Origin: a bacterium
GTDB taxonomy: Bacteria > Actinomycetota > Acidimicrobiia > Spongiisociales > JAENVV01
NCBI GenBank assembly: GCA_024639975.1
Contig: JAHEFX010000002.1
Coordinates: forward strand, 138-64,137
Length of the DNA stretch: 64,000 nucleotides
Direction of reading: 5' to 3'
The notes beneath the pieces are model-generated. The model saw nothing but the letters and a program-made list of their open reading frames with translations, was not told the origin of the DNA and did no database searches. This document shows, in pieces, positions 1 through 64,000 of the stretch (the stretch's first letter is position 1; each line of letters starts with the position of its first letter). Made by a program: the position numbers and the translations under genes.

Positions 1-1848
1 GGAGTGGTCGATGGCGCCATCGAACTCCTCGAAGGTGCCACGGTGTCCTCGTTCCTCCATGGGACCACCGTCGCCACCAACGCCCTGCTGGAGCGGCGAG
101 GCGCCCGCACGGCGCTCGTGACCGACGAGGGCCTCGCCGACATCATCGCCATCGGCCGCCAGGATCGGCCTTCGCTCTACGACTCCTTCGAGGATCGGGC
201 AGAACCGATCGTCCCCCGCGACCTTCGCTTCACCGTGCCGGCCCGGTCGTCGGCTGGGGATGACGACCTCGATGGTCTGGCGCAGGTGATCGGTGATGCC
301 GACGTGGAGGCCGTCGCCGTCTCGCTGCTCTACTCGTTCCTCGACCCGAACCGGGAAGCGGTCATCGGTGCGGCCCTCGAGTCCCTGGGGGTACCCGTCT
401 CCCTCTCGTCGGTGGTTGCGAACGAGTTCCGCGAGTACGAGCGCAGCTCCACCACGACGCTGAACGCCTTCTTGACGCCGGAGATGTCCCGATACCTCGA
501 GCGCCTGGCGGCTCGGACGAGCGAAGCCGGCCTACCAGCCGATGTCCTTGTCATGCGGTCCTCCGGTGGGCTCATGGGACTCGCCGGGGCGTCGGCCCTG
601 CCGGTCGCGGCACTCCTCTCGGGACCGGCCGGCGGTGTGGTCGCCACCGCTGCCCTGGGTGCAGCGATCGGTGATGAGCGACTGATCTCGTTCGACATGG
701 GCGGAACATCCACCGACGTCTGTCGGATCGAAGGCGGTGTGCCGGAGCAGTCCTTCGAGCGCTGGATCGGGGGCCTCCCGGTCCGGACCCCCAGCGTCGC
801 CGTGCACACGGTGGGCGCCGGCGGCGGATCGATCGGCTGGGTCGATCCCGGCGGCGCACTGCGCGTCGGGCCCCGGTCCGCCGGCGCATTCCCCGGACCC
901 GCCTCCTACGGCCGGGGCGGGTCGAAGCCCGCCGTCACCGATGCGAACGTCGCCCTCGGACGCATCCCGGCGGATGCCCGCCTCGCCGGTTCGGTGCCAC
1001 TCGACCGCGAGGCGGCCTTGGCGGCGCTGAATCGGCTCGGCGGCGAAGTCGGACTCCGGCCCCTGGAGGTGGCGGAGGGAATCATCGAGGTCGTGGAAGC
1101 CCACATGGAGCGAGCCGTCCGAACGGTGTCCGTCGAAGAGGGCGCCGATCCCCGACCGGCACGCCTGGTCGCCTTCGGTGGCGCCGGGGGCCTGCACGCC
1201 GTGGCCCTCGCCCGCCGTCTCGAGATGCGTGGCGTCGTCATCCCGCCCTTCGCCGGTGTCTTCTCGGCCGTCGGCCTCCTCCTCGCCCCGCCCCGCCACG
1301 ATGCAGCCGCCTCGGTCCACCTCGATGGCGGCGACGGCCCCGGGCTCGATCGAGCGATCGACGCCGTGGCCGAGGAAGCCCGGCTCGGTCTCCGCGGGAT
1401 GGGCGTCGAACCGAGCGAGACGGCCACCTCCGTCGACGTCAGGTACCTCGGGCAGGCCCACGAGACCTCGATCCCCTACGCGGCCGGCAGCGGCTGGGAA
1501 CGCCTCGCCCATGACTTCCACCGAAGCCACGAGGCCCGCAACGGCTTTGCCCGACGCGATGACCCCATCGAAGTGGTGACCGTCCGAGCCTCAGCCGTGG
1601 GTCGACCGGCCATGCATTGGTCGGACCTCCCCGACGTCCGACCGGATGGCGACGCCGACGCCGGGACGCTCGAGGTGCGGATCGACGGGACACTCGACCG
1701 GGTCCGTCGCGTCCGGCGGGCCGGCCTCGGTCCTGGTGACGTGGTGGAGGGCCCGGCGGTGATCGTGGAGGGCGAGGCGACGACGCTGCTGGGCCGTGGG
1801 GACACGGCGAGCGTCCACGAGAGCGGCGCGCTGGAGATCTCGTGGTGA
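1..1848 (+). CDS. hyuA: Hydantoinase/oxoprolinase family protein, A (HyuA-like) subunit; 5' end cut by the window edge
   Basis: The ORF is open to base 1. Its translation has hydantoinase_A-type motifs (GGTSTD, GAGGGS, FGGAGG). It overlaps the downstream B subunit (GTGGTGA). Confidence 0.8.
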   Translation, partial: GVVDGAIELLEGATVSSFLHGTTVATNALLERRGARTALVTDEGLADIIAIGRQDRPSLYDSFEDRAEPIVPRDLRFTVPARSSAGDDDLDGLAQVIGDADVEAVAVSLLYSFLDPNREAVIGAALESLGVPVSLSSVVANEFREYERSSTTTLNAFLTPEMSRYLERLAARTSEAGLPADVLVMRSSGGLMGLAGASALPVAALLSGPAGGVVATAALGAAIGDERLISFDMGGTSTDVCRIEGGVPEQSFERWIGGLPVRTPSVAVHTVGAGGGSIGWVDPGGALRVGPRSAGAFPGPASYGRGGSKPAVTDANVALGRIPADARLAGSVPLDREAALAALNRLGGEVGLRPLEVAEGIIEVVEAHMERAVRTVSVEEGADPRPARLVAFGGAGGLHAVALARRLEMRGVVIPPFAGVFSAVGLLLAPPRHDAAASVHLDGGDGPGLDRAIDAVAEEARLGLRGMGVEPSETATSVDVRYLGQAHETSIPYAAGSGWERLAHDFHRSHEARNGFARRDDPIEVVTVRASAVGRPAMHWSDLPDVRPDGDADAGTLEVRIDGTLDRVRRVRRAGLGPGDVVEGPAVIVEGEATTLLGRGDTASVHESGALEISW

Positions 1849-3386
1849 TCTCTTCGATCGCCCTCGAAGTCGCTCGCAATCAGCTGGCGTCGATCGCCGA
1901 GGAGATGGGTGTCGTGCTCCGGCGCACCGCCTACTCGCCGAACATCAAGGAGCGCGTCGACTGCTCCGCCGCCGTGTTCACCTCGACCGGGGAGATGCTC
2001 GCCCAGGCCGAGCACATCCCCGTCCATCTCGGCTCGATGCCCGAGTCCGTTGCCGCCGTGCTCGAGGTCTTCGGAGACCGACTGCAACTCGACGCCCAGT
2101 ACGCGGTCAACGACCCCTTCGCCGGGGGGACACACCTCAACGACCTGACCCTCGTTCGGCCCGTCGCCCACCGAGGCCGCCTCGTTGGCTTCGTCGCCAA
2201 TCGAGCCCACCACGCAGACGTCGGCGGCGAGGCACCGGGCTCGATGCCCGCCCACGCGACCACCGTCGACCAAGAGGGACATCGTGTCGCCCCGACCCTG
2301 GCCGTGATCGACGGCGCGTGGCAGGAGGCATTCCTCCGACCCTTCCTCGAAGCAACGAGGACGCCGGACGAACGACGTGGAGACCTCGCCGCCCAGCTGG
2401 GGGCCAACGAGATCGGGGCTCGCCGACTCGCCGAGGTGATCCAGCGGGAGGGCATGGAGCTGTTCGAGCGCACCACGTCGGCTCTCCTCGACTACGGCGA
2501 GCGGCGGATGGAAGCGGCCCTCTCGGCGCTCCCCGACGGCCGTTACGCGTTCGAGGACTACATGGAGCTGGGCACCGAGCTATTGCCGATCAAGGTCGAG
2601 GTCATGGTCGACGGGGGTTCTCTCCTGGCCGACTTCGCCGGTACCACCGGGCAGGTGGCTGCCAACTTCAACGCACCGGAGGCGGTGACCCGATCGGCCC
2701 TCTACTACGCAGTTCGGGTCGCCACCGACCCGACCATTCCCGCCAATGGTGGGTGCTATCGGCCCATCGAGCTCCGAGCCGAACCCGGATCGCTCGTCGC
2801 GGCCCAGCCGCCGGTCGCCGTGGCCGCCGGCAACGTGGAGACGAGCCAGCGGATCGCCGACGTCGTGCTCGGGGCACTGGCCCAGGCCGCGCCCGGGCGT
2901 GTGCCCGCCGCCTCGCAGGGCACCATGAACAACGTGCTCATCGGCAACGACCGGTTCGCCTACTACGAAACCGTGGCAGGCGGACAGGGAGCCCGGCCGG
3001 GCCGCGACGGCCAGTCGGGTATCCAGACGGGGATGACCAACACCAAGAACACCCCGATCGAATCGCTCGAGGTCCACTACCCGTTCGTCGTCGAGCGATA
3101 CGAGCTGCGGACCGGCTCGGGCGGCGCCGGTCGATGGCGCGGAGGTGACGGCATCGAGCGGGTCCTGCGATTCACCGAGGAGGCGACGGTCTCCCTGATG
3201 GGCGAGCGACGGCTGCGGGGTCCCTGGGGTCTCGACGGCGGTGCTGACGGTGCCCCCGGCGAGGACTGGTTGGAGCGATCGAGCGGGACACGCGAGCGGT
3301 TGCCCGGCAAGGTGACCGTCGAGGTGGTGCCCGGTGACCGGCTGGTGGTCAGGACCCCGGGGGGCGGCGGCCACGGTCGGGCCTGA
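1842..3386 (+). CDS. hyuB: Hydantoinase B/oxoprolinase family protein (HyuB-like)
   Basis: The 514-aa ORF contains 'AYSPNIKERxDxS', 'HIPVHLGSM', 'NDPFxGGTHLND' and 'GMTNTKNTP', typical of hydantoinase B. It is translationally coupled to hyuA. The start is GTG at 1842 or 1845. Confidence 0.85.
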   Translation: MVISSIALEVARNQLASIAEEMGVVLRRTAYSPNIKERVDCSAAVFTSTGEMLAQAEHIPVHLGSMPESVAAVLEVFGDRLQLDAQYAVNDPFAGGTHLNDLTLVRPVAHRGRLVGFVANRAHHADVGGEAPGSMPAHATTVDQEGHRVAPTLAVIDGAWQEAFLRPFLEATRTPDERRGDLAAQLGANEIGARRLAEVIQREGMELFERTTSALLDYGERRMEAALSALPDGRYAFEDYMELGTELLPIKVEVMVDGGSLLADFAGTTGQVAANFNAPEAVTRSALYYAVRVATDPTIPANGGCYRPIELRAEPGSLVAAQPPVAVAAGNVETSQRIADVVLGALAQAAPGRVPAASQGTMNNVLIGNDRFAYYETVAGGQGARPGRDGQSGIQTGMTNTKNTPIESLEVHYPFVVERYELRTGSGGAGRWRGGDGIERVLRFTEEATVSLMGERRLRGPWGLDGGADGAPGEDWLERSSGTRERLPGKVTVEVVPGDRLVVRTPGGGGHGRA

Positions 3387-4130
3387 TCAGCGGATCCTGA
3401 GCTCCCCGATGGTGGCATGGGTGACCCAGATCTCCTCGCCCCGGTGCTCGATCACCGGGAGGATCGGCTCCGTCGAACCATCCGGCACGAGTGCCGCCTC
3501 CTCGGCGCTCTCGAAGGCCCCGAGTGCCTCCAGGTTGGCCCGTGTCGGTGGCATCACCGCAACCTCTCCTCGGTCGGCCCGCGAGAGCGCCTCCATCGGC
3601 GTGACCCACATTGAGTCGGACATCTCGACGCCGTCGTGGTCGGGTACCTGGTCGGTGGGGGCGACCGCCCGGTAGAACCAGGTGTCGAATCGACGTGGTT
3701 CCGCCTCGGGGGTGATCCAGCGGCTGGCGACGCCCAGGTGGGCCACGGAGAGCACCACACCGTGCCCTTGCAGCCACGGCCGCCAGTCGAAGGCATCCGA
3801 CCGGTCGTGCAGGCGGGCCCGCACCCGTGCTGCGTCGTCGTCGAGGAAGTCGGGTGGGAGGGGCCCGCCGGCCATCGTGCCCAGGAGCACGCCGGCCTCC
3901 TCGAACACCTCGCGGACAGCGGCGATCCGCAGTCCGAGATCGGGGAGTTGTGCCCCGTCGGTCAGGCCGCCGCCGGGGTCGGCGTCCCAGGGGTCGAGCT
4001 TCCCCCCGGGGAACACGTAGGCACCGGCCATGAAGGCCGCACCGGAACCGCGGCGTTGCATGAACACCTCGATCCCCTCCGTCGAGTCCCGGAGGAGCAG
4101 GACGGTGGCGGCGTCGTGCACGTCTGGCAT
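3387..4130 (-). CDS. NUDIX hydrolase
   Basis: A Nudix box is present (GGKLDPWD...REVFEEAGVLL). I take the start at the internal ATG (4130), which lies 7 nt downstream of a TAGCGT -10-like hexamer. The longer ORF to 4310 has an Arg/Ser-rich, non-homologous N-terminus. Confidence 0.8.
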   Translation of the reverse strand: MPDVHDAATVLLLRDSTEGIEVFMQRRGSGAAFMAGAYVFPGGKLDPWDADPGGGLTDGAQLPDLGLRIAAVREVFEEAGVLLGTMAGGPLPPDFLDDDAARVRARLHDRSDAFDWRPWLQGHGVVLSVAHLGVASRWITPEAEPRRFDTWFYRAVAPTDQVPDHDGVEMSDSMWVTPMEALSRADRGEVAVMPPTRANLEALGAFESAEEAALVPDGSTEPILPVIEHRGEEIWVTHATIGELRIR

Positions 4131-4167
4131 GGGCCGGACGCTACGCGCCCTCCCTACGATCCCCGGC

Positions 4168-4848
4168 ATGATCAGCGTGGTGGAGCCCGACCCGTTCTGC
4201 CCACCGGCTCTGGTGGCGGAGGCCATCGACGCGCGGGGCCTCTGCTGGGAGCTGGTGCGGTCCCACATCGGCGAGGCTCCCTCGGCCGCTTCAACGGCAC
4301 TCATCATCATGGGCGGCCGACAGGGTGCCTACGAGGAGGACCGGGACCCCACGCTGCGGGCAATCAAACAGTGGATCCGGGACTTCACGGATGCAGGCAA
4401 GCCGGTCCTGGGCATCTGCCTCGGTGCCCAACTCATCGCCGACGCCCTCGGGGGAAGGGCCTTCAAGGCCGACTCCCCGGAGGTGGGCCTGCTCCCGGTC
4501 GAGATCGTGGCCGACGACCCACTCGCACCCTTCCTCGCCGGGGAATGGCTGTTCCACCACCAGGACACGTTCGACCTGCCCCTCGGAGCCGAGCTCAAGG
4601 CGTCTGCCGGCTTTCCGGCCGTGTTCCGGGTCGGCTCGGCGACGGCGGTCCAGTTCCATCCCGAGGTCACCGCCGACCTTCTCGGCACCTGGCTCGGCGC
4701 CAGCAAGCTCGTCGCGGCGGCCGGGGTCGCCGCAACGGACCTGACCTCGTGCTGGGCTGGGAGCGATGCCGATAGGACGGCTCGCGGGAGGGCGCTCATC
4801 GGTGCCTGGATCGACCGCGAGGTCGGTGGTCCGGCAACCGGCCCGTAG
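4168..4848 (+). CDS. Class I glutamine amidotransferase-like protein (GMP-synthase-type GATase domain)
   Basis: The motif 'PVLGICLGAQLIADALGG' carries the nucleophile Cys, followed by 'QFHPE'. ATG 4168 lies 7 nt after TACGAT. Confidence 0.8.
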   Translation: MISVVEPDPFCPPALVAEAIDARGLCWELVRSHIGEAPSAASTALIIMGGRQGAYEEDRDPTLRAIKQWIRDFTDAGKPVLGICLGAQLIADALGGRAFKADSPEVGLLPVEIVADDPLAPFLAGEWLFHHQDTFDLPLGAELKASAGFPAVFRVGSATAVQFHPEVTADLLGTWLGASKLVAAAGVAATDLTSCWAGSDADRTARGRALIGAWIDREVGGPATGP

Positions 4849-4910
4849 CCCGTTCCCATTGTGCGCATAGGAGGGCGGCTTCTAACCTTGTCTCCCGTGA
4901 GGGGACTCCA

Positions 4911-6005
4911 ATGAAACGCGGTATTTGGGTCGCGCTCGGCGTGCTGTTGCTCGTCGTGGCCGGCGGTGCCGTCGCGTGGTCCGCTCTCGACCCCCTCGGC
5001 TCCGAGGACTACGACCCCCAAGGGGCTTCCCGGGCCCTCGCAGACATCCCCGACGACGTCCGCGAATCCATCGCCGACGACGTCGAGGCGAACGAGTCCG
5101 CCGAAGCGACGATCCCGGTCGAGGTCCAGGATCGCCAACTCGAGCCGTTCGAGCTGCCATCGACCGACAACCCCAACACGATCTCGCCGCCGCTGCCCGA
5201 CGACATGTTCGACTCGTACCTGTTGATCGGCACCGATGCATCCGGCCTGCGGGCCGACGTCATCATCGATGTCCTGGTCCCCGCGGACGGGTCCGACCCG
5301 ATCCTCGCATCGATCCCCCGTGACCTTTTCGTCGAGAACCCCTGCACCGAGCGGTACAGCCGCATCAACGCCACGCTCAACGGCTGCGCCGACATCGTCT
5401 CCGGTACGACCCTCCTCTCGGTGGCAGTCGAGCAGTTCACCGGCATCGAGGTCGACGCCTTCGCCGTCGTGGACTTCGACGGCTTCGAGAACATCGTCGA
5501 CGCGGTCGGCGGGGTGGAGATCTGCTTCGAGTATCCGACACGGGACTCCGACGCGAACCTCGACGTCGATGCCGGCTGTCAGATCCTCGACGGCGCCGAC
5601 GCCCTCGCCTGGGCCAGGTCCCGCAAGACGCTCGAGCTGCGCGACGGCTCCTGGCGGGGGATCGGCGCCGACGACTTCTCACGTCAGTCCAACCAGCAGG
5701 AGCTCCTGTTCGCCCTCGCCGATCGGGTCGCATCGTTCGGCACCCTCAGGTCGCTGACGGCGCTTGCCGAAGCGACCGCCGACGCCGTCACGCTCTCCGA
5801 GGGATTCGGTCTGACCGAAGCGGTCGGCCTCGCCTGGCAGTACCGGGACATCGATTCGTCCGAGGTGCCGCGCGTCACGCTCGAGACCGAGCACTTCGTG
5901 ACCGACTACGGGGCCTATGTCCTGGAGCCGACCCGGTCGTTCAACGAGATCCTTGCCGAGATCTACCCCGAGGCACTCCGCGAGGTCATCGCCGCCGACT
6001 CCTAG
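4911..6005 (+). CDS. LytR-CpsA-Psr (LCP) family cell-envelope protein
   Basis: There is an N-terminal TM helix. The LCP core reads 'YLLIGTDASGLRADVIIDVLVP...SIPRDLFV...RINAT' with a later 'ALAWARSRK'. An SD (GAGGGG) precedes the ATG. Confidence 0.8.
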   Translation: MKRGIWVALGVLLLVVAGGAVAWSALDPLGSEDYDPQGASRALADIPDDVRESIADDVEANESAEATIPVEVQDRQLEPFELPSTDNPNTISPPLPDDMFDSYLLIGTDASGLRADVIIDVLVPADGSDPILASIPRDLFVENPCTERYSRINATLNGCADIVSGTTLLSVAVEQFTGIEVDAFAVVDFDGFENIVDAVGGVEICFEYPTRDSDANLDVDAGCQILDGADALAWARSRKTLELRDGSWRGIGADDFSRQSNQQELLFALADRVASFGTLRSLTALAEATADAVTLSEGFGLTEAVGLAWQYRDIDSSEVPRVTLETEHFVTDYGAYVLEPTRSFNEILAEIYPEALREVIAADS

Positions 6006-7423
6006 AGGATCGCGGCCGGCGAGTACGCCGCCGCTTCCGGGTACCGGTCGGCGAGGCGTCCGACCCGTTCGGAGAACCCGTCCACCTGATCGCCTGCGCG
6101 CCCGGTGAACGATGCCGGCCCACCCATCACCGCGACGATCGTCGCGTCGTCGAGCGGGATGGAAGGGTCGGCCGCCACGGAGCCGAGGAACGGGTTCTCC
6201 CCGTCGGACGCCTCCCGCAGGTGACGAGCGGCGGCGATCGCGTGTCCCTTGATGGCGGCGTGGGCCTCCTCACGGCCCATCCCGGCCTTCACGGCGGCCA
6301 TCAGGAGCTTCGTCGTGGCGAGGAAGGGCAGGTACGTGTCCAACTCGCGCGAGATGACGGCGGGGTAGGCGCCGAACTCGTCCAGGACCGTCAGGAGGGT
6401 CTCGAACAGACCGTCGATGGCGAACATCGCATCGGGGAGTACCACGCGGCGGACCACCGAACAGGATACGTCACCTTCGTTCCACTGGTTGCCGACGAGT
6501 CCCGCGGCCATGGTCCCGTGGCCCTTCAGGATCGTCGTGAACCCCGTGATCCGCTCCGAGCTGCGGGCGTTCATCTTGTGCGGCATGGCCGACGAACCCA
6601 CCTGTCCCTCGGCGAAACCCTCGGTGGCCAGATCGGCCCCCGCCATGAGACGGATCGTCGTGGCCAGGTTGGCCGGACCCGAGGCGAGCTGGACCAGCGA
6701 GGTCACGACCTCGTAGTCGATGCTCCGTGGGTAGACCTGGCCGACGCTCCCGAGGCTGGTCGAGAAGCCGAGCCCGGCGGCGGTCCGCCGCTCCAGCTCG
6801 TCGACCTTCCGCCGGTCGCCCTCGAAGAGGTCGAGGAGGTCCTGCTGCGTCCCGACCGGTCCCTTGAGACCACGCAGTGGGTAGGTCTCCAACAGGTGCT
6901 CGATGCGATCCAGGGCCACCAGCAGTTCCTCACCGGCATTCGCGAACCGCTTCCCGAGCGTCGTGGCCTGGGCGGGCACGTTGTGGCTCCGGCCCGAGAT
7001 GACCAGGTCCCGGTACTGGTCGGCACGGGCCGCCAATCGGACGAGGGCGGCGACGGCCCTGTCGCGAACCAACACGAGCGACCGACGGACCTGCATCTGC
7101 TCGACGTTCTCGGTGAGGTCCCGCGAGGTGAGCCCTTTGTGCACCTGCTCGTGGCCGGCGAGGGCGTTGAACTCCTCGATCCGTGCCTTCACGTCGTGGC
7201 GGGTGACGCGCTCACGGGCGGCGATGGATGCCAGGTCGACACGGTCGACGGCGGCCTCGTAGGCGGCGACGGCCCCGTCGGGAACCTCGAGACCCAGGTC
7301 GGCCTGCGCCGACAGCACCGAGAGCCAGAAGCGGCGCTCGGCCCGGACCTTCGACTCGGGCGACCAGATGTCGCGCATCGCGGCGGACGCGTAGCGCTCG
7401 GCGAGGACGTTCGGGACGGTCAC
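6002..7423 (-). CDS. purB: Adenylosuccinate lyase
   Basis: The translation begins (V)TVPNVLAERYAS..MRDIWSPESK, and the fumarate-lyase signature 'GSSAMPHKMN' is present. I take the start at GTG 7423, 7 nt after TACGCT, rather than the long ORF start at 7618. Confidence 0.9.
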   Translation of the reverse strand: MTVPNVLAERYASAAMRDIWSPESKVRAERRFWLSVLSAQADLGLEVPDGAVAAYEAAVDRVDLASIAARERVTRHDVKARIEEFNALAGHEQVHKGLTSRDLTENVEQMQVRRSLVLVRDRAVAALVRLAARADQYRDLVISGRSHNVPAQATTLGKRFANAGEELLVALDRIEHLLETYPLRGLKGPVGTQQDLLDLFEGDRRKVDELERRTAAGLGFSTSLGSVGQVYPRSIDYEVVTSLVQLASGPANLATTIRLMAGADLATEGFAEGQVGSSAMPHKMNARSSERITGFTTILKGHGTMAAGLVGNQWNEGDVSCSVVRRVVLPDAMFAIDGLFETLLTVLDEFGAYPAVISRELDTYLPFLATTKLLMAAVKAGMGREEAHAAIKGHAIAAARHLREASDGENPFLGSVAADPSIPLDDATIVAVMGGPASFTGRAGDQVDGFSERVGRLADRYPEAAAYSPAAIL

Positions 7424-7475
7424 GACGGCCAGCGTACCGGCGTACGATCGGTGTCCCAGCTCCAGGAGGCCTCGC

Positions 7476-7802
7476 ATGATCATCGTCAACACCGAGCAGG
7501 TACCGGGGTACCGGATCACCCAGGTGAAGGGCCTGGCCCAGGGGAACACCATCCGGGCCAAGCACATCGGCCGGGACATCGGCGCCGGGTTGAAGAACCT
7601 CGTCGGGGGCGAGCTCACCGGCTACACGGAGCTGCTGTCCGAGTCCCGCGAGCAGGCGACCGCCCGGATGAAGGAGGTGGCCGCTGCGATGGGTGCCAAC
7701 GCCATCGTGAACGTGCGCTTCACGACTTCGTCGGTCGCCTCGGGTGCCGCCGAGCTCTATGCCTATGGGACGGCGGTGGTCGTCGTGGCGGAGGGCGACT
7801 GA
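7476..7802 (+). CDS. YbjQ/UPF0145 family (heavy-metal-binding-domain-like) protein
   Basis: The 108-aa product reads 'TTEQVPGYRI..V.G...G..IRAKHIGRDIGAGLKNLVGGEL.GYTELL...R..A..RM...A..MGANAIVNVRF', typical of UPF0145. An AGGAGG SD is present. Confidence 0.8.
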   Translation: MIIVNTEQVPGYRITQVKGLAQGNTIRAKHIGRDIGAGLKNLVGGELTGYTELLSESREQATARMKEVAAAMGANAIVNVRFTTSSVASGAAELYAYGTAVVVVAEGD

Positions 7803-8278
7803 TGCCCTGGTGGGCCTCACTCATCATCTGGCTGTTCGTCATCATCCCCCTCGTCGGGGTGGCGATCGCCGCCGTCGTCGCCCCCATCCTCGAGCGCCGG
7901 CACCTGGTCGACCTGGGGGAGCGAGAGGCGGCCGTCGAAGGGATGACCGTCCATGACCTGTCCTCTGCCGTGGTCGAGGCGGGCCCGGTCCACCCGCAGA
8001 TGGTGACCGGCTCGGCGGTCATGGGGGTCGACTGGTGGAAGGGGTTCATGCTGTTCCTGGTGAACATCGTCGGTGGTGACGTCCCCAGTGTCGATCGGGT
8101 GACGACGCGGGCCCGGAGGGAAGCGATCCTCCGGATGACCGAGGAGGCGAGCGCGCTCGGTGCGGTCGAGGTCGTCAACACTCGGATCGAGACTTCCACG
8201 ATCACCAATCGGAAGGGCAACTCGGGCAAGGGGAGTGGCGAGATCCTCGTCCACGGAACGGCCCTCGTTCCCCGGTGA
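7802..8278 (+). CDS. Membrane-anchored YbjQ-like domain protein
   Basis: The start overlaps the stop of the preceding gene (ATGA). An N-terminal TM helix (LIIWLFVIIPLVGVAIAAVV) is followed by a divergent YbjQ-like domain (..REAILRMTEEASALGAVEVVNTRIE..). Confidence 0.65.
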   Translation: MPWWASLIIWLFVIIPLVGVAIAAVVAPILERRHLVDLGEREAAVEGMTVHDLSSAVVEAGPVHPQMVTGSAVMGVDWWKGFMLFLVNIVGGDVPSVDRVTTRARREAILRMTEEASALGAVEVVNTRIETSTITNRKGNSGKGSGEILVHGTALVPR

Positions 8279-9465
8279 GGAGGATCGGCGCGGATCGGGC
8301 CCGGAGGCTCGTCCTCGGGGCCCAGGGCTTCGGGCGACCCCGTCCGGCCGGGCGCCCGGATCGCCGTCATGTGCGCCGGGCGATGGAGGACATGCGGGTC
8401 CTCCAACTGGACTCGGTGAACGTGTGCGTACGGTCCCACTACATGCCGCTGTTCAGTCGACTCGGCCCCTACCGACGGGAACTCATCGACGAACTCACCT
8501 ATCGGGACCGCGAGTACTTCGAGTACTGGGGTCACGAGGCATCCTTCGTGCCGGCGCGGCTCTACTCGGCCATGCGCCATCGAATGGAGCGGATCGGTCG
8601 TTGGAAGTCCGTCCGATCGATGATGGAGGAGCATCCCGGCTTCGTCGAGGCGGTGGAGCACGAGGTGCTCACCCAGGGCCCACTCACGGTCGGCGACCTC
8701 AACGACCCCGGCGAGCGAACCGGCCCGTGGTGGGGGTACGGCAAGGGCAAGCTCGCCCTCGAGTACCTCTTCGCCAAGGGAAGGATCGCCGTCGACCGCC
8801 GGGAGAGGTTCACCCGGTTCTACGGAGACCCGGCAGCCGTTGTGCCCGCCGATCATTTCGGGGCCGAGCCGATCCCGACGGAGGAGGCGTTCCGGCTACT
8901 CGTCCTCGACGGCCTCAAGGGACTCGGCGTGGGCACTGCCGAGGACATCGGTGACTACTGGCGGCTCCACATGCCCACCCTCCGGCCGATCCTCGAGGTG
9001 ATGGTCGAAGCCGGTGACATCGAGGAGGTCGAAGTCGAAGGATGGGGCCGCCCCGCTTTCCTCGACCCGGGCGCCACGTTCCCGCGTTCGATCGACGCCC
9101 AGGCCCTGCTGACACCGTTCGACCCGGTCGTCTGGAATCGCGATCGCGCCCTCCGGGTGTTCGACTTCCACTACCGCATCGAGATCTATGTACCCGAGCC
9201 GAAGCGCCAGTACGGCTACTACGTGTACCCATTCCTCCTCGGTGACGACCTGGTCGGCCGGGTCGACCTCAAGTCCCATCGCGACCGGGGTGTCCTCGAA
9301 GCCAGGGCCTCGTGGATCGAGGACGGCGAAGACCCGCTGCGGGTCGCGCCAGCGATGGCGACAGAGCTCCAACTCATGGCCGAGTGGCTGGGTCTCGGTG
9401 ACGTCGAAGTGGCTACCAAAGGCACACTTGCCCCGGCCCTTCGCTCCGAAGTGTCGAGGTACTGA
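8275..9465 (+). CDS. YcaQ/AlkZ-like winged-helix DNA glycosylase family protein (DUF1006)
   Basis: The 396-aa product has 'LQLDSVNV..RSHYMPLFSRLGPY', 'EYWGHEAS' and 'YGYYVYPFL', matching my recollection of the YcaQ family. The GTG start overlaps the upstream stop. Confidence 0.7.
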   Translation: MRRIGADRARRLVLGAQGFGRPRPAGRPDRRHVRRAMEDMRVLQLDSVNVCVRSHYMPLFSRLGPYRRELIDELTYRDREYFEYWGHEASFVPARLYSAMRHRMERIGRWKSVRSMMEEHPGFVEAVEHEVLTQGPLTVGDLNDPGERTGPWWGYGKGKLALEYLFAKGRIAVDRRERFTRFYGDPAAVVPADHFGAEPIPTEEAFRLLVLDGLKGLGVGTAEDIGDYWRLHMPTLRPILEVMVEAGDIEEVEVEGWGRPAFLDPGATFPRSIDAQALLTPFDPVVWNRDRALRVFDFHYRIEIYVPEPKRQYGYYVYPFLLGDDLVGRVDLKSHRDRGVLEARASWIEDGEDPLRVAPAMATELQLMAEWLGLGDVEVATKGTLAPALRSEVSRY

Positions 9466-9475
9466 AGACCCCCCT

Positions 9476-9498
9476 CCCGCCCGGCTCCGCCGGGCGGG
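9476..9498. terminator. GC-rich hairpin in a convergent intergenic region (CCCGCCCGG-ctccg-CCGGGCGGG)
   Basis: A perfect 9-bp stem lies 10 nt after the stop of the YcaQ-like gene. A second small hairpin (ATCCCCC-ctgc-GGGGGAT) follows. Confidence 0.55.
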
Positions 9499-9556
9499 GC
9501 CCATCCCCCCTGCGGGGGATCCCTCACTGTCTCGAGTAGTTGAGTAGTCGAGTACC

Positions 9557-9573
9557 GACCGGCGAAGCCGGTC
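9557..9573 (-). terminator. Hairpin immediately downstream of purE (GACCGGC-gaa-GCCGGTC)
   Basis: A perfect 7-bp stem abuts the purE stop codon (9574). Confidence 0.45.
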
Positions 9574-10035
9574 CTACCCCGCCAGCGTCTTCTGGCGGAG
9601 CTCGGCGCGGTATTCGATGAGCTTCTCGCGCAGCGCCGGGTCGGCGGTGGCAAGGATCTGGACGGCGAGGAGGGCGGCGTTGGTCGAGCCGTCGATGGCG
9701 ACGGTGGCCACGGGGATACCGGTGGGCATCTGCACCGTCGCCAGCAATGAGTCCATCCCGTCCAGCGAGGCGTTGATCGGAACGCCGATCACGGGAAGGA
9801 GGCTCTTGGCCGCCATCACCCCACCGAGGTGCGCGGCCTTGCCGGCACCGGCGATGATCACGCCGAATCCGTTCGCCTCGGCTCCTTCGGCAAAGGCGAT
9901 CGCGTCATCGGGTGTCTTGTGCGCCGACAACACCCGCATGTCGGATTCGATGCCGAAGCGGTCGAGGATCGCCACCGCCTTCTCCATGACCGGCCGGTCG
10001 GAGCCCGACCCCATCACGATTGCCACCTTGCTCAT
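9574..10035 (-). CDS. purE: N5-carboxyaminoimidazole ribonucleotide mutase
   Basis: '[15 protein letters not shown]', 'VLSAHKTPD' and '[27 protein letters not shown]' are classic PurE motifs. The ATG overlaps the purD stop. Confidence 0.95.
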
Positions 10036-11300
10036 CACTCGCCTCCTGCGATGTCTGTTCGGTATTGCTGTTGCTTCCAGGTGATCTTCGAAGCGGCCCG
10101 ATAGGCCGTTGAACGTGCCGAGGAGACGTCATCGCCGAGCCCGACGACGCTGAGGACCCGCCCACCGTTCGTGCGGGTGTGGCCACGGTCGTCGATCGTC
10201 GTCCCGGCGTGGAACACCAGGACGTCGTCGTCCACCTCGTCGAGCCCGTGGATGACGTCTCCTTTTCGGGGCGACTCCGGGTAGCCGCCCGAGGCCAGGA
10301 CCACGTTGACGGCCGCCCCGTCCGAGAACTTCAGAGTCTCTTCGGCGAGCCTGCCGGCGGCGGCATCCCGCAGGGTCGCCAGGAGGTCGGACTCGAGGAG
10401 CGGGAGCACGGCCTGGGTCTCGGGATCGCCCAGCCGGCAATTGAACTCGATGACCTTCGGGCCTGCCGAGGTGAGGGCGAGTCCGCAGTAGAGGAACCCG
10501 ACATAGGGGTTCCCGTCGTCGGCCATCTGGCGGATGGTCGGCAGGGCGACCTGGTCGAGGACCGTGCGGACCAGGTCGTGGGCGATGTCGCCCACGGGGG
10601 AGTAGGAGCCCATCCCACCGGTGTTTGGCCCGGCGTCGCCGTCGGCGAGCCGCTTGTAGTCGCGGGCCGGCTGGAGGGCGATGCCGCGTTCGCCGTCACT
10701 GATGACGAAGACGCTCAGCTCCGGGCCATCGAGGTACTCCTCGATGACCACGCTGGCCCCGCCGTCATCCCCGGCGAAGCTGCCGGTGAGGCATCGGTCG
10801 ACCCAGTCCTCCGCTGCTGCGAGGTCCTCGGTCACGAGCACGCCCTTGCCTGCTGCGAGGCCGTCGGCCTTCACGACGTAGGGCCCGCCCTGCTCCGCGA
10901 GGTAGGCCTTGGCCGGCGGCGCCTCCGTGAAGGAGGCAAAGCTGCCGGTTGGGACCCCGGCTCGCTGCATCACGTCCTTGGCAAACGCCTTGGAGGCCTC
11001 GAGCCGTGCGGCTGCCTTCGTGGGCCCGAATGCCGGGATGCCCAAGGAGCCCAGCGCGTCGACGATGCCGACGGCCAGTGGGGCCTCCGGGCCGATGACG
11101 GCGAGGTCGATCTCCTGTTGGCGGGCGAAGGCGGCGACGGCACCGACGTCCTTCGGGTCCAAGCCCTCGATCATCGGACCGAGGCCGGCCATTCCGGGGT
11201 TGCCGGGAAGGCTGACCAATTCGTCGCACAAGGGGCTCTTGGCGAGCGCCCAACCGAGGGCGTGCTCACGGCCGCCGCCCCCGACCAGGAGGACCTTCAT
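10035..11300 (-). CDS. purD: Phosphoribosylamine-glycine ligase
   Basis: 'MKVLLVGGGGREHAL.WAL' begins at the internal ATG 11300, and ATP-grasp motifs are present throughout. It overlaps purA by 4 nt. Confidence 0.95.
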   Translation of the reverse strand: MKVLLVGGGGREHALGWALAKSPLCDELVSLPGNPGMAGLGPMIEGLDPKDVGAVAAFARQQEIDLAVIGPEAPLAVGIVDALGSLGIPAFGPTKAAARLEASKAFAKDVMQRAGVPTGSFASFTEAPPAKAYLAEQGGPYVVKADGLAAGKGVLVTEDLAAAEDWVDRCLTGSFAGDDGGASVVIEEYLDGPELSVFVISDGERGIALQPARDYKRLADGDAGPNTGGMGSYSPVGDIAHDLVRTVLDQVALPTIRQMADDGNPYVGFLYCGLALTSAGPKVIEFNCRLGDPETQAVLPLLESDLLATLRDAAAGRLAEETLKFSDGAAVNVVLASGGYPESPRKGDVIHGLDEVDDDVLVFHAGTTIDDRGHTRTNGGRVLSVVGLGDDVSSARSTAYRAASKITWKQQQYRTDIAGGE

Positions 11301-12568
11301 CGCGGGATCACCTGCTGGCGTTCGGGTCCGACCGAGACCCACTTGATGGGCACGCCGACCGCCGACTCGATGTACTCCACGTAGGCCTGGGCAGCCGAAG
11401 GGAGGTCACCGAACTCCCGGACGGCGGTCACGTCGTCGCCCCAACCGGGGAGGGTTTCGTAGACCGGCTCGGCTGCTGCGAGGTCGGTGGCGATTGCGGG
11501 GAAGTGCTCGGTGCGCTCGCCCGCCACCTCGTAGTGGGTGGCGACGGAGAGTTCGTCGAAGGCTGAGAGGATGTCGAGCTTGGTGAGAAAGAGCGCCGAC
11601 AGGCTGTTGACCCGTGCGGCGTAGCGAAGGGCGACGAGGTCGAGCCACCCCGGGCGTCGGCGTCGACCGGTGACTACGCCGAACTCGCCCCCCAGGCGAA
11701 CCATCTTGTCGGCGACTTCCCCATCGAGCTCCGTCGGGAACGGACCCTCGCCCACGCGGGTGGTGTAGGCCTTCGACACGCCGACGATCTCGTCGAAGAC
11801 GAGCGGGCCGACCCCGGACCCGGTGGCGGCACCACCGGCAGACGTGTTGGACGAGGTCACGAACGGGTAGGTGCCGTGGTCGACGTCGAGCAAGGTTCCT
11901 TGGGCGCCTTCGAAGAGCACCTGCCGGCCCTCGTCGAGTGCTTCGGATACGAGCAGCGCCGTGTCGGCGATCAGGGGGATGATCCGGTCGGCCAGGGCGA
12001 GGTACTCGGCAGCGGTGCCTGAGGCGTCGACCGTGTCATGGCCGAACGCGGCGAGCATCGTGTTCTTCTCGCGGGCGACCAGCTCGACGCGCTCGGTGAA
12101 GCCGTCGGCATCGAGGAGGTCCTGGACGCGGATCGCGGAGGAGCGGATCACCTTGTCCTGGTAGGCGGGTCCGATCCCCTTCTTCGTGGTGCCGATCGCG
12201 CCCGGACCGCGACGGGTCTCGTAGGCGACGTCGAGCGCCTTGTGCCAAGGCATGATCAGGTGGGCGTCGGGGCTGATGCGCAGGCGGGCCGGGTCGACCC
12301 CTCGGCTCTCGAGCATGTCCATCTCGGCGATGAGGACGCCGGGGTCCACGACGCAGCCGGCCCCGATGATCGGGGTCGAGTCGGGATTCGTGACGCCGGA
12401 CGGGATCAGCGAAAGGGCGAAGCTCTCCTCGCCGATGACGATGGTGTGACCCGCGTTGTTCCCGCCTTGGAACCGGACCACGAGGTCGGCCGAATCGGCG
12501 AAGAGGTCGGTGACGCGGCCCTTGCCCTCGTCACCCCATTGTGCTCCCAGGACGATGGTTGCACCCAT
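11297..12568 (-). CDS. purA: Adenylosuccinate synthetase
   Basis: 'VLGAQWGDEGKGRVTD' and 'GGNNAGHT' are canonical PurA motifs. A GGAG SD lies upstream. Confidence 0.95.
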   Translation of the reverse strand: MGATIVLGAQWGDEGKGRVTDLFADSADLVVRFQGGNNAGHTIVIGEESFALSLIPSGVTNPDSTPIIGAGCVVDPGVLIAEMDMLESRGVDPARLRISPDAHLIMPWHKALDVAYETRRGPGAIGTTKKGIGPAYQDKVIRSSAIRVQDLLDADGFTERVELVAREKNTMLAAFGHDTVDASGTAAEYLALADRIIPLIADTALLVSEALDEGRQVLFEGAQGTLLDVDHGTYPFVTSSNTSAGGAATGSGVGPLVFDEIVGVSKAYTTRVGEGPFPTELDGEVADKMVRLGGEFGVVTGRRRRPGWLDLVALRYAARVNSLSALFLTKLDILSAFDELSVATHYEVAGERTEHFPAIATDLAAAEPVYETLPGWGDDVTAVREFGDLPSAAQAYVEYIESAVGVPIKWVSVGPERQQVIPR

Positions 12569-12666
12569 CGCATACGCTCCATTCTCAGAACGTGACGGGA
12601 GGGTAGACGGTCACCGCCGATGCGCCTCCGGCCGGGGTTCGGCGGGGCTCGCCGTAGGCTGGGCCC

Positions 12667-13278
12667 ATGCCGAGGATCCAGGCCGACACCGTCGCCGAGC
12701 ACAAGCTCGTGGTCCGCCGCCGAATCCTCGACGCGGCCACGGACCTCTTCGCCGAGATGGGCTACGAAGAGACGACCTTCTCCGACCTCGCCGCCGAGGC
12801 CGGGGTGGGGCGCACCACCATCTATGAGTACTTCCGGGACAAGGAAGACCTGCTCGCCTCGCTCATCGAAGAAGAGCTCCCGGTCGTGCTCGACAAGATG
12901 GTCGCCGACCTGCCGAGCGGTGTCCCGACGGTCGAACGACTGGAGGCCCTGATCAGGGCTCTCGTGGAATTCGTCGCGACCGACCCGACCCTCGGCTACC
13001 TGCTGCATCGCGAAGTCCCCAAGTTGTCCGGCGAGGCGTCGGCGCGAGCCGCCGAGGCCCACATGGGCCTGGTCCATGAATACGTCGACCTGCTGCGTAC
13101 CGGGGTGATGGAGGGTTCCATCAGCCGACTGCCGCCCGACGTCCTGAGCGCCCTGGTGCAGGACGCCATCATGTCCGGCGCCAAGGTGCTCATCGATGCG
13201 CCGAACCCCCAGGAGCGGCTCGGTGAGGTCACCGACGCGGTGGTCGCCTTCGTCCTCCACGGCATCGCCAGCCCCTGA
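12667..13278 (+). CDS. TetR/AcrR family transcriptional regulator
   Basis: The N-terminal HTH reads '[44 protein letters not shown]'. The ATG lies 6 nt after TAGGCT. Confidence 0.9.
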
Positions 13279-13385
13279 CCGACCGGGGTCCTTCAGTATC
13301 TGCCCCCGATGCTCGGGGCCCACGGTTCGCAAGCCGGTCCACGACTCCTATCCTGCGTCAGCCAACGGGCCGACTGGGTGGTGAC

Positions 13386-14846
13386 ATGACCGAGAAGATC
13401 GCTGGCGACGCACTCGCATTCGACGACGTCCTGCTGGTGCCCCGGCGCTCGACCACCCTCCCGAAGGACGTCAGCACAGCGTCGCGCTTCTCCCGCAACG
13501 TCCCCGTGAACATCCCGCTCGTCTCGGCGGCGATGGACACCGTCACCGAGACCCGCATGGCCATCGCCATGGCCCGACAGGGTGGCATCGGCGTCGTCCA
13601 CAAGAAGATGGACGCCGAGGCACAGGCCGACATGGTCCGGAAGGTCAAACGGTCCGAATCCGGGATGATCGTCGACCCGATCACCTTGGAGCCCGGGGCG
13701 AAGCTCCAGGACGCCGAGAACCTGATGGCGTCGTACAAGATCTCCGGCGTCCCGATCGTTCGAGCCGATGGGACGCTGGTCGGGATCCTCACGAACCGGG
13801 ACATCCGTTTCGAGCGCGACTTCGGTCAACCGGTCGAGGCCCGGATGACCTCCGACGGCCTGGTCACGGCCCCGACCGGCACCTCACTCGAGCAAGCCAG
13901 GGAGATCCTCCGCGAGCACCGGATCGAGAAGCTCCCCGTCGTCGATGCCGACGGGCGACTCACCGGGCTCATCACGATCAAGGACCTCCAGAAACGACTC
14001 GACTATCCGAACGCCGCCAAGGACGACCTCGGTCGACTCCGGGTGGCGGCGGCGGTCGGTGCGTCGGGCGACTTCCTCGACCGGGCGGAGGCGCTGGTGG
14101 AGTCCGGCGTGGATGCCCTCGTGCTCGATTCGGCCCATGGTCACCACGAGGACATCCTCGGCGGACTCGTCGAGCTCAAGGAGCGATTCGACGTGGACGT
14201 CGTCGCCGGCAACATCGCAACGGCTGCCGGTGCCCGAGATCTGGTGGAGCGGGGCGCCGATGCCGTCAAAGTCGGGATCGGCCCCGGATCGATCTGCACC
14301 ACCCGGGTCGTCACCGGCGTGGGCATGCCCCAGCTCACTGCGATCCTCGAAGCTTCCGAGGTCGCCGGCGAGGCAGGCGTGCCGGTGATCGCCGACGGTG
14401 GCGTGAAGCAGACCGGAGACGTGCCGAAGGCGATCGTTGCCGGTGGATCGACCGTGATGGTCGGTTCGATGCTCGCCGGTACCGAGGAGTCACCGGGCGA
14501 GGAGATCCTCCGGGACGGGCGGCGCTACAAGGCCTACCGCGGCATGGGTTCCATGGGGGCCATGGCCGGCGGGTCGGCCGACCGGTACTTCCAGGAGGAC
14601 GCCAAGAAGCTCGTTCCCGAGGGCATCGAAGGTGTCGTCCCGTTCAAGGGCCCGGCCTCGGACGTGGTCTACCAGATGGTCGGAGGCCTTCGCTCCGCCA
14701 TGGGCTACTGCGGGGCGCCCGACGTGGCCACCCTGCACAACGACGTCGGATTCGTGCGGATCACGCAGGCCTCCCTCGTGGAGAGCCACCCCCACGACGT
14801 GCTGATCACGAAGGAAGCGCCGAACTACAGCGTCGAGCGTCGCTGA
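13386..14846 (+). CDS. guaB: IMP dehydrogenase
   Basis: '[10 protein letters not shown]'-type N-terminus, tandem CBS region, '[11 protein letters not shown]' catalytic loop and 'YRGMGS' are all present. Confidence 0.95.
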
Positions 14847-15769
14847 GGGGGACCCACCCCGGAAGCCGTCCACCAGAAGCGGGCTATCTCCTGGTTCGCT
14901 CGACGTGCCTCCGGTACCCAAGGGGCCATCGCGTGGAAGACGTGCCACATCTCCGGCCAGACGCGCAGCGTCGCCTCGACACCGGCCTCGGTGCACTCCT
15001 CCCAGAAACGGACCGAATCGTCGAGGAGGATCTCATGGTCGCCGACGTGCAGCAGGATGGGCGGGAGGCCGTCGACGTCGGCGTAGACGGGTGAGATCAG
15101 CGGGTCGTCGAGTGGGCGGTCCCCGGCGTACATCTCCGCCACCTCGCGAACCTTCGTCGGATCGAGCATCACGTCGTCATTCGCCCGATCGATGAGCGAT
15201 TCGCCGGTGCCGGCGAGGTCGGTCCACGGCGACACCGCCACCACGCCACCGGGGGCGGGCAGTCTCCGATCGCGGAGGGCTACGACCAGGGCCAGGGCCA
15301 GTCCACCGCCGGCTGAGTCGCCGACGACCAGGATCCGATCGGCCGGCGTCTCGGCGGTCAGGGCATCGAATACCGCGAGGGCATCTTCGAGCGCGGCCGG
15401 GAATGGGTGCTCGGGGGCGAGTCGGTAGCCGGCGAGGAAGGCAGGTGCTCCGATCGCGTCGACCATGTGGCCGGCGATGCCTCGGTGGCTGTGGGTCGAC
15501 CCGGCGACGTACCCGCCACCGTGGAGGTAGAGGATGACGGTTCGTTCGTCACCGTCGGCGGGACAGAGCCAGAGGCCGGGGACACCACCCACGGTCTGTT
15601 CGGCGACGGTCATGCCCGCTGGGAGGTGGATGACTTCGCTCAGTCGGTCGAGGTCGGTACGGGCCTGCTCGACGGTTCGCTCGCCACCGTCCGGGACGAT
15701 CGCGGCTCGCCGTCGCATCTCGTACTCGACGGCCTTTCGAGCAAGCGAGGCGCGGGCACTGATGGTCAT
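14825..15769 (-). CDS. Alpha/beta hydrolase, HSL-like family IV esterase/lipase
   Basis: It has the 'HGGGY' oxyanion motif and the 'GDSAGGGLA' nucleophile elbow. Its 3' end overlaps guaB convergently by 22 nt. The ATG lies 6 nt after TAGATT. Confidence 0.85.
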
Positions 15770-15812
15770 GGGCCGAATCTACGCCTCTGCCGGGACTCCG
15801 TAGGCTCGCCCC

Positions 15813-17018
15813 ATGACAACCACCGTGTTCCGGGGCGGGTCCGTCTTCGACGTGCACTCCGCCGAGTTCCAGCTCGCCGACGTGCTCATCGAGGACGATC
15901 GCGTCGTCGAGGTCGGCTCCGACCTGGATGCCGACAACGAGGTCGACTGCTCCGGCAAGTGGGTGATGCCGGGTCTGATCGACACCCACGTCCACCTGAT
16001 GTTCCCGCACGTCGACTTGTTCCGTCACGCCCAGACGCCGTTCTCGTACCGCTTCTTCCAGGCGATTCCCTCGATGGCTGCGACGTTGGGAACGGGGATC
16101 ACGACCGTGCGCGACGCCGGCGGGGCCGACCTGGGGGTGAAGCAGGCCGTCGTCGATGGGATCGTCCCGGGTCCGCGCATGCAGATTGCCCTGACGCTCC
16201 TCGGCCAGACCGGCGGCCACTCGGACGACTGGATGCCGAGTGGGGCACACATTCCCCTCCTGCCCGACTACCCGGGCATGCCGACCTCGATCATCGACGG
16301 AACCGACGAGGCCAGACGGAAGGTCCGCGAGGTGCTCCGGGCCGGTGCCGACGTGGTCAAGGTCGCCACGTCGGGTGGCGTCCTGTCGCCGACCGACGAC
16401 CCGACCCACCCCCACTTCGGGATGGACGAGCTCGAGACGATCGTGGGCGAGGCCGCCATCCAGGGCCGCTGGGTGATGGCACATGCACAGGCCACCGAGG
16501 GGATCAAGAACGCCGTCCGAGCCGGGATCCGTTCGATCGAGCACGGCATCTTCCTCGACGACGAGGCCATCGCGATGATGATCGAGGCCGGTACCTGGTT
16601 GGTCCCGACGCTGGTGGCACCGGTCGGCGTGGTGAAGGCGGCCGAGGCCGGCGCCGGGATTCCCGAGGCGTCGGTACGGAAGGCACGTGAGGTGATCGAG
16701 GTTCACCGGGCATCCTTTGCCGCCGCCGTCGACGCGGGGGTGAAGGTGGCGATGGGCACGGACTCGGGAGTGACACCGCACGGCCTGAACCTGGACGAGC
16801 TCCCGCTGATGGAGGCCGGTGGCATGTTGCCCGCCGACGTCCTGGTCGCCTCCACGCTCGGCGCGGCCCAGCTCATGGGCTGGGACGACCGGGTCGGCTC
16901 ACTCGACCCGGGCCGGTTCGCCGATGTGGTGGTGACCCACCGCAACCCACTCGAGGACCTTTCGGCGACGCGTGACTCGATCAGCGGCGTCTGGAAGGGT
17001 GGCATCGGGGTCGCCTGA
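15813..17018 (+). CDS. Amidohydrolase family metallo-dependent hydrolase
   Basis: 'GLIDTHVHL', 'AHAQ...GIRSIEHG' and 'GTDSGV' are metal-ligand motifs of the amidohydrolase superfamily. Confidence 0.85.
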   Translation: MTTTVFRGGSVFDVHSAEFQLADVLIEDDRVVEVGSDLDADNEVDCSGKWVMPGLIDTHVHLMFPHVDLFRHAQTPFSYRFFQAIPSMAATLGTGITTVRDAGGADLGVKQAVVDGIVPGPRMQIALTLLGQTGGHSDDWMPSGAHIPLLPDYPGMPTSIIDGTDEARRKVREVLRAGADVVKVATSGGVLSPTDDPTHPHFGMDELETIVGEAAIQGRWVMAHAQATEGIKNAVRAGIRSIEHGIFLDDEAIAMMIEAGTWLVPTLVAPVGVVKAAEAGAGIPEASVRKAREVIEVHRASFAAAVDAGVKVAMGTDSGVTPHGLNLDELPLMEAGGMLPADVLVASTLGAAQLMGWDDRVGSLDPGRFADVVVTHRNPLEDLSATRDSISGVWKGGIGVA

Positions 17019-17052
17019 CCGCCGCCCCCCGGGCGTGCGACAATCGCCGTGG

Positions 17053-19086
<2,034 letters not shown>

Positions 19087-19204
19087 CCCGACCCGAACCC
19101 TGGGTTGTGGTGCCGTTGCTCCGGTGAACCGCGGGCTCGAGTTCCGCAGGACGCGGACCCTCAGCCCGCGGAACGAACCCCTTCACAATTCGGTCGGCCC
19201 GTGG

Positions 19205-20107
19205 ATGAATGGTGACGTGTCCAACGTCGACCTGATCGGGATTGCCGCAATGCAGGGCGGAGTCGTGACCAGGGCCCAAGCCATGGACCACGGCCACACC
19301 CGGCACACGATCGACCGGGAGCTCCGGTCGGGTTCGTGGGGTCGGGTGTCGAAAGGGGTCTATCGCCTCATACCCGCCGTGGACGTTGACGACCGGCTGC
19401 TCGGTGCTGTCACCACCCTGCCCGATGCCGTCGTGTCCCACACATCTGCCGCCCGGCTCCTGGGCGTCGATGGGTTACCGGACCTCGGACCCTCGGTGAC
19501 GGTGGTGGGTACGACGACGCATCGCTTCGACGGGGTGGTCGTCCACCGGGCGGGCGTCGGTGTTCCCGCCGACCACCGGACTGTGGTCCGCCGCATGCCC
19601 ACGACCACGGTGGCACGCACACTCGTCGACCTTGCGGGTGTCGTGTTCCCCGCCGTCTGGCACGAGGTGATCCAAACCGCGGTCGTTGGCGGGTTGACAT
19701 CGATGCGCGAAGTACGTGCCGTTGCCGAGCTCGTCTGTGGCCGCGGTCGGGCGGGGAGTGCGCTCATGCGGGAGTTCCTGGGAAACCCGATGGCCGGAGC
19801 CTCGGCGCTCGAGCGGCGGGTGGCGGTGGTCCTCGAACCCCTCCACCCGGTCCGGCAGTTCCCAGCGCCCTGGGATGGGGTCCGGCGGCTCGACTTCGCC
19901 TTCCCACAGGCCCGACTCGGGGTCGAGGCCGATGGTAGGAAGTGGCACTCGACGGGACGTTCGTTCCAATCCGATCGTGCGCGGGACCATGCGGCTCTCG
20001 ATGCGGGCTGGCTCCTCGTGCGGCTCACGCACGCCGATGTGCATCGGGATCCTGATCGGATCCTCCGGATGGTCGCCAGGCTCGTTCGGGAGCGAACCGG
20101 GGGCTGA
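19205..20107 (+). CDS. DUF559/AbiEi-N-like domain protein (endonuclease-like C-terminus)
   Basis: The N-terminus 'GGVVTRAQA...G.TRHTIDRELRSG.W.RV..GVY' and the C-terminus 'R.DFAFPQARLGVEADG..WH' resemble common actinobacterial DUF559 proteins. The start is uncertain. Confidence 0.6.
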   Translation: MNGDVSNVDLIGIAAMQGGVVTRAQAMDHGHTRHTIDRELRSGSWGRVSKGVYRLIPAVDVDDRLLGAVTTLPDAVVSHTSAARLLGVDGLPDLGPSVTVVGTTTHRFDGVVVHRAGVGVPADHRTVVRRMPTTTVARTLVDLAGVVFPAVWHEVIQTAVVGGLTSMREVRAVAELVCGRGRAGSALMREFLGNPMAGASALERRVAVVLEPLHPVRQFPAPWDGVRRLDFAFPQARLGVEADGRKWHSTGRSFQSDRARDHAALDAGWLLVRLTHADVHRDPDRILRMVARLVRERTGG

Positions 20108-20184
20108 GGTTCCGTGCCACGCGGCATGGGAACCCAGGGTTCGGTGATCGGGCGGACTGACAACCCTGGGTTGGGGGCAGAAAG

Positions 20185-20228
20185 GTTCACCCGGCGTTCA
20201 CCTGGCGTTCCGGGGTCGGTCAGGGTGG
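20185..20228 (+). promoter_or_regulatory. PHO-box array: four tandem 11-nt direct repeat units upstream of pstS
   Basis: The units are GTTCACCCGGC / GTTCACCTGGC / GTTCCGGGGTC / GGTCAGGGTGG, contiguous with 11-nt periodicity. They resemble the actinobacterial PhoP GTTCACC repeat units. Confidence 0.7.
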
Positions 20229-20301
20229 CTTCGTACCGTCCTCGAGGCGGGTGTGGGGACCTCTCCGATCCGCCCGAACCACGACAGAGGAACGTCTGAA
20301 C

Positions 20302-21366
20302 ATGAGCAAGTTCGTGCGCTTGATCGCCCTTCTGAGTGTCTTCGCCCTGGTCCTGGCCGCCTGTGGCGGCGACGACGGCGGCGGAACCGATGCAGCGGAG
20401 ACAACAGGGGCCCCCGACACGCCCGAGGGTGGCGACGACTTGGGCGACATGTCCGATCTGGGCCTGCCCGCGATCGACCCGCTGGACGCCGATCCCGACC
20501 TCACCATCGGCATCGCCGGTTCGTCGACCGTGTTCCCCCTGTCCACGGCGCTGATGACCAGGTGGGAGGACGAGGGCGGTCCGAACTACCCGATCGACTC
20601 CATCGGATCGGGCGGCGGCCTCGAGCGCTTCTGCGTCGAGGGTGCGTCCGACATAGCCAACGCCTCCCGGTCGATCAAGGACGAGGAGGTGGCCTCGTGT
20701 GCCGACATCGGCCGGACGATCATCGAGGTTCGCGTCGGCTCCGATGCCCTGACCTTGGTGGTCTCGTCGGGCAACTACTTCGCCCGGGACCTGACGCTCG
20801 AGCAGATCGCCACGGCATACTCCCTCACGGATGCCGGAGCCACCTGGGCGGACGTCGATCCGAGCTTCCCGGCCCACCCGATCGCCCTGTTCACCCCGGG
20901 CACCGACTCGGGGACCTTCGACTACTTCAACGAAGTGGTCTTCGACGAGGCCGACCCGTCCCCGATCGTCTCATCGATCGCCGCCAACGTCGGCGAGGAC
21001 GACAACGTCACCGTCCAGGGCGTCTCCGAGGACGGCTGCACCGAGGGCGACGAGAGCACGACGTGTGCCATCGGCTACTTCGGCTTCGCCTTCTTCCAGG
21101 AGAACTCGAGCGTGCTGCAGGCCGTCTCCGTCGACGGGGTCGAGCCGAACATCGACACGGTGAACGACGGCTCCTACCCGATCTCCCGCCCGCTGTTCAT
21201 GTACACGGCCGACGAGGTCGTCGCCGAGAAGCCGCACGTGGCCGAGTTCATGGCCTACTACCTGAACAACGTCAACGACGTGATCGGCGAGGTGGGCTAC
21301 TTCCCCGCCCCCGACGCCGACCTGCAGGGCGCGGCCGACAACCTGAAGGCCGCTGCCGGCTGGTAG
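20302..21366 (+). CDS. pstS: Phosphate ABC transporter substrate-binding lipoprotein
   Basis: It has a signal peptide with a lipobox (LVLAAC GG). The motif 'GSSTVFPL...W' and a PBP-like fold are present. The start is the internal ATG 20302, preceded by an AGAGGAA SD. Confidence 0.9.
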   Translation: MSKFVRLIALLSVFALVLAACGGDDGGGTDAAETTGAPDTPEGGDDLGDMSDLGLPAIDPLDADPDLTIGIAGSSTVFPLSTALMTRWEDEGGPNYPIDSIGSGGGLERFCVEGASDIANASRSIKDEEVASCADIGRTIIEVRVGSDALTLVVSSGNYFARDLTLEQIATAYSLTDAGATWADVDPSFPAHPIALFTPGTDSGTFDYFNEVVFDEADPSPIVSSIAANVGEDDNVTVQGVSEDGCTEGDESTTCAIGYFGFAFFQENSSVLQAVSVDGVEPNIDTVNDGSYPISRPLFMYTADEVVAEKPHVAEFMAYYLNNVNDVIGEVGYFPAPDADLQGAADNLKAAAGW

Positions 21367-21403
21367 GTAGCCGTCTGGTGAACTACCTTCGCCCCGTCGC
21401 TTC

Positions 21404-21438
21404 GGTGGCTCCGGCCGGCAACCCCGACCGGAGCCACC
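21404..21438 (+). terminator. Intercistronic stem-loop between pstS and pstC (GGTGGCTCCGG-N13-CCGGAGCCACC)
   Basis: A perfect 11-bp stem is present. Its position matches the attenuator hairpins often found after pstS. Confidence 0.5.
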
Positions 21439-21461
21439 AACCCACCTGATCGAGAACCACG

Positions 21462-22430
21462 ATGAGCCCTGATCATCCCACCGGTGACGCCTTCGTGGCT
21501 TCCCTTCGCCGGCGCCGCCGGCCCGGCGAGGCGGCCATCCTCACGGCCCTCTTCATCTGTGGCTTCCTCTCGGTCGCGACGACGCTCGGCATCCTCTACG
21601 AGTTGGGCTCCGAGTCACTCCTGTTCTTCCAGGATCCCGAGGTCTCCCTCGTGGAGTTCATCTCCACGACCGTCTGGCAGCCCCAGGCCGGGTCGTTCGG
21701 CATCTGGCCCCTGATCCTCTCCACCGTCTACATCGCGGTGATCGCGCTCGCCGTCGCCGTCCCCATGGGTCTCGCGTCGGCCATCTACCTCGCCGAATAC
21801 GCCGGCGAGCGGACCAGGGCCATCCTCAAGCCCGTGTTGGAGGTGCTCGTCGGCATCCCGACGGTGGTCTACGGCTTCTTCGCCCTCACGTTCATGACGC
21901 CCTTGTTGCGCAACATGCTCGGTTCGGAGGTGGTCGAGTTCTTCAACATTGCTTCGGCCGGCGTCGTCGTCGGCATCCTCATCACGCCCCTCATCTCGTC
22001 GCTCTCCGAGGACGCCCTGCGGGCCGTTCCGGACTCGCTCCGCCAGGCCGCCTACGCGCTCGGCGCCTCGAAGATGGAGGTCGCCCTCCGGATCACCGTG
22101 CCCGCCGCGCTTTCGGGCATCGGCGCGTCGATCGTCATCGCGATGTCCAGGGCGGTCGGCGAGACGATGGTCGTGGCGTTGGCGGCCGGGGCCGCGCCCC
22201 GCAACTTCACCTTGGGCGAGGACCCGCTCTTCGGCTACATCCTCAACCCGTTCGTCCCCGGTGAGGCCATGACCGGTCACATCGTCCGGGTGGCGAGTGG
22301 CGACCTCTCCTACAACACCATCGACTACAACTCGATCTTTGCCATCGGCCTCACCCTCTTCTTCATGACCCTCGGTCTGAACATGCTGAGCCGATGGCTC
22401 GTCGCCAAGTACCGACAGGACTACGGATGA
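21462..22430 (+). CDS. pstC: Phosphate ABC transporter permease PstC
   Basis: The product is multi-TM and carries the 'SLSEDALRAVPDSLRQAAYALGASKMEV' EAA loop. Confidence 0.9.
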   Translation: MSPDHPTGDAFVASLRRRRRPGEAAILTALFICGFLSVATTLGILYELGSESLLFFQDPEVSLVEFISTTVWQPQAGSFGIWPLILSTVYIAVIALAVAVPMGLASAIYLAEYAGERTRAILKPVLEVLVGIPTVVYGFFALTFMTPLLRNMLGSEVVEFFNIASAGVVVGILITPLISSLSEDALRAVPDSLRQAAYALGASKMEVALRITVPAALSGIGASIVIAMSRAVGETMVVALAAGAAPRNFTLGEDPLFGYILNPFVPGEAMTGHIVRVASGDLSYNTIDYNSIFAIGLTLFFMTLGLNMLSRWLVAKYRQDYG

Positions 22431-23836
22431 GCATGCAAGCTCCGGAACGTCCCGAGGTCGACTGGTTCCCCGACGAGGACGAGTACCAGAAGCTGAAGAA
22501 CGCCCGTGCCACGCGGGGTCGCTGGTTCCAGGTGTTCGCCTTGGCGATGCTCTCACTCGCCGTCGTAGCGCTCCTCACGCTGCTGCTGACCATCATCAGC
22601 GACTCGTTCGGGCTGACGGCGGTCGTGAACGAGAACGACCCCGAGGACGTGGTCGCGTCGGTCGGCCGCGACCCGGCGACCACGACGATCGAGCAGCTGT
22701 CGTTCGACGAGAAGGTGGGGCTCCTCGAAGGCGCCGTCTCCAGTGGAGTCGGTCGCCGGCTCGAGCGCGAGCAGCGGTTCTACGCGGACCGTCTCGTGTT
22801 CGAGGACCCCGCGATCTACGAGGAGGCCTGCGCCTCCGACGAGCCGTTCCCCGGCTGCGCCCTGCCGCCCCGCAACGACGCCGACGTCACCCAGCTCGTC
22901 TACGAGCGCGTCGTCGTCCCCGACGTCATTGCCTCCTACGAGCTCTTCCCCTCGATCTTCGACCCCCAGGCGTTCACGGATGAGATCGAGCAGCTCTTCA
23001 TCGATGATCCGGGCCGCTTCGAGCCACATGTGTTCGACGATGTCGACTTCGAATGGCGGGCGTGGTTCAACTGGACCTTCATCACGAGCCCATCCAATTC
23101 CCGGCCGGAGATCGCAGGTATTCGGACGGCGATCCTCGGCTCGGCCTGGCTGATGCTCATCACGCTGCTCTTCTCCGTGCCCGTCGGGGTGGGAGCCGCC
23201 GTCTACCTGAACGAGTTCGCCAAGCCCAGCCGCTTCAACAACTTCATCCAGACGAACATCTACAACCTCGCCGGGGTGCCCTCGATCATCTACGGCATGC
23301 TCGGGCTGGCGATCTTCGTCCGGGTCATGGAGCCCGTGACGTCGGGGGCCATCTTCGCGGATGGGATCCCGCCAAGCGACAACGGCCGCACCATCCTCTC
23401 CGGAGGGCTCACCCTCGGGCTGCTGATCCTGCCCGTGGTGATCATCTCGGCCCAAGAGGCCCTGAAGGCGGTCCCGATGTACCTGCGAACCGGCGGTCTC
23501 GCACTCGGCGCCACCAGGTGGCAGACGGTGCGATCGCAAGTCCTGCCGGTCGCCTTCCCGGGAATCCTGACTGGCATGATCCTTGCGGTCTCCCGGGCGA
23601 TCGGTGAGACCGCACCGCTGATCCTCGTGGGCGCCGCCGGCTTCATCACGTCCGACCCGACCGGGCCCTTCTCGAAGTTCACGGCGCTCCCGATCCAGAT
23701 CTTCCAGTGGACGTCGTTCCCCCAACAGGAGTTCCGCAACATCGCAGCTGCGGCCAGCATCGCGCTGCTGATCCTCCTCCTGTTGCTCAACGTGAGCGCC
23801 GTGTTGCTGCGCAACCGATTCTCCAGGAAGGTTTGA
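22427..23836 (+). CDS. pstA: Phosphate ABC transporter permease PstA (long form with a ~200-aa loop after TM1)
   Basis: The ATG overlaps the pstC stop (ATGA). The C-terminal 280 aa form the PstA core ('[25 protein letters not shown]'). The N-terminal TM helix plus the acidic extracytoplasmic segment is additional. Confidence 0.88.
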
Positions 23837-23838
23837 CC

Positions 23839-24735
23839 GTGACCGACCGCACCGACATCAGCGAAGAGAGCGACCAGATGGCCGACGAGCCCACTGCCGA
23901 GGTTTCCGAGGAGGTGCCCGCGGCCGCGACCACTGCCGACGGTGCCTCGCAGAATGCGGTGATGCAAACGGTCGGGATGGACGTCTTCTACGGTGAGTTC
24001 AAGGCAGTCGAGAACGTCTCACTGGGCTTCCCAGAGCACGAGATCACAGCCCTCATCGGTCCGTCCGGCTGTGGCAAGTCCACCGTGCTCAGGTGCTTGA
24101 ACCGCATGAACGACCTGATCCCGTCGGCCCGGGTCGACGGCAAGGTCCTCATGCACGACAAGGACATCTACGAGTCGGATGTCGACCCGGTCGAGATCAG
24201 GCGACGCATCGGCATGGTCTTCCAACAACCGAACCCGTTCTCGAAGTCGATCTACGACAACGTGGCCTGGGGGGCCAAGATCAACGGCTTCAAGGGAAAG
24301 AAGTCGGACATGGACGACCTCGTCGAGCGGGCCCTCACACAGGCGGCGCTCTGGGGCGAGGTCAAGGACAAGCTGGACGAGTCCGGCTATTCGCTGTCGG
24401 GGGGCCAGCAGCAGCGGCTCTGCATCGCCCGTGCGGTGGCTCCCGAGCCCGAGGTCCTGCTGATGGACGAGCCGTGCTCGGCGCTCGACCCGATCGCAAC
24501 GCTGCGCATCGAGGAGCTGATGCTCGACCTCAAGCAGGCGTACTCGATCATCATCGTGACCCACAACATGCAGCAGGCGGCCCGGGTATCAGATCGCACC
24601 GCGTTCTTCTCGGTCGACGTGAACGCCTCCGGGCAACGCACGGGCCGGCTCGTCGAGTACGACGAGACCGATCGCCTGTTCACCTCACCGGCCGAGCAGG
24701 AGACCGAGGACTACATCACAGGTAGGTTCGGCTGA
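23839..24735 (+). CDS. pstB: Phosphate ABC transporter ATP-binding protein
   Basis: Walker A 'GPSGCGKST', '[14 protein letters not shown]' and '[12 protein letters not shown]' are present. The start is GTG 23839 (3 nt after the pstA stop) or ATG 23878. The acidic N-terminal extension is unusual. Confidence 0.9.
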
Positions 24736-25403
24736 TGGAGATCCGACGCCATTTCCACGACGACCTGGCCGAGCTGGAGCGCCAGGTCCTCGAGATGGGA
24801 TCGAAGGCACGAGATGCCGTGACCCTGGCCACCCGCGCCATCGTCGACGGGGAAGAGGAGGCTGCCCGGGCTGCGTTGGCAGAGAAGGCCGAGGTCGATG
24901 ACCTCGCCCTCGAATTCGAACGCCTCTGGCTGCAGACGATGGCGCTGCAGACTCCGGTCGCCGTGGACCTGCGGACGATGTCCGTTCTGCAGTCGGTGTC
25001 GCACTCGGCGGTCCGGATCGCGGCCCAGGCGGGGAACATCTCGCGGATCGTCCTCGACACGATCGACATGCCACGGGACGATTCGATCGTGGCCCAACTC
25101 AAGGAGATGGGCGCGCTCACCGATCCGATGCTGCGGTTGGCCTTCGAGGCCATCGAGCGTCGGGACCCCGAGGTCCACGCCCAGCTCGACGAGATGGACG
25201 ACCCCGTCGATGCCATCTCGCGCAACATGTACCGAGCCGTCGTGCGGTCCGCCGAGGAACCCGACCAGCTCGACTGGGCCACCCGCGCCCTGATCGCCAG
25301 CCGGGCCTATGAGCGCATCGGCGACCGTTCCGTCTCGGTCGCCGAACAGGTGGTCTTCCTCGTCAGCGGGCAGATCGGGGGGATCGATGACGACGACGAG
25401 TAG
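24735..25403 (+). CDS. phoU: Phosphate signalling complex protein PhoU
   Basis: The 222-aa product has two PhoU repeats ('RAYERIGDRSVSVAE'). The ATG overlaps the pstB stop. Confidence 0.9.
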   Translation: MEIRRHFHDDLAELERQVLEMGSKARDAVTLATRAIVDGEEEAARAALAEKAEVDDLALEFERLWLQTMALQTPVAVDLRTMSVLQSVSHSAVRIAAQAGNISRIVLDTIDMPRDDSIVAQLKEMGALTDPMLRLAFEAIERRDPEVHAQLDEMDDPVDAISRNMYRAVVRSAEEPDQLDWATRALIASRAYERIGDRSVSVAEQVVFLVSGQIGGIDDDDE

Positions 25404-26091
25404 CGGCGGTTCGATACTCATCGTCGAGGACGAAGTCGCCCTGGCCGAGTCCGTCCACTTCGCCCTCGAGGTCGAGGGGTTCGACGTCGCGACGGTCGGC
25501 GACGGACGCGACGCTCTGACCGCGGTCCGGGCCACCCCACCAGACCTGGTGCTCCTCGACCTGATGCTTCCCGGCCTCTCGGGCCTCGATGTGCTCCGTA
25601 CCGTTCGCAAGGACCACCGGATGCCGGTCATCATCCTCACCGCCAAGGACGCCGAGGCGGACAAGGTCCTGGGACTCGAACTGGGGGCGGACGACTACGT
25701 CACCAAGCCTTTCTCGATGCGGGAGCTCGTCGCCCGGGTCCGGAGCCACCTCAGGCGTTCGCGCTTGGGAGGCACGCCCGACGACTCCCTGGTCATCGCC
25801 GGGGGAGGCGTGGAGATGGACATCGATCGACATGAGGTCCGGGTCCGGGGAACCGAGGTGGCCCTGCGCCCGAAGGAGTTCGACCTCCTGTTCGCCCTGC
25901 TGGCCCGGAAGGGCAAGCTCGTGACCCGCGACACGCTGATCAGCGAAGTGTGGGGATACGACTACATGGGCGACACCAAGACCCTCGACGTCCACATCAA
26001 GCGGCTCCGCCAGAAGGTCGAATCCGAACCCGCCAGTCCGGAACTGATCGTCACCGTGCGCGGACTCGGCTACAGATTCCTGGGTGAGTAG
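25387..26091 (+). CDS. OmpR/PhoB-family response regulator (PhoP/RegX3-like)
   Basis: The receiver domain reads 'ILIVEDE...DLVLLDLMLPG.SG', and the winged-helix output reads 'LEFDLL..LA...G.V.TR..L...VWG'. The start is the internal ATG 25387, overlapping the phoU end. Confidence 0.9.
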   Translation: MTTTSSGGSILIVEDEVALAESVHFALEVEGFDVATVGDGRDALTAVRATPPDLVLLDLMLPGLSGLDVLRTVRKDHRMPVIILTAKDAEADKVLGLELGADDYVTKPFSMRELVARVRSHLRRSRLGGTPDDSLVIAGGGVEMDIDRHEVRVRGTEVALRPKEFDLLFALLARKGKLVTRDTLISEVWGYDYMGDTKTLDVHIKRLRQKVESEPASPELIVTVRGLGYRFLGE

Positions 26092-27346
26092 GACTCCCGC
26101 CCGATTCGTCCGGCTGCTTCTTGCGGTCGGCATCGTCGGTTGCATCTATCTGGTCGCCGTCGATGCACCCCCTGTGGCCATCGTCACGGTGGTGCTCGTG
26201 GTGGCGGTTGCCGTGGTCCAGCAGCTCAGGTTGGTGGCCGCCGTCCGCAACGAGACCGTGCGGGCCATCGAGATGGAGGACCCGGCCGGCCCCGATGGGA
26301 TGGGCGACATCACCGAGGCGCTCCGAAAGCGAATCGAGCTCGAGCGACTCGGCGCCGAGCGCCTCGCTGCTGACCTCCGCCTCAGCATCGAGGCCGCGGC
26401 GATGGCCGTCCTCATCATCGAGACCGACGGACGCATCGTGGCCTCCGCCGGCGCCACTGCCGACCTGGTCGCCCCCGGACCGGTCCAGCGGGTGAAGAAC
26501 CCCCAGGCCCTGGAACTGGTCGATGAGGTCGAATCGACCCGGCGGGTGGTTTCTGACACGATCGTCATGGGCCTGAGCGGCCGTTCCTACCAGTGGGTGG
26601 TCTCCCCGCTCGACTCGGGTGACGTCGGCGCCGTGGTGACCGACGTCACGGAGCTCGACCGGGTCCAGGCCATGCGCCGCTCATTCGTGACGGATGCATC
26701 ACACGAGTTGAAGACACCGATCGCCTCCATCCGGGCCGGTGCCGGGGCCCTGGAGATGGCGATCGGCAAGGACGACGAGAAGGCCCGCCACTTCGCCCGA
26801 CGGATGGAGGAGCAGGCCGAGCGGCTAGGCCGAATCGTCACCGACCTGCTCGACCTGTCCCGGCTGGAGTCGATCCCGCCCGAGCTCGAACCGCTGGCGC
26901 TCGGCGTCGTGGTGGGTTCCGAACTGGATGCAGTCCGCATGGAGGCTGCGGAGGCCGGGGTGGGCCTGTCCGGTGACGTCGACGAGGTGTCGATCCTGGG
27001 GGTCGAGGCCGACGTCGGCCTCGCCGTCGGCAATCTGCTTCGCAACGCCATCCGCTACACGCCGAGTGGCGGGCGGGTCCGGCTGCGGTGCTTCGATCGC
27101 GATGGCCGAGCGGTCGTCGAGGTGGAGGACACGGGGGTCGGTATCCCCACGTCCGACCAGGAGTTGGTCTTCCATCGGTTCCACCGCGTCGATGCCGCTC
27201 GGTCCCGTGACACGGGGGGGACCGGACTCGGTTTGGCCATCGTCCGCCACATCGCCGGAGCGCACGGTGGATCGGTTTCTGTTCGCTCCGTCGTCGGGCA
27301 GGGGTCCACGTTCATACTCGATCTCGGGCCGGTGTCGACGGCCTGA
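26084..27346 (+). CDS. Sensor histidine kinase (PhoR/SenX3-like)
   Basis: TM helices, the H-box 'FVTDASHELKTPI', the N-box 'LLRNAIRYTP', and the G-boxes 'DTGVGIP' and 'GGTGLGLAIV' are present. The GTG start overlaps the regulator's stop. Confidence 0.9.
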   Translation: MSRTPARFVRLLLAVGIVGCIYLVAVDAPPVAIVTVVLVVAVAVVQQLRLVAAVRNETVRAIEMEDPAGPDGMGDITEALRKRIELERLGAERLAADLRLSIEAAAMAVLIIETDGRIVASAGATADLVAPGPVQRVKNPQALELVDEVESTRRVVSDTIVMGLSGRSYQWVVSPLDSGDVGAVVTDVTELDRVQAMRRSFVTDASHELKTPIASIRAGAGALEMAIGKDDEKARHFARRMEEQAERLGRIVTDLLDLSRLESIPPELEPLALGVVVGSELDAVRMEAAEAGVGLSGDVDEVSILGVEADVGLAVGNLLRNAIRYTPSGGRVRLRCFDRDGRAVVEVEDTGVGIPTSDQELVFHRFHRVDAARSRDTGGTGLGLAIVRHIAGAHGGSVSVRSVVGQGSTFILDLGPVSTA

Positions 27347-27444
27347 AATATCGACGATTCGTTGCGCGGGGCGCCCTCCTTCCCCTAGGTTGCAGCGAGT
27401 CATCCGCACTGCGGACGACGTTTATCTTGGAGGAAAGGGAATAG

Positions 27445-28590
27445 ATGCGAGAGTTCAAACGACTCGTCGTGCTCCTATTGGCACTCGCCATGATCGTTGC
27501 TGCCTGTGGTGGCGACGACGGAGACACCGATGACACCGAAGACGGCGGAGCGACCGAGACCACGGAGGCCACCGACGGTGGCGACGACGGCGACGGCGGC
27601 GGCGACGACATGGGTTCGCTGCTCGACACGGTCAAGGATCGTGGGACGCTGTCCTGCGGTACCAACGAGACCCTCGTCGGCTTCGGGTTCAAGGATTCGG
27701 CCGGCGAGTTCGTCGGTATGGACGTGGACCTCTGCAAGGCCGTCGCAGCAGCCGTGCTCGGCGATGCCAGCGCAGTTTCGTTCAGCGCCCTGACCGCTGC
27801 GGCCCGATTCGAGGCCGTCAGCTCTGGTCAGGTCGACATCCTGAGCCGGAACACGACGTTCACCCAGCAGCGTGACAGCGAGCTGGGACTCGACTTCGGT
27901 CCGACCACGTACTACGACGGTCAGCAGGTTCTGGGAACCGGGGACTTGTTCTCCAGTGACTCCCAGGTCGAAGACCTCGACGGCGCCACGGTCTGCACCA
28001 ACGCCGGTACCACCACGGAGCTCAACATCACGGAGGCTGCCAACGCCGCCGGGATCGAGATCAACCTCGTCACGTACGAGGACTTCAACATTGTGATGGA
28101 CAACTTCGAGTCGGGTAACTGCAACGCCGTCACCACCGACGGTTCGGGCCTCGTGGCCCGGAAGTTCCAGGCGACGGAAGCCGGCACCGAGGGTGCCGAG
28201 GACTGGGCGATCTTCCCGTCCGTTCCGATCTCCAAGGAGCCGCTCGGTCCGGCGTGGGCCCAGGGCGACGCCCTCTGGGGCGACGTCATCAGGTGGACGG
28301 TCTACGCCATGATCATCGCCGAGGAGCAGGGCATCACCTCTGCCAACGTCGATGAGATGCAGGCCAACCCGCCGAACGGCGAGGTCGGTCGTCTCCTCGG
28401 ATCCGAAGGTGACTTCGCCGAGAAGCAGACCGCCATGGGTCTTCCTGCCGATGCCTTCTACCAAGTCATCAAGCAGGTCGGCAACTACGGCGAGGTCTAC
28501 GAGCGGAACCTGACCCCGCTCGGTCTCGAACGAGGACTCAACGCCCTCTTCCAGGACGGCGGCATCCTCTACGCCCCGCCAGCCCGCTAG
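27445..28590 (+). CDS. Amino-acid ABC transporter substrate-binding lipoprotein (AapJ-like)
   Basis: It has a lipobox (IVAAC GG), an Asp/Gly/Thr-rich linker and a family-3 SBP core ('LSCGTNE.L.GF', 'FS.LT...RF.A..SG.VD.L.RN.T'). A strong SD (GGAGGAAAGGGA) precedes the start. Confidence 0.88.
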   Translation: MREFKRLVVLLLALAMIVAACGGDDGDTDDTEDGGATETTEATDGGDDGDGGGDDMGSLLDTVKDRGTLSCGTNETLVGFGFKDSAGEFVGMDVDLCKAVAAAVLGDASAVSFSALTAAARFEAVSSGQVDILSRNTTFTQQRDSELGLDFGPTTYYDGQQVLGTGDLFSSDSQVEDLDGATVCTNAGTTTELNITEAANAAGIEINLVTYEDFNIVMDNFESGNCNAVTTDGSGLVARKFQATEAGTEGAEDWAIFPSVPISKEPLGPAWAQGDALWGDVIRWTVYAMIIAEEQGITSANVDEMQANPPNGEVGRLLGSEGDFAEKQTAMGLPADAFYQVIKQVGNYGEVYERNLTPLGLERGLNALFQDGGILYAPPAR

Positions 28591-28657
28591 CCACACCTAG
28601 ACAAGTGACGGTGGTGGGGGTGCTCCGGCACCCCCACCCCGACACCGCTCGGAGCTC

Positions 28658-29755
28658 ATGACCTCGGACACCGACGACCGAATCACGGCAGACCAAGGCC
28701 GACCGCCCATCTGGCGCAACGGCACGTTCCTGAAGTGGGCTGCCCAGATCGTCGTACTGGCGACCCTCTTGGTCGCTGCGTGGATCGTCATCTCGACGGC
28801 GCTCCGCAATCTCGAGGCCCAGGGCCTCAGCTTCGACTGGGACTTCCTCGGGGACCCGGTCGGCTTCTCCATCGGAGAAGGGTTCACCCAACAGCCCGAA
28901 ACGGGCCTCGAGGCCCTGCTCGTGGGCGCCGTCAACTCTTTGCGGGTGATCGGCGTCGGCCTGTTGCTCGCCCTCGTGCTCGGTGTGGTGATGGGGATCG
29001 CCCGCCTCTCCAGCAACTGGCTGGTCAACCGGACGGCCCAGATCTACGTCGAGTCGATCCGAAACGTCCCACTCCTGCTCCAGATGATCTTCTGGAACGT
29101 CATTTTCATCAGCTTTGCCCCCCTCGATCCCGCCAACCTCGGTCCGATCGAGGATTGGTTCCTCGTCTCGGCCAAGGGAGTCTCGTTCGCCTTCATCTTT
29201 GGTACCGAGACCGTGTGGCAATGGCTCGTCTTCTTCGTTCTCGCCCTCTGGGTGGGACGCATCGTCTACAAGCGCCGTTTCGACCGCTTCGAGGAAACGG
29301 GCCACGAGACCCGTCCCATCCTCTTCGGCCTCCTGGCCGTGGTGGCCGTTGCGATCATCGGCTGGTTCGCCCATCCCGTCGCCGGGGCGTTCGAGTGGGT
29401 CTTCCACGGCATCGCGACGGCGCTCGACGCCGTACCTCCCATCGGCTGGAGCATCGTCATCGCCGTCGCCGCCGTTCTGCTCGGTGCCTGGTGGATCCGC
29501 CGGTTCCTGAACTCCTTCCGCACCCCCGCCGGCATGGCCAAGCTCACCGACGACGACTGGTTCCGAGTTGCCTTCGCCGGCGTCGTGGCCGTGGGCGTTG
29601 CCGCCTTCGTCCTGTTCTTCCCGGGTGTCATCGAAGCCGGCCAGAACGTCATCGTCGGGCTCTTCGACTGGATCGGGGACCGCTACGAGTGGCTGCGGAC
29701 CGGCGCCCCGCTCGACTTCCGCCAGCCAGGCGTGACCGGCGACCGGTTCCCGTAG
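28658..29755 (+). CDS. Amino-acid ABC permease (AapQ-like), N-terminal part, ending at an in-frame TAG
   Basis: It contains the conserved first permease segment ('GIARLSSNWLVNRTAQIYVESIRNVPLLLQMIFW') plus extra TM helices. The reading frame is the same as the next fragment (see findings). Confidence 0.75.
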   Translation: MTSDTDDRITADQGRPPIWRNGTFLKWAAQIVVLATLLVAAWIVISTALRNLEAQGLSFDWDFLGDPVGFSIGEGFTQQPETGLEALLVGAVNSLRVIGVGLLLALVLGVVMGIARLSSNWLVNRTAQIYVESIRNVPLLLQMIFWNVIFISFAPLDPANLGPIEDWFLVSAKGVSFAFIFGTETVWQWLVFFVLALWVGRIVYKRRFDRFEETGHETRPILFGLLAVVAVAIIGWFAHPVAGAFEWVFHGIATALDAVPPIGWSIVIAVAAVLLGAWWIRRFLNSFRTPAGMAKLTDDDWFRVAFAGVVAVGVAAFVLFFPGVIEAGQNVIVGLFDWIGDRYEWLRTGAPLDFRQPGVTGDRFP

Positions 29756-29797
29756 TACTCCCCGGATGGGCTCAACTTCACCGTCCCGTTCCTGGCG

Positions 29798-30187
29798 GTG
29801 CTCGTCGGTCTCGTCGTCTACACGGGGTCCTTCATCGCCGAGATCGTCCGGGCCGGGATCATGGCCGTGCCCCGAGGCCAGAACGAGGCAGCCCAGGCGG
29901 TGGGCCTCAAGCGCTCGCAGGTGCTGCGCCTCGTAGTCATGCCCCAGGCGTTCCGGGTCATCCTCCCGCCGCTCGGCAACCAGTTCCTGAATCTCTCGAA
30001 GAACTCTTCACTGGCGATCGCCGTCGGCTACGCCGACATCGTGCAGGTTGGCCAGACGTTGTTCAACCAGACCGGTAGGACGATCCAGGTCATCCTCATC
30101 TGGATGGCGTTCTACCTCACGCTGTCGCTCTCGATCTCGGCGGTGGTCAACAACATCAACAACCGCCTGAAGCTGGTGGAACGATGA
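29798..30187 (+). CDS. Amino-acid ABC permease (AapQ-like), C-terminal part carrying the EAA loop
   Basis: 'YTGSFIAEIVRAGIMAVPRGQNEAAQAVGLKRSQV.RLVVMPQAFRVILPPLGNQ' is present. Permease-like sequence already runs from 29756, directly after the TAG, in the same frame. The first usable start (GTG 29798) falls inside a TM helix. Confidence 0.7.
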   Translation: MLVGLVVYTGSFIAEIVRAGIMAVPRGQNEAAQAVGLKRSQVLRLVVMPQAFRVILPPLGNQFLNLSKNSSLAIAVGYADIVQVGQTLFNQTGRTIQVILIWMAFYLTLSLSISAVVNNINNRLKLVER

Positions 30188-31953
30188 GCACGAACGCCGA
30201 GTTCGGGTTGATCGAGGCGTCGCCGCCACCGGAGGCGAGCCAGTTGGGCATCGTGGTCTGGGCGCGCAAGAACCTCTTCAATTCGGTTCTCAACGCCGTC
30301 ATCACCGTGGTGATGCTTGCCGTTCTCGCCGCTGTCGCGGTCGGATTCTCGAGCTTCTTGTTCGCCGACGAGCGCCGGTGGGACGCTGTCACCGTCAACA
30401 TGCGCTTGCTCATGGTCGAGGGCTACCCCCAGGACCACATGCTGCGGATCTGGCTCTCCGTCGGCATCATCTTCGCCCTCATCGGCCTCACGACGGCCGC
30501 CTGGAATGCCGGGGGGAAGCTCGCCCCCGACTCGATCCAACGGATGCTGATCGGTGCAGGCAGCCTGGTGGCGGCCCTGGCCGTGTTCGGGCGTCCCGAT
30601 GCCTGGGTCTGGATGACGGTCGCCGGGGCCGTGCTGATCGGGATCGCCTTGGTCTGGCGTTCGAGCCTCGGCAAGAAGAACATCGACAAGACGATTCCCA
30701 CCTTGGGGTTCCTCGGCGGCGTGATCGCCCTCATCCTCCTGGTGACGTGGTTGCTGCCGGTGGCCATGACCACGAAGGTCCCCTGGACGGTTGTGTTCGC
30801 GGCCCTCGTGGGCTTCTACCTCGTGGGCAGGGTCCTCGCCGGCGCCGTGAACAACCGCACGTTCCGTGTCGTCGTCCTTGGCCTGTGGGTGGCCTCGTTC
30901 CCCTACATCTACCTCGTCCTGCAGAGGCGGGTGGACCTCGATACCGACGTGATGCTGACCTTCGTCATGCCGGCCGCCTTCCTGGTCCTCGGCGGGGCCC
31001 TGATCTGGGCCCAGCTCACCAAGTTCTCCCGGGATACCGCCGGCGTCGTCACGTCGGTGCTCGTGGCACTGTCCGTGGCATCCTTGATCATCCCCGTGGC
31101 GTGGGACGGCTGGCTCGAGCTGCCCGTGCTCGGTCCCCTGATCGGTCGGGTGCTGCTCTTCGCGCTCACGGCCTTCGCCGCCGGCGGCCGCACGTTCGCG
31201 TCCGGAGAGGGCGGCGCCCGCAATGTGTTGGTCGGCTGGGCCGGCTCGGTCATCGCCATTGCCTACCTCGGCACGGTTGTCCGAGGCGCAACCGACCTAG
31301 GGACCTTCAATGCCGTCTACGGCGGCCTCAACCTCACGATGTTGCTCTCGGTCACCGCGATCGCTGCTTCGTTCCCGATCGGCGTGATGATGGCTCTTGC
31401 ACGAACGTCGAAGATGCCCATCTTCCGCCTCCTGTCGACCGGCTACATCGAGACGATCCGCGGCGTCCCGCTCATCACCGTGCTCTTCTTCGCCACCCGC
31501 GTGCTGCCCCGCTTCATGCCTCCCGAACTGGCGATCGACCCGGTCGTTGCCGTGGCGGCCGGCATGATGTTCTTCTCGGCTGCCTACCTCGCGGAGAACG
31601 TGCGTGGTGGCCTGCAGTCGATCCCGAAGGGCCAGACCGAGGCAGCCCAGGCGGTCGGTATGAGCACGTTCCTGACGACCGCCCTCATCACGCTGCCCCA
31701 GGCGCTCCGCACCGTGATCCCGGCGCTCGTCGGCCAGGTGATCGCCCTGTTCAAGGACACGTCGCTGGTCACGATCATCGGGCTGGCCGATTTCCTCCAC
31801 GTGGCCCGCTCGATCATCCCCTCCCAGCCGGACTTCCTCGGCGTCCTCATGGAACCGATCCTGTTCGCCGCCCTCGTCTACTGGCTCTTCACCTTCACCT
31901 TCAGCCGTGCCTCCCAGCGCCTCGAGCAGAAGCTCGGGGTCGGGGACCGATAG
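30184..31953 (+). CDS. Amino-acid ABC permease (AapM-like) with an expanded N-terminal multi-TM region
   Basis: The C-terminal core reads 'YIETIRGVPLITVLFF', 'YLAENVRGGLQSIPKGQTEAAQAVGMS' and 'PALVGQVIALFKDTSLV'. The ATG overlaps the upstream stop. Confidence 0.88.
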   Translation: MSTNAEFGLIEASPPPEASQLGIVVWARKNLFNSVLNAVITVVMLAVLAAVAVGFSSFLFADERRWDAVTVNMRLLMVEGYPQDHMLRIWLSVGIIFALIGLTTAAWNAGGKLAPDSIQRMLIGAGSLVAALAVFGRPDAWVWMTVAGAVLIGIALVWRSSLGKKNIDKTIPTLGFLGGVIALILLVTWLLPVAMTTKVPWTVVFAALVGFYLVGRVLAGAVNNRTFRVVVLGLWVASFPYIYLVLQRRVDLDTDVMLTFVMPAAFLVLGGALIWAQLTKFSRDTAGVVTSVLVALSVASLIIPVAWDGWLELPVLGPLIGRVLLFALTAFAAGGRTFASGEGGARNVLVGWAGSVIAIAYLGTVVRGATDLGTFNAVYGGLNLTMLLSVTAIAASFPIGVMMALARTSKMPIFRLLSTGYIETIRGVPLITVLFFATRVLPRFMPPELAIDPVVAVAAGMMFFSAAYLAENVRGGLQSIPKGQTEAAQAVGMSTFLTTALITLPQALRTVIPALVGQVIALFKDTSLVTIIGLADFLHVARSIIPSQPDFLGVLMEPILFAALVYWLFTFTFSRASQRLEQKLGVGDR

Positions 31954-31962
31954 GAGACACCC

Positions 31963-32703
31963 ATGCCCAGCGACACCGAAATCATCGTCTGCGACGACGT
32001 GAAGAAGTGGTACGGCGACTTCAACGTCCTCCGTGGGATCACCACCACGGTCAAGGAGGGCGAGGTCGTCGTGATCATCGGCCCGTCAGGGTCCGGCAAG
32101 TCCACCTTCATCCGATGCATCAACCGACTCGAGACCCATCAGGAAGGGCGGATCATCGTCGACGGGATCGAGCTCACCTCGGACGTCCGCAACGTCGAGG
32201 CGATCCGATCCGAGGTCGGGATGGTCTTCCAGTCGTTCAACCTCTTCCCGCACCTCACGGTGAAGCAGAACATCACGATGGCCCAGACCTGGGTGCGTGG
32301 CCGCCGCAAGTCGGAGGCCGACACCAAGGCGATGGAGCTGCTCGAGCGGGTCGGCATCCCCGAACAGGCCGACAAGTACCCCGGCCAGCTGTCGGGTGGC
32401 CAGCAGCAGCGCGTTGCGATTGCTCGTGCCCTGGCGATGGACCCCAAGGTCATGCTCTTCGACGAGCCGACCTCGGCCCTCGACCCCGAGATGATCAAAG
32501 AGGTGCTCGACGTGATGAAGGAGCTCGCCCGCACCGGCATGACGATGATGGTCGTCACCCACGAGATGGGCTTCGCCCGCGAGGTCGCCGACCGGGTGCT
32601 CTTCTTCGACTTCGGCCAGGTGGTGGAGGAGGGGACCCCCGAGCACTTCTTCACCAACCCCCAGCACGACCGCACCAAGCTCTTCTTGAGCCAGATCCTG
32701 TAG
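31963..32703 (+). CDS. Amino-acid ABC transporter ATP-binding protein (AapP/GlnQ-like)
   Basis: 'GPSGSGKST', '[32 protein letters not shown]' and 'VTHEMGFA' are present. Confidence 0.93.
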
Positions 32704-32722
32704 CCAGGCTGCAGAGTTCCCG

Positions 32723-32758
32723 AAGGGGGTCCCGGGGCCATCGGCCCCGGGACCCCTT
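32723..32758 (+). terminator. Strong GC hairpin after the aap operon (AAGGGGGTCCCGGGGCC-atc-GGCCCCGGGACCCCTT)
   Basis: A 16-bp stem with one bulged G lies 20 nt after the aapP-like stop. Confidence 0.7.
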
Positions 32759-32793
32759 GCTCATGTAGTGAGAGCGATCAGGTTTACAATGAC

Positions 32794-32813
32794 CTGTAGT
32801 ATATTCACTACAG
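32794..32813. promoter_or_regulatory. Perfect inverted repeat CTGTAGT-atattc-ACTACAG in an AT-rich promoter region
   Basis: It lies 23 nt upstream of ATG 32836. TACAAT (32785..32790) and TAGTAT (32797..32802) -10-like hexamers adjoin it. It is probably the operator of the downstream XRE regulator. Confidence 0.5.
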
Positions 32814-32835
32814 ATCACCGCAATAGAGGTACATC

Positions 32836-33225
32836 ATGCGAACTACTGCCTGGGGAACGATCCTCGTGCTCGCCGCCATACCGATCGTCGGCGCCCAGAC
32901 CGAGTCCTGGCTCGCCGTCGGGGTGGTCTCCGCGGTTGCGCTCCTGGGAGCGTTCGTCGTCGCGCTCGGGTCTCGGCGCCTCGCGGACTTGGGGGGTGCC
33001 GGGCTCGATGAACGTCAGGAGGCACAGCGCAACGCCCGCTACCGACCCGTCTATTGGGCTGTCACGATCGTCCTGGGGTCGGTGCTCTTCACGCTGGTGG
33101 TCCGCGACGTCGGGGGCGTCACGGCGGGGTCCATTGCCGTGTCGGCGCTTGGGGCGGTGTTCTTCCTCCCGGTCTTCGCCCGAACCCTCGAGCAGGCCAA
33201 GGAGTCGATCGATGCCGAAGCCTGA
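32836..33225 (+). CDS. Small four-TM membrane protein (partner of the XRE regulator)
   Basis: The 129-aa product has hydrophobic segments and an AGAGG SD. It overlaps the following HTH gene by 14 nt. Confidence 0.65.
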   Translation: MRTTAWGTILVLAAIPIVGAQTESWLAVGVVSAVALLGAFVVALGSRRLADLGGAGLDERQEAQRNARYRPVYWAVTIVLGSVLFTLVVRDVGGVTAGSIAVSALGAVFFLPVFARTLEQAKESIDAEA

Positions 33226-33454
33226 TCGGCCGGCGTTCCACAGCCGACTCCGCCTGCTTCGTACCGAGCGAGCCCTGTCCCGCAAGGAGGTCGCAGCAGC
33301 CGTCGGTGTGCACTACCAGACCATCGGCTACATCGAGCGGGGGGAGTACAGCCCGAACATCGAACTGGTCCTGCGCCTGGCGCGGCACTTCGAGGTGCCG
33401 GTCGAGGCGATCTTCTCGCTCGACCCCTACCCATCGATCGCGGACGGGGGTTGA
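33212..33454 (+). CDS. XRE-family helix-turn-helix transcriptional regulator (80 aa)
   Basis: 'RLRLLRTERALSRKEVAAAVGVHYQTIGYIERGEYSPNIELVLRLARHFEVPVEAIF' is a canonical Cro/C1 HTH. It is read from the 32768..33454 frame starting at ATG 33212. Confidence 0.85.
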   Translation: MPKPDRPAFHSRLRLLRTERALSRKEVAAAVGVHYQTIGYIERGEYSPNIELVLRLARHFEVPVEAIFSLDPYPSIADGG

Positions 33455-33475
33455 GTGCTCGATGGTCTCTTGCAC

Positions 33476-33505
33476 TTGACAATACCTTGCAACACAAAGT
33501 ATCAT
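33476..33505 (+). promoter_or_regulatory. Near-consensus promoter TTGACA-N18-TATCAT driving a leaderless padR
   Basis: TTGACA lies at 33476..33481 and TATCAT at 33500..33505. ATG 33513 follows 7 nt downstream. Confidence 0.6.
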
Positions 33506-33512
33506 GTACCGC

Positions 33513-33854
33513 ATGCCGGAACACCGGACGCAGGTCCTCAAGGGCGTGCTCGATGTCTGCCTGCTGGCCCTCATCGCCGAGGAGCCGAGCTATGGCTACG
33601 AGATGGTGGAGAAGCTCTCGACCAGGGGGCTCCCGCTCGTCGCCGACGGGTCCATCTACCCGTCACTCTCGAGGCTCCAGAAGCAGGGGCTGGCCGAGGG
33701 CTACTTCGAAGAGCACGAGGGCGGGGGCCCGCCCCGGAAGTACTACCGGATCACCCGCGACGGGGAGGTCATGCTCTCGGCCTGGACGGCCGAGTGGACC
33801 GAGCTCTCCCGGGGTGTGGATAGCGTGTTGGGAGGAGGTGCACGAGGTGCCTGA
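33513..33854 (+). CDS. PadR family transcriptional regulator
   Basis: 'VLKGVLDVCLLALIAEEPSYGYEMVEKL......DGSIYPSLSRLQKQGL....' and 'RKYYRITRDG' are present. I prefer ATG 33513 over 33504 because 33504 lies inside the -10 hexamer. Confidence 0.88.
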   Translation: MPEHRTQVLKGVLDVCLLALIAEEPSYGYEMVEKLSTRGLPLVADGSIYPSLSRLQKQGLAEGYFEEHEGGGPPRKYYRITRDGEVMLSAWTAEWTELSRGVDSVLGGGARGA

Positions 33855-34632
33855 ACGCAAGGACGAGCTGCTGGAGGCCGCCAGCTCCTATTGGGCCGCA
33901 ACGAACGTGCCGCCGTCCGTCGTGCAGGGCATGCGAGCCGAGCTGGAGGTCCACCTCCGGGAGGCCCAGACCCACGGCAGGTCGGTCGACGACGTCGTCG
34001 GCCCCGACCCGGCGAGGTTCGCCGAGCAGTGGGCCGAAGTGCACCGCCCCTACGTGCCCGGCATGCCGACGTGGGAAGAGACGACGACGCCCGTCGGGAA
34101 GCGGACCATCTCGAGTGGTCCGATACTGGCGACACTGGCAACGGCCGTGGCGTTCGTCGCAATCGGATTGGTTTTCGGACAAGAAGAGGAGGTGTCCATG
34201 GACGACATCGAGAACTGGCGATGGATCTGGACCGGGCTTGCCGTCGTGTTCGGCATCGGGGAGATGCTCACCGCGGGCTTCTTCCTCCTGCCGTTCGCCG
34301 TCGGTGCGGCGGTATCGGCCGTACTTGCCTGGGTCGGAGTCGGAGTGGCCTGGCAATGGGCTGCATTCCTGGTGACGTCGGTCGTCGGATTGGTCTTCAT
34401 GCGTCGGTTCACCGCCGACGAGCAGCCCGGGCCGAACATCGGTGCCAACCGCTACACCGGGGCCGGGGGCACCATCATCGAGGCCATCGACCCGACCTCC
34501 GGCACGGGTTCGGTGCGGATCGAGACGGAGGTGTGGCGGGCATTCGCCGACGAGCCGATCGAGGCCGGCACCGCCGTGCGCATCCTCTCCGTGTCGGGGA
34601 CCCGGATGCGCGTCGAACGAGTCAACGAGTAA
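33847..34632 (+). CDS. Fusion protein: PadR-associated helical N-module (DUF1700-like) + TM + NfeD-family membrane/OB-fold domain
   Basis: GTG 33847 lies 9 nt after GGAGGAGG and overlaps the padR stop. The N-module reads 'MRAELEVHLREAQTHGRSVDDVVGPDPARFAEQWA'. The C-terminus carries NfeD TM helices and 'GAGGTIIEAIDP..GTGSVRIETEVWRAFADEPIEAGTAVRILSVSGTRMRVERV'. An internal in-frame ATG 34198 is preceded by AGAGGAGG. Confidence 0.7.
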   Translation: MPERKDELLEAASSYWAATNVPPSVVQGMRAELEVHLREAQTHGRSVDDVVGPDPARFAEQWAEVHRPYVPGMPTWEETTTPVGKRTISSGPILATLATAVAFVAIGLVFGQEEEVSMDDIENWRWIWTGLAVVFGIGEMLTAGFFLLPFAVGAAVSAVLAWVGVGVAWQWAAFLVTSVVGLVFMRRFTADEQPGPNIGANRYTGAGGTIIEAIDPTSGTGSVRIETEVWRAFADEPIEAGTAVRILSVSGTRMRVERVNE

Positions 34633-34656
34633 CGAGACAGAGAGAGAGGAGCAGAC

Positions 34657-35574
34657 ATGGCAGGACAGATACTGCTGGTCGTCATTGCGCTCTTCGTGCT
34701 GATCTACGCGGCGAGCGCACTGCGCATCATCCGCCAGTACGAGAAGGGACTGGTCGAGCGATTCGGCCGGTATGCGAAGACGATCGAGCCGGGCCTGAAC
34801 TTCATCATCCCGTTCATCGACCGGATCGTGAAGGTCGACATGCGTGAGCAGGTGGTCGACGTGCCCCCCCAGGACGTGATCACCCGGGACAACGTGGTGG
34901 TGACGGTCGACGCCGTCGTGTATTACCAGCCCACCGATCCGGTGAAGCTGCAGTACAACGTCGCCAATTTCATCGCCGCCGCGACGAAGCTCGCCCAGAC
35001 GAACCTCAGGAACATCGTCGGTGACCTGGACCTCGATGGTGCGTTGACGAGCCGTGAGCTCATCAACACGCAGCTCCGTGAGGTGCTCGATGATGCCACC
35101 GACCCCTGGGGTACCCGGATCGTGCGCGTCGAGATCCAGCGGATCGAGCCGCCGCCGGACGTCACCAGCGCCATGCACCGTCAGATGAAGGCCGAGCGTG
35201 ATCGCCGTGCCTCCATCCTCGAGGCGGAGGGTGACAAGCAGTCGGAGATCCTCAAAGCCGAGGGTGTCAAGACTGCAGCCATCCTGCGGGCCGAAGGTGA
35301 GGCGGCAGCCATCCGTGAGGTGGCCGACGCCCAGCGCTTCGAGAAGCTGACGGTTGCCTCGGGTGAGGCAGACGCCATCCGCTCGGTCTTCCAGGCCATC
35401 CACGACGGTGATGCCTCGGACGACGTGATCGCCATTCGGTACCTGGAAGCCCTCCAGGGCATCGCCGACGGCAACGCCACGAAGATCTTCCTGCCGCTCG
35501 ACACGAGCGGGGTGCTGGGAGCCGTGGCCGCCATGGGCGAGATGTTCAACAAGGGCGCCGACCAGGACGCCTGA
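34657..35574 (+). CDS. SPFH/Band-7 (stomatin-like, QmcA/YbbK-type) protein
   Basis: An N-terminal TM helix is followed by '[21 protein letters not shown]', 'TRDNV.V.VDAVVYY', and a coiled Ala/Glu-rich region. Confidence 0.92.
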
Positions 35575-35611
35575 TCGCCCGAACCCCGGGCTCGGCGACG
35601 AGCTCGACGCA

Positions 35612-35643
35612 AAGGACCCCCGGCCGGCAAGCCGGGGGTCCTT
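35612..35643. terminator. Bidirectional hairpin AAGGACCCCCGGC-cggcaa-GCCGGGGGTCCTT
   Basis: A perfect 13-bp stem lies between the convergent SPFH gene (+) and the ABC-2 permease (-). Confidence 0.7.
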
Positions 35644-35678
35644 GCTCGTTCAGCGGTGCCCTGGAGGAAGCCCCGCCT

Positions 35679-36455
35679 TCACCCGCGACGTGAGATGACC
35701 CGGAAGGCCACGGCCCAACTGGCCACCGCCCACGCCCCGAGCACCAGCCAATGGCCGGCGGTCTCCGTTACGAAGCCTTCGGTGAGTGAGGAGCGAAGCA
35801 CCTCTGCCATGTGCCAGAACGGCAGGATTCGGTGGGCGGCGGCGAGCCCGTCCGGGAACTGGTCGATGGGCACGACGATCGGCGAGAACATCAACACCCC
35901 GAAGATGAGCATGTTCGTGAGAAGGTTCACCAGGCGCGGGTTCGACACGCCGTGCCCGACGGCGAAGCCCACCGACGTGGCCATGGCCGAGACCGCGAGC
36001 ACGGCTGGGACCAGTGTCCAGCCCGGTGTGAGGCTGATGTCATAGACCAGCACCGATACCCCGAGCGCCACTGCCGTGCCGGGTATCGCGAGTCCGGTGA
36101 AGAGCGTCAGCGTCGAGAGCGCCGCGGCCGAACGGGGAACGGGCAGGCTCCACGTGTAGTCGTAGGTCTCCTCCCAGCGCTGGTCGGCGATGACGCCCGG
36201 GACCAGCACGAAGCCGATCGGAAAGAGCGCCAGTGCCGGGATGCCAGCCACCAGGTAGGTGGCCGCCTGGGCCGGGATGTCGCCGAGGTAGAGCCCATAC
36301 ATCACACCCATGCCCGCTCCCATCAGGGTCTGGATGAGCAAGGTGGTGATGAGCCAGGTGCGAAGCGCGGTGGCATCCCGTCTGAGCATCAGCCCGTAGG
36401 ACCGCATCCAGTTGGCGCTTCCGGTGCGAGGGGCAGGAATGGCAGGGGAGGTCAT
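35679..36455 (-). CDS. ABC-2 type exporter permease (258 aa)
   Basis: It has a six-TM profile. The start is the internal ATG 36455, which overlaps the stop of the upstream permease (ATGA). The rest of the 501-aa ORF is Arg/Pro-rich noise. Confidence 0.8.
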   Translation of the reverse strand: MTSPAIPAPRTGSANWMRSYGLMLRRDATALRTWLITTLLIQTLMGAGMGVMYGLYLGDIPAQAATYLVAGIPALALFPIGFVLVPGVIADQRWEETYDYTWSLPVPRSAAALSTLTLFTGLAIPGTAVALGVSVLVYDISLTPGWTLVPAVLAVSAMATSVGFAVGHGVSNPRLVNLLTNMLIFGVLMFSPIVVPIDQFPDGLAAAHRILPFWHMAEVLRSSLTEGFVTETAGHWLVLGAWAVASWAVAFRVISRRG

Positions 36456-37228
36456 GGGCGCCTCCCGAGCGACCAGCTCGCGAGTGCCACGGCGGCTGCC
36501 GTCCAGATGGCCAACACGGCATAGGCCCGACCCACTTCCGTGGCCAGTCCGTCGGTGAGCCCGTCGCGGATCACGACTGCCATCGATTCGAACGGGAGCC
36601 ATCGGTGTGCGGATGCCAGCCAGTCGGGCAGCTGTTCGGCGGGATAGGCGATGGGTGAGAAGCCGAAGACCACGAAGATGAGTAGTTGGGCGACGGCGTT
36701 CACCGTGCGGGGGTTCGGGATGGCGTAGGCGTAGGCGACGCCCACCATCGTCGCGCCGAACACGACCAGTACGACTGCTGGGACGATCGGCCAGGACACG
36801 GCGAGCTCGACGTCGTAGCGGAGGGTGGCGGCGAGGAGTGCCGAAACGATGCCCGGTAGGACCGTCACCAGATTGAGGACCATCCATCCCATGGTCGCCG
36901 CCGACCGGGGGACCGGCAGGGCCGCCATGTACTCCGCCGACCCCGAGATCCGTTCCTGGGAGAGGATTTGGGGACCCATCACGATGCCGACGGTGATGAG
37001 GCTGATCGTGACGGCGCCGGTCGTCAGGTAGAGGACCCGTTCGGGGGGCAGGTCGCCGTAGAGGAGACCCATGCCGATGACGATCCCGGTCGTCGACAGG
37101 ACCTGGACGACCATGGTGATCGGGAGGAGCCGGCGGAGGCGGGTGACCTGCCATCGGGTCAGGTTGCCGAAGGCATCCAGCCAATGGTCGACGCCGGACC
37201 GTCGGGCCGGGATCGTGGCCGCCGTCAC
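36452..37228 (-). CDS. ABC-2 type exporter permease (258 aa), paralog of the previous gene
   Basis: GTG 37228 overlaps the ATPase stop (GTGA). The TM profile and length match the neighbouring permease. Confidence 0.8.
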   Translation of the reverse strand: MTAATIPARRSGVDHWLDAFGNLTRWQVTRLRRLLPITMVVQVLSTTGIVIGMGLLYGDLPPERVLYLTTGAVTISLITVGIVMGPQILSQERISGSAEYMAALPVPRSAATMGWMVLNLVTVLPGIVSALLAATLRYDVELAVSWPIVPAVVLVVFGATMVGVAYAYAIPNPRTVNAVAQLLIFVVFGFSPIAYPAEQLPDWLASAHRWLPFESMAVVIRDGLTDGLATEVGRAYAVLAIWTAAAVALASWSLGRRP

Positions 37229-38175
37229 GAGGCCACCGCCTCGACCGTGGTGAGCCGCACGTAGACGTCCTCGAGGGAGGTGGCCCCGAGGGCGTACTCC
37301 TCGGCGACGCCTTCGGTCATGAGACCCTGGGCCCAGTCGAGCCCGGCGGGGACATCGGGTTCTGAGACCGTCGTGACCAACGTGTTCCCGACTCGCGCCT
37401 CGGCCCGCAACCACGCCGGTAGGGCCGGGTCGTCCACGCCCGGGGTGAGCATCACCTGCAGGCGCAGGAGGTCCCGGTCGGCAGCCTTGAGCGACGATGG
37501 CGTGCCTTCGGCGACGGTCCGGCCATCGTCGATGATGGCCAGGCGATCCACCGACTTCTCGGCCTCGAGCACGTTGTGCGTCACGAGGATCACGGCGACT
37601 TCCTCATCGCCGAGGCGGCGAATGCGTTCCCAGAGCAGCCGCCGGCGCCTTGGGTCCACGTCGTTGGTGGGCTCGTCGAGGATGACGAGGGGAGCCGGGT
37701 GGACGATCGTCATGGCGAACCCGACCAGACGCCGGACTCCGCCGGAGAGCTTGGCACCCAGCGTGTCCCGCCATTCCTCGAGCTCGAGGTCGTCGATGAG
37801 CTCCTCGGTCCGGGCCCGCACGGTGGACTTCTCGCCCCCACGGATCCGACCGGCCAGCTCGATGGCCTCGTGGACCTTGAAGGACTCGATCGGGACCGGG
37901 GCCTGCGGCAGGTATGAGCAGAGTTGACGGGCGTGGTCGGGGTCGGCGACGAGGTCGTACCCACCGAGCTCGATCGTGCCCGACGTGGGGGCGAGGAGTC
38001 CCACGACCTGCTTGACCAGGGTGGTCTTGCCGGCTCCGTTGGGACCGAGCAGCCCGAAGACCTCACCGGGTTCGATGCGCAGGGTGATGCCGTCATTGGC
38101 CCACTTCTCGCCGTCGTAGCTCTTGCGCAGGTCGTCTATCTCGAACACCCAAGGGGGTGCAATGCGTGAAACCAC
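37225..38175 (-). CDS. ABC transporter ATP-binding protein (DrrA/ABC-2 type)
   Basis: 'GLLGPNGAGKTT', 'LSGGVRRLVGFA' and 'LILDEPTNDVDP' are present. I favour GTG 38175 (GGAGG 8 nt upstream). The ORF track begins at TTG 38190. Confidence 0.88.
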   Translation of the reverse strand: MVSRIAPPWVFEIDDLRKSYDGEKWANDGITLRIEPGEVFGLLGPNGAGKTTLVKQVVGLLAPTSGTIELGGYDLVADPDHARQLCSYLPQAPVPIESFKVHEAIELAGRIRGGEKSTVRARTEELIDDLELEEWRDTLGAKLSGGVRRLVGFAMTIVHPAPLVILDEPTNDVDPRRRRLLWERIRRLGDEEVAVILVTHNVLEAEKSVDRLAIIDDGRTVAEGTPSSLKAADRDLLRLQVMLTPGVDDPALPAWLRAEARVGNTLVTTVSEPDVPAGLDWAQGLMTEGVAEEYALGATSLEDVYVRLTTVEAVAS

Positions 38176-38193
38176 TATCTCTGCCTCCAATCT

Positions 38194-38223
38194 GATGTCA
38201 GAATGATGTCAGGATGATGTCGA
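38194..38223. repeat. Three direct repeats of GATGTC(A/G)(G/A) at exact 11-bp spacing
   Basis: GATGTCAG lies at 38194, GATGTCAG at 38205 and GATGTCGA at 38216. They sit just upstream of the SD of the ABC ATPase, in the divergent region shared with tetR. Confidence 0.6.
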
Positions 38224-38250
38224 CTCGTCAACCCAGTTCGTCGGCCGCCC

Positions 38251-38268
38251 ACCTAACAGTTGTTAGGT
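38251..38268. promoter_or_regulatory. Palindrome ACCTAACA-gt-TGTTAGGT (probable TetR operator) overlapping the tetR -10
   Basis: The arms are a perfect 8 bp. The right arm runs into TAAGGT (38268..38273), 6 nt before GTG 38280. Confidence 0.6.
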
Positions 38269-38279
38269 AAGGTGGCGCC

Positions 38280-38876
38280 GTGACCGACGAACCACTCAAC
38301 GGACGAATCAGGATCCTCGACGAGGCGGCCCGCCTCTTCCTCTCCCGGGGCTACGCCGAGACCACGTTGCGCGACATCGCCGATGCCGCCGGTGTGAAGG
38401 CCGGGTCGATCTACTACCACTTCGACTCGAAGGAGGATCTCCTCGGCGAGATCCTCGACCAGGGCATCAGCCGTATCACCACGACGCTGGACGAGGCGCT
38501 GGCCCAGGCCCCCGACGACCCGGCGTCGCGGCTGGAGGTCGCCATCGGCGCCCACCTGTCGGCACTCTTCGAACATGGCCCCTACACCGCCGCCCACGTC
38601 GGGGTCTTCCACGGTGCGCCCGAGTCCGTCCGGCGGGCGGGGGTCCCTGCTCGGGACGCCTACGAGAAGCGCTGGACGGATCTGATCGGCGAAGCGGCCG
38701 AGGTCGGACTCGTCGACCCCGCCCTCGATCGGAATGTCGCCCGGGTCGCGCTGCTCGGCATGATGAACGCCACGCTCGACTGGTATCGCCCCGACGGACC
38801 CGCCGGCCTCGACCAGGTGGCGGAGACGATGTCGGGGATCGGCCTCCGCGGTCTGCTCGCTGGAGGTGGCGCATGA
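38280..38876 (+). CDS. TetR/AcrR family transcriptional regulator
   Basis: 'RILDEAARLFLSRGYAETTLRDIADAAGVKAGSIYYHFDSKEDLL' is present. Confidence 0.9.
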   Translation: MTDEPLNGRIRILDEAARLFLSRGYAETTLRDIADAAGVKAGSIYYHFDSKEDLLGEILDQGISRITTTLDEALAQAPDDPASRLEVAIGAHLSALFEHGPYTAAHVGVFHGAPESVRRAGVPARDAYEKRWTDLIGEAAEVGLVDPALDRNVARVALLGMMNATLDWYRPDGPAGLDQVAETMSGIGLRGLLAGGGA

Positions 38877-39658
38877 GCCTCCCCGACCTCGCCCAGACGC
38901 TGTATGCGGTCGACGACCGTGGTGTGGCCACGGCCACGTTCAACCGGCCCGAGAGGCACAACGCCATGAACCCCGGATTCATGGCGGACCTCCACGCCGT
39001 CATGGACCACGTGACCGGCTCTGACGTCCGCGCCCTCGTCCTGACCGGGGCGGGGGAGTCGTTCTGCTCCGGCGCCGACCTCACCTGGATGGCGACCCAG
39101 GTCGGCCTGTCGTATGCCGAGCGGGTCGAGAGCTCCGGTGCGATCGCCTCGCTGCTCGGACGGTTGAACGCCCTCCCGGTCCTCACGATCGCCCGGGTCA
39201 ATGGGCCGGCCTACGGCGGCGGCGTCGGGATCATCGCCGCGTGCGACATGGCCTTTGCGGTCCCCACGGCGCGGATGGCGCTCACCGAGGTCACCCTCGG
39301 CCTCGCCCCCTCGAACATCTCGCCCTACGTGGTCAAGCGCATGGGTGCGGCGAACGCCCGGCGGACCTTCCTCAACGCCAAGCGGATGGACGCCGCGATG
39401 GCAGCCGACCTCGGCCTGGTCACCGGCGTCGCCGAAGATGTGGACGCGGTCATCGAGGCCGAATTGAAGGGCCTGCTTCGAGCCGGCCCCGACGCGGTCG
39501 CGGCCACCAAAGAACTCATCGCCTACGTCGACACCCACGACCGCGAGGCCAATGCCGACTACGCCGCCCGCCACCTCGCCGATGCCTGGGAGCGTGCCGA
39601 GGGCAAGGAGGGCATCGCCGCGTTCATCGAGAAGCGACCGCCCTCGTGGCGGGCCTGA
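38873..39658 (+). CDS. Enoyl-CoA hydratase/isomerase (crotonase) family protein
   Basis: 'ATFNRPERHNAMN', 'LVLTGAG.SFCSGADL', 'ARVNGPAYGGGVG' and 'EGKEGIAAFIEKRPP' are present. Confidence 0.9.
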   Translation: MSLPDLAQTLYAVDDRGVATATFNRPERHNAMNPGFMADLHAVMDHVTGSDVRALVLTGAGESFCSGADLTWMATQVGLSYAERVESSGAIASLLGRLNALPVLTIARVNGPAYGGGVGIIAACDMAFAVPTARMALTEVTLGLAPSNISPYVVKRMGAANARRTFLNAKRMDAAMAADLGLVTGVAEDVDAVIEAELKGLLRAGPDAVAATKELIAYVDTHDREANADYAARHLADAWERAEGKEGIAAFIEKRPPSWRA

Positions 39659-39668
39659 AGGAGACCTG

Positions 39669-40823
39669 ATGCTGGCACCGCACCCATTGATCACCGACGA
39701 GCTGCACGCACTTGCCGAGCAGGTCATGACCTTCTGTGAGAAGGAGGTCCGACCCAACGCCGACGAGTGGGAGGCGGCCGGGATGGTCCCGCGCGAGACC
39801 CTTCGGACCATGGGGGAGCTCGGCATGTTCGCCCTGCGCGTCCCAGAGGAGCACGGTGGGCTCGGTATGGGACCGGTCGCGTCGGCCGTGTTCGCCGAGG
39901 CCCTCGGGGCGTCGTCGACGATGGGCGGGTTCGACGCGACCGTCCTCGTCCACACCGACATGGCGTCACCCCACCTCATCCATTCGGGAACCGACGAACA
40001 GATCGGTCGCTTCCTCCCCGGCATCCTCACCGGAGAGACCATCACCGCCATCGCGGTGACCGAGCCCGATGCCGGATCCGACGTGGCCGGGATGCGGACC
40101 AAGGCCGTGCGGGATGGCGAGGGTTGGCTGATCAACGGTCGGAAGATCTTCATCACGAACGCCGTTTATGGGCATCTCGTGATCGTCGGGGCGCGAACCG
40201 ACCCGGACGACAAGTACGGGATATCGATGTTCCTCGTCGAGCGGGATCGGGAGGGTTTCGAGGTCGCCCAGAAGCTCGACAAGCACGGATGGCGTTGCTC
40301 GGACACGGCCGAACTGGTCCTCGATGATGTCTGGGTCCCGGCCGAGAACCTGCTCGGCACCGAGCATCGCGGCTTCTACGAGATCATGAAGAATTTCCAG
40401 AACGAGCGGCTCGTCCTCGCTGCCGAAGGTGTCGGCGCCGCCCAGGCGGCCATCGACCTCACCCTCGAGTGGGTGCAGACCCGTAGGGCCTTCGGCGGTG
40501 TGCTCTGGGACAAACAGGGGATCCGCCAGCGCCTCGCCATGGCCCAGGCCAAGACCGATGCCGCCCGTGCTTCGGTCTACCAGGCGGCCTGGTTGATGGA
40601 ACAGGGCAAGGACGCCACCAAGTACGTGTCCGGCGTGAAGGCCAACGCGCTCGAGGTCGTGATGGAGGTCATGTACGAGTGCACCCAGTTCCACGGTGGG
40701 ATGGGCTTCATGAACGAGACACCGGTGAACCGGATGTACCGGGACGCCAGGGTCAACACGATCGGTGGCGGAGCCACCGAGGTGATGCTCGAAGAGGTCG
40801 CCAAGCGGTCGATCGTCGCCTGA
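39669..40823 (+). CDS. Acyl-CoA dehydrogenase
   Basis: 'AVTEPDAGSDVAGMRTKA', 'GRKIFITNA', 'QFHGGMGFM' and 'ARVNTIGGGATEVM' are present. The start is the internal ATG 39669. Confidence 0.92.
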   Translation: MLAPHPLITDELHALAEQVMTFCEKEVRPNADEWEAAGMVPRETLRTMGELGMFALRVPEEHGGLGMGPVASAVFAEALGASSTMGGFDATVLVHTDMASPHLIHSGTDEQIGRFLPGILTGETITAIAVTEPDAGSDVAGMRTKAVRDGEGWLINGRKIFITNAVYGHLVIVGARTDPDDKYGISMFLVERDREGFEVAQKLDKHGWRCSDTAELVLDDVWVPAENLLGTEHRGFYEIMKNFQNERLVLAAEGVGAAQAAIDLTLEWVQTRRAFGGVLWDKQGIRQRLAMAQAKTDAARASVYQAAWLMEQGKDATKYVSGVKANALEVVMEVMYECTQFHGGMGFMNETPVNRMYRDARVNTIGGGATEVMLEEVAKRSIVA

Positions 40824-40864
40824 GGGAACAAAGGACGCCCGTCTCGCGTTGTATGGGGTGCTTC

Positions 40865-40892
40865 TTGACAGATATACCCCCGGGGGTATCAT
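40865..40892 (+). promoter_or_regulatory. Promoter TTGACA-N16-TATCAT whose spacer is a perfect 16-bp palindrome ATACCCCCGGGGGTAT
   Basis: TTGACA lies at 40865..40870, the palindrome at 40874..40889 and TATCAT at 40887..40892. This is about 35 nt upstream of the trx ATG, which has a GGAG SD. Confidence 0.6.
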
Positions 40893-40926
40893 GTGCAAGA
40901 CCTCCCAACTTTCCTTGGAGACCCCA

Positions 40927-41325
40927 ATGGCCACCATCGACCTGACGCTCGAGACCTTCGAGTCGACCATCAACGAGAACGACATCGTGTTCGTCGACTT
41001 CTGGGCAGAGTGGTGCGGCCCCTGCCGCATGTTCGCCCCGACCTACGAGAAGGCGTCCAAGAGCCACGACGACGTGACCTTCGCCAAGGTCGACACCGAG
41101 GACCAGCAGGCCCTCGCCCAGAGCTTCGGGATTCGCTCGATCCCGACCCTCATGGCGTTCCGCGACAACGTCCTCCTCTACAGCCAGCCCGGCGCCCTTC
41201 CGGAGTCCTCCCTCGAGGACCTGATCGGCCAGGTCAAGGCCCTCGACATGGACGAAGTCCGCAAGGAAATCGCCGAGCACGAGGAAAACCACCAAAATGA
41301 GGATCACGACCACGCAGGGGCCTAG
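40927..41325 (+). CDS. Thioredoxin with an acidic/His-rich C-terminal tail
   Basis: 'VDFWAEWCGPCRMFAP' (WCGPC) and 'IRSIPTLM.F' are present. The tail reads 'EHEENHQNEDHDHAGA'. The start is the internal ATG 40927. Confidence 0.92.
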   Translation: MATIDLTLETFESTINENDIVFVDFWAEWCGPCRMFAPTYEKASKSHDDVTFAKVDTEDQQALAQSFGIRSIPTLMAFRDNVLLYSQPGALPESSLEDLIGQVKALDMDEVRKEIAEHEENHQNEDHDHAGA

Positions 41326-41352
41326 CCCCCGCCTCCCATCGGTCGTGGACGC

Positions 41353-41374
41353 AAGGGCCCCTTCGGGGGCCCTT
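41353..41374 (+). terminator. Hairpin AAGGGCCCC-ttcg-GGGGCCCTT after trx
   Basis: A perfect 9-bp stem with a UUCG loop is followed by CGTTCGTCC. Confidence 0.7.
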
Positions 41375-41493
41375 CGTTCGTCCGGGGCGGTTCTGCGAGC
41401 CAACCGTGTGCTTCGGGACCGGGTAATTCCCCGACATCCTCGAAGTGGTGTCCCTACCTTGCGCTCTGCCGACGCGAGGAAAGGAGACCGGCA

Positions 41494-41544
41494 ATGGATC
41501 AAATCGGAGTCCTGACCGGGCTCGCGTCAGCCCTTCTCGGCTGA
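41494..41544 (+). CDS. Candidate 16-aa hydrophobic micro-ORF (MDQIGVLTGLASALLG)
   Basis: An AAGGAG SD lies 7 nt upstream of the ATG. The ORF is too short for the ORF track, and I recognise no homolog. Confidence 0.25.
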   Translation: MDQIGVLTGLASALLG

Positions 41545-41599
41545 CGTAGCCCGTCACCCCTTGGCCCATCCGGGCCGATCACCGTTTCGAGGAGGAACC

Positions 41600-41731
41600 A
41601 TGCACCCCGTGCACCCACGCGATTCACGCGCCGTCGCCCAGCAGCGATACCACGTCGCCCCACGGCGACCGAAGAAGCAACGACCACCCGACCGGGCCCG
41701 ACGCGCCAAGCAGCGGAAGGTCCCGCGATGA
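41600..41731 (+). CDS. Candidate 43-aa highly basic small protein (MHPVHPRDSRAVAQQRYHVAPRRPKKQRPPDRARRAKQRKVPR)
   Basis: A GAGGAGG SD lies 5 nt upstream of the ATG. The stop is followed 4 nt later by a perfect 12-bp terminator hairpin. Confidence 0.4.
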   Translation: MHPVHPRDSRAVAQQRYHVAPRRPKKQRPPDRARRAKQRKVPR

Positions 41732-41735
41732 ACCC

Positions 41736-41764
41736 GAGGGGGCCGGCAAACAGCCGGCCCCCTC
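41736..41764 (+). terminator. Hairpin GAGGGGGCCGGC-aaaca-GCCGGCCCCCTC
   Basis: A perfect 12-bp stem is followed by GTTCGTCGTCT. It lies 38 nt before the ABC ATPase start. Confidence 0.65.
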
Positions 41765-41802
41765 GTTCGTCGTCTGCCATGCTTGCCGGCAGGAGAGAGG
41801 GC

Positions 41803-42810
41803 ATGGCGAGCGTTGTCGTAGACCACCTGACGAAGACCTTCAAGGTCCCTGTTCGCGAGGAGGGATTCGCCAACTCGGTGAAGTCCCTCTTCCACCGCGA
41901 GTACCGACAGGTGGAAGCCGTGAAGCAGGTCTCCTTCGCCCTCGAGCCCGGCGAGATCGTCGGTTTCCTGGGGCCCAACGGTGCCGGCAAGACCACGACC
42001 CTGAAGATGCTGTCGGGCCTCCTGTACCCGACCGATGGCGACGCCGACGTGATCGGCTACCGCCCCTGGGAGCGCGATCCGGAGTTCCTGACCCGCTCGG
42101 CGCTCGTCATGGGAAACCGCAACAGCCTCAACTGGGATCTCCCCGTGGCGGACACGCTCGATGTCCGGCGCGCCATGTACCGCATCCCCCGAAGCGACTA
42201 CGAGCAGCGCCGGGAGCGCTTCACCGAGGTCCTCGGTGTCGGCGACCTCCTCACGAAGCCAGTGCGCAACCTGTCGCTGGGCGAGCGGATGAAGGTCGAG
42301 ATCCTCGCCTCGCTCCTGCCCGCACCGCCGGTCCTCTTCCTCGACGAACCGACGCTCGGCCTCGACCTCTCCATGCAGAAGCGGATCCGGGAATTCGTCG
42401 GTGAGTACGCCGCGGAGGAGGGAGCGACCATCCTGCTCACCAGCCACTACATGGCCGATGTCACCGCCCTCTGCGAGCGGGTGATCGTGATCCATCGGGG
42501 CTCGCTGCTCTTCGATGGCGATCTCGCCGACCTCTCCGAGCGGTTCGGGGCGGGGAAGACGGTGACCGTGACCGTGGCAGGCGAGATGCCCGACGTCTCG
42601 TCCTACGGCGAGGTCGTCGAGCGCGGGTCCTCCAAGGCCGTGCTCGACGTCTCCAAGGACACCGTGGCGGGCGTGGCCAGTCGACTGCTGGCCGATCTCG
42701 CCGTGGTCGACCTCAGCATCGAGGACCCGCCGATCGAGGACGTCATCGAATCGACGTTCGCCTCCGGCGACGCCGCCGCCGACGCCACGCAAGAGGCCCC
42801 CCGGACGTGA
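41803..42810 (+). CDS. ABC transporter ATP-binding protein (uncharacterised COG4586-like system)
   Basis: 'GFLGPNGAGKTTTLKMLSGLL', 'LSLGERMKVEI' and 'LFLDEPTLGLD' are present. The start is the internal ATG 41803, preceded by a GGAGAGAGGG SD. Confidence 0.88.
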   Translation: MASVVVDHLTKTFKVPVREEGFANSVKSLFHREYRQVEAVKQVSFALEPGEIVGFLGPNGAGKTTTLKMLSGLLYPTDGDADVIGYRPWERDPEFLTRSALVMGNRNSLNWDLPVADTLDVRRAMYRIPRSDYEQRRERFTEVLGVGDLLTKPVRNLSLGERMKVEILASLLPAPPVLFLDEPTLGLDLSMQKRIREFVGEYAAEEGATILLTSHYMADVTALCERVIVIHRGSLLFDGDLADLSERFGAGKTVTVTVAGEMPDVSSYGEVVERGSSKAVLDVSKDTVAGVASRLLADLAVVDLSIEDPPIEDVIESTFASGDAAADATQEAPRT

Positions 42811-43607
42811 GGAACCTGGCACCGCTCTACTGGGCCGAGGCCAAGATGAGCATGCAGCAGCAGGCCCAGTACCGGGGCGTCGCGTTCATCAACGTGCTCG
42901 GCTTCCTCATCGAGCCGATCGTCTACCTGGTCGTCTGGCGGACCGTCGCCGAGCAGGCCGGGGCGATCAACGGGTATGGCGTCGACGAGTTCACTGCCTA
43001 CTACATCGTTTGGACACTCGTCCGGGTGTTCAACCTCGCGCTCGCCCCCGGTGCGTGGGACTGGTGGGTGTCGTCGGGCCGAATCTCCAACGACCTCCTC
43101 CACCCGGTCTCGCCGTACCACCGAAACCTCTCCGGATTCGCCGGGGCCAAGATCGTCTGGATCGCCGTCTGGATCCCGGTGGCGATCTTTCTCGCTCTTC
43201 TCTTCCGTCCCGGCATCCAGCCGACCCTCTTCCAGGCAGGGATGCTCTTCGTCAGCGCATGGGCCGGATACGTGATCCGGTTCAACATCCTCTACGTGAT
43301 GGGCCTGCTCAGCTTCTGGACGACGCGGGCCCAAGCCCTGATCGAGGTCGTCATCGCTCTCGAGCTGCTCTTGTCCGGCCGGTTGGTGCCCATGGCGGTC
43401 ATGCCCCAATGGGTGCAGGACGTGTCGTCGTGGCTGCCGTTCAAGTGGACGTTCGAGTTCCCCATCGAGGTCTTCATCGGCCAACTCACCACCACCGAGA
43501 TCTGGCAGGGCCTGGGCTACCAGGCCGGCTGGATCCTCATCACCAGCGCCGGCTACGTCCTCCTCTGGAAGCGCGCCATCAAGAAGTTCACCGCGGTGGG
43601 CAGCTGA
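42807..43607 (+). CDS. ABC-2 family permease (DUF990-like)
   Basis: The product is multi-TM. The GTG start overlaps the ATPase stop. Confidence 0.78.
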   Translation: MRNLAPLYWAEAKMSMQQQAQYRGVAFINVLGFLIEPIVYLVVWRTVAEQAGAINGYGVDEFTAYYIVWTLVRVFNLALAPGAWDWWVSSGRISNDLLHPVSPYHRNLSGFAGAKIVWIAVWIPVAIFLALLFRPGIQPTLFQAGMLFVSAWAGYVIRFNILYVMGLLSFWTTRAQALIEVVIALELLLSGRLVPMAVMPQWVQDVSSWLPFKWTFEFPIEVFIGQLTTTEIWQGLGYQAGWILITSAGYVLLWKRAIKKFTAVGS

Positions 43608-43713
43608 TGCTTGGTTCGCTCCGAGGATGGATCCTCCCGACAGGGGGGATGGGCCCCGCTGCCGGCGGCAGCGAGCGGGGTGTTCTCGAGTACTGGGTTC
43701 CGGGGGCGGGCCG

Positions 43714-44511
43714 ATGAATCGCTTCCTCCATTCCGTGGGCGTGACCCTCATCCATTGGCGGCTGGCCGCCCAGTACGAGGTGCAGTACCGATTCAACTTC
43801 GTGCTCCAGATCATCCAGTCCGGGGTCCGACTCGTGACCGGTGTCGTCGCCATCCGCCTGGTGTTCGGCTACACGTCCGACCTCGGTGGATGGTCGGAAG
43901 CCGAGCTGCTGGCGGTCCTCGGCATCCACATCCTGCTCGGAGGCGTGCTCGGCACGTTCGTGATCCCGAACATGTTCACATTCATGTTCCAGGTCCGCGA
44001 GGGAGAGCTCGACTACGCCCTCGTCCGGCCGGTGGACGCGCAGATGTTCATCTCGACCCGCCAGATCCGGTTCTGGAACGTCGTCGACATCGCCACCGGT
44101 GCCATCGTGCTCGGCTGGGCGATGGCAGACCTGACAACCTCACTGTCCGCGCTGGACGTGCTGTGGTTCGCGGTCGGGCTCCTCTGTGGCCTGACCGTCC
44201 TCTACTGCGTGTGGATGGCATTCACGACGACATCGTTCTGGTTGATCAACACCGACGACATGGCCCAGCTCCTCAGTGGCCTGTACGACGCCGGCCGCTG
44301 GCCGATCAGGGTCTACCCGATGTGGCTGCAGGGCGTCCTGACGCTCATCGTCCCGATGGGCGTCGCCATCACGGTCCCAGCCGAGGCCCTGACGGACCGG
44401 CTCTCGCTCGGGGCCATGGCGCTGCTCATCGCCGTCACCATCGTCACGACGGTGCTCACCCGGGCCTTCTGGCTGTACGGCGTCCGCAACTACTCGGGTG
44501 CGTCTGCCTAG
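43714..44511 (+). CDS. ABC-2 family permease (second subunit)
   Basis: The product is multi-TM. The start is the internal ATG 43714 ('MNRFLHSVGVTLIHWRLAAQYEVQYRFNF'). Confidence 0.75.
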   Translation: MNRFLHSVGVTLIHWRLAAQYEVQYRFNFVLQIIQSGVRLVTGVVAIRLVFGYTSDLGGWSEAELLAVLGIHILLGGVLGTFVIPNMFTFMFQVREGELDYALVRPVDAQMFISTRQIRFWNVVDIATGAIVLGWAMADLTTSLSALDVLWFAVGLLCGLTVLYCVWMAFTTTSFWLINTDDMAQLLSGLYDAGRWPIRVYPMWLQGVLTLIVPMGVAITVPAEALTDRLSLGAMALLIAVTIVTTVLTRAFWLYGVRNYSGASA

Positions 44512-46409
44512 AAGCGGATCGTGCCCGGCTGCTTGAGCACGTCGGCCCAGGGATCGGCCGCGGCGGTGATCGGGCCGGGAGGTGTCGGCGCCTCGAAGAG
44601 AACCTGCTGTTCGATGCCGTCCAGCTCCTCGTCGAGGCGGGCGAGCACGTCGAGATCGATCAACGTGAACCGGCCGGGATCGGGTGAGGTCGGCAGCGAG
44701 AACAGAGCCATCTGGCTGCCGAGCTCGTCGACGGCCGACGGATCGATCGGAACGGTGCTGATCGGGGCGGGCTGGGCCTGTCGACGGGTGATCACCCAGC
44801 CGCCGAGGGCCAGGGCCGCGATCGCCGTGAGGGTCCAGAGCGCCGTGCGGCCGGCGGGGGCGGCGTCGGACGATTCGGCGACCCGGGAAGCGGCTTCGAC
44901 CGCCGGGATGACCGGCGTGGTCGCCCGCTCATAGGACGCCCGCAGGGAACCGACCTCGGCGCCGTCGGCCACCAGCCCGTCCCGGTAGGCGAGGAACGCG
45001 AAGGCGGCGTCGATGCGGTCGCCGGCGAGCGTGAAGTTCCACTCGTCCATGGCGGTCCGGACGCCGATCGGGGGCATCCACCCGAGGGAGTCGTCGGCGA
45101 GGGCGGCGTAGCGCTCTCGCAGCGTGGCCCGGGTCGCGAGGAGAGGGGCATCGATGACCGGCGCGACCCGCGTACCGATGATCTCGTCGGCCGCCGTTGC
45201 GCCGTTGGCGTCGAGTACGTCGAGCACCCGCCGCCAATCGGCTGGGGTGTCGGTCACGGTGAAGCCTGGGCCTGCGTAGGCAGAACGCCGGCCGGCCAAG
45301 TCGGCGAGGGCCCCTCGCATGCCGTCGATCCCGATGTCGTCGACGAGGGCGTCCACCACCCACCAGGAGGCGGCGTAGGCGGCCCGCTCCATATCGACCG
45401 TCGTCTGGTCGATGAGCGTCGTGTGGTCCCACTCGGCGAGCCGGATCATCTCGGACGGCGGCTCCGACGGCTCACCGGGCGTCCGTCCCAGGGCTGGTTC
45501 GACGAGGGCGGTGTAGGCCTCGGCGAGTCCCTCGGCGAACCAGCGCTCGGACGTGATGGTGTCGTTGAACCAGGCATGGCTCGCCTCGTGCACGAGGACG
45601 TGGACGTCGGGGTCGGTCCCCACCTCGATGGTGTCGGTTGCCGCGACGTACCAACCGTCGAATCCGTTGCGTTGTGGATCCGTCGACTGGGCGACGACCA
45701 GCGGACGACCGATCGGGTCGTCGATCCCGGTCAGGTCGGCGAGCTCCGGGAGGGCGAGGTCGAGGAGCGAGCGCATGCGGGTGACCCAGGCGTCCTCACC
45801 CGGCCAGGAACGGATCACGTAGGTGAAGTCGTCGACTTGGGCGATCTCGGTGACGAGGGAGCCGTCCTTGCGTGCCGAGACCGTGACGTCCCAGCCGGCC
45901 GGGTCGGTGATCTCCCGGGCGGACATGACGGTCCAGCCGTCCACCTGCGCCGTCTCGAGCACGGCGCCGTCGACCTTGATCTGGAAGTCGGACGGCACCC
46001 GGATCTCGACGGAGGCCGCTCCCGGGTCCCCCCAGACCCAGGTCGGGAACCACACATACGCCGCATTGGCCTTGATGGTGTCTGCCGCGTCGGATGAGCT
46101 GTTCGGGAGGTCGAAGGCGACCACGAGGGCGCCGGGCTCGTCCACGCCGACCCCGATGGCCGAGGGGCCCTCGACGATGGTGGGCTCCACGGGCTCGCCG
46201 TCGATGGTGGCCGAGACGTTGGTGGCACCCGGTGGCAGGCTGATCGCGCCGGCGGCGGTCGAGACGGTCACGCGGACGATTCCCTCGTCCACCAGCGCCT
46301 CGTACACGGTCGACGTGTCGGCGGCGTGGGCGGGCAGGGGACCGGTCATCGTCAGTGCGAGACCGGTCAGAAGCGCCGTGGCCAGTCCACGGCGGATCCA
46401 TCCGCTCAT
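44508..46409 (-). CDS. Secreted, C-terminally membrane-anchored gluzincin (M1-like) metallopeptidase-domain protein
   Basis: It has a signal peptide and the 'VLVHEASHAWFN...ERWFAEGLAEAY' (HExxH-X18-E) motif. A late TM helix (ALWTLTAIAALALGGWVI) is followed by a ~100-aa cytoplasmic tail. Confidence 0.7.
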   Translation of the reverse strand: MSGWIRRGLATALLTGLALTMTGPLPAHAADTSTVYEALVDEGIVRVTVSTAAGAISLPPGATNVSATIDGEPVEPTIVEGPSAIGVGVDEPGALVVAFDLPNSSSDAADTIKANAAYVWFPTWVWGDPGAASVEIRVPSDFQIKVDGAVLETAQVDGWTVMSAREITDPAGWDVTVSARKDGSLVTEIAQVDDFTYVIRSWPGEDAWVTRMRSLLDLALPELADLTGIDDPIGRPLVVAQSTDPQRNGFDGWYVAATDTIEVGTDPDVHVLVHEASHAWFNDTITSERWFAEGLAEAYTALVEPALGRTPGEPSEPPSEMIRLAEWDHTTLIDQTTVDMERAAYAASWWVVDALVDDIGIDGMRGALADLAGRRSAYAGPGFTVTDTPADWRRVLDVLDANGATAADEIIGTRVAPVIDAPLLATRATLRERYAALADDSLGWMPPIGVRTAMDEWNFTLAGDRIDAAFAFLAYRDGLVADGAEVGSLRASYERATTPVIPAVEAASRVAESSDAAPAGRTALWTLTAIAALALGGWVITRRQAQPAPISTVPIDPSAVDELGSQMALFSLPTSPDPGRFTLIDLDVLARLDEELDGIEQQVLFEAPTPPGPITAAADPWADVLKQPGTIRF

Positions 46410-46562
46410 TCGTTTGCCCTCACTCAGCTACCGAAAACGGTACTGCCGAGTCAGCCGGGCCGCTTACTCAAAGTGGTGGAATTACCACAAGGCGTAAGCT
46501 CGGTTTTCGCGCGGCAATGCTGCCCTCCGAGCGTCGGGACAGGCGTGCTGCGTAAGTGCGCC

Positions 46563-49130
<2,568 letters not shown>

Positions 49131-49195
49131 GGTCAATCCCCAAAATGTATGAAATCTAAGTCGAAGTATATCAGATCATGTTTCAACCGATCCTC

Positions 49196-49236
49196 GTTCA
49201 AATTGAAAGGGGTTGAATGTTCAAAGTAGTTGAACT
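49196..49236. promoter_or_regulatory. Cluster of overlapping TTCAA/TTGAA inverted repeats in the AT-rich clpB / HTH-gene divergent region
   Basis: TTCAA-a-TTGAA lies at 49197..49207, TTGAA-tg-TTCAA at 49213..49224, and GTTCAA-agtag-TTGAAC at 49219..49235. Confidence 0.45.
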
Positions 49237-49248
49237 TAGGCTTGCCCC

Positions 49249-49812
49249 ATGACCGACACCTTCACCCGGGATGAGACCATCGAGTTCGACACGATCGAGG
49301 CCATGGATGTGATCGCCTCTCCGATCCGCCTCCGACTGCTCGATCGTTTTCGCGAGCCCGCCACCGTCAAACAGGTCGCCGAGCGGATGGGCGTCCCCGT
49401 CACGCGGCTCTACCACCACGTGAACCAGCTGGTCGACCACGGGTTCCTGGTCCTGGTCGAGGAACGGCCGAAGGGGGCGATGGTCGAGCGGGTCTTCTGT
49501 GCAGCGGCGAAGACGTTCCGACCCTCGAGAAGGTTCCTCGACACCTACGGGATCGACGGACTGGTCGAGATCAGCAAGCTCAGCTTCCGGACCGCCGAGG
49601 CGGAGTTCGTGACGGCGCTGCAGGATGCGCCGGAGCTCGGCGAGGACTCCGGTCGCCTCGCGATCGGACTGGCTCGCCTCCACCTCTCCGAGGAGCAGCT
49701 GCTCGAGCTGGTACAGACCGTCAACAGCCTCATTCGGAGCTATGCCGACGAGCCCGACGGCGACATCGAAGTCAGTTTCATGACCGCCGTCTTCCCGCTC
49801 GGAGCCTCTTGA
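49249..49812 (+). CDS. ArsR-like winged-helix transcriptional regulator with a C-terminal extension
   Basis: 'SPIRLRLLDRFREPATVKQVAERMGVPVTRLYHHVNQLVDHGFL' is present. The ATG lies 6 nt after TAGGCT. Confidence 0.7.
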   Translation: MTDTFTRDETIEFDTIEAMDVIASPIRLRLLDRFREPATVKQVAERMGVPVTRLYHHVNQLVDHGFLVLVEERPKGAMVERVFCAAAKTFRPSRRFLDTYGIDGLVEISKLSFRTAEAEFVTALQDAPELGEDSGRLAIGLARLHLSEEQLLELVQTVNSLIRSYADEPDGDIEVSFMTAVFPLGAS

Positions 49813-51044
49813 TGGGGACTCGAGAACTCCTCGCCAACGCCGACTTCCGCCGGCTCTGGATGGCTCAACTGGTCTCCTTCTTCGGCGACTCGCTGACCAC
49901 GATGGGCCTGCTGTTCCTGGTGCAGCGGACCTACGGCGACGCCGGCTCGGTGGCGGGGATCCTGATCGCCAACACGCTGCCCTTCCTCCTCGTGGGGCTG
50001 GTGGCCGGCGTCTGGGTCGATCGGTGGAACCGCAAGGTGGTCATGGTCTGGACCGACCTGGTCCGGGCAGGTCTGGTCCTGCTGGTACCGGTGATCGGCG
50101 CCGATCACCTCTGGCTCCTCTACGCACTCATCTTCGTGCACGCCTCGGTGGGGACGTTCTTCGCCCCGGCCCGCATGGCACTCTTCCCCCGCGTCGTTCC
50201 GCCCGAGGGATTGGCCCAGGCCAACGGGTTGGGGGAGTCGACGCGACCCATCGCCATGGTCGCCGGGACGGCGACGGCCGGACTACTCGTCGGTCTCTTC
50301 GACGGCTTCGCGGCCGTCTTCTTCATCGACGCGCTCACGTTCGTCGCCTCCGCGATGCTCGTGCTCCGGGTTGCCACCTCCGGTGCCCCGGACAACGAGC
50401 CGACAGCCGGCGGCGCGAGAGCCGTACTCGGTGAGCTCCTCGCCGGGTTCGCTGCCATCCGGTCCTCCCGTCTCCTCGTGGGGATCGTGTTGGGTGGGGC
50501 TGTGGCGATGTTCGGCCTCGGGGCCGTCAACGCCGTGATGGTCCCGTTCGTGGTCGGCGAGCTCGGTCTCGCCGAGACCTGGTTCGGTGTCATCGAGGCT
50601 GCCCAGACGATCGGGATGGTGGCGGCGGGGATGTCCGTCGGTTGGCTCGCCGGACGATTCGGGCTTCCCCGGATGGTGATCGGCGGCATAGGCGCGACCG
50701 GTGTCCTGGTGGCGTCCCTCTCGCTCGTCGACGGGCTCGCGGGCATGGCGGTGGTCCTCTTCGCCATGGGCCTCACCATGGCCCCGCTGATGGCGGCGGT
50801 GTCCACGCTGCTGCAGACCGAGACGCCGCCTGAGAAGCTCGGGCGCGTCGCCTCGTCGCTCAACGCAGTCGTGACAGGGGCGAGTGTCGGCTCGATGGCG
50901 ATCGCCGCTTCGCTCGCGGCCGTCATCGGCATTCGCGGCGTGTTCCTGGCAGCAGGAGCGTTGGCGATCGTCGCGGCCCTCATGACGGCTGTTCTCTTCG
51001 CCGGAGCGCCCGTGGCCGAACCGGAGGCTGCCGAGGTCCCTTGA
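49812..51044 (+). CDS. MFS transporter
   Basis: It has a 12-TM profile and 'FRRLWMAQLVSFFGDSL' (DUF894/EntS-like). The ATG overlaps the regulator's stop (TGATG); the ORF track starts at TTG 49809. Confidence 0.85.
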   Translation: MGTRELLANADFRRLWMAQLVSFFGDSLTTMGLLFLVQRTYGDAGSVAGILIANTLPFLLVGLVAGVWVDRWNRKVVMVWTDLVRAGLVLLVPVIGADHLWLLYALIFVHASVGTFFAPARMALFPRVVPPEGLAQANGLGESTRPIAMVAGTATAGLLVGLFDGFAAVFFIDALTFVASAMLVLRVATSGAPDNEPTAGGARAVLGELLAGFAAIRSSRLLVGIVLGGAVAMFGLGAVNAVMVPFVVGELGLAETWFGVIEAAQTIGMVAAGMSVGWLAGRFGLPRMVIGGIGATGVLVASLSLVDGLAGMAVVLFAMGLTMAPLMAAVSTLLQTETPPEKLGRVASSLNAVVTGASVGSMAIAASLAAVIGIRGVFLAAGALAIVAALMTAVLFAGAPVAEPEAAEVP

Positions 51045-51052
51045 CCGGACTT

Positions 51053-51068
51053 TGTGAAACTCTTCACA
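51053..51068. promoter_or_regulatory. CRP/FNR-type site TGTGA-aactct-TCACA
   Basis: It is a perfect match to TGTGA-N6-TCACA. Confidence 0.6.
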
Positions 51069-51090
51069 GACCGAGCAAGAATGTGTATTA

Positions 51091-51106
51091 TGTGAATGCG
51101 TTCACA
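51091..51106. promoter_or_regulatory. CRP/FNR-type site TGTGA-atgcgt-TCACA
   Basis: This is a second perfect match, 38 bp centre-to-centre from the first and about 46 nt upstream of ATG 51145. Confidence 0.6.
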
Positions 51107-51144
51107 AAAGATGTGAGCGCTACACATCAAGGGAAGGACATCTG

Positions 51145-51870
51145 ATGGCCAAGCGCCTTCAAACCCTGGGAGTCATTCTGGCCCTCTTCGGGCTCGGCTT
51201 CTTCGCAGCCTCGGGCTACACGTTCCTGCAGACCTCTGCGGGCGCCGACTCGCTCCAGGCGTTCAGCGAAGCCCAGAACGTAACGCTCTCCTACAACGAG
51301 GACGGCCAACTGATCGACCGTGGCACCACGGAGGGTGCAGCGGCAATCACCGCACTGCTCGAGGACAAGTGGGGCTACCCCGTCAAGGCCTCTGAGCTGG
51401 ACCCGAACGACCCGTTGGTCAACACCGGCTCCGAGTACATGTACCAGATGGCAACGATCGGTTTCCACGTGCTCCATGGCACGCAGACCATCGTCCTCGA
51501 CGAGCCCGTCGAGTACGACGGTGAGACCTTCGAAGCCGGCACCTACGAGGTGGTCGTCAACGAGATCGGTAGCGCCGATCGCGTGGACGCCGGTCTCGGC
51601 GGCTACTGGACCGACTTCGACCGCTCCCATCCGCTCGAGGGCCCGGCACGCGCCGGTGCCTGGAGCGGCACGGCACACGGCCTGTTCGGAGAGCTCGGCG
51701 TCGGCGCCGTCACGGCCAACATGCTGACCGTCGGCTACGGCATCGCCGGCATCCTGGCCGGCCTCGGTGCGTTCGCACTGATCGCCGGTCTCGGACTCAT
51801 GTGGGCCGTCAAGGGTGACGAGGACGTCGTCGTCACGAGGCCGACCCGCGAACCTGTCTCAGTCGGCTAG
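51145..51870 (+). CDS. Hypothetical bitopic membrane protein (TM at both ends, ~170-aa external domain)
   Basis: The 241-aa ORF has an AAGGGAAGGA SD. I recognise no family. Confidence 0.6.
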   Translation: MAKRLQTLGVILALFGLGFFAASGYTFLQTSAGADSLQAFSEAQNVTLSYNEDGQLIDRGTTEGAAAITALLEDKWGYPVKASELDPNDPLVNTGSEYMYQMATIGFHVLHGTQTIVLDEPVEYDGETFEAGTYEVVVNEIGSADRVDAGLGGYWTDFDRSHPLEGPARAGAWSGTAHGLFGELGVGAVTANMLTVGYGIAGILAGLGAFALIAGLGLMWAVKGDEDVVVTRPTREPVSVG

Positions 51871-51952
51871 TCCTCACTGGCCGCGAGAACCACTCGGCCC
51901 GGCGCCACGAGCGCCGGGCCGAGTCGCGTCCGGGTCTCGTAGCCTGCGGCCG

Positions 51953-52237
51953 ATGTTCCGGTTCACCGCAGACGCCTGGGAGTGGGGCGGCGAGGCCACC
52001 TGGGTGTTCCTCACGCTGCCGCACGACATCGCCGACGAGATCGAGGCCCGTGCGACGGCCAAGGGCTTCGGATCCGTCCCGGTCGACGTCGAGGTCGGCT
52101 CGTCGACCTGGCAGACGTCGCTCTTTCCCGACAAGCAGCGAGCGTCCTACGTCCTGCCGTTGAAAGCGGCGATCCGCAAGGCCGAATCGATCGAGACCGG
52201 CGACAGCGTCGAGGTCGGACTCCGACTGCGCTCCTGA
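51953..52237 (+). CDS. DUF1905 domain protein
   Basis: 'W.FLTLP.....EI......GFGSVPV.V.VG...W.TSLFP......Y.LP.K..IRK' is present. ATG 51953 lies 7 nt after TAGCCT. Confidence 0.7.
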   Translation: MFRFTADAWEWGGEATWVFLTLPHDIADEIEARATAKGFGSVPVDVEVGSSTWQTSLFPDKQRASYVLPLKAAIRKAESIETGDSVEVGLRLRS

Positions 52238-52306
52238 CCTTCCCCGGCCAACGGAAGCGGTTGGGTTCCCCTTCTCGGTACTCGCAGATCCCATAGCCTG
52301 CGGGCC

Positions 52307-53470
52307 ATGTCCCACGTCATCCGCCCTGCCACCGCATCAGACCTCGATGCGATCGGCGAGGTGATCGCCGAGCAGCTCGAGCCCGAGGACGTCCCCGAGG
52401 CCGCCTACACCCTCGAGGGCCCGCTGGCACGCCCGGGGGACTGGCTGGTCGCCGAGGTGGACGGCGAGGTGGCTGCGTTCTGTCTTGGCTGCCCCTGCAG
52501 TGCCCGGGTCGGCTCCGTGACCATGCCTGCTCTGAACATCGAGTTCGTGGCCACGAAGAAGGGCTTCGAGGGCCGCGGTCTGCAGCGAGCCCTCTTCGCC
52601 GCCCTTTCCGAGGTGTTCCCCGATGCCCTTCTCCACATGATCACCGGGATCGCCTACTTCTACCGACGCCTCGGGTACGAGTACGCCATCCCCGTTCCCG
52701 ACCGGTGGTCGTTGCCCACGTTCGGTGTCCCAGACGGTTGGTCGGTCAGGACGGCCGACGCCGGTGACATCGCCCAACTCATGGCCCTCCAGGCCCGGGT
52801 GCAGGACCGGGCCGACGTGGCCTTCACCCACACCGCCGACCAGTGGGCATGGCTCCTTCCGTCCCCCAACTACCGAACGGTCATCGCCGAAGGCCCCGAC
52901 GGCCCGGCCATGGCGAGGGCCTACACGGCCGACGCCGATCGGGCCTGGGTCTTCGAGGTGAGTGCTCCGTCACCCGATGGCGCCAGGGCGGCGGTGGCCG
53001 GGGCGGCGGAAGGCTTCGAGCGGGTCGATGTCTATGAGCGCCCTGCCGACCGTGACGACATCGTGGGGACGCTCGGTGGCGATCGACACAAGAGCAGCTA
53101 CGCCTACTACCTCAAGGTCCTCGACATCGCGGCCGTCCTCTCCGAGCTGGGGCCCGAGCTCACCCGACGGCTCGCCGCCTCTGGTATCGAGGCCCCCGAG
53201 TCACTGAAGCTCGACTTCTACACCTCGGCCTTCGAGATCCCGATCTCCGATGGGGAGTTCGGCGATCCGCAGGTGATCGACCACGCCACCTACGCCGCCG
53301 ACCGGATCGCCGTGCCCCCCGACCTCGTGGCGCACCTGCTGCTCGGGCCCCTTGGTGCCGAGGTGCTCGACGAGCGGCATCCCGACATACGGACCCGGGA
53401 ACGAGGCTCGCTGTTCCGAGCGCTGTTTCCGCCTCTCGTCGGCGATCTCCACAGCTGGATCGTTCCGTAG
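52307..53470 (+). CDS. GNAT family N-acetyltransferase (Eis-like three-domain architecture)
   Basis: 'IRPATASDLDAI' and 'VATKKGFEGRGLQRALF' (acetyl-CoA loop) are present. The ~387-aa length includes a C-terminal SCP2-like region. Confidence 0.7.
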   Translation: MSHVIRPATASDLDAIGEVIAEQLEPEDVPEAAYTLEGPLARPGDWLVAEVDGEVAAFCLGCPCSARVGSVTMPALNIEFVATKKGFEGRGLQRALFAALSEVFPDALLHMITGIAYFYRRLGYEYAIPVPDRWSLPTFGVPDGWSVRTADAGDIAQLMALQARVQDRADVAFTHTADQWAWLLPSPNYRTVIAEGPDGPAMARAYTADADRAWVFEVSAPSPDGARAAVAGAAEGFERVDVYERPADRDDIVGTLGGDRHKSSYAYYLKVLDIAAVLSELGPELTRRLAASGIEAPESLKLDFYTSAFEIPISDGEFGDPQVIDHATYAADRIAVPPDLVAHLLLGPLGAEVLDERHPDIRTRERGSLFRALFPPLVGDLHSWIVP

Positions 53471-53480
53471 GCTCCGGGCC

Positions 53481-54776
53481 GTGGTTCGGCCCGACGACTT
53501 CTCCTTCGACACCCTCAGCCTGCACGCCGGGCAGAGACCCGACTCCGACTTCGGAGCGAGGGCGGTTCCGATCTACCAGACGACGTCCTACCTCTTCGAC
53601 GACACGGACCACGCCGCGGCGCTCTTCAACCTCGAGCGCCCCGGTCACCTCTACAGCCGCATCTCGAACCCGACCGTCGCCGTCCTCGAGGAGCGGATGG
53701 CGGCCTTGGAAGGAGGCGTCGGCGGTGTCGCCACAGCATCGGGCATGGCGGCGCTCCACCTGGCAATCGCCACCCTCGGCTCGGCCGGGTCCCATGTGGT
53801 CGCGTCCCGCGCCGCATACGGCGGCACGGTCAACCTCCTCACCCACACGATGCGGCGATTCGGGATCGAGACGACCTGGGTGGACCCGCGGGACCTCGAC
53901 GCCTGGGCGGCTGCCATCCGCCCCGAAACCGTGGTCGCCCTCACCGAGACCATCGGCAACCCGCTCGGTCAGGTGACCGACCTGCCGGCGCTCGCCGAGG
54001 TCGCCCACGCGGCAGGCATCCCGGTCATGGTCGACAACACCTTCGCGACGCCCTACCTGTTCCGTCCGCTGGAGCACGGTGCAGACATCGTCCACCACTC
54101 CGTCACGAAGTTCGTGGGCGGCCATGGTCTGGCAGTGGGTGGGATGCTCGTCGACGGGGGGACCTTCGACTGGGAAGCCCACGCCGAGCGCTTCCCGACC
54201 CTGACCGAGCCCTATGCCGGCTACCACGGGCTCGACTTCGTCGAGGAGTACGGGGTCGCCGCGCTCGGCGCCAGGGCCAGGGCGGAGGGCCTCCGCGACT
54301 TCGGGGCGGCGCTGTCGCCCCAGAACGCGTTCTACATCCTCCAGGGCCTCGAGACGCTCCCGGTGCGGATGGCCCGCCACGTGGAGAACGCCCGGGCCAT
54401 CGCCGCATACCTCGACGGGCACGAGGCCGTGGAATGGTTGTCCTATCCCGGGCACCCCGGCCATCCCGACCACGAGCTGGCGACACGGCTGCTGCCGAAG
54501 GGCGCCGGGGCGATCATGTCGTTCGGGATCCGCGGTGGCCGAGCGGCCGGGCGGGACTTCATCGAGGAGCTCCGACTCTGGTCCCACCTCGCCAATGTGG
54601 GGGACGCCAAGTCGCTCGTGCTCCACCCGGCCAGCACCACCCACCAACAGATGTCGGCCGAGGAGCTGGACGCCGCCGGCGTCGGCGAGGACCTCGTGCG
54701 GTTGTCGGTCGGCCTCGAGGACACCGACGACCTCATCACGGACCTGGGCAAGGCGCTTCGGGCCTCCCAGCGCTGA
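53481..54776 (+). CDS. metY: O-acetylhomoserine/O-acetylserine sulfhydrylase (PLP-dependent), paralog 2
   Basis: '[10 protein letters not shown]', 'YSRISNPT', '[11 protein letters not shown]' (PLP Lys) and '[19 protein letters not shown]' are present. GTG 53481 lies 7 nt after TAGGCT. Confidence 0.88.
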
Positions 54777-55579
54777 TGGACGTCGAGCTCGCCGACGGGC
54801 GTTCTCTCTACGCGAACACCGGAGGGACCGGATTCGACCGCTCCAAGCCGGTGGTGGTGCTCGTGCACGGAGCCGGCGCCGAACACACGCTCTGGCGGGG
54901 ACAGACCCGCTACCTCTCCCACCACGGGTTCTCCCCACTCGCGATCGACCTCCCCGGACACGGTCGTTCGACAGGTGGGGCCGTCGAGTCGATCGAGGAG
55001 ATGTCCGAAACGGTCCTGGCCCTTCTCGAGGGCCTCGGCGTCGAGGCAGCGGCACTGGTCGGGCACTCCATGGGGTCGCTCGTTGCGCTCGACCTGGCCG
55101 GACGCCACCCCGACCGGGCCTCCGGTCTCGTTCTCGTGGCGACCAGCCCGGTCATGGCAGTCCACCCCGACCTGCTCGATTCAGCCCGGGCCGAGGACGA
55201 CCACTCGCTGGAGCTCGCCCGGGCCTGGATGCACGGTCGGCACGCAGGTGGTGACCCGGAGCCGGGTACGTGGCGCGCCGGATTCGACTGGCACCAGACC
55301 GCGGGCGTCGGCCTCGACGTCTACGCCAAGGACCTGGCTGCCTGCCGAGCCTTCGAGGTCGCCGGTGCCCGGGCGGATGCCGTCACCTGTCCCTCGCTCG
55401 TGGTGTCGGGGTCGGCGGACCGCATGACCGACCAGGCCGGTGGCGCCGTCCTTGCCCACATGCTCGGAGCGAAGCACGTCGTCCTAGACGCGGGCCACGT
55501 CATCCCGGGCGAGGCGCCCTGGGAGCTGACGAAGCTCCTGGTCGACTTCCTCTCGTTCAAGACTGCGGTCCCGGACTGA
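54776..55579 (+). CDS. Alpha/beta hydrolase
   Basis: 'VVLVHGAG', 'DLPGHGRS' and 'GHSMGS' are present. The ATG overlaps the metY-2 stop (TGATG). Confidence 0.85.
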   Translation: MDVELADGRSLYANTGGTGFDRSKPVVVLVHGAGAEHTLWRGQTRYLSHHGFSPLAIDLPGHGRSTGGAVESIEEMSETVLALLEGLGVEAAALVGHSMGSLVALDLAGRHPDRASGLVLVATSPVMAVHPDLLDSARAEDDHSLELARAWMHGRHAGGDPEPGTWRAGFDWHQTAGVGLDVYAKDLAACRAFEVAGARADAVTCPSLVVSGSADRMTDQAGGAVLAHMLGAKHVVLDAGHVIPGEAPWELTKLLVDFLSFKTAVPD

Positions 55580-55626
55580 ACGACGGGCCGTTCGGGTCTC
55601 TTCCCGGTGGCATTACCTTCGCCCCC

Positions 55627-56544
55627 ATGGAATACGGAGTGCAGGTGGTCGGCGACTACGACCACATCGTCAGCATCGCCAGGATCTGCGAGGAGGCGGG
55701 CGTCGCCGCCGTCGCCCTCGCCGACCACTACCTCTACGGGAACAACCCCGATGAGTGGGCCTCGCCGGCCTACGACTCCCTCGTGCAGGCGGCCGCACTC
55801 GCCCGGGACACGGAGTCGGTCGAGATCGTCATGCTGGTCAGCCCCATCACGTTCCGTCACCCGGCGGTCTACGCCAAGACGATCACCACGATCGACGAGA
55901 TCGCCGGCGGCCGCTTCGTGTTCGGTCTGGGCACCGGCTGGCACGACGGTGAGCACGAGGTGTTCGGCTTCGACTACCCCGACATGGGCACCCGCTTCGA
56001 GTGGCTCGAGGACGCCCTCGGTTACCTCCGGGTCTTCCTCGACGACCCGACCCGGGGCTACGACGGCAAGCACTGGTCGCTGGGGGCCCAGGACATCCAG
56101 CCGCGCGCCCGCGATGACCTCAGGCTGATGGTCGGCGGGGGAGGGGCCAAGAAGACCCCCTCGCTCGTCGGCCGCTACGCCGACGAGTTCAATCTGTACC
56201 ACCACACGGACGAGGGCGTCGCGTCGCGCATGGAGGTCATGCGACGGTCCGCCGCAGAGGCCGGCCGGGACCCCGACACGATCCTCATCTCCACCTGCAT
56301 GCCCACCATCGGCGGTGCCGACGGCGCAGAGATCGACGAGTTCCTCGGCGAGTGGGGGTCCCGATCCGGCCGCACACCTGCCGAGATGCGGGAGCGCTTC
56401 GAGGGTCGGATCCCGATCAGGACCTGGGACGAGCACGCCGAGCAGATCGCCGAGTTCGAGCGCCTCGGGATCACCCGCACCTACCTGCAGGTCGTCGGCA
56501 GCGTCGACTGGGCCGCCAAGAACGCCCTGGACGCCCTCGCCTGA
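55627..56544 (+). CDS. LLM-class (luciferase-like) flavin/F420-dependent oxidoreductase
   Basis: 'GRFVFGLGTGW...E...FG' is present, with a TIM-barrel LLM pattern. ATG 55627 lies 7 nt after TACCTT. Confidence 0.82.
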   Translation: MEYGVQVVGDYDHIVSIARICEEAGVAAVALADHYLYGNNPDEWASPAYDSLVQAAALARDTESVEIVMLVSPITFRHPAVYAKTITTIDEIAGGRFVFGLGTGWHDGEHEVFGFDYPDMGTRFEWLEDALGYLRVFLDDPTRGYDGKHWSLGAQDIQPRARDDLRLMVGGGGAKKTPSLVGRYADEFNLYHHTDEGVASRMEVMRRSAAEAGRDPDTILISTCMPTIGGADGAEIDEFLGEWGSRSGRTPAEMRERFEGRIPIRTWDEHAEQIAEFERLGITRTYLQVVGSVDWAAKNALDALA

Positions 56545-56634
56545 GCCGTACCCGGGCCTCGGTGGTGCGGATTCGAGCCACTCGGCCCGCAGAAAGGTCC
56601 TGCACCCGGCCATCGGGCGATCTACGGTCGGGGC

Positions 56635-57573
56635 ATGCAACTCGTTCCCTGGTCCGACCTCGCCCTGGTCGACATCCACGCCGTCGTCCGTGCCATCCAG
56701 ATCTCGGATGGACACCCGTTCCCAGCCTCGTTGAGCGAGCTCGAAGAGGAGCAGGAGGAACCGCACTTCGATCCCTCCAAGGACGCAGTTGCAGCGGTCG
56801 ATGGCGGAGGGATCGTCGGCTGGGCGAAGCTCTTCCACGAGCCTTCGGGAGAGCGCCAGGAGCGGGTGCTGGCGTCGGGCGGCACCGTGCCCGACCGGCG
56901 CGGCGAGGGGATCGGGTCACAGCTCGTCGAGTGGCAGGTCGGGCGTGCGCGCCAACTCGTGGCGGGATACGACCACGGCCTGGCTGCCTACCTGAGGACG
57001 TTCGAATACACCTCGCAGCCCGGATCGGCGCAGCTGTTCGAGGACCACGGGATGCGCCCGGTCCGGTGGTACCGGGAGTTGATCCGTGGCCTGTCGCCGG
57101 TCGTGGCCGACACCTCGGCCGAGATCGTCCCGTGGGATCCCGCCCGGGCGGAGGAAGCCCGCATGGCCCACAACGAGGCGTTCGCCGACCACTGGGGGTC
57201 GACCGTCGTGGATGCGACGGCGTGGGCCGCCTGGAACTCGATGCCCTCGACGAGGCATGACCTGTCGTGGATGGCGCTCGATGGGGGCGCGCTGGTCGGC
57301 TACACCCTCAACAGCTTCTATCCCGACGACGGGGCCACCACCGGAAGGCGTGACGGCTGGATCGGTTCACTCGGCGTCATGGCGTCCCATCGCAAGCAGG
57401 GCATCGCCTCGGCACTGATCGCCCGTTCGATCGACGCCTTTCGGGATTCCGGCATGACGCATGCCTTCCTTGGTGTCGACTCGGCGAACCAGACGGGCGC
57501 CCACGGTCTCTACGAGCGCCTGGGTTTCGAGCCGATCCACCAACTCGTCACGCACGAGATCCGGGTGGGGTAG
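56635..57573 (+). CDS. Two-domain GNAT acetyltransferase (MshD-like architecture)
   Basis: It has two acetyltransferase cores ('RRGEGIGSQLV', 'HRKQGIASALI...LGVDS.N..GA..LYERLGF'). Confidence 0.72.
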   Translation: MQLVPWSDLALVDIHAVVRAIQISDGHPFPASLSELEEEQEEPHFDPSKDAVAAVDGGGIVGWAKLFHEPSGERQERVLASGGTVPDRRGEGIGSQLVEWQVGRARQLVAGYDHGLAAYLRTFEYTSQPGSAQLFEDHGMRPVRWYRELIRGLSPVVADTSAEIVPWDPARAEEARMAHNEAFADHWGSTVVDATAWAAWNSMPSTRHDLSWMALDGGALVGYTLNSFYPDDGATTGRRDGWIGSLGVMASHRKQGIASALIARSIDAFRDSGMTHAFLGVDSANQTGAHGLYERLGFEPIHQLVTHEIRVG

Positions 57574-57744
57574 CCCGTTTCAACCGCGGCCGGCGTCCTC
57601 GCAGTCGCCGGACGAACCGGGGGATCCGGGTCCCGGTCCGAGCGGGCCCCCAGGTGCTCGACCAGATGGCTCGGAATGTCCGGTCTTGGGCCGGTCCCTT
57701 GACGGCGACCCCGGCGGGATGACACACTCCCGCCCACTGACATA

Positions 57745-57836
57745 GCGCTCATCTCGAGTGGTGGAGGGACAGGCCCTTCGAAGCCACGGCAACCGACCGC
57801 AAGGAACCGGTGCCAATGCCTGAACGATGAGATCGC
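57745..57836 (+). promoter_or_regulatory. SAM-I-type (S-box) riboswitch aptamer, apparently without an internal P4 hairpin
   Basis: The RNA reads CUCAUC-UCGAGUGGUGGAGGGACAGGCCCUUCGAAGCCACGGCAACC-..-GGUGCCAAUGCCUGAAC-GAUGAG. P1, the k-turn-type P2, GGCAACC and GGUGCCAAU are all present. Confidence 0.85.
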
Positions 57837-57980
57837 CGTCGGCGGGTCCGCCCGCTCGCGGTGCTCGGACGAGCGCACGAGACACTGGAGCCGACCATGA
57901 CCGCCATCGTCAACGCACACCCACACCCCGATCCCTGCAAGGGCATGCCCGGCTCCCGGGCGGCCCGATGTCTGCACTGA

Positions 57981-60613
<2,633 letters not shown>

Positions 60614-60705
60614 CCGGAGAGGAATTCGTCCGTACTTGGGTGAATTGCGCCCGGTTTTACCCCCCGTTCACGTTGTAGCGATTCTGATGTACCAGTATCT
60701 GGGGT

Positions 60706-60912
60706 ATGGCAGATACGCAGTATGTGGGACGGACTCCCCGCGGCGGGCGGAAGACTCGCCAGTACGGAGATGGACGTACCTGCACGGTGCCGGGATGCGA
60801 CGTCAAACTCTCCCGGTACAACAAGCACGAGGTGTGCTCGACCCACCTCCCCGCGTTCTCCCGGACGAGGGGTCGCCTCTCGTTCGAAGACGTGGCCATC
60901 GATCCTCGCTGA
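60706..60912 (+). CDS. Small (68 aa) basic Cys3-His zinc-ribbon-like protein
   Basis: 'CTVPGC-X12-C-X2-H' is present. The ORF is preceded by an AT-richer region and followed by a perfect 20-nt palindromic hairpin. Confidence 0.55.
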   Translation: MADTQYVGRTPRGGRKTRQYGDGRTCTVPGCDVKLSRYNKHEVCSTHLPAFSRTRGRLSFEDVAIDPR

Positions 60913-60943
60913 GCCCTCCAACCGCTCACCGATGCCGGGTCGA

Positions 60944-60963
60944 CGGCGGTCCCGGGACCGCCG
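60944..60963 (+). terminator. Perfect palindrome CGGCGGTCCC|GGGACCGCCG (hairpin)
   Basis: It lies 31 nt after the stop of the small zinc-ribbon ORF. Confidence 0.55.
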
Positions 60964-61003
60964 CCTGTCTGTCACGCGCCGACCATCTGGTTGACTTCAC
61001 CGG

Positions 61004-61885
61004 GTGATCCAACTCCCGAGTGCCCTCGCCGGGTCGCTCCCCCGGTTCGGAGCGAAGGGCGATGACTGGCGCCTTCGTCTTCCGGCGATGGTCGAGGCGG
61101 CCGCCACGCGCTGGGACCTCGAGATCGGTCCACCGTTCGAGCCCGGTGGTGTCACCTCGTGGGTCGCGCCCGCCTCCACGGTCTCAGGGGTGGATGTCGT
61201 CCTCAAGATCGTCGTCCCGCACGAGGAGGCTGCCGCCGAGGCCGCGGGTCTCACGGCTTGGGACGGCACGGGGGCGGTCCGTCTCCTCGGCCACGACGCC
61301 GACTCCTGGACGCTGCTCCTCGAACGGCTCGGTCCGGGGGACCTGGAGGCCGCCGGGCCGACGGTGTGGCTCCCGGCGATGTTGGACCTTCTGGCCGACC
61401 TGTGGTCCGCGCCCGTGCCCGACGGGGTGCCGTCGGTCGCCGATGTCGTCGCCCCTTGGCCGGGGTTGATGCGCTCCCGCTCGAAGGCCGCACACTGGGA
61501 CGCCGCGGTGGTCGACCTGGCCATCGAGATCCTCGACGGCTGGCCCGGTGGGGTCACCGACCCGGTCCTGATGCACGGCGACCTCCACCCCGAGAACGTG
61601 ATGGCCCGCGACGGCGAGTGGGTGAGCATCGACCCGAAGCCGATGGTCGGTGACCGTGCCTTTGACCTCCGGCAGGTAATCCGGGCCGTCGTCGACCCGA
61701 ACGACCCCCGGCCGGCCGGCCCGCTGGCCGACATCGTTGCCGCCACCGGTGTGGACCGGGATCGCGCACTCGGCTGGACGTTGGCGGTCCAGGTCGAGAG
61801 TGCCATCTGGGCGTTGCCGCACGACCCGGCGGAGGCAGAAGAGGACTACCGGCTGGCGGCGGCCTGCGCCGACCTGCTCGGCTAG
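61004..61885 (+). CDS. Aminoglycoside/hydroxyurea-resistance-kinase family phosphotransferase (APH(6)-like)
   Basis: 'LMHGDLHPENVM......W.SIDPKPMVGDRAFDL' is present. The start is GTG. Confidence 0.75.
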   Translation: MIQLPSALAGSLPRFGAKGDDWRLRLPAMVEAAATRWDLEIGPPFEPGGVTSWVAPASTVSGVDVVLKIVVPHEEAAAEAAGLTAWDGTGAVRLLGHDADSWTLLLERLGPGDLEAAGPTVWLPAMLDLLADLWSAPVPDGVPSVADVVAPWPGLMRSRSKAAHWDAAVVDLAIEILDGWPGGVTDPVLMHGDLHPENVMARDGEWVSIDPKPMVGDRAFDLRQVIRAVVDPNDPRPAGPLADIVAATGVDRDRALGWTLAVQVESAIWALPHDPAEAEEDYRLAAACADLLG

Positions 61886-62520
61886 GCCATCGACCAGAAG
61901 TCGCCGGTCAGGCCGTATCGATCGAAGGTCGCCTCGGCGAGCTCGGGCCCGATCGGCATCCACGCCCGGTCCATCCGTCCCTGGTACCACTCGGCGCTCA
62001 GGTCGTACATCACCTGGACCGGCACCGTCTCGCCTCGCGGGTTGTCGGTGCGCGCCAGCCAATCCTCGAGCTCGGCTTCCGACCGGAAGCCCTGGATGGT
62101 GCCTCAGGTGAAGCCGATGTCCGTCCAGAACTCGCGGGGTGGAACCACGAAGTGGATGATCCCGTCCGGAGCGACCCTGCCGTCCTCCACCGTCCACGCG
62201 GCAACTCCGTCCTTGACCACCCGGCCGTCGCCGAGGAGGGCGAGGATGGCGAAGGCATCCCAGGCGCAGTTGGCATGGATCGTCTTGCCGGCGAGCACGG
62301 CGTCGTAGCCGGTCTCCACGGACGAGAACGGGTGGGCCATCCGGACATGGTCGGGTCGATCGAGCACGACTCGCTGCTCCGACCCGAGGTGCGTGAACGA
62401 GTCGACGACCACCTGCTCGGTGAGGGAGGTGCGCTCGGCGACGGCGGCGGCGGTCGGGTCGACCGTGTCCACGAAGCACTCGTAGATCGCGGATCGGACG
62501 GCCCTGTCGGTGTCGTTCAC
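61882..62520 (-). CDS. MerB-like (alkylmercury lyase family) protein with in-frame UGA (62104..62106), a candidate selenocysteine codon
   Basis: 'HANCAWDAF' matches MerB Cys96-x-x-Asp99. ORF 62104..62520 stops at TGA, yet the same frame continues 73 codons (GTIQGFRSEAELEDWLA...FWSMA*) to TAG 61882. The start GTG 62520 overlaps the pepP stop. Confidence 0.6.
62074..62091 (-). promoter_or_regulatory. Candidate bacterial SECIS hairpin GGCUUCC-GGUC-GGAAGCC
   Basis: It begins 12 nt 3' of the in-frame UGA and has a 7-bp stem with a GGUC apical loop. A possible lower stem pairs AUCC with GGAU. Confidence 0.5.
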
Positions 62521-63857
62521 GCCATCGCTTCTTCGACCTCTGGCTTGGTGCGCGGGATCGGGGGCCCGAGCACCTCGGCACCGTCGACGGTGACCCGGAC
62601 GACGTCCTCGATCCGAACCCCGCCGACGCCGACCCAATCCTCGAGACGCTCCCAGTCCCAGAAGCCGTCGAAGTCGCCGTCGGCCCGGAACCGTTCGATG
62701 AGGGGGCCGATCAGGTAGGCGCCCGGCTCGACGGTGATGACCATTCCCTCGCGGAGGGGCTTGCCGAACCGCAGGTTGGACGGGCCGAAGACGTCGGACC
62801 GGACGAACTCGGCGTCGTAGCCGACGAGGTCCTCGCCCAGGCCCTCCATGTCGTGCACCTCGATGCCGAGCAGGTGGCCCACCCCGTGGGGGAACACCAG
62901 TCCATACGCGCCGTCCTCGGCGGCGGCGTCGAGGTCCCCCCCGCACAGGCCCAGGTCGGCGAAGCCCTCCAGGATCTTCCGCCCGACGGCATGGTGGACG
63001 TCCCGCCAGGCGACACCCGGTCGCATCATTGCGAGGGCAAGGGCCTGGGCATCGAAGACGATGTCGTACAGCGCCTCGGCCCGCCCGTCGAAGGTGCCGG
63101 TGACCGGCATGGTGCGGGTGACGTCCGAGGCGTATCCGCCGTCGGAGGTGACGCCTCCGTCGTGGAGGAGTAGGTCGCCCGCCTCCATCCGGCCGGTCTG
63201 CCCGAACTGGTGGAGGACCTCACCGTGGGTGGTGAAGATCACCGGGTACGCCCATTCCCCACCGGTGCCGGCCACGACTTCCCCGAGGTGGCGGGCGACG
63301 GCGGCCACCTCGCAGCCGGGGGAGATGGCGGCCATGGCGGCGGCGTGTAGTCGGCGGGCGCGCTCGAGGGCCTGGTCGATCTCGGCGATCTCCTCTTCGT
63401 CCTTCACCTCCCGCAGCTGGGCAACGGCCCTGATCAGGTCGTGGGATGGTGCGACGTCACCCAGCAGGTCCTGGAGCTGGTCCCGTTGGCTCGGTCTCGG
63501 GGCGGGGAGGGTGAGTGGGGTGCGTCCGGCGAGGGCGCTCGGCAGGTCCGAGGCCGACCGATACGAGTCGGCCCCGGCGGTGGCCGCCCGCTCGGCGAGC
63601 GGTGGGCGGGGTCCGTGCCAGACGATGTCTTCCAGGTCCGGCTCCACGCCGAACAGCGTCGACTCGCCGGAGGCCGTGTCGACCAGGAGGGCGGCATCCG
63701 GCTCGTCCAATCCGGTGAAGTAGAGGAACGTGGCGTCCTGGCGGAACGGATGGTGGTCGGCCGGGTGGTCCCGGACGGTCGCCGTGTGCCCGAGCAGGAG
63801 CACCAGCGAGTCGGGCAGCAGTTGAGCGAGGCGGGAGCGGCGGCCGCGGTGGTCCAT
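62517..63857 (-). CDS. Xaa-Pro aminopeptidase (M24B family)
   Basis: 'FRQDATFLYFTG', 'GGYASDVTRT', 'HGVGHLLGIEVHD' and 'TVEPG.Y' are present. The ATG lies 7 nt after TACCCT. Confidence 0.88.
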   Translation of the reverse strand: MDHRGRRSRLAQLLPDSLVLLLGHTATVRDHPADHHPFRQDATFLYFTGLDEPDAALLVDTASGESTLFGVEPDLEDIVWHGPRPPLAERAATAGADSYRSASDLPSALAGRTPLTLPAPRPSQRDQLQDLLGDVAPSHDLIRAVAQLREVKDEEEIAEIDQALERARRLHAAAMAAISPGCEVAAVARHLGEVVAGTGGEWAYPVIFTTHGEVLHQFGQTGRMEAGDLLLHDGGVTSDGGYASDVTRTMPVTGTFDGRAEALYDIVFDAQALALAMMRPGVAWRDVHHAVGRKILEGFADLGLCGGDLDAAAEDGAYGLVFPHGVGHLLGIEVHDMEGLGEDLVGYDAEFVRSDVFGPSNLRFGKPLREGMVITVEPGAYLIGPLIERFRADGDFDGFWDWERLEDWVGVGGVRIEDVVRVTVDGAEVLGPPIPRTKPEVEEAMA

Positions 63858-63916
63858 GGACGGAAGGGTAGGGGTCGGATGATGCCGGTTCGGCTGTCGA
63901 GGAATAGGTTGGGGAC

Positions 63917-64000
63917 GTGCTCCACGAACTCCGATCAGAACGTATGGCGAAGACCCTGCTCGGCGCTGTCGTGGTGGTGCTCGGCGCCCAGTCGATGCGG
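63917..64000 (+). CDS. 5' end of an unidentified gene (signal-peptide/TM-like start), truncated by the window edge
   Basis: GTG 63917 lies 6 nt after TAGGTT. An in-frame ATG at 63944 gives 'MAKTLLGAVVVVLGAQ'. Only 28 codons are visible. Confidence 0.35.
   Translation, partial: MLHELRSERMAKTLLGAVVVVLGAQSMR

Follow-up and report, generated by a model that had tools for sequence, protein, structure and literature searches.

The window, that is, the whole 64-kb stretch of DNA analyzed here, is occupied by housekeeping genes. On its minus strand, a MerB-like gene follows an M24 peptidase gene, and an APH kinase gene lies in the same neighborhood (Table 1). A metY gene was also present among the neighbors of the MerB-like gene.

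Table 1. Features of the MerB-like locus, with positions in the window
Feature	Position	Strand	Description
MerB-like gene, complete, predicted selenoprotein	61882..62520	-	GTG start, 138 codons, UGA (Sec139), 73 codons, TAG stop; product of 212 aa
In-frame UGA, residue 139, probably read as selenocysteine	62104..62106	-	Codon 139; corresponds to MerB Cys159 by alignment
Cys85 codon, motif ANCAWD	62266..62268	-	Corresponds to MerB Cys96; invariant in alignments A1, A2, and A4; opposite YAWCALD of MerB
Asp88 codon	62257..62259	-	Corresponds to MerB Asp99, the proton donor; at least 90% conserved; aligned to Asp99
Aminopeptidase P/M24 peptidase gene, upstream	62517..63857	-	PF00557 and PF05195; GTGA overlap between its TGA stop and the GTG start codon of the MerB-like gene
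Predicted bacterial SECIS hairpin	62074..62091	-	5' arm GGCUUCC 62091..62085, loop GGUC 62084..62081, 3' arm GGAAGCC 62080..62074; encodes G-F-R-S-E-A
Spacer between UGA and hairpin, 12 nt (GGCACCAUCCAG)	62092..62103	-	Length invariant in the family (ungapped alignment A3, 81 sequences)

The overlap of the two genes suggests translational coupling. It is retained in two relatives (L091 and L092) and is not conserved family-wide; the operon with an M24 aminopeptidase proposed in the earlier note is real here, but it is limited to the closest relatives. Clustering of the neighboring genes revealed no conserved operon partner, as no neighbor family was common to more than 8 of the 81 loci. The large neighbor clusters proved to be alternative-frame artefacts of the MerB-like gene itself. 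The search for merA, merR, merT, and merP among the neighbors found none of them.

On re-reading, the GTG start, the TGA, the 73 further codons, the TAG, the 12-nt spacing, and the hairpin arms were all where the earlier note had placed them. The frame comprises 212 codons, with the TGA at 62106..62104 as its sole interruption and the TAG at 61884..61882 as its end, and the joined product of 138 + 1 + 73 residues indeed has 212 aa. The GTG at 62520 matches the MNDTDR N-termini of two relatives (P0002 and P0003). GC3 is 0.91 before and 0.91 after the TGA, and no other in-frame TGA in the 64 kb has coding-type GC3 on both flanks. Gene callers and databases annotate just the 138-aa part.

The TGA was found at this column in all 81 orthologs, which come from at least six phyla and share 33%–50% identity, and it was never replaced by TAA, TAG, or a sense codon. 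Around this codon, the window reads F-T-U-G, and all 81 sequences fit the pattern [FYVH]-T-U-x. After the TGA, the open frame extended over 66–88 codons in 80 of the 81 orthologs (median 73). Mean amino acid identity was 0.40 downstream and 0.46 upstream of the codon, and GC3 was equal on the two sides.

A TGA is one base away from TGC or TGT, and a sequencing or assembly error had been raised as a concern. The TGA stands: it is identical in four runs that were sequenced and assembled independently of one another (SRR12825424, -425, -426, and -429), two of which show SNPs relative to the window at other positions, and it occurs likewise in all 80 orthologs and in the closer relatives L081, L091, and L092. 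The probability of such an error is practically nil.

A second concern was that the gene is a decayed copy, that is, a former Cys-containing MerB-like gene with a nonsense mutation and a downstream frame that persists as a high-GC remnant. Long open frames do arise by chance in a genome of 68% GC, and the annotation of only the first 138 aa would agree with this. The comparative data refute it. A TGA shared by all orthologs across several phyla, and a downstream part that is 40% identical with a GC3 of 0.91, are at odds with decay. In the closest relatives (80% and 73% identical), the gene is intact, and purifying selection acts on it both before and after the TGA; their downstream codons were identical, synonymous, or nonsynonymous in 47, 12, and 14 cases for one and in 52, 12, and 9 for the other. 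The downstream regions of the orthologs show neither frameshifts nor neutral substitution. The TGA is also spanned by the Pfam profile and by a structural model with one confident domain, both described below, and what is left for a pseudogene is a negligible chance. The gene is intact.

The joined protein scored 57.8 bits with the Pfam MerB profile (PF03243, cutoff 27 bits) and covered profile positions 1–126 of 126, versus 25.9 bits for the truncated part. The profile runs through the TGA, and the segment after it is the family-typical C-terminus, as had been proposed. An AF2 model of the read-through product gave one confident domain (pLDDT 94.9, pTM 0.90). Its top 11 Foldseek matches were all MerB or MerB2 (E 3e-08 to 2e-04), with TM values of 0.57–0.69 for ten crystal structures; the NMR model 1s6l reached 0.46. 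The family profile, compared with the PDB, recovered MerB2 at E = 1.9e-22 and MerB at about 1e-13. A single-sequence PDB search had pointed to glucarate dehydratase (E = 0.005, with MerB2 only at E = 0.2), a misleading weak match that the family profile resolved.

In the profile alignment, Sec139 falls on MerB Cys159 (and on the GTC Cys of MerB2), Cys85 on Cys96, and Asp88 on Asp99, which bears out the earlier placement of the UGA at a catalytic Cys of MerB. By this alignment, the three residues would form a Cys/Asp/Sec triad. The curated MerB equivalogs, on the other hand, were missed (17 bits vs. 193 for NF009710 and 15.1 vs. 200 for NF033555 in NCBIfam), and the best E-value against them among 31 family members, 8.7e-17, was far short of the cutoffs.

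The column of the UGA is one where cysteine and the stop-like codon alternate. Full-length relatives with Cys at exactly this position, which the earlier note had called for, were found (P0045, P0060, P0069, P0072, P0077, and P0081), and four Cys forms lie within the clade itself (P0151, P0155, P0221, and P0228). In each of these four, the FRSE motif that follows is decayed.

The hairpin downstream of the UGA has a minimum free energy (MFE) of -12.9 kcal/mol. Taken alone it is unexceptional (z = -1.77; 10 of 200 shuffles fold equally well). The window contains the composite motif TGA-N15-TTCCGGTCGGAA a single time, against 0 expected (100 shuffles). The bSECIS model (PMC13188914, Fig. 2A) has a loop of 3–9 nt with a G in positions 1–2, an upper stem of 4–16 bp, a UGA–loop distance of 16–37 nt, and an MFE of -7.5 kcal/mol or lower. 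With its 4-nt loop, 7-bp stem, distance of 19 nt, and MFE as given above, the hairpin lies within these ranges on every count (PMC13188914). Rfam searches returned no SECIS family, either over the whole window at gathering thresholds or over 61850–62250 at a permissive E-value; a chance flpD match and a SAM riboswitch were all that appeared.

The 81 orthologs keep a strict register of UGA, 12 nt, and 7-bp stem, with a GGUC loop in 76 of them, and 72 have local folds of -7.5 kcal/mol or lower. Pairing was found in 92.1% of cells, versus 44%–63% for slid registers. The covariation score was 0.356 versus 0.157 and was reached by none of 500 shuffles. Double changes occurred in five of the seven stem pairs; pair 17-32, for example, is UA in 29, CG in 24, and GC in 14 sequences, and pair 16-33 is GC in 24 and CG in 22. 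RNAalifold on the family alignment yielded the same stem. The hairpin thus covaries in related genomes through compensatory changes, as the first reading of the locus had required of it. Synonymous sites within it are also fixed: CGG is used in 74 of 78 Arg codons (95%), TCG in 77 of 79 Ser codons (97%), and GAA in 59 of 77 Glu codons (77%), where the background usage of these codons is 33%, 37%, and 29%. This fixation holds even in genomes of 45%–52% GC. Part of the sequence conservation could be at the protein level, because the hairpin overlaps the conserved peptide F-R-S-E.

A covariance model of the family gave one match per locus and none in the loci of the Cys form. In the Cys-form genes, three to five of the seven pairs form and the GGUC loop is missing. 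The hairpin appears to impose covariation on the protein as well (G..A, A..G, L..E, and C..A flanking F-R-S-E), which is relaxed upon reversion from Sec to Cys, and it makes a compact case of an RNA structure that constrains a coding sequence.

The resemblance of this element to the SECIS of E. coli fdhF had been noted, and the fdhF element as given there is correct on the K-12 genome (UGA at codon 140, 11 nt, GGUUGCA-GGUC-UGCACC). Both lie in the coding sequence directly 3' of the UGA and share the apical loop GGUC, and the spacing here is one nucleotide longer, as predicted, so that the loop lies at a nearly equal distance from the U of the UGA (position 23 here and 22 in fdhF). The stems differ in sequence, and the MerB-like hairpin is a perfect 7-bp stem that lacks the bulged U. 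In the fdhF SECIS, this bulged U is important. The family covariance model misses the fdhF element, and the resemblance is therefore confined to the loop and the spacing.

These results bear on two other ways of reading the UGA. It could be a genuine terminator of a functional 138-residue product. The 73 codons would then either stay untranslated or yield a separate product, and the hairpin would do something else, for instance in mRNA stability or attenuation. Termination is the default without Sec machinery, and some termination at UGA occurs even in known selenoprotein genes. We consider this reading very improbable. In none of the 81 genes is there a start codon after the TGA, and the codon is always TGA, though the true terminators of the same genes use all three stops (TGA in 44, TAG in 26, and TAA in 11). 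The 138-aa part would have neither the third catalytic residue nor the C-terminal third of the fold, downstream conservation is on a par with that upstream, and the hairpin is lost exactly where a Cys codon replaces the TGA.

Alternatively, the UGA may be recoded to an amino acid other than selenocysteine, either to Cys by a tRNA-Sec-like tRNA or to Trp or Cys by near-cognate read-through that the hairpin stimulates. Natural recoding of UGA from Sec to Cys with tRNA-Sec-like tRNAs has been reported for some uncultured bacteria. With ARAGORN, neither the 64-kb window nor 60 related loci yielded a tRNA-Sec, and tblastn with E. coli SelA, SelB, and SelD gave no matches in the window or in the related loci, which cover a small fraction of each genome. 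Altogether, selA, selB, selD, and tRNA-Sec were absent from the window and from the flanks of 80 related loci (about 0.8 Mb), and this would be in keeping with a non-Sec product. On the other side, the hairpin agrees in loop sequence, stem length, and spacing with the bSECIS model of the SelB type and matches fdhF in loop and distance, and the position of a catalytic Cys is the classical site of Cys/Sec exchange. It would also be unparsimonious to keep a UGA and a hairpin in hundreds of species merely for Cys, as variants with TGC or TGT exist. Recoding to another residue is very unlikely. An alternative genetic code was rejected on the ground that TGA serves as the stop of the M24 gene upstream in this operon; a split gene was rejected as well.

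The MerB-like gene is almost certainly a single intact gene whose apparent stop encodes selenocysteine at the active site. The conserved UGA, the covarying hairpin, and the Cys-form relatives argue strongly for selenocysteine insertion at this codon. Very probably, then, the locus encodes a 212-residue enzyme of the MerB fold in which UGA139 is decoded as Sec via a SECIS. The ribosome would meet the UGA at codon 139 of the mRNA, where the hairpin, 12 nt downstream with its 7-bp stem and GGUC loop, would recruit SelB and Sec-tRNA(Sec); selenocysteine would be inserted and translation would run on for 73 codons. In analogy to MerB, the metal of an organometal(loid) substrate may be bound by thiolate and selenolate together, with Asp88 protonating the carbon as it leaves, so that the carbon–metal bond is cleaved. 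This analogy makes carbon–metal lyase chemistry conceivable for the enzyme and hints at its substrate. A selenolate–Hg bond may hinder product release, a point against the proposed chemistry. The surroundings of the gene, which include neither mer genes nor any conserved neighbor, lend this chemistry no support, and the scores lie well below the curated MerB cutoffs.

Relatives of the protein were present in at least 579 GTDB species genomes, and 827 cluster representatives matched with E < 1e-10. At 50% identity, the family comprises more than 120 clusters. It occurs in Acidimicrobiia, Thermoleophilia, Acidobacteriota, Gemmatimonadota, Marinimicrobia, and Chloroflexota. Carriers include the closed MAG chromosomes OZ244163.1 and OY970397.1, as well as OZ241335.1 and DHIO01 (UBA4744). 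Among the best 150 cluster representatives, at least 126 end exactly at the ..DIGFT motif, and the ratio of Sec to Cys forms among the closest representatives is about 130:4. The window gene belongs to a large, almost wholly Sec-containing clade of PF03243 that stands alone, outside mer operons and outside the SAO locus discussed below. The near absence of Cys forms (about 130 vs. 4) points to a strong advantage of selenium at the catalytic position.

It is possible, though we propose it tentatively and with more doubt than confidence, that the gene is the founding example of a large uncatalogued selenoprotein family: a chromosomal, stand-alone, mer-independent lyase with Cys, Asp, and Sec in a MerB fold, found mainly in mostly aerobic soil and marine lineages. 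The main carriers, Acidimicrobiia, Gaiella/Thermoleophilia, Vicinamibacterales, Gemmatimonadota, and Marinimicrobia, are mostly aerobic and abundant in soil and sea. If this were true, the family would counter the view that selenoproteins are rarely kept by aerobes. Classical anaerobes aside, it appears to be among the more widely distributed bacterial selenoprotein families. Its members are candidates for the turnover of organometals away from mer operons and, if methylmercury or another organometal(loid) is cleaved, for mer-independent environmental demethylation. Hundreds of database entries of the family are cut to about 140 residues or split in two ORFs, and one entry was translated with a wrong genetic code; reading the UGA as Sec would correct them. 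The family would also give a clean SECIS model for phyla whose SECIS elements are poorly described.

One comparison is with the Cys-form actinobacterial proteins annotated as organomercurial lyase (e.g., P0045 of Streptomyces sp. NPDC020681). They are 31%–37% identical to the window protein over the full length and share its domain layout, including the C-terminal extension, the Cys and Asp motif, and a stand-alone position outside mer operons. They differ in having Cys (H-T-C..QR.FC) where the window gene has Sec and in having no hairpin after the codon. MerB and MerB2 (EC 4.99.1.2; PDB 3F0P, 3F2G, and 5C17) share the fold and have the catalytic positions Cys96, Asp99, and Cys159 equivalently occupied. 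Identity to them is just 15%–17%, Sec stands in place of Cys159, and the window protein has no equivalent of Cys160. The window family moreover adds a conserved C-terminal segment (WY..R...W...GL.G.FW), and the gene lies on the chromosome in housekeeping surroundings rather than on a mobile element or in a mer operon.

A Sec-containing MerB-like enzyme had been thought unusual in the earlier note. The Sec reading is supported, but a precedent exists: SaoL, the selenocysteine-assisted organometallic lyase, has been known since 2022 (Haft & Gwadz, 2022, bioRxiv 10.1101/2022.07.06.499078; NF040728). It marks a nine-gene SAO locus with ABC transporter selenoproteins, of which 45 SaoL loci were reported, and its carriers are strict anaerobes among Clostridia, spirochaetes, and deltaproteobacteria (10.1101/2022.07.06.499078). 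The two families share PF03243, the MerB fold, a UGA-encoded Sec at MerB Cys159, the equivalents of Cys96 and Asp99, routine truncation at the UGA in databases, and a suspected organometallic substrate. Such likeness could mean that the window gene is a mere member of the SaoL family, which is extremely unlikely: the SaoL HMM NF040728 scored the window protein at 21.1 bits against a cutoff of 140, and none of 31 family members came near the cutoff. The window gene is a branch distinct from SaoL and was not found catalogued as a selenoprotein, the family being absent from the published selenoprotein reviews that we compared. A second, independent-looking branch of the MerB fold with Sec at the Cys159 position supports selenolate-assisted carbon–metal chemistry as a recurrent solution. 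At the Sec site, SaoL has C-U where the window family has T-U-G; SaoL lies in its nine-gene neighborhood, whereas the window family has no conserved neighbors. The carriers of the window family are instead soil and marine Actinomycetota, Acidobacteriota, Gemmatimonadota, Marinimicrobia, and Chloroflexota, and it is much more widespread, with at least 579 species genomes versus 45 SaoL loci.

The minus-strand MerB-like frame opens with a GTG and is interrupted by one in-frame TGA, after which 73 codons remain open to a TAG. The earlier note, which proposed a candidate selenoprotein here, had located the frame, the TGA, the open continuation and the hairpin behind it correctly. Across the 64 kb, this is the only in-frame TGA with coding-type GC3 on both sides (0.91 and 0.91). 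The Pfam MerB profile (PF03243) aligned end to end through the TGA: the joined protein scored 57.8 bits over profile positions 1-126 of 126, and the part upstream of the TGA alone scored 25.9 bits. The 3' end of the gene overlaps that of a convergent PF04655 gene by 4 nt (window 61882-61885), with no intergenic terminator space at the junction.

An internal stop could come from a sequencing or assembly error, or it could mark a decayed gene. The first was rejected: the window's gene, TGA included, was found in four runs that had been sequenced and assembled independently of one another, and two of these carry SNPs elsewhere relative to the window. Decayed copies in close relatives, the sign of a pseudogene named in the earlier note, were looked for, and the two closest relatives (80% and 73% identity) proved intact: both retain the hairpin, with the TGA at codon 139 and the TAG at codon 213. 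Their downstream codons were identical, synonymous or nonsynonymous to those of the window in 47/12/14 and 52/12/9 cases. Purifying selection in these two relatives is at least as strong downstream of the TGA as upstream, which excludes a decayed pseudogene.

The search of 5.8 billion proteins revealed 81 relatives, of which about 65 have 136-145 residues and end exactly at ..DIGFT; in a dozen full-length relatives the column that follows is Cys. Thus Cys homologs do have their Cys exactly in the UGA column. Among the 150 best cluster representatives, at least 126 stop at ..DIGFT, and the clade is present only as truncated proteins in both large protein collections. One relative, P0004 (L081:100-756, JGI 3300059816), was deposited at full length (218 aa) with the Sec position given as Trp; its DNA reads TGA there, the gene evidently having been called under a genetic code with TGA as Trp. 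At five loci, the last 42-47 codons are annotated as a small ORF of their own, in frame with the upstream 138-aa call, so that one gene is recorded as two.

With one genome scanned per GTDB species, at least 579 relatives came to light, and the DNA was examined for the best 80. These belong to Acidimicrobiia, Thermoleophilia/Gaiella, Acidobacteriota (Vicinamibacterales, Thermoanaerobaculia), Gemmatimonadota, Marinimicrobia and Chloroflexota. The aligned column reads TGA in all 80, with no TAA, TAG or sense codon among them, and the frame runs on for 66-88 codons in every examined locus except one, with the conserved pattern x-x-I-x-x-F-R-S-E..W...G......WY..R...W.......GL.G.FW. Since the true terminators of the 81 genes are mixed (TGA 44, TAG 26, TAA 11), a constant internal TGA is not expected from ordinary termination; its naive probability, with relatedness ignored, is about 3e-22. 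None of the 81 genes has a start codon after the TGA. Mean amino-acid identity is 0.40 downstream versus 0.46 upstream, and GC3 is equal on either side.

Taken alone, the window hairpin is unremarkable for a G+C-rich sequence (-12.9 kcal/mol, z = -1.77; equally good folds in 10 of 200 shuffles). The composite motif TGA-N15-TTCCGGTCGGAA, however, is present a single time in the window, where none is expected. The hairpin satisfies all published bSECIS constraints, namely a loop of 3-9 nt with G in its first two positions, a stem of 4-16 bp, a UGA-to-loop distance of 16-37 nt and MFE ≤ -7.5 (PMC13188914). The Rfam SECIS models did not match it. The fdhF element given in the earlier note agrees with the E. 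coli K-12 genome, where 11 nt separate UGA codon 140 from GGUUGCA-GGUC-UGCACC; counted from the U of UGA, the loop begins at position 22 in fdhF and at position 23 in the window's hairpin.

In A3, the ungapped nucleotide alignment of 81 sequences from the TGA across the hairpin, the register is identical throughout (UGA, 12 nt, 7-bp stem, 4-nt loop) and the loop is GGUC in 76. Standard pairs fill 92.1% of the cells, a share that drops to 44-63% if the 3' arm is shifted by 1-3 columns. Covariation in related genomes, a check the earlier note had called for, was found: five of the seven stem pairs show compensatory double changes (pair 17-32: UA 29, CG 24, GC 14; pair 16-33: GC 24, CG 22, UA 4), and the score of 0.356, versus 0.157 in shuffles, was reached by none of 500 shuffles. 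RNAalifold predicted the same stem independently.

The codons of F-R-S-E make up the inner stem and loop, so synonymous sites were also tested. CGG encodes the Arg in 74 of 78, TCG the Ser in 77 of 79 and GAA the Glu in 59 of 77, against backgrounds of 33%, 37% and 29% elsewhere in these genes; this fixation persists in genomes of 45-52% G+C. The Cys-form relatives have 3-5 of the 7 pairs, no GGUC loop and no covariance-model match, and in four in-clade Cys forms F-R-S-E has decayed to FRTE, FDSE, FESV and FHSV; the hairpin thus travels with the TGA. The stem also forces amino-acid covariation beside F-R-S-E (A3 columns 16-18 and 31-33; window 62089-62091 and 62074-62076), with pairs G..A (GGC/GCC), A..G (GCC/GGC), C..A (UGC/GCA), L..E (CUC/GAG), F..E (UUC/GAA) and L..K (CUU/AAG). 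No structural contact underlies this covariation at the protein level.

Across 900 kb, the family covariance model gave a single match at each locus, with one extra in L002, a related locus from an Acidimicrobiia MAG. The extra match belongs to a second, more divergent MerB-like gene of the same MAG, convergent with the first and about 0.9 kb away, with an in-frame TGA followed after 12 nt by CUCUUCC-GGUC-GGAAGAG (...KASFI-U-DSMNLFRSEEH...). Its version of the C-x-x-D motif is C-G-L-E. This gene hints at further Sec-containing subfamilies.

Features of the MerB-like gene, its surroundings and related loci (window coordinates unless a locus is named)
Feature	Position	Strand	Remarks
MerB-like frame	start GTG 62520; TGA 62106..62104 (codon 139); TAG 61884..61882	-	sequence and translation
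Hairpin GGCUUCC-GGUC-GGAAGCC	62091..62074	-	7-bp stem, 4-nt loop, 12 nt after TGA
Aminoglycoside/hydroxyurea-kinase-like gene	61004-61885	+	PF04655; convergent with MerB-like gene
SAM (S-box) riboswitch	57746-57833	+	Rfam RF00162, 67.6 bits; directly upstream of two-gene operon
Cys/Met-metabolism PLP enzyme (metY-like O-acetylhomoserine sulfhydrylase)	58077-59399	+	first operon gene after riboswitch
Alpha/beta hydrolase (metX-like homoserine O-acetyltransferase)	59396-60613	+	second operon gene; 4-nt overlap with metY-like gene
Small-ORF calls of selenoprotein 3' part	L082:1167-1310, L083:1290-1433, L084:781-924, L091:2662-2790, L092:582-725	as 138-aa call	gene-caller annotation
Second MerB-like gene	L002:7322-7375 plus about 480 nt upstream on that strand	-	Acidimicrobiia UBA4744, DHIO01000046.1

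The family profile matched MerB2 (5C17, E = 1.9e-22) and MerB (3F2G and 1S6L, about 1e-13) in the PDB. The Sec column aligns to the Cys of F-C-S in the C160S mutant, that is Cys159, and to the G-T-C Cys of MerB2; the invariant ANCAWD aligns to YAWCALD, with Cys96 and Asp99. AlphaFold2 gave the read-through product as one compact domain (pLDDT 94.9, pTM 0.90), with no weak segment near residue 139. All eleven top PDB structural matches are MerB or MerB2, with TM 0.57-0.69 over about 195 residues for ten crystal structures and 0.46 for an NMR model. Because profile alignment, model and structural matches agree, the earlier note was right to place the UGA at Cys159, and the alignment identifies Cys85, Asp88 and Sec139 as the predicted triad. 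The N-terminal ~60 residues (window 62343-62520, minus strand; residues 1-60) resemble winged-helix DNA-binding domains: Foldseek matched them to DtxR/IdeR N-domains over about 60 residues (probability 1.0), and the family profile matched GntR, LexA and ZitR weakly. This resemblance may reflect no more than the N-terminal region already known from MerB, or it may point to nucleic-acid binding. P0151 (313 aa), an in-clade Cys form, has a C-terminal fusion to an apparent LuxR/FixJ-type helix-turn-helix (...LTQRELIVLELL...IAHLLELSPHTVDTHVRNIYAKLKV...), which would point to regulation or sensing as the task of at least one variant.

The window is ordinary chromosomal core (purine biosynthesis, guaB, ppk, pstSCAB-phoU, ClpB, metY/metX). 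No mer operon was found around the gene in the window, the Cys-form relatives likewise lie outside mer operons, and no neighbour family was common to more than 8 of the 81 loci. The proposed operon with an M24 gene is real in its GTGA overlap with the upstream aminopeptidase P gene, but this arrangement is restricted to the closest relatives. No selA, selB, selD or tRNA-Sec was found in the window or in about 0.8 Mb of related-locus flanks. Three ORFs of good coding-type composition, 44508-46409 (-), 28658-29755 (+) and 51145-51870 (+), encode 633, 365 and 241 aa and had no Pfam match at E ≤ 1e-6.

The gene is intact, with a conserved UGA, a covarying SECIS-type hairpin and a MerB fold, and we consider it very probably a genuine Sec-decoded gene. 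SelB carrying Sec-tRNA(Sec) would bind the hairpin while the ribosome arrives at the UGA, and selenocysteine would be inserted there, a reading with strong support. By analogy, the enzyme might cleave a carbon-metal(loid) bond as established for MerB, two chalcogenolates binding the metal and the Asp protonating the leaving carbon. An organometal(loid) lyase has about even chances, and an organomercurial as its specific substrate is less probable still.

The protein misses the curated MerB equivalog cutoffs (17 vs 193; 15 vs 200) and passes the Pfam superfamily threshold. A MerB-like selenoprotein is already on record: SaoL (NCBIfam NF040728), with a C-U motif, belongs to a nine-gene SAO locus confined to strict anaerobes (Haft and Gwadz, 2022). 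In both SaoL and the present clade Sec aligns to Cys159, so the earlier expectation of an unusual selenoenzyme has a precedent that takes away much of the surprise. However, the clade failed every test of SaoL membership: the window protein scored 21.1 bits against a cutoff of 140, which no family member passes, the motif is T-U-x instead of C-U, and the clade occurs in other phyla with no conserved neighbourhood. The selenoproteome reviews of 2022 and 2026 list SaoL alone under PF03243; further full-text searches of the openly readable, published literature found no other PF03243 selenoprotein, and NCBIfam release 20 has no model capturing the clade. It is still worth reporting for its size, taxonomic breadth, near-exclusive use of Sec and lack of a catalogue entry. 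Beside SaoL, it would be classified as a second Sec-containing branch of the MerB superfamily, distinct from the first and far more widely distributed.
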